A stretch of DNA of 64,000 nucleotides from Octopus vulgaris (Eukaryota), in the NCBI GenBank assembly GCA_951406725.2, contig OX597823.1, positions 113,336,001 to 113,400,000 of the forward strand. The letters run 5' to 3'. Shown here in pieces: positions 1 to 64,000 of this stretch. A program made the translations under genes and the position numbers. The notes below the pieces were generated by a model. The model saw nothing but the letters and a program-made list of their open reading frames with translations, searched no databases and was not told the DNA's origin. Positions within the stretch are counted from its first letter, which is position 1. Every line of letters starts with the position of its first letter.

Positions 1-2
1 AG

Positions 3-2039
3 GAGCTGGACGAACCCCACAACCGGAATATTCCAACAGATGGCCATCCATGCTCATCACCAAATAATCAAAAGAAAAAGAAGGAAAAATGGTCTAGGGA
101 AGATAATAAAGAAGTTCTTGAGGCCTTCTACCATGCCATATATTTCCCCACAGATAAGTCTAGCACTGTACAAGCATACTTAAACTGGAGACAGAAACAC
201 CCTGAAGTAAGACCCTACATAGACAGTAACAAGCTTGCCAATGTTAGAAGAAACATTATAAAAAAGAAATTACTGACTGAAGTAGAGATTGATCAGGTTA
301 GACAAGCAATATCGGATAAAATGAACGAAGCTGCAGCTAGAGAAGATAATACAGAGGAAATGATTATAGACCAGCCCAGGGCGGATAAAAACGAAGAGAG
401 GATTGAAAGAGTTAGTATAAGTGATAGGCAAAGTGAAATACGCCCTGAACCAATCATAAACACTAAGACAGATGAGCATCAAATAGATAAAGAAAGTCAC
501 ACAAATATTGACCCAACAGAACTACATGAGCTAAAAAATCAAATCATGATTGAATGGCTGAAAATTAAAGAAACCAGCATGGATGAGCGTGATACACTTC
601 CTAAAATCCGCAACTCTAACCAAAACATGAAAATAATTGGTAAAATCCGGCTTGCACTTAAGGATATAATTTCAGTTAATGATGTTGATATCACAAACCT
701 CAACCACCTATACTATGCATCCGCGAAAATCTCAACGATCCTATGTGGTGTAAAGATTAGAAAACGGCAACAGTCCCACAAAAAGCCTTCTTGGCAAGAG
801 CGTCTGCAACAACAAATTAAAATATTTAGATCTGACATTGAATATTTGAAAAACCTTAAGGCTCACAAGATTACCAAACCTACAAAAACCCAAAAATTAC
901 TGAAAAAATACAATATGAAAACTATACTTGATATTGATGCCACCATAGAAACCATCAAACAAAAGGTATCTGCCAAAGCTGCCCGCATAGCGAGGTATGA
1001 AAAGCGTGCTAGATTTTTCAAGGACAACAACATGTTCAAAAATAACACCAAGAATTTTTACAGGAAGATAGGAAAAACAGCGTTTACTGCAGGGTCTGTA
1101 CCATCAAAAGAAGAAGTGCAGAGATTTTGGAATAAAATCTGGGCAGAAGAAAAAACACACAACGAAAAGGCCCCCTGGATTGACAGAATATCTACAGAAC
1201 TGAACCCCTTAGAAGAGCAAAAGTGGGAGGGTGTCAAAGTAGAAGATATAAGATCTGCTCTCAGGAGGTCAAGCAAATGGAAGTCTCCAGGAAAGGATAA
1301 AATTCCTAACTTCTGGCTGAATGCCTTCCCAGAGAGCCATGAACTGCTAACAGAACTGTACAATGATGTTTTGCAACACCCTAGTAGGATGCCTCCTTGG
1401 CTAGTTAATGGGTTAACATTCCTGCTTCCAAAAAGTGAAGAAACAAATGAACCAAAAAACTATAGACCCATAACTTGCTTAACAACTATGTACAAAACAC
1501 TAACATCTGTCCTGACGGAATATACCTATAGTTTTTTAACAGACAGCAGCATATTCCCTAATGAACAGAAAGGATGTAAACGTGGATCCTACGGCTGTAA
1601 AGACCAACTACTCATCAATAAGATGATCTTAGAAGATTGTCACAAACGACACAAAAACTTATCAATAGCCTGGATAGACTATAAAAAGGCTTTTGATAGC
1701 CTACCACATAGCTGGATTAGGAAATGCCTTGAAATGTATAAGATAGCACCAACTCTGCGAAACTTCTTGACTGTAAGTATGAGATCATGGAGAACCACAC
1801 TAACTCTGAACAGTGACAGTGAATTCCTAAATGCTGGTGATGTAAAAATTTCGTGTGGCATTTTCCAGGGTGACTTACTGTCACCACTCCTCTTTTGTTT
1901 ATCTTTAATACCTCTCTCAAAGCTGCTCAATGACGCGCAGTACGGGTATAAAATGTTTGATAAAAATATAAATCATCTCGTTTACATGGATGATTTAAAG
2001 CTTTTGCAAAAAATGATCAACAACTCAAGGGCTTACTAG
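3..2039 (+). CDS. Dong/R4 ORF, N-terminal part (Myb-like domain and RT up to YMDD); 5'-partial
   Basis: ORF 321..2039 extends without a stop back to nt 3. RT motifs run up to YMDDLK, then the frame is lost at about 2002-2005. Confidence 0.9.
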   Translation, partial: ELDEPHNRNIPTDGHPCSSPNNQKKKKEKWSREDNKEVLEAFYHAIYFPTDKSSTVQAYLNWRQKHPEVRPYIDSNKLANVRRNIIKKKLLTEVEIDQVRQAISDKMNEAAAREDNTEEMIIDQPRADKNEERIERVSISDRQSEIRPEPIINTKTDEHQIDKESHTNIDPTELHELKNQIMIEWLKIKETSMDERDTLPKIRNSNQNMKIIGKIRLALKDIISVNDVDITNLNHLYYASAKISTILCGVKIRKRQQSHKKPSWQERLQQQIKIFRSDIEYLKNLKAHKITKPTKTQKLLKKYNMKTILDIDATIETIKQKVSAKAARIARYEKRARFFKDNNMFKNNTKNFYRKIGKTAFTAGSVPSKEEVQRFWNKIWAEEKTHNEKAPWIDRISTELNPLEEQKWEGVKVEDIRSALRRSSKWKSPGKDKIPNFWLNAFPESHELLTELYNDVLQHPSRMPPWLVNGLTFLLPKSEETNEPKNYRPITCLTTMYKTLTSVLTEYTYSFLTDSSIFPNEQKGCKRGSYGCKDQLLINKMILEDCHKRHKNLSIAWIDYKKAFDSLPHSWIRKCLEMYKIAPTLRNFLTVSMRSWRTTLTLNSDSEFLNAGDVKISCGIFQGDLLSPLLFCLSLIPLSKLLNDAQYGYKMFDKNINHLVYMDDLKLLQKMINNSRAY

Positions 2040-3535
2040 CGATAGTCAAACAATTCAGTGACGACATCAGAATGCAATTCGGCCTCGATAAATGTGCAAA
2101 GGCTACCTTTATCAAAGGAAAAATGACAGAAACATCTAACGTTAACCTTGACCAACAGAATGTCATAAAAGAACTAGACCCAGCGGAGAGCTACAAGTAC
2201 CTAGGGATAATTGAAGGGAACGGAATAAGGCATTCAGAGATGAAGGAAAGGATCAGGAGAGAATGCTATCGAAGAGTGAGAGCAATACTCAAGACAGAGC
2301 TGAATGCAAGAAACAGGATCGAAGCAATCAATGCATTAGCTATACCAGTCGTGACTTACAGTTTCAATATTGTTAACTGGTCAATTACTGAAATATGTCA
2401 GCTCGACAGAAAAATAAGGAAACTGTTGACAATGCATAGAATGCACCACCCTAAGGCAGATACAGAACGACTCTATCTGCCAAGAAAAGAGGGAGGCCGT
2501 GGTCTTTTGCAACTGGCAATAACAATGAAGATTGCTACAATTGGCCTAGACACCTACCTGAAAAACTCTGAGGACTGGATGCTAAAACTTGTCTCAAAAC
2601 ATGAAAACAAGAAAGCATCATACTCAGTCACAAAACAGGCAAAGGAATATCTAAGTGAATTCCGAATACAACCAATTTCGGAGATAGATATACAAGAAAC
2701 AAGCACAGAAAATGCTAGGCGCATGAAAACCCGTGCCAAAACTGCGGCCTTAGATATTCTGAATAATAAATGGCAAGAAAAACCTCTCTATGGCAAATAC
2801 CCAAAGAGAGCGAATAATGCAGATATCGACAAAGCCCTGACCCATCAATGGCTAATGGCCTCTGGCTTAAAATCTGAAACAGAGGGGTTTATCATAGCAG
2901 CTCAACATCAATGCCTACCAACAAGAAACTACCAGGCCAACATATTAAAGATCAGAAGCAGTCCAACGTGTCGTGTATGCAAGCAACAAAATGAAACCAT
3001 TGACCATGTGGTCTCCAAGTGCAGTCTTCTAGCGCCTACAGAGTATCTCAACAGGCACGATAGAGCTGCACAATATATTCACTGGGTAATCTGTAAAAAC
3101 CTGGATTTGCCCCATGAAAAAAACTGGTGGGAACACAAACCACCCCCAGTGCTTGAAAATGACCACATCTCACTCCTCTGGAACTTCACCATTCAAACTG
3201 ACAGGAAGATAGATGCAAATAGGCCAGACATCATATTGAAAAACTTCAAACAAAGAACATGCCTCCTCATTGATATGACTGTCCCAATCGATATAAACGT
3301 ATCTGTCAAGACCTACCAAAAACTGAGCAAATATAAAGATCTTGAAATAGAAATCAGCAAAATGTGGAAGCTGAAGACTAAAACAATACCTGTTGTCATA
3401 GGTGCCCTGGGAATGATAGCAAAAGGGGCTGATAGCTACCTAACTCAGATACCAGGAAACCCAAAAATGGCAGAAGTTCAAAAGATAGTGCTCATGGGAA
3501 CTGCTCATATCCTACGCAAAATACTCTCTATGTAA
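2006..3535 (+). CDS. Dong/R4 ORF, C-terminal part (end of RT, thumb, CCHC knuckle, PD-(D/E)xK endonuclease)
   Basis: Frame reads AKNDQQLKGLLAIVKQFSDDIR into MQFGLDKCA, then YKYLGI, RLYLPRKEGGRGL, CRVCKQQNETIDHVVSKC, RHD, NRPDII..IDMTVP..K..KYKDL, PVVIGALG. Confidence 0.92.
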   Translation, partial: AKNDQQLKGLLAIVKQFSDDIRMQFGLDKCAKATFIKGKMTETSNVNLDQQNVIKELDPAESYKYLGIIEGNGIRHSEMKERIRRECYRRVRAILKTELNARNRIEAINALAIPVVTYSFNIVNWSITEICQLDRKIRKLLTMHRMHHPKADTERLYLPRKEGGRGLLQLAITMKIATIGLDTYLKNSEDWMLKLVSKHENKKASYSVTKQAKEYLSEFRIQPISEIDIQETSTENARRMKTRAKTAALDILNNKWQEKPLYGKYPKRANNADIDKALTHQWLMASGLKSETEGFIIAAQHQCLPTRNYQANILKIRSSPTCRVCKQQNETIDHVVSKCSLLAPTEYLNRHDRAAQYIHWVICKNLDLPHEKNWWEHKPPPVLENDHISLLWNFTIQTDRKIDANRPDIILKNFKQRTCLLIDMTVPIDINVSVKTYQKLSKYKDLEIEISKMWKLKTKTIPVVIGALGMIAKGADSYLTQIPGNPKMAEVQKIVLMGTAHILRKILSM

Positions 3536-3759
3536 TCTCAAGGTTTAAAACAAACATAATTTTCGGTTTAAAAAAAAAAAAAAAAAAAAAAAACTTTTTT
3601 TTTTCTTTTTAAACATTCATTAGTACAACATCCCCACCCCCCAAATATATGGCACACTAGGCATAACAACAACATGAACTTCCAACCCTGTTGTCTCTTG
3701 AGGTCTCTGGGTGAGACTTGGAGCCAACTTGTACAAATATAAAGCAAAAGTCAAACATA

Positions 3760-3799
<40 letters not shown>

Positions 3800-4301
3800 G
3801 GCAACAAGAACTGCTGTAATATTCAATCATTCCTTTATTAACCTTTATGTTTGCATGTTCTTCCCTCTCTCAGAAATACAATAAGATGTTTCTAATTAAT
3901 CTGATTAAGATGCCGCAATACTTTGATGTTAAAGATGATGCAGAAGTGTCCGTGAATTGTTTCTGATTGAAAAAAAGATAGAAGCCATATTTAAAGATTA
4001 AGTAAACTGCTGTTTTATTGTTCATGGTTTCGCTAATACCATTAAATCAGAAATTGGAATAAAGAAAAATGTGGTGCTAAATATTTCCACATATTCTGTC
4101 TCGTGAGATATAAGACGTACAATGAAACCTTTCTGACTCTTTATCTACATTTATTTCTGTATCAATTCCATTTTTAATCCGTGTAAAATACTCTAGTTTT
4201 ATTTCTCTGAACAAGAGAGAAAACAAGGAGAAACGTAAGTAGATGGATTATTGATTATACATATCGATAAAATGACAGACGGCTAGATAGTGAAATTGAA
4301 A

Positions 4302-4370
<69 letters not shown>

Positions 4371-4372
<2 letters not shown>

Positions 4373-4915
4373 TTAGATAAACTTAGATATGTTTCGACCA
4401 AAGATTGGTCCTGGCTATGTCTAACTGAATAGCACCACCTGATAGGATTATCTAAATCCCTTTAAAGTCAAGTTTATGGTCCATTCAAGTAGTGAGTTCT
4501 TGTTGGGTGAGTTGTATCCAATTATGGCTGGCTTATCCGGAATTCCTTGAAGAAATCTATCCAGACTCCAGTTAAAGTTGATGGGATCCTTTTCCTCTTT
4601 GATCTCTTTCGGGACAATGTGAAACAGGGCAGGGCCTGTTGAGGAAAAGAAATTATGTTGCAGTGTACCTATATGCTGTTATCCTGAATTGGGCAGGGGA
4701 CGTATGGCCCGTGGTCCCAGCTTTGGATGAACCTTGAAACTAATGTTCAGGCCGTTTGGGCAAAGTTGGCGATATATTCTCCACATCGCACAAATAATAT
4801 ACCGCTCGCGGCGGCACTGGAGAGAGTAGAATACTAAGGCTTTAAGGCGGTCCCAATAATCGAAAGCATTCATGCCTTCAATTCTTTTAGTGAGTGCCCT
4901 CTGGAGTGATTCAAT
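4371..4915 (-). mobile_element. 5'-truncated CR1-clade LINE (ORF2 C-terminus and 3' UTR) flanked by (TA)n
   Basis: Minus strand reads IESLQRALTKRIEGMNAFDYWDRLKALVFYSLQCRRERY, matching the CR1 LExVQRRxTK..YxERL..SL..RR motif, with an in-frame stop. Ends in a 10-bp tandem repeat (acttagataa/acttagatat on +). (TA)n on both sides. Confidence 0.85.
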
Positions 4916-4972
4916 ATTATATATATATATATATAGTGAGAGAGAGAGAGATAGATAGAGAGAGAGAGAGGT

Positions 4973-5008
<36 letters not shown>

Positions 5009-5500
5009 ATAAATAGATAGACAGTGTTGGAGAATTTACGAAAGTTTTTGGGCAAATAAATACAGATTTGATTAACTAAAGTCCAAACAAGAATGGATTT
5101 GAATGCACATACACACACCTACACGAAAAATGACACATACCTGCATACGCATATGCGTTCACACGCACAGATATTTTATGCAAGAATCATATAAAATGGA
5201 TTTAATGACCATAAATTAAGGAAAGCTGTGAAAATAAAAACCTTATACATAGACTTCTGAACTTCGAGTGTTGAAAGATCACGATTCTAGCTATCAATGC
5301 TCATGTAGTTTTTATACGGTTTCTATTTTTCCTTTGATGATAAGTATATGTTTCATTAAATTATTAATATATATGACTTTCATATCGCCGTTTATCGTTA
5401 ACCCCACGGTGACAGCGCTATAAAAGACCATGATCTCAGCATTGTAACGTTGTAAAAATTATGTGGAATGTAAATTACGCCATGATGCTCTTAGCATATT

Positions 5501-5645
5501 TATAGATGTTTTCGATCTAGTTTGGATTCTTTGCCATCAAATTTGAATTCTTTGCCATTAAATTCTAATTCTTTGCAATCAAATTTGATGGCAAAGAATT
5601 CAAATTTAATGGCAAAGAATCTAAACTAGATCGAAAGCATCTATA
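5501..5645. repeat. Fold-back inverted repeat built from internal ~20-bp subrepeats (MITE-like)
   Basis: tatagatgttttcgatctagtttggattctttgccatcaaatttgaattctttgccattaaatt pairs with aatttgatggcaaagaattcaaatttaatggcaaagaatctaaactagatcgaaagcatctata, with few mismatches. Confidence 0.85.
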
Positions 5646-6604
5646 TATTGTTCTGTATGATACTGTAGGTATATAGACTTAGGCTGACAAAATCAAAAAT
5701 AATTTTTACCAGAGACGAAATCAGTCGGCCCGATATACTCTGAACAGTGGTAAATCTACATATTCTAGACTAAAATGAGGGTAAATATAAATTAAGCATA
5801 TGGTATACCACGTACATGTTTAACTGAGTTAACTCCAGGACACCCTATTTGCATGAGTAGTCTCTCGTTTCTTGCATTTGGACATGGACCAGACAGTTAC
5901 TACGACTGGATTCTCTGTATTGGGCAAGTTCCAATGACTTTTGAAACTGCTTTACTCTGGCTGGTTCTATATTGCCTCTCTTGTCTTATATGTGTGTGCT
6001 TGTCATAAATACACCCAGTCTTAGTACTGAAAGTATTGTGCAACAAGATGGCTGCTTGTAATTGTGGTTGGGAAAACTAATATATTTGTCGGACATACAC
6101 TGAAATTGATGTTTATCGGTAAGTTTGGTCCAGCATTGTAGAGATTACAGAAAAGGATTCAGTTGGCAAGCATGGAGAGTTTGAAATGTAGTGGACACAG
6201 AAAACGTTACTGCTGGTCTGTAGTTTCGTGCTTAAGAGAGCGGGTGCATTAAAGCTAAGATAGTGCTAAAGTTGATCCTACAAATTAGATGGAATCTTCG
6301 CCGGTGATAAACATCAGGTATTGAGACTAAGGCTTTCAATCTGCGTTGGTACAATGCCTTAAAAATAAATGTAAAATCCATCGTTGTTCAGGTGTTCACA
6401 TGCCAGCTCCGTGTGTTCGTGTTCAGGTTGAGAGTTCAAAAATAATTGCGCATTGCAGGAATGGAAAGGATTTCGAGCTTTTTCACACAAAATTATTGTG
6501 ATTTACGGAAATTAGGTGATGTATTTGTTTGTTTTGTATGATACTAAACATAAGTACAGTCAAATCATCTGTGTGTGTTATAATGGTGATAAGAATTTCA
6601 ATGA

Positions 6605-6616
6605 CTAGTAGTAGTG

Positions 6617-6674
<58 letters not shown>

Positions 6675-6687
6675 CAGAAGCAGTAGT

Positions 6688-6752
<65 letters not shown>

Positions 6753-6765
6753 CAGAAGCAGTAGT

Positions 6766-6842
<77 letters not shown>

Positions 6843-6891
6843 CAGCAGCAGCAGCACTAGTAGCAGTAGCAGTCGTAGTAGTAGTAGTAGT
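6605..6891. repeat. Compound (AGT)n/(AGC)n trinucleotide microsatellite
   Basis: Directly visible; it produces the poly-S/L/T/V ORFs. Confidence 0.97.
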
Positions 6892-7260
6892 GTCTCTAGA
6901 GTTGTCAGGAGCAGATATGCATTTCACATAAGAAGAGGTGTTCGGCAAAATTGGTTTCGATATCGAGAAATTGTCTATTGTATATCATTTGAATGGAAAT
7001 ATTTTCGGTTCTGTGTAGGAGAGGGTTTCGGTAAAACCAGCGACAGTATCTAGATGCTCGAGGGGGGGTTACCTAAATACACACACTTGAAAAGTACGAT
7101 GGCATACAGAAACATGTATGCAGATGTTTTTCCATGTGGCGTATGTCTATGCGTATCTGTACATACCTATGTATGACAATTCATAATTCATTCTCTTACT
7201 TTCCGTATTGCCCGTCTCTTTTTTTTCGGAATGTGTATATATACAAATGCGCATATATAC

Positions 7261-7263
<3 letters not shown>

Positions 7264-7329
<66 letters not shown>

Positions 7330-7343
7330 ATATATAGATATAT

Positions 7344-7377
<34 letters not shown>

Positions 7378-7414
7378 ATGTATACATATATGTATATGTA
7401 TATATATATACATA

Positions 7415-7498
<84 letters not shown>

Positions 7499-7532
7499 AG
7501 TATATATATATATATGTATATGTATATGTATG

Positions 7533-7577
<45 letters not shown>
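7264..7577. repeat. (TA)n-rich compound microsatellite
   Basis: Directly visible. Confidence 0.97.
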
Positions 7578-7579
<2 letters not shown>

Positions 7580-7948
7580 AATCAATAATAATTAGGGGTA
7601 AAATTAATTAATTAATTAATTAATTAATAATTAATAATTTTACCAAGTATTTCGGCATGTTAAAAGAACCATTATCGGTAAACTGAAACAAAAATTCTTA
7701 TAATTATGAGTATAATTATAATTAGAGTTCAGCAAAAAATTTGCTTCACCACATACCGAAATTTAGAAATAGCAGCCAAAACTGGCTATTTATCTACCAT
7801 AAAAAATCTTCCAGATAGTCTGGGACAATTTATTATGGTAGGGAAATAGCTAGTTTTAACTACTATTTCTAAATTCAGGATGTGTTGAAGCAAATTTTTT
7901 GCTGAACCCGAATTATAATTATACTCATAATCATAAGAATTTTTGTTT
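7578..7948. mobile_element. (TA)n-flanked fold-back element (~130-bp inverted arms at 7686-7948); probable PLE terminal fragment
   Basis: aaacaaaaattcttataattatgagtataattataatt...ccaga pairs with tctgg...aattataattatactcataatcataagaatttttgttt, centre near 7817. Same architecture as the HHR-bearing elements elsewhere in the window. Confidence 0.6.
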
Positions 7949-7962
7949 ATATATATATATAT

Positions 7963-8274
7963 GGGTATAGGGTAAAGAAACCCTTCGGTGATGAATGACC
8001 ATGTGGTTGCACTAGAAAGTTACCTTCCGAGGCACAATTTCGGGCAAGATGGTTTATGGAAGACCAGCAGTTGTTCATGCATCCCAGGCTTCTCTCCACA
8101 TGCCACCAATGTAATCCAAGGAAAATTCCCAACACCGATACAGCTTGGCACCGATGAGATCGCAATTCATTTCTAAAGCTGAGTGAACTGAAATCGAACC
8201 AGGAAATGATCTAGGAATCGAACTCACTACTTCGGGATTGTGAGTCCGACGCTCTGACAACTGAGCCATGCGCC
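7963..8274 (-). mobile_element. tRNA-derived SINE
   Basis: Minus-strand head ggcgcaTGGCTCAGTTGtcagagcgtcggactcacaatcccgaagtagtgaGTTCGATTCC has Pol III A and B boxes, followed by a non-tRNA body. Confidence 0.75.
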
Positions 8275-11200
8275 TTGACTGTATATATGCATGTATATAT
8301 ATGTGTGTGTGTGTGTGTAAGAATATATATATATGTGTATGTGTGTTGATATGTATATGTCTGTATATATATAAATATATATATATACACACATATATGT
8401 ACCTATGTCTGTGTTTATGCGTGTGTGTGTGTGTGTGTGCGTGTATGTTTTCCTGTGTAGTTCAGTATTATTTTAAGTAGTACATATGGCGTGGCATATT
8501 ATCCCATTTACTTTCAAGATAGATATACAACAAAATACGCCTGGAAGAAAACACACACACACACACGCGCAGGCACGTACGCACAGAGGCACACACACAA
8601 ACACACTCACACACACATGCACACAAGCATAAACAATGAAAGAAACATACAGACGAAAGTTTATTATAATAAAATCAGAAAATTTTGATTTATATCTGAA
8701 AATCTTTCGATTTCTACATTCTGTGTAATTTCTCTATAACAATAGCTTATAAAAAACAAAATTATCGATTTAAGCTTCCATCAATATACATTGTATCAAG
8801 ATTATTTTCCTTGCTTCTCTGGAGTGCCTTAGATACATTTCAACAGTATGCCATTATATAGGTGACAGCGTTCAGAGAAAAATGTTATAGCGTTCCAAAA
8901 GCGAAGTAAGTAGTTCTGCTTTCTGACTAGTTACAGTCAAATGCATGACTATACACATACATACATACATAATATAATACATATACGTATGTGTATGAAT
9001 GTATATGAGTGTGCGTGTGTCTATGTGTGTGTATGTGTGTTTGTGTGTATATGTGGGCCTATGTGGGCCTATGTGCGTCTGCGTGTATTGCTATTCGTTT
9101 TCATGTCGCGTAACAATAAAAGCTATTTCACATTTAGATTTAACATGCGGATTACTCCGAAGTCACTGTCACCGCTATCTTCTAAATAATATTATGAATA
9201 CATATGTGTCCGTGTGTATGTGTGCGTGCGTGAGCGAGTGGCAGTGGTTGTGGGTGCACGTGTGGGAGTCTGTTCATCGAGCGAAAGAGTTAAATATATA
9301 TCTATAGTTATATCATATACACACATACAAGCACCGGAGTGGCTGTGTAGTAAGTAGCTTGCTTACTTCCGGTTACCCAGAGTTCACTTGGTTTTGTTGT
9401 TTGTGCCCGACATTGGTTTAATTAATATCTAGTTTATTATGTCAGTAGGATATAGATTCTCGTCCACGCAGCAACGACTATACGATATTTAAAAGGATAT
9501 AAAAAAGAAGCTGGAATGCATATATCAATATAACACTCCTCCATAGGGCCCATTTTTAAAAATCTTCCTATGGTAATTATTTTTCCGATTTTAGTCCATC
9601 ACATCCATACAAGAATCTATCTAAATACGAATACGGCAGTACGTGGCCTATCAATACTGTCTATAGATTAAATATGATACATATATTACTCTTTTTATTC
9701 AATATTGACTCAATTGCGTATACCTGATTTTATTCAGCCGGGCGGCTATTTGCTTGATCAGCGAATGTCTTATTCGGTGTTTCCTGCACCGGCATATGAG
9801 ACATTCTCATACATGCCAATGCCTGCCTCCGTATACGCTCTCTCACAAAGCCATGCAATGGACAATATGCATGTGGTTAACTTGCTTGCCACAACAAAGC
9901 TAATTCTTTTTAGCTCACTCCGGTATTTTTTGTGTTTTTAACACCGCATATCAATAAGAATTACTACTGAGATACGATTACAGCAGTAGCTGGTCTATTA
10001 ATGCTGTATATTCATAAAATACGGTTGTTTTAATTGAATACTTCTTTAGTTGCATATACCGGTTATATATTTGAGTGGTTATTCTGAATATCAATGATTT
10101 TTTCCCCTGCTTCTCATATAAGTAGGCGACGATTCTCCCCGAGGCATGAGAGAAACTGCGAGAACACAACATTGAAGACGTCCGGCGACCAAACTGGTGC
10201 AGTTGAATGAAGTTTCCCTCTCACCTTCAACATTAAATTTGTTTTTAATTCTGTACGCTCATGAGAACTATTATTTCATGGTTAATATCACAGTAACTTG
10301 CCTATCAACTGTGTACATACATTGCGTATGAAATACAGCTGGCTGGTCATCTTTATTCAATATTAACTCAGTTACGAATACTGAATTTTTCTTCAGCCAG
10401 GGAGTTATTCGCAACGTAAGGGAGTAATTTACTCAATTTTATCTGTCTTTCTCTCTCATTGTCTCTCATCCTCTCTCCTTAAGACACACATACACACACA
10501 CATATACAAAGACTAAGAAATAGAGAGAGAGAGAGAGAGAGAGAAATAGAGAAAAAATATCAAATAGAAACGAGGAATGAAATTGAGATGCAATAGTGTG
10601 TATTTTATTGCAAGGATATCTATTATTTGTATTGATAGGATAATATAAGAGTTAACATTTCAGCAGATATTTTTTGTAGATTTGAGACAGTCAAAAGGAA
10701 GAAAAGCAAAGTCTATATTATCACTTGTCTCCTGAGACAACAAGCTATCTAATTAATAGATATAAACATCACCTCTTTTGTTTTGTCTATGTATAATTAT
10801 AAACATAGAAACATACAAATACACACATGCATATTGTCTGTCACTCATGCACATACACATCAAACACGAACACTGTAGTACAACCATACTTATAGACATA
10901 ATAACATACACAAATACTTGCATATACACCTACATCCGCATACATGTATGTACACAAACATGCAAACATATACAGAATCACACACACACACACGCACACA
11001 CATGCACACGCATGCACACAAACGCACACGCGCACGAACTCAAGCGAGAGGAAAACATTTTCAAGCGCCTATGTAAATTAATAAGAAAACAGGAAAACAT
11101 GTTTTTGTTAAATAATAAGATAAATAAATAAATAACTTTGTTATAATGTGTCATTCGGTGTGTCAACGTGAGTGATTGTTCTCATTTTTATATTCAAAAT

Positions 11201-12261
11201 CGAGGAGAATATATTAAAACAAAACATGTGAAGTTGTCATTTCAAGAAAATTTACATCCAACGAATTCAATAGACAGATTTTATCTTCAGAGACGTTTGG
11301 GAAATGATTTTTTCAGAATACTTTTGTAAATCTCAGTTTTAATATTCTGTTTTTTAATGTCGTTTTGTAATTTTTACCTCACAATTTTTTCTTTTCTTTT
11401 CTTTGGTTTTTTTACAGTGTTTCATGAAATTTGAAAGAATATTTTCAGAAATGTTAAGAAAATTTACCTTGAAAATAATGATGTTTTCAATCATATGCAT
11501 TTTAACAAATACATACACAGAGAGACAGACAAACAGACAGACATACACACACATGAATGTATGTATGTAGACATACACACACATGAATGTATTTATGTAT
11601 GTATGTATGTATGGATGGATGGATGTATATATGTATGTATATATGCATGTATGTATGTATGTATGTATGTATGCGTGTATGTTTAAATAATACATTGAAT
11701 GTGATGGGCAATTAGGAAGTGTAAAAACGTGAAGCCGCTTGGAATAGGTGACTTAGACAGCTGAGTAATGGGCCAGATGAAATTTAATATAGTCTTTTCA
11801 TATTCTGAGTTCAGATCCCTTTAGGAATGAGTTTATACGTTACTCCACCAAAGTGAGTCTCTTAAAGTCGTTTTAATTATATCAGATTTTTCTTCATACC
11901 AAATCCTTAGGTTTTTCAGAGTAGAACGTATTAGATAGAAATGTTCTTGACATCCTGTACCTCTTTGATCAGGGATGCCCTGGACCAAACAGGATTACTT
12001 AATTTGCAACGATTAGATGCTATATTTCTTTAAGCATTGTCTTAAAAATAATATATTTCACAAGGTTGATTCTGATAAACTAATGCCGTAGAAGTTTTCT
12101 TAGACGGAGAAAACTGATTAATGCAATCCTTCAAATACAAAAAGAGAAAATGGTTAACACAAGCGGGATAAATCTGAGGAGAGACAACAGCTACAACAAT
12201 ATTTACAACTGAAAATTTCATAGGTTCGATTAAGCTGCCTTTATTCCCAATATATCTTGTA

Positions 12262-12823
12262 TTGGGTTGTCCGGAAAGTTCGTGCCGATTTTTAAAGGAA
12301 AGAAAAAGATCAATAAATACTTGCCATTACATTTTTAATCAAATATGAACCATTTTGTTGCACAATGTGTCTCCATCTTTCCTTTAACTTGAAAATACCC
12401 TCTTCCCAGAATTGAGGTGATTTCATGACAAAGAATTTATCAAGGTATCTTTTTACATCATCCAAAGAAATGAAATTTTTACCATTAAGACTATTCTGCA
12501 GAGACCTGAATAAGTGGAAATCTGAAGAAGCAATATCTGGTGAATATGGAGGGTGGGGTAACACATCCCAGCCGAGCTGCAGCAATTTTTGTCTGATTCC
12601 CAAATCATCAAGTGCCGAAAATGGACTTTCTTATCTTCCATTTTAAAGGGTTACAAAATTAACACAGGCTATAGGAACATAAACCTTCTTCCACGAAAAC
12701 ATAGCTTAAACTGTGCTCTAAATGCGGGTGTAGTCAGGTCCTATTTTATGGACTCAAACATGTTCTAAAATAAGTCGAAAGTTAAGCTACTATAAATCGG
12801 CACGAACTTTCCGGACAACCCAA
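12262..12823 (-). mobile_element. Non-autonomous mariner (internal-deletion derivative) with perfect 30-bp TIRs and TA target duplication
   Basis: TA|ttgggttgtccggaaagttcgtgccgattt ... aaatcggcacgaactttccggacaacccaa|TA. Encodes the transposase start MEDKKVHFRHL joined to the C-terminus LPHPPYSPDIASSDFHLFRSLQNSL..WEEGIFKLKERW (YSPDLAPxD motif). Confidence 0.95.
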
Positions 12824-13515
12824 TATTTAACTTACAAATTAATGATGATATGATAGAAGACTATTATGTAGCATGCGCACTTGATAACGTATGTTACAAC
12901 ATAGAAAATTTAGAATGCATAAATGATCGCGAATCAAGAATGATACATGACTGAATCCAGTTGAAATCCCTCAAGCCAATACATTAACTTCACCTATTAC
13001 TATGATTTACCTGAAAGATTTTCATTTACACAACTGATTTTCATCGATTTAATTATAATTTGATAAGAAAACAGAAAAATAGAAATTACGGGTAAATGGT
13101 CAAAAGATTTCAATTGCTGAAATATAGGGAAAGTTAAGTTTAATCAGCTACTGAGATTAAGACTGCCACAAGGTACATTGGTTGCCTTATACCCGAGTTC
13201 ACTCTGTATCAAGCCAGGTTTTCGGTTGGTGAGAATTTCCTCTCCCCCTCCTAACACACCCACGATAATTTTTAAGTGATGTAGGTACTGTTCTTCTTTC
13301 GTGAAGGAAAAATAAAAATAAAATATTTCGAATTGCAAAATATTCTGACCCTTCTGCTTTCAAAAGCACTGTGTATTTATGGCTTGCCTTAATAACACAA
13401 GGCAATTTATTCCACGCTCAACCGATTCTAATGTGCAGCATATTACCTTGCAGAAGCATAACTTCAAGGCAACAACTATTCAGAGTAGTGTATTGATGAA
13501 CAACTTATTTGACTA

Positions 13516-13517
<2 letters not shown>

Positions 13518-13590
<73 letters not shown>

Positions 13591-13658
13591 CCTATCTATG
13601 TATCTATCTATCTATTTATCTATCTATCAATCTATCTACCTACCTACCTACCTACCTA
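13518..13658. repeat. (TCTA)n/(CCTA)n microsatellite
   Basis: Directly visible. Confidence 0.95.
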
Positions 13659-14209
13659 CATTACTACTTACATAAATAGAACAGAACTGATAGTTAGTAG
13701 TTCTATTCTATTCATCTACATGGAATATACGAGAAAATACTATTAACCACGACAATTATTTCAATATATCTAACATTGATCCCTCACGAGTGGGACGCTA
13801 AACGACTGATTCAAGAGCATCCGTTGGTGCAGATGTGTTTCGTCGGGTGATAAATAGAAAGAACTGGTTAAAATAACGATTCTGCAATATATCTTCTCAT
13901 TTTGTAGAGAGAAAAACAGCAAAACTAAGGAAATATCTTCATTTATACAGAAGATTAAAAAGAACTCAGAGATGCAAAAAAGAAAGGAACACGCAATACA
14001 ACGAGAAAAGTATTAAAAATTACCGTATATATGTAAATGTATGTATGTATGTATGTATGTATGTATGTATGTATGTATGTATGTATGTATGTATGTATCT
14101 ATCTATGTATCTATGTATCTCTCTATCTATGTATCTATCTATGTATCTATCTATGTATCTATATCTATCTATCTATCTATATATATATGTATATATACAT
14201 ACGTGCACA

Positions 14210-14252
<43 letters not shown>

Positions 14253-14355
14253 GTACATGCGCACATACTTACATATATACATACATGCATACATACATAC
14301 ATACATACATACGCACATGCATATATATGCTTATGTTTGTCTATGCTTGAATTTT

Positions 14356-14397
<42 letters not shown>

Positions 14398-15306
14398 AAA
14401 GAAAGACAGAATATGGAGAAAGAAAAAGAGATAAAAAGGAAGGAGGGAGTTAATGAAGGAAGGAAGGAAGGAAATGAAGCTAGTTTGTCAGAAACCTACT
14501 GAAGTATGTTTTCTTTTTTTTTGTTTTCTCTTGATGTAAGAAGTAAAAGCGTGGCTTGTAGGCTACCATCCGAGGCTATATAACTTATTGGAGGCAACGT
14601 TTGATGATGTGTTATATATGCAAAATGTATTAAGAAATGGTCGATATCTAAGAAAATGTATAAAATGCATGTATGTCTGCCAGCATACTGGTTTAACTAA
14701 CTTGAAGATAATAGAAACAACAGCATAGAGGTGAACGTATACGAATCGTCGTTGCTTGGATGCCACCGTATTTAATTAGCTATTTTCATTTTCATTATTC
14801 CAACAGTAAAGAAATCTCTCTCTCACACACACACATGTACACTCACACACACACATATACACTCACACACACACATGCATAAACATGCACACACGTATAT
14901 ACGCATGAATTAACTGAACATTGTTTACGTTGAAAGTGATGTTATTAGGTGAAGAAAAGAGAAAATAGAAAAAAACGTTTCAAGCGATTCGGTATAAGTT
15001 TAGCAGAGTTACTTCCCTTTTAGTCATAGATATTTGAAAAGCAGCCATTTTCGTAATCAGTATTTAGCCGAGAACAGATCTACCAGAAGTGAAATCATCC
15101 GCTTAAACTGGCGTGAGGAGAAAAGTAAAGCAAAAACCACGTTATATTGCACACATCATTCCCATATTAAATAATGATAGGAACACTATTCTGCTTACGT
15201 TAATGTATAACTTTGCACAGGTAACCGAAGCACTTAACTACAATCACCACCACCATCGCCATTGCCAGCACCACTACCATCCAGAACAACAACACTAACA
15301 TCATCG

Positions 15307-15364
<58 letters not shown>

Positions 15365-16749
15365 TCTCGTTATCATCACATCAGTGTCATCATAAATTTA
15401 ACATGTTGTCACGATATTACGATTGCGTTTCGTTTCGGAAAGCACGCACGTTTCTCCCATGTCCTTCTCCCCTCCAACCATTCCTCCTCGCAGTTCTCCT
15501 TTTACTGCACCTTCTTACCGACGTATCTCCTCCGACATCTGCTGCGTTTCTGTCTACATAATCACTATCTCCATTCTCATCTCTACCATCGTTCCCACAA
15601 CCAAGAGTATCACCACTGCCCTCCTCCTTACCAGCTGCCCCAGTACTAACACAACAATCACCGACATTCCCATATTCAAACGCTGCAAGAAAAAAAAACA
15701 AATTAATAATAATACGAAAATAAAATAAAGAATAAATAGATAAAATGATCGAAAAATTAAAAGGAAGCTTGCACGCACATATATATTGATCATGCGCGTA
15801 CACAACCATACTTACAGGTACACTGAACACATATATGTTCTGACAGCCATGTACATACACACAAATCCACGCACATGTGCGCATATATACACACTTCACG
15901 TCTAAAACCATAGCACGCAAAGCAATACACCAGACACACACTGTCGGTTGTATAGTCGCGTATTCACATAAATGCACATCCATATAGGTCCACACACCAA
16001 CAATACACTCACACAGATACGGTAATACACAAACACAAGCAACCTCACAAACACACACATATATACACACGCGAAAATGCATACACATATACCATACACG
16101 CGCAAAACAAACACATACACTCGAGCAGCCTCGTACAGTCGCATACAAACACGCGCACACAAACTATACGCAAGCACAAAACAAAATATCATTCCAGCAC
16201 ACTTGCACGTGATTGGCTATCGATTATGCTGGTGCGCGTATTAGTCTGTCTCATTTAGCTGACACACAAGAGTACTTTCAGAGAACTTCCAAAACTGATG
16301 GAGCTGTGTGTGTCTATAAATATTAGTTGTTTGCACGCAGCTTCATGAATAATTGAATTACTAACCGTTTGTGTTCCGCCTCACAACTACCTCATTCCAC
16401 TAACGACATCATCAGTTCCACAACGCTACTATTAATAAATAATCTCCTAACGACCACTAGCACAGAATATATACATACATACGATGTATATACATACATA
16501 CATACATGTATACATACATACATACATACATACATACATACATGCATACATACATACATACATACATACGTACATGCATAGATACATATATTATATTCTA
16601 TATATACGTACGTCATTCCGGCAACATCTTTTTCGTATAACTACGAAGATAGAGATGGATTTTTATCGTGGAAGAACCAGCATAGAATTGGAGCATAATG
16701 TACTTACATATGTGTATATGTCTGATGTGTATATATATTTATATGTATG

Positions 16750-16804
<55 letters not shown>

Positions 16805-16829
16805 GTATGTATATATATGTATATATATA

Positions 16830-16955
16830 TCGTGGCACACCGTCGGTTACACAACGAGGGTTCTAGTTGATCCGACCAACCTTTACAGCCTGCTCGTGAA
16901 ATGAATGTGCAAGTGGCTGAGCAATCTGTAGACACGTGTACCGTTAACGTGCAGA
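16830..16955 (-). mobile_element. SINE 3' fragment, same family as 60628-60946
   Basis: Shares gcac.ccgtcggt..acgagggtt.tagttgatcc and cctgctcgtgaaat..gacacgtg.acc.ttaacgt with 60640-60760. Confidence 0.7.
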
Positions 16956-17158
16956 GGGTGGTGACGGTAAAAGAAATTTGTCCATATGCTTCACTCTGCT
17001 AAAAGTTTCAGATCTGGAATTTAAGTACAACAGTGGGATTCTTAGATCTAAAAATAATGTGCGCGGTCTCTCAGCTACGGTGGGCTATACGTCGGTAGCC
17101 AACTCTGTGACTGTACCTTTGTCGATGCGCAGGTTATGTATATACGTGTGTGTGTGTG

Positions 17159-17213
<55 letters not shown>

Positions 17214-17385
17214 GACGAGATCGAGAGAGCGAGAGAGGGATTGCCAAATGAATATAGTTGAGAAGGGTCTAACAGTCTATACAAATCAAAGATTATAATT
17301 ATGAATTAAAAATAGAAACAGCACGGAAGTCTGTTTATAGATTCTTTTTACGCTGTATATTTGTTACATTAAGTGAATTTTATAA

Positions 17386-17428
17386 AATATTACCGGTTTC
17401 GATGACTATGTCCATCTTCTTCAACATT
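17386..17428 (-). ncRNA. Degenerate minimal hammerhead-ribozyme-like motif
   Basis: Minus strand: aaugu UGAAGA a gauggacauagucauc GAAA C CG GUA auauu. Stem I (aaugu/auauu), stem II and a palindromic ACCGGU stem III are present; C3 is missing. Confidence 0.5.
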
Positions 17429-17732
17429 AAATATACAAAGACAAAGATTAGAAAAGAAAACGTAGAAAGTAGAAATTAGGGCAGTTTGTTCTCGTATTTT
17501 GTGTGTAGTTAAGAATATGAATGATAGTTTTTCTTAAAGTCTCTTCGTATATAAGTTTCTTTTATTTTATGCAGGGGTTGGAATGGGTTTGAAGAGGTCA
17601 AGTCTCTGAAATTATATTGAGTTCAGCAGCCGATTTATTTCTTACAAAGAATAAGTTCAGGTTTTGTGTGTATGTGTATATATTGTGTTGAATGTCCAAA
17701 TTAAGAATGGATTTAAGAATGGTTACATATAC

Positions 17733-17829
<97 letters not shown>

Positions 17830-17843
17830 GAGTGGGGCAAGTC

Positions 17844-17916
17844 GCCGTGGACGTCTAGTGGTTAGGACCCCCACGTTGTGTCCGTGGTAACCGAGATTCG
17901 AATCCTGGTCACGGCA
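17844..17916 (+). tRNA. tRNA-His(GTG), probably a pseudogene
   Basis: GCCGTGG..GTCTAGTGGTTAGGAC..CCACG TT GTG TC CGTGG TAAC CGAGA TTCGAAT CCTGG TCACGGCA closely resembles metazoan tRNA-His. The T-stem is mispaired (CGAGA/CCTGG) and there is an extra C. Confidence 0.8.
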
Positions 17917-17940
17917 GCCCGTCTGTGTTCTTTAACTTTT

Positions 17941-18000
17941 AAAATGGCGGTGGCCCAGCATGGCCACAGCTCGTGAGCTGAAACTAGATAAAATAAAATA
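17941..18000 (+). mobile_element. SINE/LINE 3' tail fragment
   Basis: ggcggtggcccagcatggccacagc..tgaaactagataaaataaaa matches the reverse complement of the SINE tail at 21895-21940. Confidence 0.55.
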
Positions 18001-18687
18001 TATATATATACACACACACTAATATATATATATATATATATATTTGCATATATAAGCAGAGGGAGAGAGAGAGTGTGAGAGAAAGAAAATGTAACTATAT
18101 GAATAAGTTTCCTTTTCAAATACAGATAATCCTATCGTCGAATTGTGAGCTACAGCAACCTATATATTTCTCAATAGTAGTAAATTCAATATATATTATA
18201 CACAAATTAGATTTAAAATGGATGTACGAGGAAGGAATATTAACAGGAAAATAAAATTCGTTACTCACATTTTGCGTTCTTCATAATATTTTGTAGTTAA
18301 AAGTAAATAGATCTGTCAGATATTTAAAAGTATAACACGTATCACATTTGACAGGAGAAAGCTATAATAATTAAAAAATAAAAACAAGTAACCAAATAAT
18401 TAGAGAAAATAGTAAGGAAATGGAAATAATACACATTGGTATTCATATTTGACAGGAATTCTATTAATCAAAGATGATGGTCAATAAACACTAGAATTCA
18501 GAATCAAATTAATATATTCAACCAAAACGGAAAGTAAGTCAAATATTCAAAACAAAAGACAAAACGCCATTATCGCATAAAAAGGGAAAAACCGGCTCTC
18601 ATATTTACATATGCATGCAGTTCATATGTGTGTGTATACATACACTCTCATACATTTATGTATATGCATATATATATTTATATATAG

Positions 18688-18739
<52 letters not shown>

Positions 18740-19362
18740 GTATATACACATATATATGCGTGTGTGTGTGTATGTATGTATGTATATGGGCGTGTGCGTA
18801 TGTTTTCGTGTGTACATGTATGTGTGCGTTTGCGTGTATGTATACATGTATATATATATATATGTGTGTACGTACATGTGATTTAAATTCGACCTGCTAT
18901 TAGATTCATACTTTGAAAACATGTTGGTCTGACAAGCTTCTGCAGAGTGCTGTGTTTCAAAGTATCGAAGTAGTCTTTCAGACTCAATTATACAATATGG
19001 CGGGTTCGTTTAAACAATGAGAAAAAACGAGAAGAGTCAAAAATTAAGCGGAACGAGAGAAAAGAAAATATCATAATTTACTAGCTTTCTTTGGTCCTTA
19101 CCTGCGTTTTCTGAAAAACAAGCTGGTTTCATTATTGTTTTTAGTTTTAAATGCACGAGCCATGTTGTATATTTAAGTTTAGAAGACCGTCTAGAGATAC
19201 TCAACACGCTATACAACCTGTACAAGCTTGTCAGATCATCGTGAATGCTCAGTAGGTATCTATTAGTGGCCCGAATTTAAATGTATATTAAATGGTTCTT
19301 ATCTCACAATGGATGGAACACTTTTTTGTTCATACGCCTCCAAAAAAGGAACAATGCATTTA

Positions 19363-19417
<55 letters not shown>

Positions 19418-19451
19418 TACATATTTATATGTATATATGTATAAATATACA

Positions 19452-19495
<44 letters not shown>

Positions 19496-19758
19496 TATAT
19501 ATATATATGTATATATATATAAATATCCATTTAAAATGCATACATACATACATATATATATATGTATATATATATTTATATATGTTTAAATATTTGTTGT
19601 GCAAGATTTTTTATGTGAAGTCGTGTGTTGAAACAGATATTGTTATATTTCGGAATGGTCATATTGCCAGTTTAGCCAATAAAAACACACGCACTATATA
19701 TTTGGTGTTATTTTGCTTCAGTGATATTTATTTTTTACATTAATCTTAATCTTATTTC

Positions 19759-19802
19759 GGCCAAAGTTCTTTCGTCACACTCCTGTGACCGCATCAGTGG
19801 CC
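19759..19802 (-). ncRNA. Minimal type-I hammerhead ribozyme motif (A9->C variant, extra G)
   Basis: ggcca CUGAUGC G gucaca-ggag-ugugac GAA AG aa CU U uggcc: 5-bp stem I, 6-bp stem II, 2-bp stem III, CUU site. Confidence 0.7.
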
Positions 19803-19914
19803 TTTGTTTTCTTCTCACTTACTTGTGTCTCTCCTTACTAACCGTCAGCCATTTTGTATACAAAATGGCTGACGGTTAGTAAGGAGAGACACAAGTAAGT
19901 GAGAAGAAAACAAA

Positions 19915-19959
19915 GGACCACTGATGCGGTCACAGGAGTGTGACGAAAGAACTTTGGCC
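19915..19959 (+). ncRNA. Minimal type-I hammerhead ribozyme motif (mirror copy)
   Basis: ggacca CUGAUGC G gucaca-ggag-ugugac GAA AG aa CU U uggcc. Confidence 0.68.
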
Positions 19960-20082
19960 GAAATAAGATTAAGATTAATGTAAAAAATAAATATCACTGA
20001 AGCAAAATAACACCAAATATATAGTGCGTGTGTTTTTATTGGCTAAACTGGCAATATGACCATTCTATTTTAAATATATACA

Positions 20083-20155
<73 letters not shown>

Positions 20156-20187
20156 GCATTTTAAATGGATATTTATATATATATACA

Positions 20188-20337
20188 TAGGTTGTGGATT
20201 TCCACCTCGGCATACGAAACTCAGAGTTTTATGTTGGCTATTGAATAACTGTCACATATTATTTTACAGATAAATTTCCTTTATTTACATATATTGGGGT
20301 CTCTTTCTTTCTTTTGCTATCTTACCGTTTTTACCAA
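20188..20337 (+). mobile_element. Truncated copy of the family at 51081-51283, carrying the 3' half of an HHR-like motif
   Basis: ggttgtggatttccacctcggcatacGAAActcagagttttat.ttggctattgaataa..gataaatttcct..gtctctttc..ttttaccaa aligns to 51081-51283. Confidence 0.65.
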
Positions 20338-20382
20338 CCTCCCCTACTTTCCTTCTCCTGTCTGACCAATCTGTCCGGCACT

Positions 20383-20573
20383 AGTCGCCATGATAGATCG
20401 TTAGCCACTACCCACATTTTTCTCTCTCCTTGTTTTTTCTGTGTCCCTTTCTGTAGAAGAGCGTAGGCTCGAAACGTAAAAGACTTTTTCTATTCCTGAG
20501 CGTTATACTAATACATCTGTTTGTTTTGTACAGCACCTGTCTTCGTCTTTTGTTTCTTTCGTAAACTTTCCCT
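20383..20573 (+). mobile_element. 3' end of the Penelope-like family seen at 57028-58227, with HHR, ending in (TA)n
   Basis: Colinear with 58025-58227 (cgccatg..tcgttagc.act, gaagagcgtaggctcgaaacgt.aaagactt, tcctgagc..atactaatac, cacctg.cttcgtcttttgt). Confidence 0.85.
20447..20482 (+). ncRNA. Minimal HHR motif, CUGUAGA core variant
   Basis: cuuu CUGUAGA A gagc-guag-gcuc GAAAC GUA aaag: stem I cuuu/aaag, palindromic ACGU in place of stem III. Confidence 0.65.
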
Positions 20574-21884
20574 ATATATATATATATATAAATACGCATG
20601 TAAATATGTGTGTGTTTCAGTGTGTATGTATGTATGTGTGCGCGTGTCTGCGTATATATATATAAACATATGTATATAATTTATATGCGTGTGCGTGAGC
20701 GTATATGTATTCATATATTCATAGATAAGTGCGTATGTGCGTGTGTGTGTGTGCGTGTGTGTGTACGAGTATGCAAAAATATATCAGTAGATATGGAAAA
20801 TGGTATTTTTTTGATCATATTATATTGAAATTGAAGGAAATTATTTAAAACCGCACAAAATAGCTTGACAAAGCATAGCTTATGCATGGAAACGTATTCT
20901 TTGCTGCTGACATAGTAAACCTGCCGTATTAAGTGTGCTGTAAACGGGAGATGATTTGGTATCAGGAGCAGGTGAAACATAACAACGCAGAGAAATATAT
21001 ATTATTGTCCGTTGATGCCAGACTAGGTCTGTTGTTTTTCTCCCGTATTCTCAAGAAAGAGGATTTCCTTTCCAAGACAGTTACTGTAGCGAAAATCTTC
21101 CATACTGAAGTGCACATACACACATATATATATACATGTATGTATTTATTACTATATGTGTTTATATGTATGCGTTTGGGTGAGTGTGTCGGTAAGTCTG
21201 TTTGTGTTTACATGTACAGTAAGAGAGCTCGAACAAGATAACAGGAAATCGCACTGAGGGAAACTAGAGAGTTTCTCTTTAAATATCACCAGAATTAAGT
21301 AACAAATCAAAACAGTATCGGAATATTTATACGTCACATACTAATATTTCGACATAGGAATTCTATTTCAGAGTTTGGAAAGAGAATTGGATGCAAATTC
21401 ACGAACAGCGATATTCGTGCCAAAATACTTTTGTAACTGACATTAAAAAATCCGGAAGTTGCGTTAATAGATTTGTCAAGGAAATGGACTGTCAGTGCCA
21501 ATAACGGTATGCTACGAAGGATACCTGGATAAGTTAGTGTGTGTTGGAATGTATATGTTCCGATGTAGAGTATTAGCAGAAACAGATTCTATCTTTGCGT
21601 GGAAACTCCACTATATGATTGAAGAAGCCAAGGATGTATATATAAATTCCTGATGCACGAGAGTTCGAAATTCATAATTTGCTGTCCGTTTAGAAATTAT
21701 AAGTATTATTGTCCTTCGAATACTATATATACTTATAGACATGTATAAGATATAACAGACGGGCATACACATGCAAAAACCAAATATACAGCCGCACAGA
21801 TACATAGATAAATTCACGCACACACACGCATACACACACATGACAACTCGCACACACACATATATGAATTATATATATTCTTTT

Positions 21885-22247
21885 ATTCTTTAATTCTTTT
21901 GCTTCAATCATTTGACAGCGGCCATGCTGGAGCACCGCCTTTAGTCAAACAAATAGACCGCACGACTTATTCTATACTTATTCTATATTTATCTTTTGCC
22001 GAAGCGCTACTTTGAGAGGATGTAAACATACCACCATCGGTTTCAAGCGATAATGGTGGGGGGACAAACAGTACCTACACACACATATACGACGGGCTTC
22101 TTTCAGTTTCTGACTACCAAATCCACTCACAAATCCTTGGTCGAACCAAGGCTATGGTAGAAGGCTCTTCCCAAAGGTGCCACGAAGTAGGACTGAACCC
22201 GAATCATGTGGCTTGGAAGCAAGATTCTTACCACACAGCCTCTCCTG
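21885..22247 (-). mobile_element. tRNA-derived octopus-type SINE, near full length
   Basis: Minus-strand head caggagaggctgtgtggtaagaa..gcttccaa.ccacatgattcgggttcagtcc. Same head at 22535-22680, 58828-58974 and 9333-9365. Tail contains ggcggtgctccagcatggccgc. Confidence 0.8.
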
Positions 22248-22501
22248 TACCCTTGGCCGAATCACAAAGTGACGGTGACGTAAACACACCAACACTGGTT
22301 GCCAAGCCTTGGTGGAGAAGAAACATAGAAACAATATCACACCAACATAAGTATATGCATACATGCATGTATGGATATACATCCATCCATCAATCCATCT
22401 ATCAATCCATCCATTCATTCATCCATCCATCCATCCATCCATCCATCCATCCATCCATCCATACATACATACATACATACATACATACATACATACATAC
22501 A

Positions 22502-22533
<32 letters not shown>

Positions 22534-22534
22534 G

Positions 22535-22680
22535 GGCCGGCTTTTCTGTTTCCGACCACAAAATCCACTCAGAAGGCTTTGGCAGGCTCGAGGCTACAAT
22601 TAACCAAGGTGCCAGGAAGTAGGATTGAACATGGGACCATGTGGTCGAGAAGTAAGCTTCTTATCACACAGCCACGCCTG
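22535..22680 (-). mobile_element. SINE 5' part (family of 21885-22247)
   Basis: accacaaaatccactcagaaggctttgg..gaggcta..ccaaggtgcca..cttatcacacagccacgcctg. Confidence 0.75.
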
Positions 22681-23028
22681 TGCCTATATGTATATATACG
22701 TGTATGCATATAAATTTACGTCCGTATGTTTAATTGTGTATATGTGTAGAAAGATCTATATAGGGAACTTAGAGTTATTTCCTACAACAAGTGCATTTGT
22801 ACTGTGAAATGCGAAACAAATCAGTGTGGAGGAAGATAAAAAAGCTCGTTAATATATAACAAAAGTGTAAAATTAGTTTATCATATTCAGTTTCTGAATG
22901 GATATAACTTCCAAAGGAATGCTTTCGTGAATAATCCAATTTGCTCGAATTCAAATGTCAGCTTGTCCCAAGATATATATATATATATAATTATATACAC
23001 ATATACATATATATACATATACATATAC

Positions 23029-23073
<45 letters not shown>

Positions 23074-23130
23074 CATATATATATATATGTATGTATATAT
23101 ATGTATATATATATATATATATATGTATAA

Positions 23131-23162
<32 letters not shown>

Positions 23163-23203
23163 CACTAATATAATGATATGTATATATTTATATATGTATA
23201 CAT

Positions 23204-23254
<51 letters not shown>

Positions 23255-25439
23255 GAAATACATGCATACCCACATGTATGTCTATATGTCCGTGTGTAAA
23301 TATGTGTGTGTGTGTGTGTACGTATTCATGTGCGTATATAAATTGCTGACTGAGTAGTGAGTCATTCTTTTATTTGATTTGCGTTCTAAAATTCCACGTA
23401 GCCTTCATTTACAGAGAATTGATTTGTACAAAGTTATATCGCGTGTGAAATAATTTCAGTCCTTTTACAGTGTAGATGTGCTTATGTGTTTGTGTATGTG
23501 TGTGTGTGCGTATATATATATATACACATATATAAAATATATAGTATATATATAATATATACGTATATATTTATATATATATATGCAAATTCATATATAC
23601 TACATATATGTGTGAGTAGATGAATATGTTTGCATGTGTGATTGTGTATATGCGTATGTATATATGTATATACTCTGACATATATACACACAAATACGCA
23701 CATATGTATATCTAGCATCTGGGTTTGTTGCACTACAACCTGCCATATATGTTATGAAATACGTTTTCGTATCTATACTTTGTACGTACACACAGTGATG
23801 TATATGTTGATACTCACATATTACACACTAACGCAACCATATTCTTATATGTCTATATGTTTCTATGTCATTCCGTGTTTGCATCTGTGTACAATGCTCT
23901 TAGAAGTAAATATTTTTCACTAGATATGTACATGGCTATGTAGGTATAAGCAGAAATGTTTCACCATAACCAGTAAACATTTAAAATGGTAAATAATCCT
24001 TTCTACTGGTTGTGTGGACGCCCCCAGACGATGAAGTAAACTAGCCCAATACGTAGATATAGAGGGAGAAGTGTAAACGTCGTAGACTAGAGTACGTAGC
24101 AAAATAGCGGTGAGTGTTGAGTAAAAGGCATCCGAAAGTGCGACATAAGACTACTAAAAGCACAAGGTCTTAATATTTTAGGGAGTAGGGCAGTCGGTCA
24201 CATCGAGCCTAGTCTTTCACTAGTAACTAATTTATCGAACTCGAAAGGATAAAAGTCAATAATAACGGCACTAATGTAATCTATCGTGAAAATACTCAAT
24301 AATTGACACATTTTTAACAATTCTTTGAAATATACACATACAAATGGTGAGAAAGAAGGAATGTGAGAAGCTGTATGTGTTCGCTGAAAGTTTTAGAGAT
24401 GGCAGTCGAAGCTCACTGGGAAAAGAGATAGAGACATTGGATAATTATCCGACATGTGCTGTTTATGTAGGAAATATGGTGTGAGAATACTTGCAACGGA
24501 ATTCTTCAATGTCTCCTAAATTCAAAATGATTTCAGGAATAAGCAGCTCCCACCACATCTTCAACAAGAAATTATGATATCTTACTTTGTTAACAGACTA
24601 CGATAATTTTATGAGAGATTGAATTATCCTTTTTTGTACACTACTAACATTTCTTATATCGCTCACTCGAATGAATAAAAAGATACGTCTGGCGATAAGA
24701 TCGTATGTGAGCTAGAACGTTAAAACTTAGCGGTCAAGCACAGCAGAGTTCAAAGTTAATCTGTACCAAGTGGCTTTACTCAGCGTGCTTTAGCTTCGTT
24801 ACTATTGAAATAGTCCGAGTACTTATTGGTCAGATCACGTATATTTAAGGCAATATACTAAGAATCCTCTCTCACAAGCTTCACATATCTACATTGAATT
24901 AGAATATAGATAATATCTATCATATATTGCTGTACAAAGAAACATTTAATTATGCTGTGCACTATTGATATAGCTTTGGGAAAAACTCATAGTAAACTGT
25001 TAAAAGCAAAATGTATACACAAAACTTGGAATGGAAAAATCTTAAAATTTATCTAGCCGAATATAACCAGAAATAGCAGAGAATAAAGGTGGTGTTCAGA
25101 AGAAACAAAAGATCATATCCGCTTCCAAATTCTGTACTTTCAAATAATTTAGGTAATAAAATCATCCCGTTGTAGGGATTGTACGAAATTGCTGTTCCTA
25201 TGGGAGGAAGTTAAGAGGAAATAACTCACGTTTAGTCGGTTTGTGCATCTCAGAGTAATACTTTCAAACGTATAAAAAGAGTCAAATTAAGTATATTCGT
25301 AGAAATTTATTAGCAACGTAAATACAGAAATTTCTTTGCATAATCAATTTTCATACTACTAATTAACATTATGTCGTTATTTTTTCACCTGTTTCAAGCA
25401 AACCGAACATGATACTTGGAGGTAATTAGTCCATCTTAG

Positions 25440-25580
25440 TGTTCTGAGCTCAAATTCCTACGGGCGCGACTTGGCCTTTCATCTTTTCTGGATCGAGTAG
25501 AATAAAGTACCAGTTGAACACTGGATCGACGTATTCAAATAACTCCTCTCGCAAAATTTCAGTTATTGTTCCTTTAGTAA
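25440..25580 (+). mobile_element. SINE fragment (family of 42065-42830)
   Basis: gttctgagctcaaattcc..gacttggcctttcatc..ataaagtaccagttgaacactgg.tcga. Confidence 0.7.
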
Positions 25581-25997
25581 AAGAAATTACTCTTTTTCTG
25601 AAAGGTTAGATCGAGAGTAATAAAGTATTATTGATTTAGATTCTTTTTTTCAAAACGATCACTCGTGTCAAGCAATTCACCGCATATAACAAGGTATTTA
25701 AGAAGTTGAAGGAATAATTACAACGCTTGATATTCGAATTTACTCTTTGGAAATTTGACATGTGTCTTCGACCCGGATGTCCTGAAAGTATGTAAGAAAA
25801 TGGCTAGAAATCAGATGCAACTTTTCATATAATTACACCAATTAAGCCTGAAAATTACTTTAAATATAATCATATCTCTAGATGTAGCATCGGAGTAGAG
25901 CATTGCTCCCTACAACAATATGTTTACTAATACAATATGAGTGCATGTACGAGTTTATATATAGGTATGTGCGTGCGTATGTATGTGTGTATGTACA

Positions 25998-26050
<53 letters not shown>

Positions 26051-26051
<1 letters not shown>

Positions 26052-26279
26052 CCGGAGTAAATACATAAATGTGAAACAAGGTGAAAAGAAGAGTATTCAA
26101 ATACAGAGGTAGAGTAATAGGCTTTAGTTAAAAGCAGCGGAAATTTAACAAAAGCTGTTACTCGGAGTTTCTCGTTCCTGTTCGTCGGACAATTTTTTTT
26201 TAACAAAACTGTCCGACGGCCGGGAACGTAAAACTCCGAGTAACAGCTTTTGTTAAATTTCTGCTGCTTTTAAATAAAG
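26051..26279. mobile_element. (TA)n-flanked fold-back element (inverted arms 26122-26279) with an HHR-like motif in each arm
   Basis: Arms ttaaaagcagcggaaatttaacaaaagctgttactcggagttt..gtcggaca and tgtccgac..aaactccgagtaacagcttttgttaaatttctgctgcttttaa. Second copy at 29567-29710. Confidence 0.75.
26155..26192 (-). ncRNA. HHR-like motif with CCGACGA core
   Basis: uugu CCGACGA acaggaacga GAA ACUC c GAGU A acag. Mirror copy on + at 26209-26246 and a third copy near 29649-29682. Inferred consensus stem II acg-ggaa-cgu. Confidence 0.55.
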
Positions 26280-26798
26280 TATATATATATATATATATCA
26301 TATATATGAAGCTGTAAATTAGATGCATGTGTGTGTTTGTGTTTGCGTATATGAGTGTGCCTGCGTGTGTGCATATGTGTGTGTGTGTGTGTGCGCGTGT
26401 ACAACGTAAAGCTTTATAAAACAGATAGTTCCAAACAGTTATACTGTGATTCAATAATCCCGAATGAAACAGCGATTCATTTAATCACTGATGCAGCTCC
26501 GCCAACACAGAGCCCTTGCCATCATTCATGACTCGACAGACAGCAACTGTGCAACACAATTATATGTAATTCCATTACAGTATCACGTTACGTCGGGATA
26601 TTGAAATATGATGGAATTAATGATGGTTTCTAACATTAATAATAATTATTTCTAACATCTATGATGGAATTTATAATACATTAATAAGATGGGCAGTGAT
26701 CAATCCCGTAACCCCTTAGGTCATTAGACTGTGAATATCTTTAGAACATCCCCATGAAGCAAGTTGTGAAATAGTAAATACAACACAGTATCATATAC

Positions 26799-26954
<156 letters not shown>

Positions 26955-27099
26955 GATAGAAAGAGAGAATTTAGGAGAAAGAGAGATTTGTGTATGATGT
27001 GAGTGCTTTGCGTGCATGTGAGTGTGTATACATGTTTACGGCTGTGTGTGTGTGTGTGTGTGTGTGTGTGCATAATAAGCATACAATAAATACACGTAC

Positions 27100-28160
27100 A
27101 TACAACTACCAGATACGAATCCTACGGCAAGTCTTCGAGAAATCGTGAGAATATTGGCATGGCGTGTACACTTGTCTTGCGGACTTCAGAGTAGCATAAG
27201 ACCGCATGGTGCGTAACATACCGTGGAAGATTTTGCAGGGGATTGAAATGAGTGGGTAACATTTGTTTGGCATTAAGTCCTTATACGCATGCCAGATGTT
27301 CGTGTTCGTTTAAATGGTGCTAAGTTAAAACCTTCCAGGGTGGGTTTTGCACTTAAACAGAAGTGCGCATTGTTACCTATCGTTTTGATCGTTTTTTTAC
27401 GAACTAGATTGACATGCGCAGCCCTTGTAAAAGTGATATTACAATCGGAGGGTGTAGGATCGATCAGTTGATATCTGTAGACGACAAGAACTACTTGTAT
27501 AATCAGGATGTGATCTTCGCCATGCACAAAACGAATTCTCTGACGAGTGTTGGATGATAGTGAGAAAAGAGCTTCTCTCAAGAAAGTCTTCCCAGTAAAC
27601 TGAAAATGGTACGGAAGTATCACAGAGGCAAGTTGAAAAGATTAATTATCTGGAAAACGTATTTACGAATGATGCGAAGCAAGAGGCTGAATCGGCCGCT
27701 AGAATTGTAGGTGCTGGCACAGTAATGCCCCTGCCATAGCAAGCGGTACTCAGAACTAGAGATATTGGTAAAAGAACTGTATTTTCCGTATTTTCCATTG
27801 TTTCAGTTCTGTTTCCGTGCCAAACCCCGCATATAAACATGAATATTGTTTAATAGCAAAAAATGAAGGGTTGCAAATACACATGACAGAAATGGGGATC
27901 TTCTGAGGAATCTCTAGCGTAACGTTACTTGACAGACTGCATAGCTCAGTGATGAAGGTGTCTCTCCAGTTTGAGCCATTACTTCTCCGCAATATGAGGT
28001 CACTGTCATTACGCCGAATTCCGTAGGAAAGAATTGCAATTAGATTCTTCGAGCCAAATCAACCAGTAGGAGACCTAAGGATATAACCAGGGTCGAGATT
28101 TTTATGACAAAATATCCATAAGCCCAGTTGGTGACGCTTGAGAATCATGCTTCAAATTAT
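27100..28160 (+). pseudogene. Heavily degraded RTE-clade LINE reverse transcriptase
   Basis: Frameshifted translation: ILRQVFEKS*EY..VYTCLADFRVA*DR..WKILQ; VRVRLNG..GFALKQKCALLPI (GLRQGCxLSP); DRID..IGGCRIDQLISVDD (LLFADD); DLRHAQNEF; QVEK..YLENVFTNDAKQEAE..ARI. Confidence 0.8.
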
Positions 28161-28560
28161 TATAATGGTGTCTGATAATTCTACTACCACAATCCTACTT
28201 CTAATTCGGTGCAGAGAAGTTTTATGGAAAGATGTAGGTATATGTATGTATGAATGTATGTATATATGTGTGAATGTATGTAGGCATGCATGCATGTAAG
28301 TATATTAGCGATAGATACAGTATTAGTTTAGAATAGTATTCTGTGTATCACGCCTAACACAGATATACAGTAGAAACGCTGAATCCTGAGCTATTGAACT
28401 TGGTAATGTGTTTTGTGTACATGTATCGCGTCTAAAAGCACAGAAATATAGCAATAACAGACAAATGGCAGCGGTGTAGATAGTTATGTATATGTGCGTA
28501 TATATGTTATGTATGGGGACACACACACACATGCATATATATATATATATATATATATAT

Positions 28561-29090
28561 TGTTATATTACGCAATATTTTAACTATGGCAAAGCAATAG
28601 AACACTCCTGGTAAGTCACAAGTATTTACTCACAGAAATCAACTTTTATTTCTTTTCTTACAAGTGTTCAATGTGGCCCCATCTGCAGCCCAAGCAACAT
28701 CAATGCGATAAGAGAAATCCTCCCAGACGTGTAACAGCATGTCAAAAGCAACTTCGATATGGAACTGAAGAATACATTTGCTTTGCTTGAGGCGATTCCA
28801 GAAGATATTAACATAGAAGGGAAATGGAAAATCTTCAATAAAGCATTCAACGAAACAGCCAAAGAACTACTCAGTAGATCGTGATATGCTGATACGCGTC
28901 TGGGAGGAATTCTCTTATCACATTGATGTTGCCCGGGCTGAAGATGGTGGCCACATTGAACGCTTGTGAGACAGGAAATAAAATTTGATTGTGAATAAAT
29001 ACTTGTGACTTTGCCGGAACTTTCTATTGCTTTTCCTTACTAGAATATTGCGTAATGACATTGGTTTTTTCCCCTTTGAATGACCCTGCA
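28561..29090. mobile_element. Fold-back of a Tc1/mariner-superfamily (maT/DD37D-like) transposon 3' end around a ~145-bp RTE-like spacer
   Basis: Inverted arms ~28567-28741 and 28886-29056. The right arm encodes DRDMLIRVWEEFSYHIDVARAEDGGHIERL* and ends tttgaatgaccctgca (TIR-like). The spacer encodes NFDMELKNTFALLE..IEGKWKIFNKAFNETAKELL. Confidence 0.7.
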
Positions 29091-29102
29091 TATATATATA
29101 TA

Positions 29103-29335
29103 TAATAATTATTATTTGAGGGAATAAAATCCAAACTTAGAAGGAAAAAATTTAGAAATACTAAATCAAATTTCACACAATAAAATATATATATAAAAAA
29201 TTAGAAAAAAACACCTTTTATCAATTCAAAATGAACAATTAAATTACACCATCTAGAAAATTACATAAAATAGAAAAGTTAAAATTAAAATAACAATAAA
29301 ATGTAAAGATTAAGTAAATTGAAAAAATAATAATA
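29103..29335. mobile_element. (TA)n-associated dispersed repeat, second copy at 58262-58532
   Basis: Shares tgagggaata..tccaaactta, aatttagaaat.ctaaatcaaatttcaca, caccttttatcaattcaaaa, taaattacaccatctagaaaattacata. Confidence 0.75.
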
Positions 29336-29349
29336 TATATATATGTATA

Positions 29350-29545
29350 AAGGGAACGTTTACGAAAAAAAAAACAAAAGACGAAGGCAGTTGGTGTACA
29401 AAACAAACAGATGTATTAGTATAGCGCTCAGGAATAGAAAAAAGTATTTTATGTTTCAAGCCTACGCTCTTCTACAGGAAGGTACACAGAAAAAACAAGG
29501 AGAGAAACAAGGAGAGAAAAAAATGTGTGTAGTGGTTAATGATCT
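29350..29545 (-). mobile_element. 3' end of the PLE family at 57028-58227 (third copy), HHR at 29446-29482
   Basis: Reverse complement of 20400-20573; motif reads ccuuc CUGUAGA A gagcguaggcuu GAAAC AUA aaau (decayed). Confidence 0.8.
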
Positions 29546-29566
29546 ATCTATCTATATATATATATA

Positions 29567-29710
29567 CACCAAATTAAGCATATAGATGTGAAGAGGTTGG
29601 CAAAAAATAGTACTCGAATACCGGAGGTAGAGTAATATGCTTTCTAAACTGTCCAACGAATGGGAGCTTGAAACTCTGAGTAGTAAATTTGTTTTATATT
29701 TTTGTCATGT
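29567..29710. mobile_element. Second copy of the 26051-26279 family, again with an internal inversion
   Basis: agtactcgaataccggaggtagagtaatatgcttt followed by aaactgtccaacgaatgggagcttgaaactctgagta. Confidence 0.65.
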
Positions 29711-31139
29711 TTTTGTAAATAATAAAGTAGATAGGTAGATAGATATACATATATGCATACATATATACACAAATATATTTGTATTTGCGTGTGTGTATGC
29801 GTAAGCCAATTTTATATGACGAAATTTCCATCTCATTATATAATATCAATCGGAACAATTCCTGAGAATTCTTTTATTGAAATTAATAAATATTCATCAG
29901 GTCGGAACTGATAATATAATAGAATATAAAATAAACTCGAATAAATTATAATTTGGAATGCTATCGGAAAATATTTCAGAAATGTGGTTCCAGAAATGAG
30001 ATTCTAAATTAATGTTATCATCTTTAAACTATAACAGAAAACTGTTTAAAATAAACATGAAATCACATTAATGCCAGGATAGCTTTAGGAAACGGAATAT
30101 TGAAGATGAATTAGGAAATTTTATAAAATATGTGGCATTATCCGAATTATACATGTGGGAGATCCCTTTACTACATCTAACAGGGTGATCTAAGAGGTTG
30201 AGGCAATATGAGAACCATGATCACACAGCTGTCAATCGCATTTTATCAAAGCACCGTCTGAAATAAATGTGTTAACTCTATCAACAACAACAAGCAGCAA
30301 CAACAACGACAAGAACAACAACACCATCAGCAGCAGCAGCAGTCGTAGCAGCAACAGCTGCACAACAACATTTAATGGATTTATGGACGATATTGCCACA
30401 AGTTAAAACCTGTTAAATTAATAAAAAAAAAGATGCTACTTTACATCAATTAAAATAGAGATACCATTTTTCATCGAAACGCAAAATCCATTGAAACAGA
30501 TTTAAAAAGAGAGAACTGGTAATACTGTAAGCGGTTGTGTATAATTATTGATCAATGAAAGCTTTTGATATTTGGAGTTTTTGTAAAGACTTTTAAAATT
30601 AGGAATCTCAGTATTTCAGTAGCGTTGTATAATAAAGAGCAGTTCCATTAACTCAGCCTGCGTCTACGGTTCTTAATACTGGCTGAAAATAAATCAATTC
30701 ATTCTCGTTGCCAGTACACTTGAGAAAGCCATGACTGTCACAGAATCTCATTTTCTACTCGTATTTGATTTTCTTCTTACTTTGTGAAATGAAATTAAAA
30801 AATGGAGGTAATTGCTAAAACAACAAATCGTTTCACCTCCCCTTTTCATCCCTTAAAATTTCCGAGGTTCAAATTCATTTTTCATAATATCGAAGTTGAT
30901 AACATATCAATAAAATATTGGGGAAATGAAGATGCAGTTCTCATCTCTCGTCAATCGGGTTTCACATCACATTGGAAGTTAATGCACTGAGAAAGGCAAT
31001 AGGTAAGAAAATAGCTAATTTATAAATTTGAGGTACAAATCATCAAAAAATTTGAAGCTATGTGTTGAATAAAGATAAATAAAAGTTCGAAATCTGACAT
31101 ACACGATAGCGTGTAAGATGTTCTACTTAATTCATAACA

Positions 31140-31330
31140 TGGGGATGAATTGGCATAATGGTTAGAGAGTTCGATACAACACCTCGCAATATTTGTCATT
31201 GGCCCTTCACTCTGAGGTCAAATCTCGCTGAGGTCAACATTATCTTTCATTCTTTCGACATCAAAACAAAAGTACCAATAGAAGGCAGTAGATTGGCAAA
31301 ACTATTAAAGTTTCGGGACAAGAAGCCTTG
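31140..31330 (+). mobile_element. Degraded SINE (family of 42065-42830)
   Basis: tggcataatggttagag..ctctgaggtcaaatctcgctgaggtcaac..ctttcattctttcg..aaagtacca. Confidence 0.6.
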
Positions 31331-33699
31331 TGAATCTGTTTCCGCTGCTTGTATTTTGACAGCAATGCCTGCTACATCACTGGTACCAAGCTGTCTTAGT
31401 CTAACGCGACGAACTTTCTCGTGTAAAATATTGATGATATGAAGAGGAAAGGCATTCATGCATGTGCAACATAGTCTTATTTTTAACATATTCCCCTGGC
31501 CAGCTCGTATATATGCAAATGCATGCTCGAAAGTCACCGATGGACGCCCCCATTTACATTAGTAGCACTGTCAGGTACGACGATGCACTGTACTTATATA
31601 ACGATTCTTGATAGTACAAATTTTAATTGCAGCATACCACTTTTATGAACGTGAAAAGGAAAATCACACAATGTCACTCACCTTTCTTCATATGAAATGT
31701 AGCATTTCTGATTGCATAGGTAACTAGTACTGCAAATTTGATGTGAACAAAGGTTATTACACATCACTTCGCTTTGATAGTATGCAGCTCAAGGACATGT
31801 GTAACCTTACGATAAGCTACAACAAGAAGCCTGTATATTCAGTAAATTATATTTGACATTTCTTCATTAATTAATTTAACAAAATGTCATGTCCACAAAA
31901 AATATTGATAGCTCTGAGACATTCTGGAATCTTCTTAGGTTTGAATGACATATGAATGAAAACATTTGTATAGATGTTAGTACCGCACAGCAAGCCGCTT
32001 TATTTAGCATTTCTGACAGTTATGAAGTCTTTCAACAAATGTAGAGGAAGAGATCTTGGTTGTTAAATGTACGGAATGATGTCAGCGCTACTTCAAATAC
32101 CATCAGCAACTGCACAAAGGAGCCAGTGTCAACATGCTCATTATACTTGCAAGAGATAGGAACACAATCGCATTGCCGTTTAAAACAAAATGTACGCAAA
32201 GGACAAAATGAAATAGAAGTCCAAGGAACATGTCCATAAAAATTCAGATGGTTGTGGCAAAATTCTTATGAACATAAGGTTAATTGGTAATTGTTGAAAG
32301 GGGCCAAAACCAAAAACCAAAAATCGAGATTAACCACCAATAACTTTACCTTACATACTTCCAGGCATCTGCGTGATAGATTCTTCTATTGCATTCCTTG
32401 AGGGTGAAGTAGCAGGATAGAAATTAATATTTATTTGTTGGATAGATGACTGAGACTTTCTCCGCATGGACATTCACAGCAGTTTAGATCCCTTATTTTT
32501 ATATTTATCCTGAGTACTATAAAAGAAAGGAACATTAATAGAAACGCAGTATCTTTCTATTATAAATACAACTCATTTATGTTATGAAGTGACTACCTTC
32601 TGCTTTGGAGTAACCAAATTTAAATCCATGTCAAAGCTTTAAAAGCTTCACTTTATGCTGTGAAACATCAAATATTATTGCAAAATCTTAGAAATGTTTA
32701 GTTTTATTCCATTCAGAAAACTCCTGAGAAAACTCCTACATTATCTTTCGTATAGAATTAAAACTAAGTATCAAAAAATACGTTTAATGAGTCCACAGAA
32801 TTCATAATGTAATTGCAGCGGCTAAATTTAAACAAGAACTTTAAAAGAAGAACGTTTACACAAACACAGGTAGACATGCATACATCTGATAAGTATGTAT
32901 GTATATATATATTTAAACAACGGTTGTACAAAAATTAATCGAGCGATAATGTGCAATATCTCAAGAAAACAAACTAGGAAGCATCACAATCGGAACCAAA
33001 GACGCGTATTTGATAAATAGTATTGACTTTAATGGCGATATACACCTTGTCAGAAAGTATGATGGATGTCAGGCGGTTTTGGTCTGTAAGATATATAGAC
33101 GAGAGATAGTTGAAGAAACGTAATCTACTTTAAGACTATGGAGAATTGCCTAAAATGTAAAAAAATGTTTAGGTATAGAGACAAGAGAATAAAAGTATTT
33201 TAAGAGCAAGATATAGCTGATTATAACGAATTGTTGTTACAGTTGTTGACAAGAATTGAAGTTTAGTAGTAGGTACAGAAATGATCGTCCACAGGTATAT
33301 ATTTTCAGTTCTATGTAATGGCTTGATTAGACTGCATACCTAGCACAATCTATTTCATAGATTCGTAAACCATTTTACGAAGGTGTTTAACAATAAAACC
33401 TAAGCCTTATCGATTGCAGAAGTTTTTGTTGATTGATTTTGGTTTGGATCTTGAAAACATTGCTTGTGTATTTCAATGGGATTATGTTTTAGGAAATATA
33501 TTTCTTCATATACGCACATATCGTACACACACACACACACACTAATATAAATAGATAAATTTATTCATATGTGTGTGTGTGTGCTTGAATAGTTACGAGC
33601 GAAAAATTGTAATTCAGTCATCAGATAATTTATCATCTGTACTAAGCTGAGAGGGCCGCTTAATATCCTGATTGAAGTTGCAGGACAAGAGTTCGTGCT

Positions 33700-34584
33700 T
33701 CCTATGTTTGCCGTGGAGATGGAAAATCAGTGTGTCTTGGGTTAGGACTACTTGGCATCATTTCGATATTGATGGAGTTTGTAAGAGTTCAAAGTAACGC
33801 CATGCGGCTTGTGCAATGTCCCTGCAGCATTCAAGCGCCTCATAGATCGGGTACTGAAGAGGACCAAGGAGAATAAGCGCAGGAGCAAGACAGCCACTGT
33901 AAGAGAGAACTACGAGAGGAAGAAGCAAGCCCAAAATACAAATAAATAGAACGAAAAACTTGCGATGCCAGTGGGAATGGATCCAATTGGAGAAAAACAA
34001 TGCCCTCAGAAGCGGAAAGAAAAAAGAACCCTATAAACCCAAAGATTATTTCGTGTAAGTTTAACGAAGAGTTGTAAATGCTGTGTACTTTGGTCGGGTC
34101 GATAAAGACTTAGGGAGTGGGGAGTGTTACGAAAGAAAACACTTATATTCAGATAATTTATCGTTCCTACGACGCGAATTTGAATATCGCTCTCTGGGTT
34201 TGCAAACGAAGACGAAAAAAATAAATCTTTGTGGCGGAATGGTATCGTGAATTCGGAAGTAACGAACGTCCAATCGGAAAAAAAGGAGTGATAAAAATAG
34301 AGAATAAATCATTAGACTAGCGAATAAAAGAAGAGGTAAATGAAAGAACTCCCTACAATCTCTAAAGAACTGTTTAGTTATTCGATAAATGTTATTGGCC
34401 TCTTAATTAAAGTTCTTGTGCTTTGGTTATATTCAACGGTTTATTTATTTTCAACTCTTCTGAATCCTTTAACAACCGTTTCTTCCGCTCTAAGCAAGTT
34501 GGTTTTGTGGGTTTGCTTAGACGGTCTCTAGAGGCATCGGTAACAGACTGCAGGTGGTTTCGGGATTCCGCGTGCGACATAACA
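33700..34584 (+). mobile_element. Internally deleted Gypsy-like LTR retrotransposon: RT fragment, polypurine tract and 460-bp 3' LTR
   Basis: 33785-33859 encodes EFKVTPCGLCNVPAAFKRLIDRVLK (Gypsy RT FxVMPFGLxNAPATFQRLM). PPT agggagtggggag at 34112-34124. LTR TGTTACG...CATAACA at 34125-34584. Confidence 0.75.
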
Positions 34585-34589
34585 ATATA

Positions 34590-34663
<74 letters not shown>

Positions 34664-34664
<1 letters not shown>

Positions 34665-35130
34665 TGTTGTATTTCAGTATGGTCAGTTTTCTCTTTTGCC
34701 AAATTAACACACGCACTATGAATTCGTTTTTCACTCGTTTATTACTGTTCTTATTTTGACTTCTGTGCATTGTCCGGAAAACTTTCGTTACACATCTGTG
34801 ACCTTCTTCGGCGACACGTTTCGTCTTCGTGTGTGCTCTTATTCTGCTTGTTCCATTCTGTTCTTCTATCATAAAAGAATAGAATTGAACAGAATAGGCA
34901 AATTAATAATTATAATAATAAAGCTGAGCATGAGCACACACTAAGACGGAAGGTGTCACTGAAGAGGTCACAGACGTGTGACGAAAGATTTCTGGACAAT
35001 GGACATGTGTTAGACTACGAACAGTAAAAAATGAGTAAAAAATGAATACATAGTGCGTGTATTTATTTGGCAAACAAAAAAGAAAAGAAAACTACTATCC
35101 CAAATACAAATCTGTTTCAACACACGACTT
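34664..35130. mobile_element. Older fold-back PLE-type element related to 19590-20065, HHR in both arms
   Basis: Inverted arms (acacgcactatgaattc / gaatacatagtgcgtgt; cattgtccggaa / ttctggacaatg). Shares the tail tgtttcaacacacgacttcacat..aatcttgca with the 19590 and 53171 copies. Confidence 0.75.
34954..34998 (+). ncRNA. Minimal type-I hammerhead ribozyme motif with canonical CUGAAGA core
   Basis: uguca CUGAAGA G gucaca-gacg-ugugac GAA AG au UU C uggaca. A decayed mirror copy lies on - at 34771-34816. Confidence 0.72.
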
Positions 35131-35147
35131 CACATTTGAAATCTTGC

Positions 35148-35190
<43 letters not shown>

Positions 35191-36114
35191 TCATATATAC
35201 ATGCGTGTATATGTGTATGTCAATTTTTCAAAATAATCTCACAACGCATACACCACACACATGCAAAATATGTTTTATTGAAAAAAAAATACGTTTATTA
35301 TATCAATGGAGTATAGAATCCATTCACGTTTTGATTTAAAATCACAATAAAGTCGATTCGCTCTTTTCCATTTTGAGGTCAATAAAACACCACAGTCAAA
35401 TAATGAAGGCCACACTTTTTCAACATTCCTCCACACCCTGTAGCTCTCTGTCCATCTTAGAATTTATATGTCTCATTAAGGTTTGTTAGTAAAACTTCAG
35501 GGAATACTTAACTAATTCAATTTTTGATGCATGTACAATTTGAAGAAATCACTCAATTTATTTTTTCCTACGTGTGAATAGAAGCCGGCTGTTTTCCCGA
35601 TATTCGTTGCTAAATCATCTTCATTCCAATTTCTCAATTCCTCTTTTAATCTATTCCTTTCAATTTCGCTTCTTTCTCCTCACACCCCGCCATACACACA
35701 CGCCACTCTTGTCAATGTACTTCAGTCCACCCATTCAACTACCTTATTACTTGCTTTCTTGTGTCCAACACAAAAGCTTTCCAAACGAAGATAACGTTGT
35801 GATTGGTTATACAAGTCAAATGAGACATTCTTTATCGCATAACTTCTGACCTGTCGAGAACAAGTCTTTAATGAATAGGTGAGTAGGCAATTCATTCAAA
35901 CAGGATGTCTTCATAGACTTGAAACCGCCTGTCAACATTCGTATCAAATAGATCCATTCATTCACCCAGTAGTTTTAAACATCAGCAAACCTAAGAGACT
36001 ATTATTAGAATCCGTCTAAAGTAGGAGAAAGATTCCTCAAATTTCTTTGACAAATAATCGAATTAGCTACATTGCACATCTCTAATTATCCATGCATGTA
36101 AAGATCTTTCTCTT

Positions 36115-36159
<45 letters not shown>

Positions 36160-36307
36160 CTGTCTTCCTACCTCACGCTCTATGTAACTCATCTCACTAT
36201 CACTTTTTCAAAATAATATGCATATACGCGTCTCCCCCTCTCTCTCTCTCCTTCTCTGTATTTCCCTCTTTCTTTCTCTCTCTCTTTATGTGTGTGTGTG
36301 TGTGTGT

Positions 36308-37000
36308 TTATGTATGTATGTATGTATGTATGTATGACTGTATGTATGAATGTATGTATGTATGTATGTATGAATGTATGTATGTATGTATGTATGTATG
36401 TATGTATGTATGTATGTATGTATGTATGAATGTATGTATGTATGTATGTATGTATGAATGTATGTATGTATGTATGAATGTATGTATGTATGTATGAATG
36501 TATGTATGTATGTATGTATGTATGTATGTATGTATGTATGTATGAATGTATGAATGTATGTATGTATGTATGTATGAATGTATGTATGTATGTATGTATG
36601 TATGTATGAATGTATGAATGTATGTATGAATGTATGTATGTATGTGTATTATGTATGTATGTATGTATGTATGTATGTATGTATGTATGTATGTATGTAT
36701 GTATTATGCATGAATGTATGTATGTATGTATGTATGTATGTATGAATGTATGTATGAATGTATGTGTGTATGTATGTATGTATGAATGTATGAATGCATG
36801 TATGAATGTATGTATGTATGTATGCATGTATGTGTGTATGTATGTATGAATGTATGTGTGTATGTATGTATGTATGTATGTATGAATGTATGTATGAATG
36901 TATGTGTGTATGTATGTATGAATGCATGTATGAATGTATGTATGTATGTATGTATGTATGTATGTATGAATGTATGTATGAATGTATGTATGACTGTATG
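36308..37000. repeat. ~700-bp (TATG)n microsatellite with interspersed TGAA variants
   Basis: Directly visible. Confidence 0.97.
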
Positions 37001-37714
37001 CGTGCACACTGATACACAAATGCATATCTGCTTATCTTCTTGGCTGTCTGCATATCCTTTTCTATTTATCTATCTACCTATTATTCTATCAGTCTAATTA
37101 TCTATCGATATGTCTATCTATCTACATACGTCTATATATATATATCTTTCTCGCTTTAAATCAGCGGACGTTCTGGCCGTCCTTAACGCAAAACTTATAG
37201 CTAAAAAGCGATAAGTGATAACTACTGTTTGTAAAACCACAGGTACTTTCAACGCAAGTAAATTGGTTAGGAGACTGATGGCAGGGCGGTAGACCTTCGT
37301 TTGATGTTGGATATAGAAGGGCTTCTATGAAGATGCGTAATGTCGCTCTTAACTCAAACTTTTTTTTTATCAATTGATGGAAAGTATTACTTCAGTAAAC
37401 AAATGAAAGTTTGCGAACGGAACAGAGACGGCAAATTAGGGAATAAAACAAAAGGAATATTCAGTGTCAACTGTTAACAAGGACTGATATATTTTAATCT
37501 TAGCAGTTAGAAAGAGAGGAACATAATATACATACACACGCGCAGGTACACACACACACATACAAATACATATACACGCACCCATACATACACACACCAC
37601 TTACACAAGCATACGTTCACAACCAAACGCTCACTCTCTCTATCTGCCTGTTTCTCTCTCTCCCCCTCTCTTTCTATCTGTCTGTCTGTCTCTCACTCTC
37701 TCTCTCTCTATTTT

Positions 37715-37745
<31 letters not shown>

Positions 37746-37747
<2 letters not shown>

Positions 37748-38070
37748 AAAAAAGAGAGAAATATAACATGTGACTTCATTGACCGAGGTTACCGTGGTCT
37801 TTTCCGTAGGCTTTTCTTTCCACGGGTAAACCTCACCTGTCCTCCCCTTTACACTTCATATTGACATTTCTGTGATAACGATCCCTATTATTTCTTTTTT
37901 TTCTCTCCCCCATCTTTTTAACCCCTCCCTTTTTTTGTCATTTTTCTTTCCTTTTACGATCCCTTTTGATCGAAAACCACCTACTCTCTCTTTTTTTTAC
38001 CCCCAAAAGAAAAGCTCTACCTTGTAATTTGTTCTATCTGTGTGCAGCCCTGTGTGGCTAATAAAGAAAC
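37746..38070 (+). mobile_element. Probable 5'-truncated L1/Tx1-like 3' end inserted in (TATC)n
   Basis: Unique pyrimidine-rich segment ending gcagccctgtgtggctAATAAAgaaaca, with (TCTA)n immediately on both sides. No ORF, so the clade is inferred only. Confidence 0.4.
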
Positions 38071-38071
38071 A

Positions 38072-38107
<36 letters not shown>

Positions 38108-38902
38108 GATATCTATCTATCTATTTCTCTCTCTCTATCTATCTATCTATCTCCGTCCTTCTGTCGGTCTCTGAAAGAACAGATCAACTCTCACAACTCT
38201 GATTTTCAGGTTAATGGGACACTAAAGACAACAGCAAAAGGTCAAGTCACTGTTTTCTGTCAGACTTTTGTGGAAAAATGCCACGTGCCTTCAGATGACA
38301 TTTATTTTCAGCGGGACTGCCTACCTTCTTGTGTGAGCTTGTGCTCTTAAAAAAGACCAATAATAACCACAGAGATAACTGTGGATAGTAAACCCGATGA
38401 AACTGCCAGGCTGATCAAATTCCTCTGAGAGTCCTCAAGTCCTCAAGGAAAGGATTTTGGAACTACTAAACATTCTTATTTGTATTTAATAATTATTACT
38501 TATTTGTGGTATATTCTCAAACTGTTGGATAATTATCTCTGATTTCTGCATATAATTATTCAGCATCTTTATTAAAGTACTGCAATCCGTAGTTTAAAGA
38601 TAAACTGTGTTACAAACAATGCATAAATATAGTGCATTTCATTTTTGAACCGAACCCTAAGAGACCTGACACTTTAAATTCTCTCACTCATGGAAAACTA
38701 CGTTGTGATTCTCCAGAATGTATATCTTATGTTTGTACAATGGACGTGCATATGACAGAGTTTGGTGCAAATGATGGTACACCGAACTGGAATACAGGGA
38801 AGTACGTAGGAAGCAGTCGGCTTCAATTTAAAGCTAAATTAATGAATTATTGATCAAGAACCCTTAACTGCTAAATACAGTGTTCAAGCATCCCTGAATA
38901 CA

Positions 38903-38970
38903 TCAGTATTTCAAGTATTACTTCAAGTATTACATCAGTATTACTTCAAGTATTACATCAGTATTACTTC
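38903..38970. repeat. Short tandem repeat (~23-bp unit catcagtattacttcaagtatta, ~3 copies)
   Basis: Directly visible. Confidence 0.8.
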
Positions 38971-40183
38971 GGTTCTTCAGCTCCAAATCTTCATAGATAA
39001 CGTAACTAAAATCTGTGAAAGTCTGCTGTGCCTCTATACTAGGGTCTCCATATTATCCGTACTATTTAGGCCCACAGAAGCAAACAAACTAACTGATTGC
39101 ACAGAGAATTCTCCGGTATGAAACGTTGGACAGGTAATATCTGAGATGTCTTCTTTTTCTAGCAGGAAGGAAAAAGAATATATTAAACCCGAAATATCAT
39201 TTCCGGCAATGCAAGCTGCCTATGAAATCAAACTGTGATACACTGGGCCTAAACATACAAGATGCTGGTGTGCAAAAAACAAGAGAAAAGGATAAGTGCT
39301 GTCGTGGATACACCAGGAGTGGAAAAAAATAGAAAACAAAATTGGTGATGATTGTTGGAAGGTTTATCCGTGATCAAGTCTAGATTTAAGCTACACATCA
39401 ACAATTATATCGATTTTAAATATGTTTTTATTAACTTTTTCTGAGGTGAAAAGTTTTAGATTTTGTAGTGCCTTTAAATTTTCTCTCATAAATAACTAGT
39501 TAAATTTTAATGACGTATCCAAATTTGTCCTTAATAACAAATATTTTGATCTTATCACTTGGGTTTTATATTATAAAAATTATTCATTTTCTACCAATCG
39601 TTTGAATTACCGTTTAAATACACTTTTATAGATGTCCGTTAATTCAATAATATTATGGATTTTGACTCAAAGAAAAATTTCTATTCATCTATTCATATTG
39701 GGTTTTTATTTCCATATTTATCATGGCACTGATAGAGTATTTGATATTGGCGATATTTCTCCTGAAAGATTTAATTTGTTATTAGTTTTAAGAATTAAGC
39801 ATTTGATCTGGTAGTTACTGTTACTGATGCCCAAGGCTAAATCAACACTGACTTTATTTGAAATTGTGTAACCCACTTTGCAGTATACAATCTTTCGTCT
39901 TATCTTTTTTCTTTTTAAAATGGCAAGGTGTTATTTGGGGGAAAATATGGCTCATATTTCTCGAAAGGTGGAGCAACGATGCAGAATGACTAATTATTTA
40001 AATTGTTGTTCCCGCTGCGAGTGTAAAATTAACCGATTTACAAATTATGACGAACAGCAACAGAATAATGCATCCGATATATGAAGTAAAGGCAGCAGAC
40101 GTATTTGCATACAATACTGTTTCTGCGATTGGCCGAATTAATACTTTGTCAAGCAAATTATATATACCCTTATACTTACACAG

Positions 40184-40504
40184 GTGGAGGCACATGGCCT
40201 AGTGGAAATATATGGCCTAGTGGTTAGAGCAGCGGGCTCGCGGTCGAGGGATCACGGGTTCGAATTTCAGACCGGGCGATATGTGTGTTTATGAGCGAAA
40301 CACCTAAGCTCCACGCGGCTCCAGCAGAAGGTAATGGCGAACTTCTACTGACTCTTTCGGCACAACTTTCTCTCACTCTTTCCTCCTGCATCTTGCATCT
40401 CACCAGCGATTGACCGGTGTCCGTCCACGTGGGGAACCTATACGCCAAGGAAACCGGGAAACCGGCCCTATGAGCCAGGCGTGGCTCGAGAAGTCACAAA
40501 CAGC
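40184..40504 (+). mobile_element. Full-length tRNA-derived SINE with 12-bp target-site duplication
   Basis: TSD atacttacacag at 40172-40183 and 40505-40516. A box tggcctagtgg is duplicated; B box gggttcgaat. Tail ggggaacctatacgccaaggaaaccgggaaaccggccctatgagcc. Confidence 0.9.
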
Positions 40505-41274
40505 ATACTTACACAGAGCCTCATATATATGCACTCATACATAAGTCAAGTGGCATAGTTAAAATAATGCTCAAAACGACGTGGGTTTTATTCTTCACCT
40601 GAAATACATTTGATTAGAGGTCGGTTAAGGTAGGCGTACATTTTGGTACCTGTGGAAGGGCGTTTAAACTTTTTAAACTTTCAAAGATTTTGGATATTTG
40701 AGATTATTTTTTTTGCTGGTATGGTTTACTTTAACATTATTCTAATCGAAACATCTTATTTACCATTAAAAAATAATATAAAACAAGCGTATCCCTGATA
40801 GCGTTTTCAAAACATTGCTTATGAATAATGCACTGAAAATTCTATACACAAAACACACAGTTTAATAATAAGGTCAAGTGAAGTAAAGAATAGATGTGGA
40901 CGCACTGATCACTGCTATCGGTTTATCTGCACACGGAAATTATGTTCGCGCTAGGTGTCATATGCATATATTTGAGCTCTAACACTCCGTCCGCCCACTT
41001 GTAGCGACAAAAGCGCATTTTGAGAATGCATGACAAACGAATTACTTTCTAATCAACTAGGCAGGAAGAAGGGGCCGTAAGTGTCCTGTGACTTATCCTA
41101 ATCCTCTCTGTCGGGTTTTAGTGTGAATATGCAATGCTTTCCGAGTGGCTAATTTAAATATTTGATAGAAAGAACAAAAGATGAGTAAAAATATACAAAT
41201 GTCTAATTTAGACAAGAATTTGAGAATCTCTAACGTCAATACCCTGTGTGTTTGTCTGTCCTTATGTCTCTTTA

Positions 41275-41309
<35 letters not shown>

Positions 41310-41374
41310 ATATATATATATATATATACACAATCATATACAAACGATACACATACACACGCACATACACACAC

Positions 41375-41419
<45 letters not shown>

Positions 41420-42064
41420 TGTATATATATACATTTAGATATACATACAGATGTATATATATATATATATATATATACATACATACATAATACACCAAGA
41501 TTTATATTTCACACACGCGCAACCTAATTACGCACTATTACTCCGCCCACATATATATGTAAGTGTATTTGAATTCTTGTGCGTAAGACTAGGTGTGGTG
41601 TGTGTGAGTAGGCTTTACCGTAATAGTGTATAATTAGGTTAGGGAAAGAGGCAATAGCTTCCACTGTATTAGCTGGAGATGTTACACTTGTGATTGACAA
41701 GACATCCTCAAATTGAGATTAAAACTCCCGTCTACAAACCCCATTTGATAGATGAGATATTTAATGAGTAATGTCCCTTTAAATCTCATGATATCGTAAT
41801 GTCTATTTGATATGCATAATAAACGTTTTATACTACTCTTCATTGTTGGTGTTTTTGTCGCAGTTTGCGTTACTATTGTTGCTGTCATTATTGTTGTTGT
41901 TTTATATCTAGGTCAACACCGATCCAGCGGAGATTTGGTCGATATTTCTCGAAGATTGAAACCCCGATCATATTTAACTCGATGGTATTATTTTTTTCCT
42001 TTTTCTATCAAGTTGAATATTACCAGAAGGAAATGACTACTGTTTGAAGCGGATGGAAACACCA

Positions 42065-42830
42065 AATACTTATTTCTTTATTGCCCATAAGGGGCTAAAC
42101 ATAGCGGGAACAAAGAAGGACAGACAAAGGGACTAATTCGATTACCCCGACCCCAATGCGTAACTGGTACTTATTTAATAGACCACGAAAGGATGAAAGC
42201 CAAAGTAGACCTCGACGGAATTTGAACTCAGAACGTAGCAGCAGATGAAATACTTATTTCTTTATTGCCCACAAGGGGCTAAAAACAGAGAGGACAAACA
42301 AGGACAAACAAAGGGACTAATTCGATTACAATGACTCCAGTGTGTAACTGGTACTTATTTAATCGATCCCGAAAGGATGAAAGGCCAAGTTGACCTCGGC
42401 GGAATTTGAACTCAGAACGTAGCAGCCGATGAAATACTTCTTTACTACCCACAAGGGGCTAAACACAGAGAGGACAAACAAGGACAGAATGTATGTATGC
42501 ATGTGTATGCATGTACGTGTTTGTGTACGTATGTGTGTATATATACATATACATAACCATATATAAATTGTATGAAGCTAAGCAAAACTGTTAAATAATA
42601 TATGTATTTCTTTATTGCCCACAAGGGGCTAAACATAGAGGGGACAAACAAGGACAGACAAACGGATTAAGTCGATTATATCGACCCCAGTGCGTAACTG
42701 GTACTTAATTTATCGACCCCGAAAGGATGAAAGGTAAAGTCGACATCGGCGGAATTTGAACTCAGAACGTAGCGGCAGACGAAATACCGATCAGCAATTC
42801 TCCTGGCGTGCTAACGTTTCTGCCAGCTCT
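42065..42830 (-). mobile_element. Tandem array of an octopus-type SINE (~183-bp unit; 3 full and 1 partial copies)
   Basis: Repeated tttctttattgcccacaaggggctaaa..actggtactta..gaaaggatgaaagg.aaagt.gacctcggcggaatttgaactcagaacgtagc. Only the last unit has the tRNA-like head (gctaacgtttctgccagctc). Confidence 0.88.
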
Positions 42831-43740
42831 CTTTATAGTGTCCTAATTCATACAGGTGTAGTTTCTTCTGTAACAGTCGTAGAACGTGATGAAATGTAGC
42901 AGTGCCTTACGGAGGAATGATCCTAGCAGTTTTGAGCATCAAGTTGATGCGATACGATACTTGGAAACAACTGAAGTATTTAATATTCGCCTATTTCTAT
43001 ACAGACATATTTAGTTATCTTACTTTGACGTGCATGAAAATTTCTTCCATTAGGCACTTCTTTAAGACATAAAATATCCACAGATATCGGTGACTATGTC
43101 CTGCTTTGCTGTCATAGTTGTTGTTATTCGTTTTCGCAAATATAACCATGCTGATTAACATTCTAGGTTATTATTATTACCAGTAGCGTTATAAACACAG
43201 TGCAGTCGTTGCTGAAGTGCTAACGTGTGGCCTGTCTTTAGAAAAGCCACGTGGCTGTTCTAATGTAATTATAACGAAAACGAAGGTCTTAGCTTGAACG
43301 ATTTGTCATGCCGAACATACTTTAATCTAATCACCTCGGGTAAAAAATCAAATTACGAAATCTATGCATGATCAGACGCTGTGTGTAATTCCCGAGTTTA
43401 ACTTCGTAATTACCTGCGTATAAATTCAATAGATTAATCACATGTAGATTGGTGTTTATACTTGAAACATGCGTCGAGTCTATCTTTGTGCTCATTTGAG
43501 CGTATATAATGTAGGTTTATATTTGCAAATATGTATGTATGTATGTGTGTGTGTCTGTGTGTGTGTGTGGTTATACGAATAAATAAATTATTTATGTTCA
43601 TTTTGCGCATATATTTTGTGTGTTTACAAACACACTAACGCACACGAACACACACATGGACACATGTATATGGGTGTATGTATATATCTATGTGTGTGTA
43701 AATGTGTATGCATGTATATATATATATGTATATATATATG

Positions 43741-43792
<52 letters not shown>

Positions 43793-44316
43793 TGCATATA
43801 TACGCATATGTATATATAAGCATATGCATACAAACATATATATATATATATATATATGCATATATATATATATATTTACATACACACATACACACACACA
43901 CACATATATATATGTACAGACGTACGCATACTCATAAATGCAAACACGCGCACAGGTGCAGCAGGTGATATGCATCTATGTAGAAGAAAACACGAGCATA
44001 TAATGATTCCTTCTCAACAACGTGATCTTGGGTTCAATATTAAAGCACGGTATTTTAGGATATTTAGTAGATATTAACCTACCGGATCTGAAAGTATTTA
44101 ATTATTTCGGTGGGAAATGCTGTGTTTTGTGGTGGGCAAAGTAATGATAAATCTATCATATCTCTACAAAATTTAATGGATGAGTCTACCAATACAAAAC
44201 GATTAGAGGAAAAGGTCCCCTGAACTACATGTAGTCTCAGTCATTTTGTTTCCCTTCTTCACTACATACAAGTATTTATACTCAGTTTTCTCTTTCGCCA
44301 TACATATACATATATG

Positions 44317-44389
<73 letters not shown>

Positions 44390-44480
44390 TAATAATAATA
44401 ATAATTATTATTATTATTTTATATATTTCTTAAATAAATATTGTTTAACTCTATTCGCTTATTTATTTAACTATTATCAT

Positions 44481-44584
44481 TAACCTGAAGATTGACTATA
44501 ATTTTAAATCGAATGTATTTCAATTGGATTTAAAATCAATTGTAATTCGAATTTAATTATAGCCATGAAACGTACGTAGTGTTT
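44481..44584 (+). ncRNA. Hammerhead ribozyme motif with ~75-nt extended stem II and palindromic minimal stem III
   Basis: CUGAAGA (44485) u ugacuauaauu...aauuauagcca u GAAAC GUAC GUA gug. Sits in an AT-rich element (~44390-44742) between (TG)n and (TA)n. Confidence 0.7.
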
Positions 44585-46970
44585 TTACTTATTATATTAT
44601 ATTTATCATTCCTGAAACAAATATTTATAGTATATATATTATATATTATATTAATTATATATATTATTTGTTATTTATGTATTGGTTTATGTCTATCAGT
44701 TTTTGAGTTGCATAATAGCGGTTTTATCTCTAATTCATATTATATATATATATATATATATAAGATACCGACATACGGAATTATGATATGATTTATATGG
44801 CTATCTTGTCTGGAAGTACCTGCAATGGGCGTAAAGATTAATTCTCTGCCGAGAGTTCTATTAGACTGACAATTAAGTGATCGATCCTTTAGAACAAAAT
44901 TATATGCTAGTAAAGTTGAAATTAGTATGTTATAGTTTAAAATAGTGTAAATATTTGGAATTCGTTACGTTGTATTAGATTACATGTAACCTTATAATTC
45001 CCAATATAGTAAGAGACAACATTGGAGGCAGTATGAATGACCTGAGGTAATATTTATGCCTACTTAATCGGGGAAGTTCTGTTATAAGGAAATTTTACTG
45101 CAGTAGTTACTATGAGAGTTTCTTTCATCCTTACTTTTAGTGTGAAATACCTCCTGGTATTAATAATTTCTCTGTTTCTAATAAATATTCTTTTAACAAG
45201 CTCACTGGCTGATAGCAACACAAGCGCATGTTCTGACACTGTTATTCTATATATAACTGGCAGACGATGAATCGCTGCTATCCCTTGCGGTCCAGCGTCC
45301 ATCATTGAAAAGACCAAGGAAGGTCGAAATCACGTGACCTTAAGAATAGAGGAATTCTTTGCCCTATTCTTCAGCAATTTCAATTCAGAATGCTGTTGAA
45401 ATCCAAAACTGATTGGACTGGCGATGGGCTGATTATGGCTTCATTGAGCCATTTCTGGGAAAGCACTCTAGTGTGTGTGATAGGTTTCACGGAAACTTTG
45501 CAGTTACTGTTTTATTTCCATTCTGTTTCGATTTTTATGAGAAGTGCATCTTTCTTTTATGGAGTGATCGTTGTAGAATCTCCAGAACATTGACATTACC
45601 TACATATTCGTATATACTTTTATGAATTCTTGTCCAAATGAGATATCATTATTTACCCTTTGTTTGCTACATGATAATTATGTTTGCGTTGTGCATCCAC
45701 TACTTCCTCACGGGTGTGAGATAAACATTTTGTTGGACCTTTCAACAAAGGCTACCATCTCTCGAAGCTATAATCGCGATTGCAAGCATTTAAACAGTTC
45801 TGCAATATAGCAAATATTAAGCGATTGTATAATGTTATCGCTTGGTTTACAGGGAGAGAATTACAACGCTATAGAATTAGTGGAGTAAATTGAGTTGGGA
45901 TTTTCAGTATCACATGTGTGCATCCATAAAAGACGAGAACGGTGGATTTCATTATAAAGAATATAAAATAAATGTAAATATTCTCTTTTCGTATTGTCTG
46001 TATCAGCGTTCGCAAGAAATAAGACAAAAGTGTGTACCTGACAAAAGAAAAAAAAAAGAAAAGAAAAGAGAGAAAGAAGTTTTGCAATATTGTGGGAACC
46101 GAGTATAGTGTGAAGAAGATTACGGTTATTATAAGGAAGAATAGCAGAAACTATGTAAATAGGTGTATATGTGATGTAATGAAAATGAGGTAGTAAAGGC
46201 TGTGTACGAATTTATTCACATATGCTTAAACAACCTCTCATATACATGCAAACATAGAGACACACAAATATACAGGCACAAAATATATACACACAAGTTC
46301 ACATAAAAATAAAAAAAAACAGACACACATAAGCCCATGCACATGCATACACACGCATAGATACGTACATACATGCATACATGTATGTATATAATATATG
46401 TATATATATATGTGTGTATATATATTCATATATATAAATAAATACATATATATATATATGTGTGTGTGTATGTATAAAGTTAATGTATCTCAGTATAAAG
46501 GTGCTACGTGCTACTAATAGTTCATCTTTCGAGACACGTGTGTAAACAGGTATTTATAACATGACTTATGTCTCCAGGCAATATTCGGGCTGTGACAACA
46601 TGGTCTATTTTATTTGAAATTCAGGGACACTAGTACACAAAAAATGACGAGAAAAAGATGATTTAAGCAAACATTGGAACCGTAAAGAAAAACAGAAAAG
46701 AAAAGAAAAGCAATTTATATTTATATCTCCGCTGAAAGAAAAAGCCATAACTAAACAAGTTCTTGTAGAATAAATAAACTAAAAATGGGCCAAAGCCCGC
46801 GACAAAGTTGTTCAGTCCGGAGAGGCTGAAACTTCCAGTTAATGAAAGAAATTTGTCTGTATACTGACATTTGGTGAAAATTTCGTATCTGGAATTAAGT
46901 AATGCGGTGGAAAGCTTACGTCATAGTTTATGTAAGAGTTTTTTTAAAATTCTAACTTAACAGCATAGTA

Positions 46971-47023
<53 letters not shown>

Positions 47024-47145
47024 TATATAGCCAAAAAGGAAAAAGGAAAACTTTCATCGTGACTGGGGGTACCGAAGCACCTATATTACATGAAACTCTT
47101 AACTATCTCTACAAAGCACACACACACACACTATCTATCTATCTA

Positions 47146-47190
<45 letters not shown>

Positions 47191-47349
47191 CATATATGTA
47201 TGTTTGTATGTATTGATCAGGCAGAGTATCACCTAAGAGTTCGCGATGTATTCTATCTATTTCAGATGTAGCCTTAGCGCTACACAGGTGAACAACTTGA
47301 AATAAGAACAAAATAACAACAAAAATATATTTAATGACCTCCTGTATGA

Positions 47350-47555
47350 CAGGGGGGGCAGCAATTTTAGGAGAGAAGATTGGTCGATTGATTACATCGA
47401 TCCCAGTCTTCAACTGGTACTTATTTTTTCGATCCCGAAAGGATTAAAAACAAAGTGGACCTCGCCAGAATTTGAACTCAAAACGGAGTAACGGGCGAAA
47501 TACTACAAAGCTTTTCGTCCATAGTGTTAATGACTCTACCAGTTTGCCGCCTTAT
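47350..47555 (-). mobile_element. SINE (family of 42065-42830)
   Basis: gtcgattgattacatcgatcccagt..aactggtacttatt..gatcccgaaagga..gacctcgccagaatttgaactca. Confidence 0.8.
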
Positions 47556-49118
47556 GTATCCAAAATAATACAATAAATATCAGCTTGTGTTATCTTCTTC
47601 GTGCTGTTTCTTTGCCGTTTAATTAGTGCACATTATACATATTAAATTCTTACGACATTTTAATTAACTTCCTAATATTGACAGTAATCTGTGATACGGA
47701 ACATAGGTGTATAGAATCGATTTAGTCAGTCAATTGATTGATGTATAGGAAATGATTTATTCAGTCCAAGATTCTGTTGATAATTGCCATTCATAGCAAT
47801 GGATAATATTATAATAGACAAGAGAGAAACAAACCCTTATTCACACAACGAGTTTTAAACTAGCTAATCTGTATTTGATATACACTGTAAAAACAATTCT
47901 TGTGTAGGATGAACAACGGGGTATTTATTTATGGTTGTTAATCCTTCTGCTGACGTTGGATTACTCCTAGGCTGGGATAATTTATTCCGAAATGTATATG
48001 AAAGCTTACACCAAGCTGGTTAGTATCCATACAGCATATTCCTTATAGTAGAATTAAATAAGGCGCGGATTAAGTATCTGTCAATTTATGGTATTAGGGA
48101 GGGAGAGATTCATACTGCAACTAGTGGGTATGGTATACAGTGATATACACATACACACATACATATACACAAATATACACATATACACATATACACATAC
48201 ATATACATATGTGTTTGATGTATCTTATTCCCACCGTTATTCGTTTTCAGTCACGTTCAATCCCTCTCCCCTTCTTTCACTCACTCCCTATCCTTCTCTC
48301 TCCATCCCTTTCACTCTCCCTCTATTTTTCTCTCTCCACACACACATACATATACATACACATCTACACATACAAGCTCGCACAAACACACGTTGTGCAT
48401 TTTTTAAGCCACTAGTAGCGTTATTATGTACACCATTCAATACATTAAGAAAATGACATATTAAGGGGAGGCAAACTTATCACACTGATCTAATGTACGA
48501 GTTGAAAGTATCTTTTATTGATATCACATAAATCATTCCCATTTCTCTTCACTGTATAGCAATTATTTCCTTATTTCAATAAAATTTATTCATTTCTAAA
48601 GATTACCGGCTTCACTCTGGTTTCAAGAATTGAGCTCTCTGAATTCTATGACTAAGCGTATTATTTTGACAAATGGGCAGAGAGATGTGAAAATGGCGCT
48701 AATTTTATACATTCTTCTAGATTAATATGACGAAGCGCTTGCGAAATCCATCTTGCATTTTTTTCTTGTTTTCTAAAGATGAATCTGGCATTGCAGATTT
48801 GTATGTACCCTGTGTAAATTATTATTTCCATGGTTGTTATGAGATGATGTAAATACCATTAATTATAAAAGAGTGACAAACATATACACAAACACAGGAT
48901 TACACATCTTTACAGATAGTAACCAGCACGAAATCACACTTATACTAAAAGTGTATTATCAGTTGAAAATCATATGTTGCGAATATGACACACATGAATA
49001 AGATTATATAAGGAATAAATTTAATATTATGCATTACGTTCTGTGCACAAAAATTTATGAAACAGCATAAGTGCATATGTGTGGATGTGAATATATATAG
49101 ATGTGAATATATATACAA

Positions 49119-49166
<48 letters not shown>

Positions 49167-49167
49167 T

Positions 49168-49198
<31 letters not shown>

Positions 49199-50079
49199 AT
49201 GTATGTATGTATGTATGTGTGTATGTATATACACAGATACGTAGCGTGTATTCATTTTATTTAAATGAAGCATAGAAAATGTAGGTAATCCAAAATCCTC
49301 TGATGCAGGTGGGAATATGACATGCTGTGAGGCTGGAAGTCACGATGCAGCACAAACGTAAGAAATGGTTTTTATGGCCTGCACACATATCATTTTCAAA
49401 AGGATAACGATAAAAGGAGATCCTTTCAGCTATTTTTGCAATCTTCTGCATTCTCACACAAGCTCAGTTGTCCGTCCTTTATCTTGCAACTAAAAAAATA
49501 TTGTGTGTGTTCGCGAGACAGACTTTGATGCGTGTGGACCTGTTTCTCACTAAAAAATTAGTTTTGACATTCACCAAGCTAGCACATATAACCCATAATG
49601 GTCAAACCAAAGCTGATGAATAAGCGGTCTTGTTTGATAGCGGGGATATTTTGCGTGTTTACCACAATAAAATATAGATACTTGCATAGTTATAGACGCA
49701 CGAAGAAGAATCTGTGGTTTAGCCCGTCCCATTCAATGACGCGATTACATTCCTTGTTGAAAATTTTGCCTCGTTATTCAGGGCGTCTTATTAATTATTA
49801 AAACTATGTGAAGTCAGGAAGTTCAGAGACACTTTTAGGAGATATAGTATTAAGTGTCGTTGTTCATTGCGATTTTAGTACATCATTAACATACATTTAA
49901 AAAAACTGACTTGTCTCTTGATATTCCAGATTGAACGTGACAGCTATAACAGCACTCTGAACACATCCTACTAAATACGTCTTGTCAGACCTGACTAGCT
50001 TGCAGAAAGTAGCACAGATGTTTGGAAGCTCGCTATGCAATAAAGTCTTGTGTTTATCCAGGCAAAAGTGGTACGGAAA

Positions 50080-50670
50080 TTTATAAAATGCCCCCGGTGG
50101 TAGGTTGGCTTTTTTGCTAGCACAAGAACGCCAAGGCCGATAAAGAGGCTTGGTTACACGGTGAGAGGGACATCAGAATATCAGCTTGCTTGAGAGAACT
50201 CGCAATTTTCTGGATGAAGACAATTGTTTGTCTTTAAAGACTAAACACGAATTTTTGGCACTTGTACGTGCAAAATGTGTGCAAAGTTTGTGCAAAGTGT
50301 CTCTGGACTTTCTGAATGCATCGTTTTAATAATTAATAAGACGCTCTAAATGACGAGGCAGACATTTCAACGAGGAATGTAATCACGTCTTGAATGGGAC
50401 GGTAAAGCATCGTGCGTCTCTATCTATGCAAGTATCTATCTCAGGTGGGCTTCAAAATTGTACCTCACGTTCCCTACAGTCTTAACCACGCTCCCTGTGA
50501 TTTTGGAGTTTCTACAAGCTAACAGGGAACCTGTGAGGCAACCGTTTCTAATATAAAGGCAGCTGGGACAAAGGTCTTGAACACTTCCAATTTGGAGTAC
50601 GTGCATGTGTTGTTCACTGGAACGCTAGAGCGCTACGATATGTGCACTGAAAAGAGACTATCTTTCTTTG
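50080..50670 (+). pseudogene. Degraded mariner transposase remnant
   Basis: ~50450-50510 encodes FKIVPHVPYSLNHAPCDF (HPPYSPDLAPCDF motif). Downstream cactggaacgctagagcgctacgatatgtgc resembles the terminal WxxRxxKC segment. Boundaries approximate. Confidence 0.6.
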
Positions 50671-51080
50671 GATGGAGATTAGAATTTTCTGATTCTTTGA
50701 AATTAACAAATATCTCTCCTGAGAAGTCTGAGAACTCCTGGTATGCAACTTGAGACAGAAAATTCTCAGAGCTACAAATGGCTGATATTTCAGTGTGGTG
50801 GAGAAGATGCCACACAAATGCCGCATTTCTGTAGCTTCAGGTTCATAAAAGGTTTAACATAAGATTAACATAAAAGGTTTAACATAGTAAGTAGAAACAA
50901 CTTCAAGACATAAGGCACGTTTTTGCTTATTTTATTGTATCTTTACCTCGATTTATAATTCTTAGTCTATTTGTTAACTGACGATGTGGAGCTCCTAGTT
51001 CATCAAACACATTTTACAGACTAAATATAAATATGTACATGGAAATACATAAATACATACATACATACATATATATATAT

Positions 51081-51283
51081 GTGCAAAATAATATGTGACT
51101 ATTATTCAATAGCCAAGATAAAACTCTGAGTTTCGGATACCGAGGTGGAAATCCACAACCCCATCTGAAAAACGCTATAGCGTTTTATCTTGGCTATTGA
51201 ATAATTGGCTTTTTGCAGATAAATTTCCTCTATTTAGACAATATTGAGGTCTCTTTCTTTTGTTGTCTTACTGTTTTTACCAA
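51081..51283. mobile_element. (TA)n-flanked fold-back element with HHR-like motif on the minus strand (51118-51170)
   Basis: Arms ttattcaatagccaagataaaac / gttttatcttggctattgaataa. Minus strand reads CAGAUGG gguuguggauuuccaccucgguaucc GAA ACUC a GAGU U. Confidence 0.6.
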
Positions 51284-51510
51284 TATATATATATATATAT
51301 ACATATATAGTCAATGTTTGTTCATATGTTCGGGTATATTAAAGCAATTTTGCATTAATCTGATGGGTTTTTGAATACTTTGCAGAATACAAATCTTGAA
51401 CAAGAATGTGGTTGATTGTGATTTCGTAGAGTTTGGAAAGTAAATCATCGACGATGGCTTCACTAGACTAAACTTCGAAGTCACTCTCAGCAACGGTCTT
51501 ATTTAAGAAT

Positions 51511-51556
<46 letters not shown>

Positions 51557-52445
51557 GACACACAGACAGACACACACACATACACAGACACGCACACACA
51601 CACACACACACACAAAGAAATACACACAATCGTATAAATATATACATACATGTAATTAAATGTATGAGTATCACGCATACACACATGAATATATATATAT
51701 GAATAATGCATATGTGTGTGTGTGCATCTGTGTTGGTGTGTGTGTGGAAGTATGTGTTTAAGTCTGTATTATGTTTGTGTGTACATAACAAGATTCGCTG
51801 CACACAAAATTAATGACACAACCTTGAAATGAGCCAATCACAAATAGTAAGATCAGATGAATAAAAAAAAGAAACAAGAAAACTCATACAAAAAGAAATA
51901 TGGGAATGAGAATTGCAAGCAAATGTATTAACACAGTAATTGTTTGTGACAATTTACGAGATACAGTGATATCTAAAACTTGCTTATCCTTCAATAAAAA
52001 GCTTCAAAAGTTCCTTCGTTTTGCTCATGAATCAAAGAATTTCTTGAATTACACTGTCGTTTTAATGTATTCTTTCATACTTTCATACAGAAATGTAATT
52101 ATAATTATTTGATTATCTTAAATTCCTTCCACATCACAATAAGGTGTTCGCTTAAATTCGAGTGACATGCAATATTTCTAACAGGTATGGGTTTCCATAT
52201 GTTCACACACAAACACATACTACATGCAAGAACAGAGAGAGAGAGAGGGGAGAGAGAGTGAGAGAGAGAGAGAAGCACACTCACATAAGACACAAGCGAG
52301 TATATACTATCCCTATTACCATTCATATATAGACATTGGCACGCATGAAAATATATACACATTATATATATATATATGTATATATACACATACACACACA
52401 TATATATATATACATATATATATATACGTATAAATATATATATAC

Positions 52446-52494
<49 letters not shown>

Positions 52495-52542
52495 CAATCA
52501 TATGTACATCCATAATATATGCATACATATACATATATGTAC

Positions 52543-52592
<50 letters not shown>

Positions 52593-53047
52593 ATCACACA
52601 AACACACATATACACATATCTAAGTACGAAGTCAATATATGTGGGTGTATTTACGTGTAACATGCTGAGTTAAACTATCAATTATATGATGCTAACCATA
52701 AATATTTAGAAAAATTACGAAGACAACGTCAGCCAATTTTGGTGTTCTGCAAAATACATTTAGCATACATCTATGCAGAGACATAAGTTGGTACATCACA
52801 CAGTATCATATCAATATTTCATATGCATACATCAGCATTTTCAATATTACAAACAGATAATTTGAGAGTGGATGCTGAAACTGGTTATTTTCAAATATAT
52901 AAATGAGATTTTGCAATCATAAAATGTTTGAAATGATAATTTCTACACATGGATTTATCTGCTTTTCAGCTCGTTGAAACTTGCGATACTCTGTGTGTAT
53001 TTGTGTGTGTCTGTGATTGTATATATATATATATGTATATATATATT

Positions 53048-53079
<32 letters not shown>

Positions 53080-53087
53080 CATATATA

Positions 53088-53170
<83 letters not shown>

Positions 53171-53174
<4 letters not shown>

Positions 53175-53452
53175 TGTTGTATTTCGGAATGGTCATTTTG
53201 CCAGTTTAGCCAATAAAAACACACGCACTGTATATTTTGGTATTACTTTGCTTCAGTGTTATTTATTTTTTACATTAAACTTAATCTTATTTCGGTCATA
53301 CTTTAAACTTAATGTTATTTCGGCCAAGGTAACACCAAATATATAGTGCGTGTGTATTTTTTGGTTAAACTGGCAAAATGACCATTCCGAAATACAACAA
53401 TAAATGTTTCAACCCACGATTTCACATAAAAAAATCTTGCATAGCTAATATA
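53171..53452. mobile_element. Third fold-back copy of the 19590-20065 family (arms end before the HHR)
   Basis: ttgttgtatttcggaatggtcattttgccagttta..cacacgcact versus agtgcgtgtg..taaactggcaaaatgaccattccgaaatacaacaa. (TA)n on both sides. Confidence 0.8.
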
Positions 53453-53457
53453 TTATA

Positions 53458-53489
<32 letters not shown>

Positions 53490-54031
53490 CATACATAAAT
53501 AGACTCACATACATACATATATATATATAAATGTGTATATATGTATACACATTTATATATATGTGTGTGTATGTGTACATGTGTGTGTGTGATAGATAAA
53601 TAGACAGATAGATAGACAAACAAATTCTTTTGTGAAGTGATTCCATATCAGCGTGTACGAATATAGAAACAGTTCTTTTATAAAGTCAACGTTGAGTCCA
53701 GCTTTCAATAATTAGGCCTAAATAAATACTGTTGCAGACACACACACACACACACACAATACCACACACAAACACTCACACACACAGAATACCACATACA
53801 AACACACACACACACACACGTGTGTGTTCATTTAATAGGATGTTTACGGCACCTTGACACAATAATGAAAATGTCTTTGAACATTTTATATACTTTAATT
53901 TGCAAACGTATTTTTACTAAAGATTTATTATCACGATTTCGGTTTCTCTCTTTTCAATATTTTTCGTGTATATAGCATCGAATATTTCATGCATACAAGC
54001 CGGCCACAAGTACATTTCATTTATGATAAAT

Positions 54032-54064
<33 letters not shown>

Positions 54065-54290
54065 ATAAAACAGTCCTTGGACGAAAATCGTATGCACATT
54101 TTGCTTTGACGTTTAATGGCGACCAAACCGAAGCTAGGATCGAGCTGAAAATTGGCAGAGATACTAAATGCGTGGTGAGGATGAGACCCCCGACGGTTAA
54201 TATTCCCAAGCTATAAAGAGAGAGAGAGAGACAGAGAGACAGATGGATAGATGGGTGGTTAGCTAGCTAGCTAGAGAGATAGATAGATAA

Positions 54291-54351
<61 letters not shown>

Positions 54352-55069
54352 CGACAATTTAACGGTTCTTTCAACGAATAATAATAGAAAGTTAGATTGA
54401 GCTTACGGTGTCTGTGGATAAAAAAATTAAGTACTTAATCAAATCATTGACTATGAATTATAGTCTAGGCAACTTATCAGGATGCGCAAAGTAAGTAATG
54501 TAAATATTCTATATCATAAAGCACTTTTCGGAGGCATAAGGGCGTGTGGTAACTGGATAGCGTCCTGTGGTTACAATACCTGAAATATGACAGAGCATTA
54601 TGATGCTTTGTGTGCGAAATCGCTACGAAGATACGTCCACTTTTGTTAAATTTTCAGTTTGTCTGCGTTTAGATCGTCCTAGATTTCCTACTATGTACTG
54701 TTGGTTAATATGTCAGTATTCCTATATTAATATATGCGCGTTTCTTCAAGTAACAGAAGAAATGAATGCATGAACAAAGACTCAAGTGATGTCCATGTTG
54801 TATTCATCTCAGGAATGCGGATTTTGGTCGCAAAACACATGAGATGCGTGGAAACGTGCGTAGCGATGCATTAGAATATATATGAATTTGCTCCTTGGAT
54901 TCTCATTATAATTACTATATTAATCCTATGAGGCTATAAAATTTTGTAAGTTGGAATCACTAGGCCGTATCCGTCAGTATAACATAGGAGCTTTTATGTG
55001 CATGCTCAATGATGTTTCCCGAACATAAAGTATATATGTATATATACATGCATATAATATATATATATC

Positions 55070-55125
<56 letters not shown>

Positions 55126-55205
55126 TATGTATATACATATATATGTAAATATATGTATATGTATATACACATGTCTATATACATATATATATGTATATAT
55201 ATACG

Positions 55206-55270
<65 letters not shown>

Positions 55271-55644
55271 TAGGAAGTAAATATTCAGAAATTAATATTT
55301 ATATAGATACTACTACTGTTATTATTATCTGCGGTAAATATGAATAGCTGATAATAAAAATAACGATAACATAGGTGGTTGCAAGACTTAAATATGCATA
55401 TATCTATGTTCAAATGTGTTTAAAAATGCATATATATATGTAGATGAAGAGATCTTTATGCTGCATAAAATATACACGCGTACACAGTCAATCATGCGTA
55501 TATTACATTACCGTATCAGGCTTCGTTTCAAGTTCTATACTGGAGAATATATTATAGCTAATTATGAATATGATTTAACCATTCAGTGGTTGCTGCGGCA
55601 CAAAGAAAATGAATATCTTTCAAAGTAATTTTTTAATATATATA

Positions 55645-56290
55645 TGTTAACATAGAATTAGAATTACTTTTCTGGATTATAAAATGGAATTTGTTAGCGT
55701 TACGTAGATGTTTAAACTTTAATATACATATAACGGGAGCATAAAAATTGTGGATCTAATTCAAACTAGTATGATTTTTTAAACTAATAATCTGACCTTC
55801 TGTTGTTTACTACATGACTAGCGGATAAGTTCTAACGATTTAGCTAACTGGAAATAGTCAATGATTTAAATGACCGCTCCCTGACCCCCAATATAATCTT
55901 AAATATTTTTAAATATTTAATATGCATAAACATAAGCATACACAATTGGACTAAATTCAGCTTTGACATAGAGTTTGAAGTTGCTACTTTGGTTTTTAAA
56001 AATGAAGTTTTAGAATATGTGGATGTATTAATTTTAATAAGCATATAACGGAAACGTAAACATTGCGAATTAAACTCAGCTTAGACATAAAGTTTGGATT
56101 TTCTTTCTGGATTCTATATTTGGATTTGTTCGTGTAACTTGGATGTATTAAATAATATCTAAATAAATTTAATATGCATATAACAGAGACATATACATTG
56201 TGGACATAACCCAGCTTAGACATATAGTTTGGATTTACTACTTTGGATTCTAAAATTGAATTTGTTCGTGTTACGTGTATGCGTTAGTAT
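55645..56290. repeat. Degenerate ~120-135-bp tandem repeat, ~4 copies
   Basis: Recurring ttaatatgcatataac..attgtgga..cagcttagacata.agtttggattt..tggattcta..atttgttcgtgt.ac. Confidence 0.75.
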
Positions 56291-56647
56291 GATCTGCTGA
56301 GGATTATCGTTAAAGCAATAATAATGCTGGTACTGTTAAACATAGTAGAGTATATAAATTAGAATGTATTTACGTAACTATACGATGCATAATATGCCCA
56401 ATGTAATGTAATATATTGTTCAATGATGTTCTTTTATGTATTTTACGCATGTGAATAGTATGTATTTGCTTATGTATATATATATATGTATGTATATTTG
56501 TATTTTTTTTTATATGTAGGTATATATATATATAAATATATATATGTACGTATTTTGGATATTTGTTTATTATTTATTTGTATATATTAGATAAGTGCAG
56601 CATGCTTTGTATATCAATATTATTATTATACTTTTAAAATTAATTAT

Positions 56648-56760
56648 ATCCACTGACGAGGCCTATAAATTTTAATGCCTACAACCATAATATACTGACA
56701 TCTGTAGGCAATATAAGTTGGACTGACTTTTGACCGTAGGCAGAAACAGCTGTAAGAAGT
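56648..56760 (+). ncRNA. Hammerhead ribozyme motif with long branched stem II and palindromic minimal stem III
   Basis: CUGACGA (56653) g gccua...uaggc a GAAAC AGCU GUA, with an internal gccuaca/uguaggc hairpin. C11.1 is replaced by A and stem I is weak. Confidence 0.62.
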
Positions 56761-56976
56761 AGTTTATGAATTTCAATAATTTATAATATGACTTTTAAAA
56801 TATGTATTTGTATTATTTTTATTGTTATATTGCCCATTGATTTATATAATGTTTTCTTTGCTTTTGATGTTCTCGTTTGTATAATTAATAAACAATGTAA
56901 AATTGTAATATCCGTAAGTTGCAGAACGAGTTGAATTTGTTTCTCCATTTTCTTATTTGTATTATATACATATACA

Positions 56977-57027
<51 letters not shown>

Positions 57028-57029
57028 GA

Positions 57030-57240
57030 CGCCGCTTGGCTGACCGGTTCGCGGAACACCTTCGTGACATCCACCTTGCGAACGACACACCGGTCTCACG
57101 CCATTTCCGCTCCACCGGTCACTCCTTGCAACACCTATCTGTGTTCGGTTTGTCCTTACAGAGGCCATCCGGATTCCCGTTTGCGCCGTGAACAGGAATT
57201 AATCTTCTCTCTTCGCTCTTATACGCCATTTGGTCTCAAC
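57030..57240 (+). pseudogene. PLE GIY-YIG endonuclease C-terminal fragment (frameshifted)
   Basis: RRLADRFAEHLRDI..TPVSRHFRSTGHS..LSVFGL, frameshift near 57157, then YRGHPDSRLRREQELIFSLRSYTPFGLN. This has the R..EH, E and GLN motifs typical of the family. Confidence 0.85.
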
Positions 57241-57589
57241 TCTCCCCCCTCCTCATCTAACCCCCTCTCCCCCTCCTCACCTATCCTTTCCCCCCGACCC
57301 CTACTTCTTGAGTCCTTCATCCTTTCACCCCTACTCCCCTTCCCTTCTTCCCTCTTTCTCCCTCCTTCCTTCCCTCTTCCCCTTCCCTCTGCTCCCTCAC
57401 TCCCTCTCTCCCCTTCTCTCTCCCCCTCTCCCTCTTTCCTTATTCCTCCCCTCCTCCCCTTCCTTCTCCCCCTCCTCTCCTCTTCCCCCTCTCCTTCCCC
57501 CCTCTTCTTCCCCCCTTCTCTCCCCTCCCCCTCTTCTCCTCACTACACCACACGACGTTACACATCACATCATATATGATGTGCCATAC

Positions 57590-57920
57590 TAATACATACA
57601 CCAATTAATACATACTAATACGTACTAATACATACTAATACATACACCAACCCTATACATACACACGTCCAGACCCCGCATACGCACTTATACTCTCTCA
57701 TACACATACACACACACACACACACTTATACATACTAATACGTACTAATACATACTAATACATACTAATACATACACCAACCCCATACATACGCACGTCC
57801 AGACCAATCCTACGCACTAATACTCTCTCATACACACACACACACACACCCTTATACATACTAATACATACACCAACCCTATACATACACACGTCCAGAC
57901 CCCTCCTACGCACTATTAGC
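57590..57920. repeat. ~100-130-bp tandem repeat (3 copies) inside the PLE 3' region
   Basis: Recurring catacaccaaccc.atacatac.cacgtccagacc..tacgcact.atactctctcatacac with (catactaata)n spacers. Confidence 0.85.
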
Positions 57921-58099
57921 TGGTCCTTCAACCCTATTATCAACCCTATTATCAACCCTATTATCTCCCCTTATTTCGCTCTCGCGTCTCATGTTTGATC
58001 TTTGACCTCTGGCCGAAATCAGATCGCCATGTTGATTCGTTAGCTACTGCACGCATTTTTTTTCTCTCCTTCTTTCTGTGTTTTTTTTCTCTCTGTGTA

Positions 58100-58137
58100 T
58101 CTTTCTGTTGAAGAGCGTAGGCTCGAAACGTTAAAGA
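58100..58137 (+). ncRNA. Minimal HHR motif, CUGUUGA core variant
   Basis: ucuuu CUGUUGA A gagc-guag-gcuc GAAAC GUU aaaga: 5-bp stem I, 4-bp stem II, palindromic AACGUU. Confidence 0.7.
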
Positions 58138-58227
58138 CTTGTTTTATTTATATTTCCTGAGCACCATACTAATACGTTTGTTTTCCACCTGCCTTCGTCT
58201 TTTGTCTATTTTCATAAAGCTTCCCGT

Positions 58228-58261
<34 letters not shown>

Positions 58262-58532
58262 CAATAATAATAATAATATGAGGGAATATCATTCCAAACT
58301 TACAGGGAAAGATTCAATTTAGAAATGCTAAATCAAATTTCACAATATATATATATATATGTGTGTGTAAATTAGAAAACAAACCACCTTTTATCAATTC
58401 AAAACGAAAAACTAAATTACACCATCTAGAAAATTACATATAATAGAAATATTATATTCCTTTCTAGATGGTATAGGAATATCCTTCAAAGATGGATTCC
58501 AAAAAAGTGGTTCTATTTTCCCTGTTAGTTCT
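58262..58532. mobile_element. (TA)n-associated dispersed repeat (copy of 29103-29335)
   Basis: Colinear with 29103-29280. Contains a local inversion accatctagaaa/tttctagatggt. Confidence 0.7.
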
Positions 58533-58827
58533 GTATATATATATATATACATATGCATGTATATATATATATACATGTGTGTGTGAGTGCGTGTGTTTGT
58601 ATGTATATGTGTGTATGTGTATATAAAATAAATTAAATATAGAGATATTCTATTGTTATTCAATAATTTATTTGTATTACAATATTATATTAAATACTAT
58701 GAATATAATATATAACAACGTAATATTATATAAATAATTAAGAAAAACAGTTCAATTATACATAAGCCACTTTAGTGCCAATCGGTTCAGAAAGACGAAA
58801 TCCCGTATATGTATATACACAGAAGTA

Positions 58828-58974
58828 GATTCATTCAGTTTCCAGCTACCAAATCCACGCACAAGGTTTTGGTCTGTCTGAGGCTATAGTAGAACACACT
58901 TGCCCAAGGTGCCACGTAGTGGGACTGAACCGAGAGCAATGTAAATGGGAAGCAAACTTCTTACCACACAGCCA
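58828..58974 (-). mobile_element. SINE 5' part (family of 21885-22247)
   Basis: ttcagtttcc..ctaccaaatccac.cacaagg..gaggctatagtagaa.acacttgcccaaggtgccacg.agtgggactgaacc..cttcttaccacacagcca. Confidence 0.85.
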
Positions 58975-60277
58975 TGTATGTATGTATGAATGTATCCATG
59001 TGTGTATGTACCTGCGTGAGTGAGTGCGTGCGTGCTTGTACGTGTGTGTGCGTGCTTGTACGTGTGTGCGCGCGCGATATTTTTGTTATATCACTTAAGT
59101 ATATGATAGTCCCCCTGTTTATTGAACTTTTCCGCATTGTGACAACGACAATAAAAAATTAATGCGAAATCGATCCATCATTTTTTGTTATGACTAATTA
59201 TATTAACAAGAAACTATATATTTTTATGCTAGCATTGATGCCAGTTTCCTCTGTTGATGTTGAATAAATTGTTTTGTTTTCATATATTTTTTGTTGAGTA
59301 GCGACTCTGAAAATCTTGTTGGTATTGCTGCTCTACATTGACTGTATCGTTTCTGAATGGGAAATGATGAAATTTTGATTCCATTCTATTGCTTACTTAC
59401 GGAATATTTCGAAGTCCTTTAGATTTTTCTTTACTTCCCCGAGATCTCCCGTCAAACTGGTTTCATTCCGCATATCATAGCTTTACATTCTTCGAAATGC
59501 TTGCATATTTCAAAATATCCTCGTGCATATTAGAATATAATGAAATTTATACTAATCAAATTAGTAAATCAAATTTTACATAAATTTCAAGGTTTGGAAT
59601 AATATAAGAAAACGAATAATTATTCTCGTCACAAACTATCTCGTGAATACATTAACCATGGTCTTTTGCGAGTATCATTCCAGATATACTGGTACCCATT
59701 CCTATTACGTTGGGGTCACTGCCGTATTAGTTTATTTCATAATGTTCTGAGAAAAAGTGCATCATTTCTATTGGATTTAAATTTGCAATGACAACGTCAC
59801 TATTTGTCTTTGAACGAAGTGTCTGAGAAAGAACTTCGTCCATGACCTTCTTTGCTACTATATGAAGGAATGCGCAACGATATCGAGATATTCTCAGACA
59901 AAAGAACTTGTCCAAGCGCCGACAATTGTTTGGACACCACTAAATGATCGAAATTCCCAAATATTAGAGCTCAACTGAGTATTTCTCAAAGCCTGTCACT
60001 CAATAAGAGCTATAACCCTGTTCTGGACAGTCCAGCAAGTTCTCTATATCTGCAAAACTTTATCAAATCGTCTATTAACAATTTTTTACTGAAAAATATT
60101 GAGCAATTCACACAACGTATAACTAAAAGAACAATTGAAACAGTACGCAGTTCCCGCCCCTCACTCTATCACTTCCCACTCTCTCTCATACAATTAAACA
60201 TACACACAAATACATGCCTATAAATATGAGCGTGTATATGCGTGTATGTGTGTATATATGTATGTATATACATACAT

Positions 60278-60426
<149 letters not shown>

Positions 60427-60488
60427 GATAGATATATAAATATATATATACATATATATGTATATATATATGTATTTGTGTATGCATG

Positions 60489-60541
<53 letters not shown>

Positions 60542-60584
60542 GTCTGTGTGTATGCATGTATGTATATATATATATATATGTATT

Positions 60585-60627
60585 CTTAGATATGTTTCGA
60601 TCAAGGATTGGTCCAGACCACGTTTAA
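60585..60627 (-). mobile_element. Extreme 3' end of the CR1-like LINE family seen at 4371-4915
   Basis: cttagatatgtttcgatcaaggattggtcc versus cttagatatgtttcgaccaaagattggtcc at 4382-4411. Also adjacent to (TA)n. Confidence 0.65.
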
Positions 60628-60946
60628 TTTAACCGTTGCACTCCGTCGGTCCCGACGACGAGGGTTCCAGTTGATCCAATCAATCAACAGAACAACCTGC
60701 TCGTGAAATTAACGTTTAATTGGCATAGCATTCCACAGACACGTGCACCCTTAACGTAGTTGTCGGGGATATTCAGCATGACACTGTGTGTGAAAAGGCT
60801 GGTCCGTTGAATTACAGGTACAACAGAAATAGGAAGAAAGGGTGAGAGAAATTTGTGGTGAAGGAGTGCACCAGTGTTCACCACCAGCCCCTGCCAGAAG
60901 CTCCTGGAGCTTTAGCTGATTTTGCACAATAAACACTCACAACGCC
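60628..60946 (-). mobile_element. SINE sharing a central core with 40184-40504 but with a different 3' tail
   Basis: Minus strand ggcgttgtgagtgtttattgtgc.aaa..ctaaagctcca..ctggcagggg..ggtgaac..cacaaatttctctcaccctttcttcct matches 40275-40390. Confidence 0.75.
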
Positions 60947-60959
60947 TTTCATTGCCAAC

Positions 60960-61092
60960 AATTTCGGAGGTGGGGGCTTTGCTTTTCATTCTTTCGGTGC
61001 CGATAAATTAAGTACCAGTTGCGTATTGTGGGTAGTCTAATCGACTTGCCCCCTCCCCTACAATTTCGGGTCTTGTGCCTAGAGTAGAAAAG
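60960..61092 (+). mobile_element. SINE 3' half (family of 42065-42830)
   Basis: ctttgcttttcattctttcgg.gccgataaattaagtaccagttgcgta.tg..ggt..taatcgact..cttgtgcctagagtagaaaag. Confidence 0.8.
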
Positions 61093-63079
61093 ATTCTTCG
61101 TCTTTGATGAATAATTGCTATTTCTTATTTGCTTTTTTCTATAAATCATAGAAATTTGCTTTATTCCCTTCAAACTCTTTTGTAATCTGGACATTAATTT
61201 TTGAAACTGACCTATTTTTCATCATATTTCAGACTGATTCCGCATTGTGTTACTGAAACAAATATCGTTGTAGTAAATATTCTGTTGAATATCACAGATT
61301 TGTTTGTTCGACCTGAACCGCCTGAGCATGTCCCCTAGTGACTAACAATATGTGCATCTCTTATCATGAGATGGAATAGCGGGAGAGCAGGATAACTTTG
61401 TAATGAGAGTGATACTTCGGCTTTTGAAAAAATGTAACAAAAGCAAAGTTTGAAAGAAATATTAGCCATTAATCTTACTTTTTATGGGTAAGCATATAAT
61501 AAGTAACAGTTGCTACCCAAGAACAAAAATGCCGATACACAATGTTACCAGTCTGCTCTATCAAGTCAAGAAAGCCTTCAGTTTTAGCCTGCTTCGCCAT
61601 ACTAAAATCGTGCTACATAACACTGATGTTTCAAACCACAATAAAATGCGTGAAGTTGCTCAATCTTAGTCCGTTTTAATTTGCAGATCATTTGTTAAGG
61701 TACATTACGATTGTATCATAGATGTAATCCACAACTGGTGTGACGAAGATACAATTATATGATTATTTCAATTATACTAATAACTGAAATACATTGATAA
61801 TTTACTTGTCTCTATATCCTTTCATTGCTGTGTGTTAACCGGTAACTTTTGTAATGGTATAACTCTTCTAATGACACAAACTGGTGATTTTCTCTCTTTA
61901 ATGGTTAGAAATCCAAGTTCTATACAGCAATTACTGTGCTAAATTAAAAGCCGATAATGCCTTAAGCTCTTCTCCTGGTCATATCGTTGATATGTTGGAG
62001 ACATACCAATGTAAAGTAAATACATTGCTCGCAGAATATTGAAAGTGCATTTGCACTACAATGACACATGAGATGCGAAATTAATGCGATTCTACAGTCA
62101 TTACCACCTCTGCCACCACCAGCTCTGGCAGCACCGGTAACATAAGCACGACTAGCTTCTCAATAAACAACGCCATTGCCAACACAGACGCACCACAATC
62201 TTAATCATCAACCACACCAATACAATTTGACCACCATAAGCTAGATGTATTATTGGAAGTCGTATTCCAATGTAAACGTATATTGTTATAAAAGTGTGTG
62301 TAAATTTCAACTGAGCCAGTTGTTTGTTCTGACTCGAGGCTGTTTGGAAACTATATTGATATTATCTCATTTGGTTTGTCTTTTGGCTCAATTTTATCTC
62401 GTCCTCGCTTGTTGATTCCAGTCTTTGTATTAGGCGTACATTTTGAACATTTTCAAGCCCTCCAGCACATTTACTTACATAAGACGCTGTTACTTTATTC
62501 TCAATTCAATTTTAGTTTTCCTAAGAAATTCTTAAACAAACACAAAGAAAAATTGTAGATATCTAATTTTATTTATTTATTTATTTATTTATTTATTCAA
62601 GTATACAAAGTTCGAGATATATTTAAAAATAGTGAAATAAATGGGAAGCGCAGCAGAATAACAAACGTTGGAAATCACATCGAATTATATAAGATTTGCT
62701 TGTAATGTTTGCCGTTTAAAATAATTGCATACCGTATTTATTGAAATATAGTTTAACTAGTAGTAGCTAAAGATATGTCTGAATGAAAAGTTTAATTTGT
62801 AAATCATTGTTATTCAAGGAAAGGATGAATTTTAAGGAACAAATATTTAAGGGTGTGTGGCAGAAGTCACTCTAGCTAAATCCTGAAACTGTGGAAAATG
62901 TTTTTGCTATTCTTTAGAAAGATGGTCAGTAAATCAGCATCAATTGAGGTGAAAATGTTGCGTTGTGTTTATGTACTGTCAGTTTCCTCATGAAATCGCC
63001 ATATAAGAAAATTAGATATTAAATACAAATCCTGTTCGGACGTAGTAAATATATCATTTCAGTATTATACGTAGCCTTA

Positions 63080-63285
63080 ACGCCGGCAAGCTAATAGTAT
63101 CGTTAACGCACCGGCAAAAATGCTCAGCAACATTTCGTCTGTGTCTATGTTCTGAGTTCCAATTCCGCCAAGGTCGACTTATTTCAGGGTTAGAAATAAG
63201 TACTTGTTGGACACTGGGTCGATGAAGTCAATATAGCCCCCACCTCCGAAATCGTTGGCCTTGTGTCAAAATTTGGTAGCAATAT
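63080..63285 (+). mobile_element. SINE (family of 42065-42830)
   Basis: ggcaagct..atcgttaacgcaccgg..gttctgagttccaattccgccaaggtcgactt..ataagtac..cactgggtcgat..ggccttgtg.caaaatttg. Confidence 0.8.
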
Positions 63286-63430
63286 TGATTGTGGTCATTT
63301 ATCAGAAACAACAATTTTCACATCAATTATGACGCCGTTTCGTCAATAAACCACCTGACTTGACAATATTTATTCGATTACACCCAATCGGCATTCACTT
63401 ACATAGATCTAAGCATAAATGTTCATATAT

Positions 63431-63514
<84 letters not shown>

Positions 63515-63685
63515 CAATAATAAATCTCTGAACGAGATATAAACAGTAACCGCTCGACAACGTAAGGGGTATTAGCCATCTGAATGTGGCTAGCCACTGG
63601 GGGGGGTGGGGTGGTACTGATGCTTTTAGCCCCAGGCGATCAACGTCACCAGAAGGACTTTAGACACTATCTCAGTGCCCTTTTG

Positions 63686-63816
63686 TTATTTGCAAAGGGA
63701 GGTCATCCACCCTCGAAGACCCGAGTACTACATACGGACTATAGTTTCAAGGTAATTGCCTCTCGTCAACGCATGGTAAGCACCGGTCTTCGATGATGGA
63801 GTCCCCTTGCAAATAA
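63686..63816. other. Long imperfect stem-loop within an unclassified repeat
   Basis: Nested pairings ttatttgcaaaggga/tccccttgcaaataa, catc/gatg and tcgaagacc.g/cggtcttcga. Confidence 0.6.
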
Positions 63817-63895
63817 TATATGAAACCATATGCTGATAACAGACTTCTAAATCGTCAATTTCCACATATTATATACCCACTACAGAAATACCAAG

Positions 63896-63957
<62 letters not shown>

Positions 63958-64000
63958 TTATACAAACATACATATATACATACACACACATACATATATA

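Follow-up and report, generated by a model that had tools for sequence, protein, structure and literature searches.

How does a genome come to contain 413 consecutive bases whose two halves mirror each other almost perfectly, with no loop between them, and does such a structure serve any purpose? The question is raised by positions 19653–20065 of a 64-kb stretch of Octopus vulgaris DNA, which was analyzed as a whole and is referred to here as the window; its GC content is ~34% and it is rich in microsatellites. Our analysis indicates that a Penelope-like element (PLE), as judged by the anatomy of the sequence, probably left the palindrome as a solo insertion of its inverted terminal repeat, and that its function is probably none. 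Because its head-to-head repeats, junction palindrome, one-sided tail and (TA)n target have all been published for PLEs, and because the window holds at least nine fold-backs, it is likely the youngest and least decayed example of a common class of scar.

Structure of the palindrome and its relatives

Alignment of the left arm (19653–19858, 206 bp) with the right arm (19859–20065, 207 bp) gives 206 matches and one gap, the sole difference being an extra A at 19917 in the right arm, and the spacer has length 0. This bears out the near-perfect, loopless palindrome that had been reported in a first-pass annotation made from the letters of the window. The left arm is a 5'-truncated terminal-repeat (pLTR-like) copy with its RNA-sense on the minus strand, 91–93% identical to the sister copy at 53172, and the right arm is an inverted copy with its RNA-sense on the plus strand. 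The center, TA/TA at 19858/19859, lies in an 8-nt self-complementary stretch without spacer (19855–19862), the likely site of snap-back. Before the indel interrupts it, the perfect even core extends 58 bp to each side of the center; no other such core in the window is as long, and it exceeds every (TA)n run, the runs that dominate a whole-window inverted-repeat search. The central region has one other match in the window, the hammerhead helix of the sister copy at 34661 (copy B).

The two arms end differently. On the left, the last 16 nt of the repeat (19637–19652, minus strand) are family-typical and are followed by a 37-nt tail (19600–19636, minus strand), which is present on the left arm only and is common to the tailed arms of the sister copies (35112–35148 and 53404–53441); 16 nt of filler (19584–19599) connect the tail to the flank. 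On the right, an altered version of the left arm's 16 nt forms a tail-less end (20066–20086, plus strand) that runs into (TA)n (20087–20111). For the stretch 20066–20111 the best alignments are to those ends of the two sister copies that lack the tail, with scores of 60 and 63, both inflated by the (TA)n run; the left flank scores 42, and the sequence that follows the left arm itself scores 17. A tail of 37–38 nt is found on one arm in all three family copies, with an A+C fraction of 0.57–0.67, and folding of the tail RNA in search of a stem-loop was not significant (z −0.5 to 0.7).

Outside these unequal ends the symmetry resumes. Flank segment A (19506–19583, plus strand), which lies within a (TA)n-rich array, recurs as an inverted duplicate, A' (20112–20189, minus strand), and the mirrored block including flanks extends over 19506–20189, the (TA)n arrays around the locus covering 19363–19583 and 20074–20189. 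The annotated span of 19653–20065 holds for the palindrome itself, but these limits are too narrow, since the element reaches 19600 on the left only and mirror symmetry returns at 19506–19583 and 20112–20189. Directly left of the palindrome's microsatellite array lies a very old inverted repeat (18881–19360; 68% identity, spacer ~98, right-side extension), and at least three insertions are clustered within 1.7 kb.

A profile search of the window recovered six arms, distributed over three loci; nothing else reached an E-value below 1. All three family loci consist of a head-to-head pair with one tailed arm and a tail-less arm that ends at the same place beside (TA)n. Copy B (34661–35148) is an old, near-symmetric fold-back with 168 matches, 32 mismatches and 8 gaps, a spacer of 9, and the tail on the right arm, which holds a canonical hammerhead core with A9 and C17. 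Copy C (53172–53441) is asymmetric (74 matches, 7 mismatches, 1 gap), is truncated before the hammerhead core, and has a junction microhomology of ~6 nt. Its tail-less arm holds a 74-nt loop and its short arm the tail; the loop contains a short tandem duplication of ~25 nt (53255–53325), likely due to polymerase slippage before the junction. The annotation's observation that the related copies turn at different points is confirmed by these two loci, and the expectation that other copies carry inversions agrees with the head-to-head arrangement of all three family copies, whose turn points vary.

The plan extends beyond the family. Among nine fold-backs examined, of at least nine in the window, six are fully or almost symmetric, with spacers of 0, 2, 3, 6, 9 and 18 nt, and three are asymmetric; the figure of 6/9 with a spacer of at most 18 nt was obtained by automatic alignment with the element at 51075 counted as asymmetric. 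A one-sided extension, judged by eye, is present in eight. Arm identity of the other fold-backs ranges from 68 to 91%, with 72–87% in the five that have whole-structure matches and 68% at 18881. The nine include the loci at 19653 and 53172, which fell below the filter of the inverted self-match scan and were taken from separate alignments, and leave out three inverted self-matches of that scan: the mariner terminal repeats at 12260–12825, a pair of repeats with a 459-nt gap at 49674–50439 and a 30-nt match at 22351. The second of these (~160 bp inverted repeats, 80% identity, 459-nt spacer) is likely a non-autonomous DNA transposon, and the first belongs to a mariner remnant with 35-bp terminal inverted repeats (34/35 identical) and a C-terminal transposase fragment (12313–12606, minus strand).

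Individual fold-backs differ in age and geometry. The element at 51075–51283, of the same family as 20190–20337, is asymmetric, with an 18-nt micro-palindrome at its junction (51169–51186) followed by a jump, and a loop on the tail-less arm. A symmetric fold-back of another family at 26050–26284 (72 matches, 11 mismatches, spacer 2) has a left-side extension, which also matches 29542–29643, and a degenerate hammerhead-like motif. The symmetric fold-back at 7630–7948 (114 matches, 15 mismatches, spacer 3) is extended on its left side and ends on the right in (TA)n; we saw no hammerhead in it, and it possibly represents a hammerhead-less PLE family. The fold-back at 28550–29090 is old, with 204 matches, 47 mismatches and a spacer of 18; it is extended by ~35 nt on the right and contains a degenerate hammerhead-like core. 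At its termini it resembles the family of the 19653 locus, but the family profile gave no match there. Finally, 5498–5648 is a fold-back of ~21-nt internal repeats (66 matches, 6 mismatches) in which no tail was recognized.

Hammerhead motifs and identity of the element

Each arm bears one hammerhead motif. The left copy (19759–19802, minus strand) is of minimal type I, with helices I, II and III of 5, 6 and 2 bp, a fold z of −3.3 and a predicted cut at 19764/19763; the right copy (19915–19959, plus strand) has the same core, a helix I bulged by the extra A, a fold z of −1.7 and a predicted cut at 19954/19955. The annotation had stated that each strand encodes the same outward-pointing ribozyme. 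There is indeed one motif per strand and both point outward, but they are not identical because the indel falls in helix I, which is a perfect 5 bp on the left and bulged on the right. A 41-nt hammerhead stretch was found twice (19759–19799, minus strand, and 19919–19959, plus strand), and two matches were obtained in none of 100 shuffles.

The core residues C3 U4 G5 A6 N7 G8 and G12 A13 A14 and the A15.1-U16.1 pair are all present. The extra base after position 9, the G10.1-C11.1 pair, a helix II of at least 6 bp and a helix I of 4–5 bp are found in full in the left copy and with a bulge in the right; the 15.2-16.2 pair is present, and loop 3 is AA, which is not palindromic. The conserved A9 is C in both arms (19791 and 19927) but A in both arms of copy B, and position 17 is U in both arms and C in the right arm of copy B. 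By its sequence, the motif is a mutated derivative of the minimal type I motif of PLEs. A9 is required for the hammerhead, and U17 makes a poor cleavage site. With A9 replaced by C, both hammerheads are probably dead or impaired. The assignment was made by descriptor scan, which caught the left copy only, together with folding and alignment; the Rfam hammerhead families gave no match at the gathering score in the whole window and none among 44 matches at E-values up to 10 in 19600–20620. Covariation in the four hammerhead rows, which are too few, was not above that of shuffles (109/500).

When one arm is folded by itself, helix II pairs with a probability of 0.85–1.0; for the whole palindrome the value is 0.0, and the helix is predicted to be unable to form in read-through RNA because the 736-nt region becomes a single long hairpin (−502 kcal/mol, z −47). 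The hammerheads of a transcript running through the center are predicted to be buried within the 206-bp duplex; the motifs lie on opposite strands, and therefore the dimer that motifs of this kind require cannot form within one transcript. The starts of the arms (19860–19870) contain what we take to resemble a YY1-type start-site element, and the RNA could thus have its natural 5' end at the turn point, instead of having been truncated there at random.

Membership of the PLEs is assigned by anatomy because the parent open reading frame was not seen. The inverted, 5'-truncated, head-to-head copy occurs in 3/3 family copies, the target is AT-rich microsatellite DNA here and in the sister copies, and a palindrome with a spacer of 0 stands at the inverted junction. 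The inverted truncated repeat, the one-sided tail, the (TA)n target and the minimal type I hammerhead agree with the Penelope-type anatomy proposed by the annotation. Recently active Penelope-like families, as well as Dong-R4 families, are described for Octopus vulgaris in extracts of PMC13282606.

An autonomous PLE was considered and rejected, as no frame with a telomerase-like reverse transcriptase and GIY-YIG domain was found at the locus or among the scanned frames. Specifically, none of 342 short frames reached a curated Pfam cut-off, with one sub-threshold match to DUF1360. These 342 were drawn from 362 complexity-filtered stop-to-stop frames of at least 48 aa; 17 of the 20 frames left out lie within a non-LTR element at 1–3609 and three had already been scanned. 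Among 10 longer, chosen frames, which repeat two of the 342, two matched Pfam, both of them belonging to an unrelated non-LTR element. The same Pfam frame scan recognized no host exon, a search that short exons and low-complexity frames would escape.

The remainder of the window has its own mobile elements. The non-LTR retrotransposon at 3–3535 (plus strand), presumably Dong/R4-like, matches RVT_1 and zf-RVT, with best relatives 57–60% identical; its two long frames overlap at 1994–2036, which gives one frameshift, and by eye it has a C-terminal CCHC motif and a restriction-like endonuclease motif. Relatives of the transposon proteins in the window are 40–73% identical, the named matches coming from shrimp, fish, corals, insects and a whale. 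Three tandem units of ~184 bp (88% alike) at 42064–42787, with relatives at 25441, 47390, 60977 and 63101, are SINE-like.

As to function, RNA reading through the palindrome would be predicted to form a duplex of at least 206 bp, or up to ~280 bp with the flanks, and to serve as a generic substrate for editing and dicing. Repeats are widely edited in coleoids according to extracts of PMC9068888. Palindromes of this kind, if often transcribed, would feed editing and small-RNA pathways, as expected of animal inverted repeats. Nothing suggests selection for duplex RNA. A bacterial promoter scan, which is not applicable to animal DNA, gave matches at chance level. The single locus is a dead non-coding fragment of little weight, its anatomy having been described for PLEs since at least 2013; its value is that of a clean snapshot of PLE integration.

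Origin of the palindrome and its mirrored flank

We consider it probable that the palindrome arose by a single recent insertion of a PLE into (TA)n, in which both cut strands primed cDNA and a snap-back bridged the two products. Directly visible in the DNA are the two arms, the zero spacer, the tail on one arm, the surrounding (TA)n, the recurrence of this plan in both sister copies and, in addition, the inverted flank copy. The left target end would have been primed at a distal start, with the tail included, and the right end at a proximal start, with the tail excluded; the 3' end of one cDNA would then have folded at TA/TA, been copied into the sense strand and paired with the other cDNA. 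A snap-back bridge is required in this scheme because two cDNAs of the same polarity cannot pair. A full snap-back copy would give a symmetric palindrome, as at the 19653 locus, and a jump at a microhomology an asymmetric one, as in copy C and the element at 51075.

The annotation had proposed snap-back or template-switch priming, for which self-priming at PLE junctions sets a precedent (extracts of PMC3846280). Plain snap-back alone is insufficient, however, because any loop stays on the first strand and a copied arm cannot hold sequence that its template strand lacks, and it cannot supply the tail in copy C and the element at 51075. In both asymmetric cases that have a reference copy (2/2, these same two), it is the tail-less arm that contains the loop and the short arm that contains the tail, and therefore either a second cDNA or a later removal of the tail is required. 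These two arrangements make a second cDNA likely, and the 18-nt micro-palindrome at the 51075 junction is a mark of snap-back. The 19653 locus cannot separate twin priming from pure snap-back because it is symmetric, and the argument is carried by the two other loci. The multi-base change at the right end (20066–20086) fits neither twin priming nor snap-back.

A scheme with a single cDNA is unlikely. Here the tailed cDNA would snap back once at TA/TA and be copied back in full, the tail being skipped by slippage in the AT repeat, the flank being copied as A', and the product being joined at 20190. Both arms and the flank duplicate would come from one event, in keeping with their similarly low divergence (1/206 and 1/78), and the right end does align in part with the left flank (score 42). 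Yet the skip must land on precisely the tail-less end that is seen in both sisters, the blunt join to a 5'-truncated neighbor needs an extra deletion, and the scheme fails for copy C and the element at 51075, whose tailed arm is the short one.

The age of the insertion bears on the next alternative. With a single difference over 206 bp, divergence comes to 0.24% per arm, with a 95% upper bound of 1.4%, and a count by eye gives no private changes for the unpaired tail of the left arm, compared with three and four for the tails of the sister copies. No partner arm exists from which the tail could be corrected, and therefore its lack of private changes supports youth independently, if weakly. We regard the very young insertion suggested by the annotation as probable on these two grounds. 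In the ~114 bases that can be compared with the sisters, two private substitutions were counted by eye; if those two arose after insertion, a single arm difference would be unlikely (P 0.005), and homogenization would therefore be needed. Together with the altered right end, these substitutions leave some room for a later homogenization.

An older insertion, with arms and flanks later homogenized by polymerase template switching or inter-arm conversion, nevertheless seems quite unlikely. Long palindromes without a spacer tend to be unstable, the unpaired tail is free of private changes, and none of the eight other fold-backs is homogenized. In its favor, both arms share the changes from A9 to C and from C17 to U relative to copy B, and identity ends abruptly at 20065; template switching that homogenizes short inverted repeats and makes multi-base changes has a precedent in yeast (extracts of PMC8604942).

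Two further explanations carry very little weight. Chimeric reads give near-perfect identity, a zero spacer and mirrored flank DNA, all of which are seen here. A fold-back chimera from library preparation or assembly is still very improbable: it would mirror the tail too, but the right arm has no tail and ends like the sister copies, and the neighborhood contains natural fold-backs with the same layout whose arms have diverged; polishing could have erased a few arm differences. The unmirrored tail and these neighbors thus favor the natural origin that the annotation had assumed. The second, a MITE-like DNA transposon of the fold-back type or else a gene under selection for a hairpin RNA or microRNA, would account for long inverted repeats in TA targets and for low E-values of Rfam microRNA models at the center, but is highly improbable and was rejected, given the asymmetric ends with a one-sided tail, turn points that vary among copies, a hammerhead motif that indicates an RNA intermediate, and Rfam matches that are all below gathering score (best 74 bits vs 117) and, for microRNAs and snoRNAs at E-values up to 10, driven by pairing and structure rather than by sequence.

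Returning to the favored twin-primed insertion, the inverted copy of host flank is the one oddity of the locus and the only lead, the rest having already been described for PLEs. A and A' are identical at 77 of 78 positions when compared in inverted orientation, with unchanged repeat length, and at 20 of 78 in direct orientation. Their best match elsewhere in the window measures 37 nt, and their 19-nt core occurs at two places only in the window when up to three mismatches are allowed. A direct target-site duplication was rejected for A/A' on account of the 20/78 direct identity and the inverted orientation; any short direct duplication of the target would be unreadable in (TA)n, and the only flank repeat seen is inverted. 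In the open-licence papers searched, a set that does not cover the older Penelope papers, no report of an inverted host-flank copy at a PLE was found.

Segment A' is joined bluntly, with no homology, to a neighboring repeat at 20190–20594 (plus strand), which is 5'-truncated, belongs to other families and contains a minimal hammerhead motif at 20447–20482. Over 181 columns, 6 private substitutions were counted in the neighbor, fewer than in the other two of its three copies (11 and 30). Its hammerhead part belongs to a second family (20385–20594, 29334–29548 and 58024–58249) in which U replaces core A6 in 3/3 copies and none has an inverted arm; two copies of this second family abut one other repeat (29090–29330 and 58249–58449), in different orientations.

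For A' we prefer, with evenly divided confidence, an origin in two steps: a (TA)n break end would have folded back when the neighbor at 20190 inserted, in the manner of LINE-1, and the palindrome element would later have entered the (TA)n apex. This order is preferred because A, A' and the truncated neighbor match the layout of folded reciprocal ends at LINE-1 insertions. Counting against it, A and A' differ at 1 of 78 positions and the neighbor at 6 of 181, a disparity with P of 0.10 to 0.014 at 2.5–4% divergence. An origin of A' and the palindrome in the same event, which we entertain tentatively, gives equal ages, yet the snap-back strand must then recreate the family's usual tail-less end.

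A generalization can be drawn, which we hold to be doubtful as it stands: PLEs may insert via a double-strand break with two target-primed cDNAs and a snap-back bridge, a process that would also fold back host DNA, and nested insertions into (TA)n may build growing perfect palindromes. If so, in a genome with about one fold-back per 7 kb such scars would supply long double-stranded RNA and fragile sites on a large and unrecognized scale, and the second-strand step of PLE integration, which is unsolved, would be readable from the geometry of their junctions.

Comparison with known systems

The closest counterparts are the endonuclease-positive PLEs, i.e., Penelope/Poseidon, Neptune and Naiad. 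Extracts of PMC8557442 describe an inverted 5'-truncated copy, a tail of 30–40 bp on one side, a range that includes the 37 nt found here, and insertion into (TA)n, where target-site duplications are hidden from view, and call for work on PLE inverted structures, and extracts of PMC3846280 describe palindromes of 18–38 bp at inverted junctions, which are read as self-priming. The 19653 locus shares the head-to-head inverted ends, the junction palindrome, the one-end tail, the (TA)n target and the lack of a readable target-site duplication, but differs from the elements in these extracts in having no open reading frame between or beside the repeats and in the inverted host flank outside the palindrome. 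The palindrome here spans the whole 206-bp arm, compared with 18–38 bp in Adineta (PMC3846280, extracts), a paper that prefers self-priming on an antisense template and reports antisense small RNAs from Penelope copies. Naiads have no canonical hammerheads.

For Poseidon of Anolis carolinensis, in vitro work (extracts of PMC11167929) shows that AT-rich DNA is cut by the enzyme on both strands, each of which it then extends, that hammerhead cleavage is not needed, and that reverse transcription starts at two RNA sites bracketing the tail. The favored reading of the 19653 locus is alike with respect to the two starts around the tail, the cutting and extension of both strands and the AT-rich target; the AC-rich stem-loop at the Poseidon starts finds no support from folding here. 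The same extracts do not address the joining of the two products, and they describe the later integration steps as not validated.

The hammerheads resemble the minimal type I motifs of metazoan PLEs (extracts of PMC4209133) in the extra base between positions 9 and 10.1, the G10.1-C11.1 pair, the long helix II, the short helix I and the 2-bp helix III, and differ from them in C9, U17, the non-palindromic loop 3 and the placement of the copies on opposite strands; hammerhead pairs on opposite strands 100–700 bp apart are reported for Schistosoma in the same source. Non-LTR retrozymes (extracts of bioRxiv 10.64898/2026.07.22.740005) are likewise non-coding, carry a type I hammerhead and are likely PLE-derived, but are direct tandem repeats, in contrast to the inverted pair here. 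A non-LTR retrozyme was rejected for this locus, since only microsatellite-type arrays occur in 19200–20800 and the hammerhead copies are inverted.

The mirrored flank has its nearest parallel outside the PLEs. LINE-1 insertions with an inverted flank duplication primed at 2 bp of TA/AT have been described (extracts of bioRxiv 10.1101/2024.12.14.628481), and their order of flank, TA/AT hairpin junction, inverted copy and 5'-truncated insertion corresponds to A, A' and the neighbor at 20190. The two systems differ in the class of the element, in the source of the DNA, which is a germ-line-type genome here and cell clones or tumors there, and in the second element that stands at the hairpin apex of the octopus locus.
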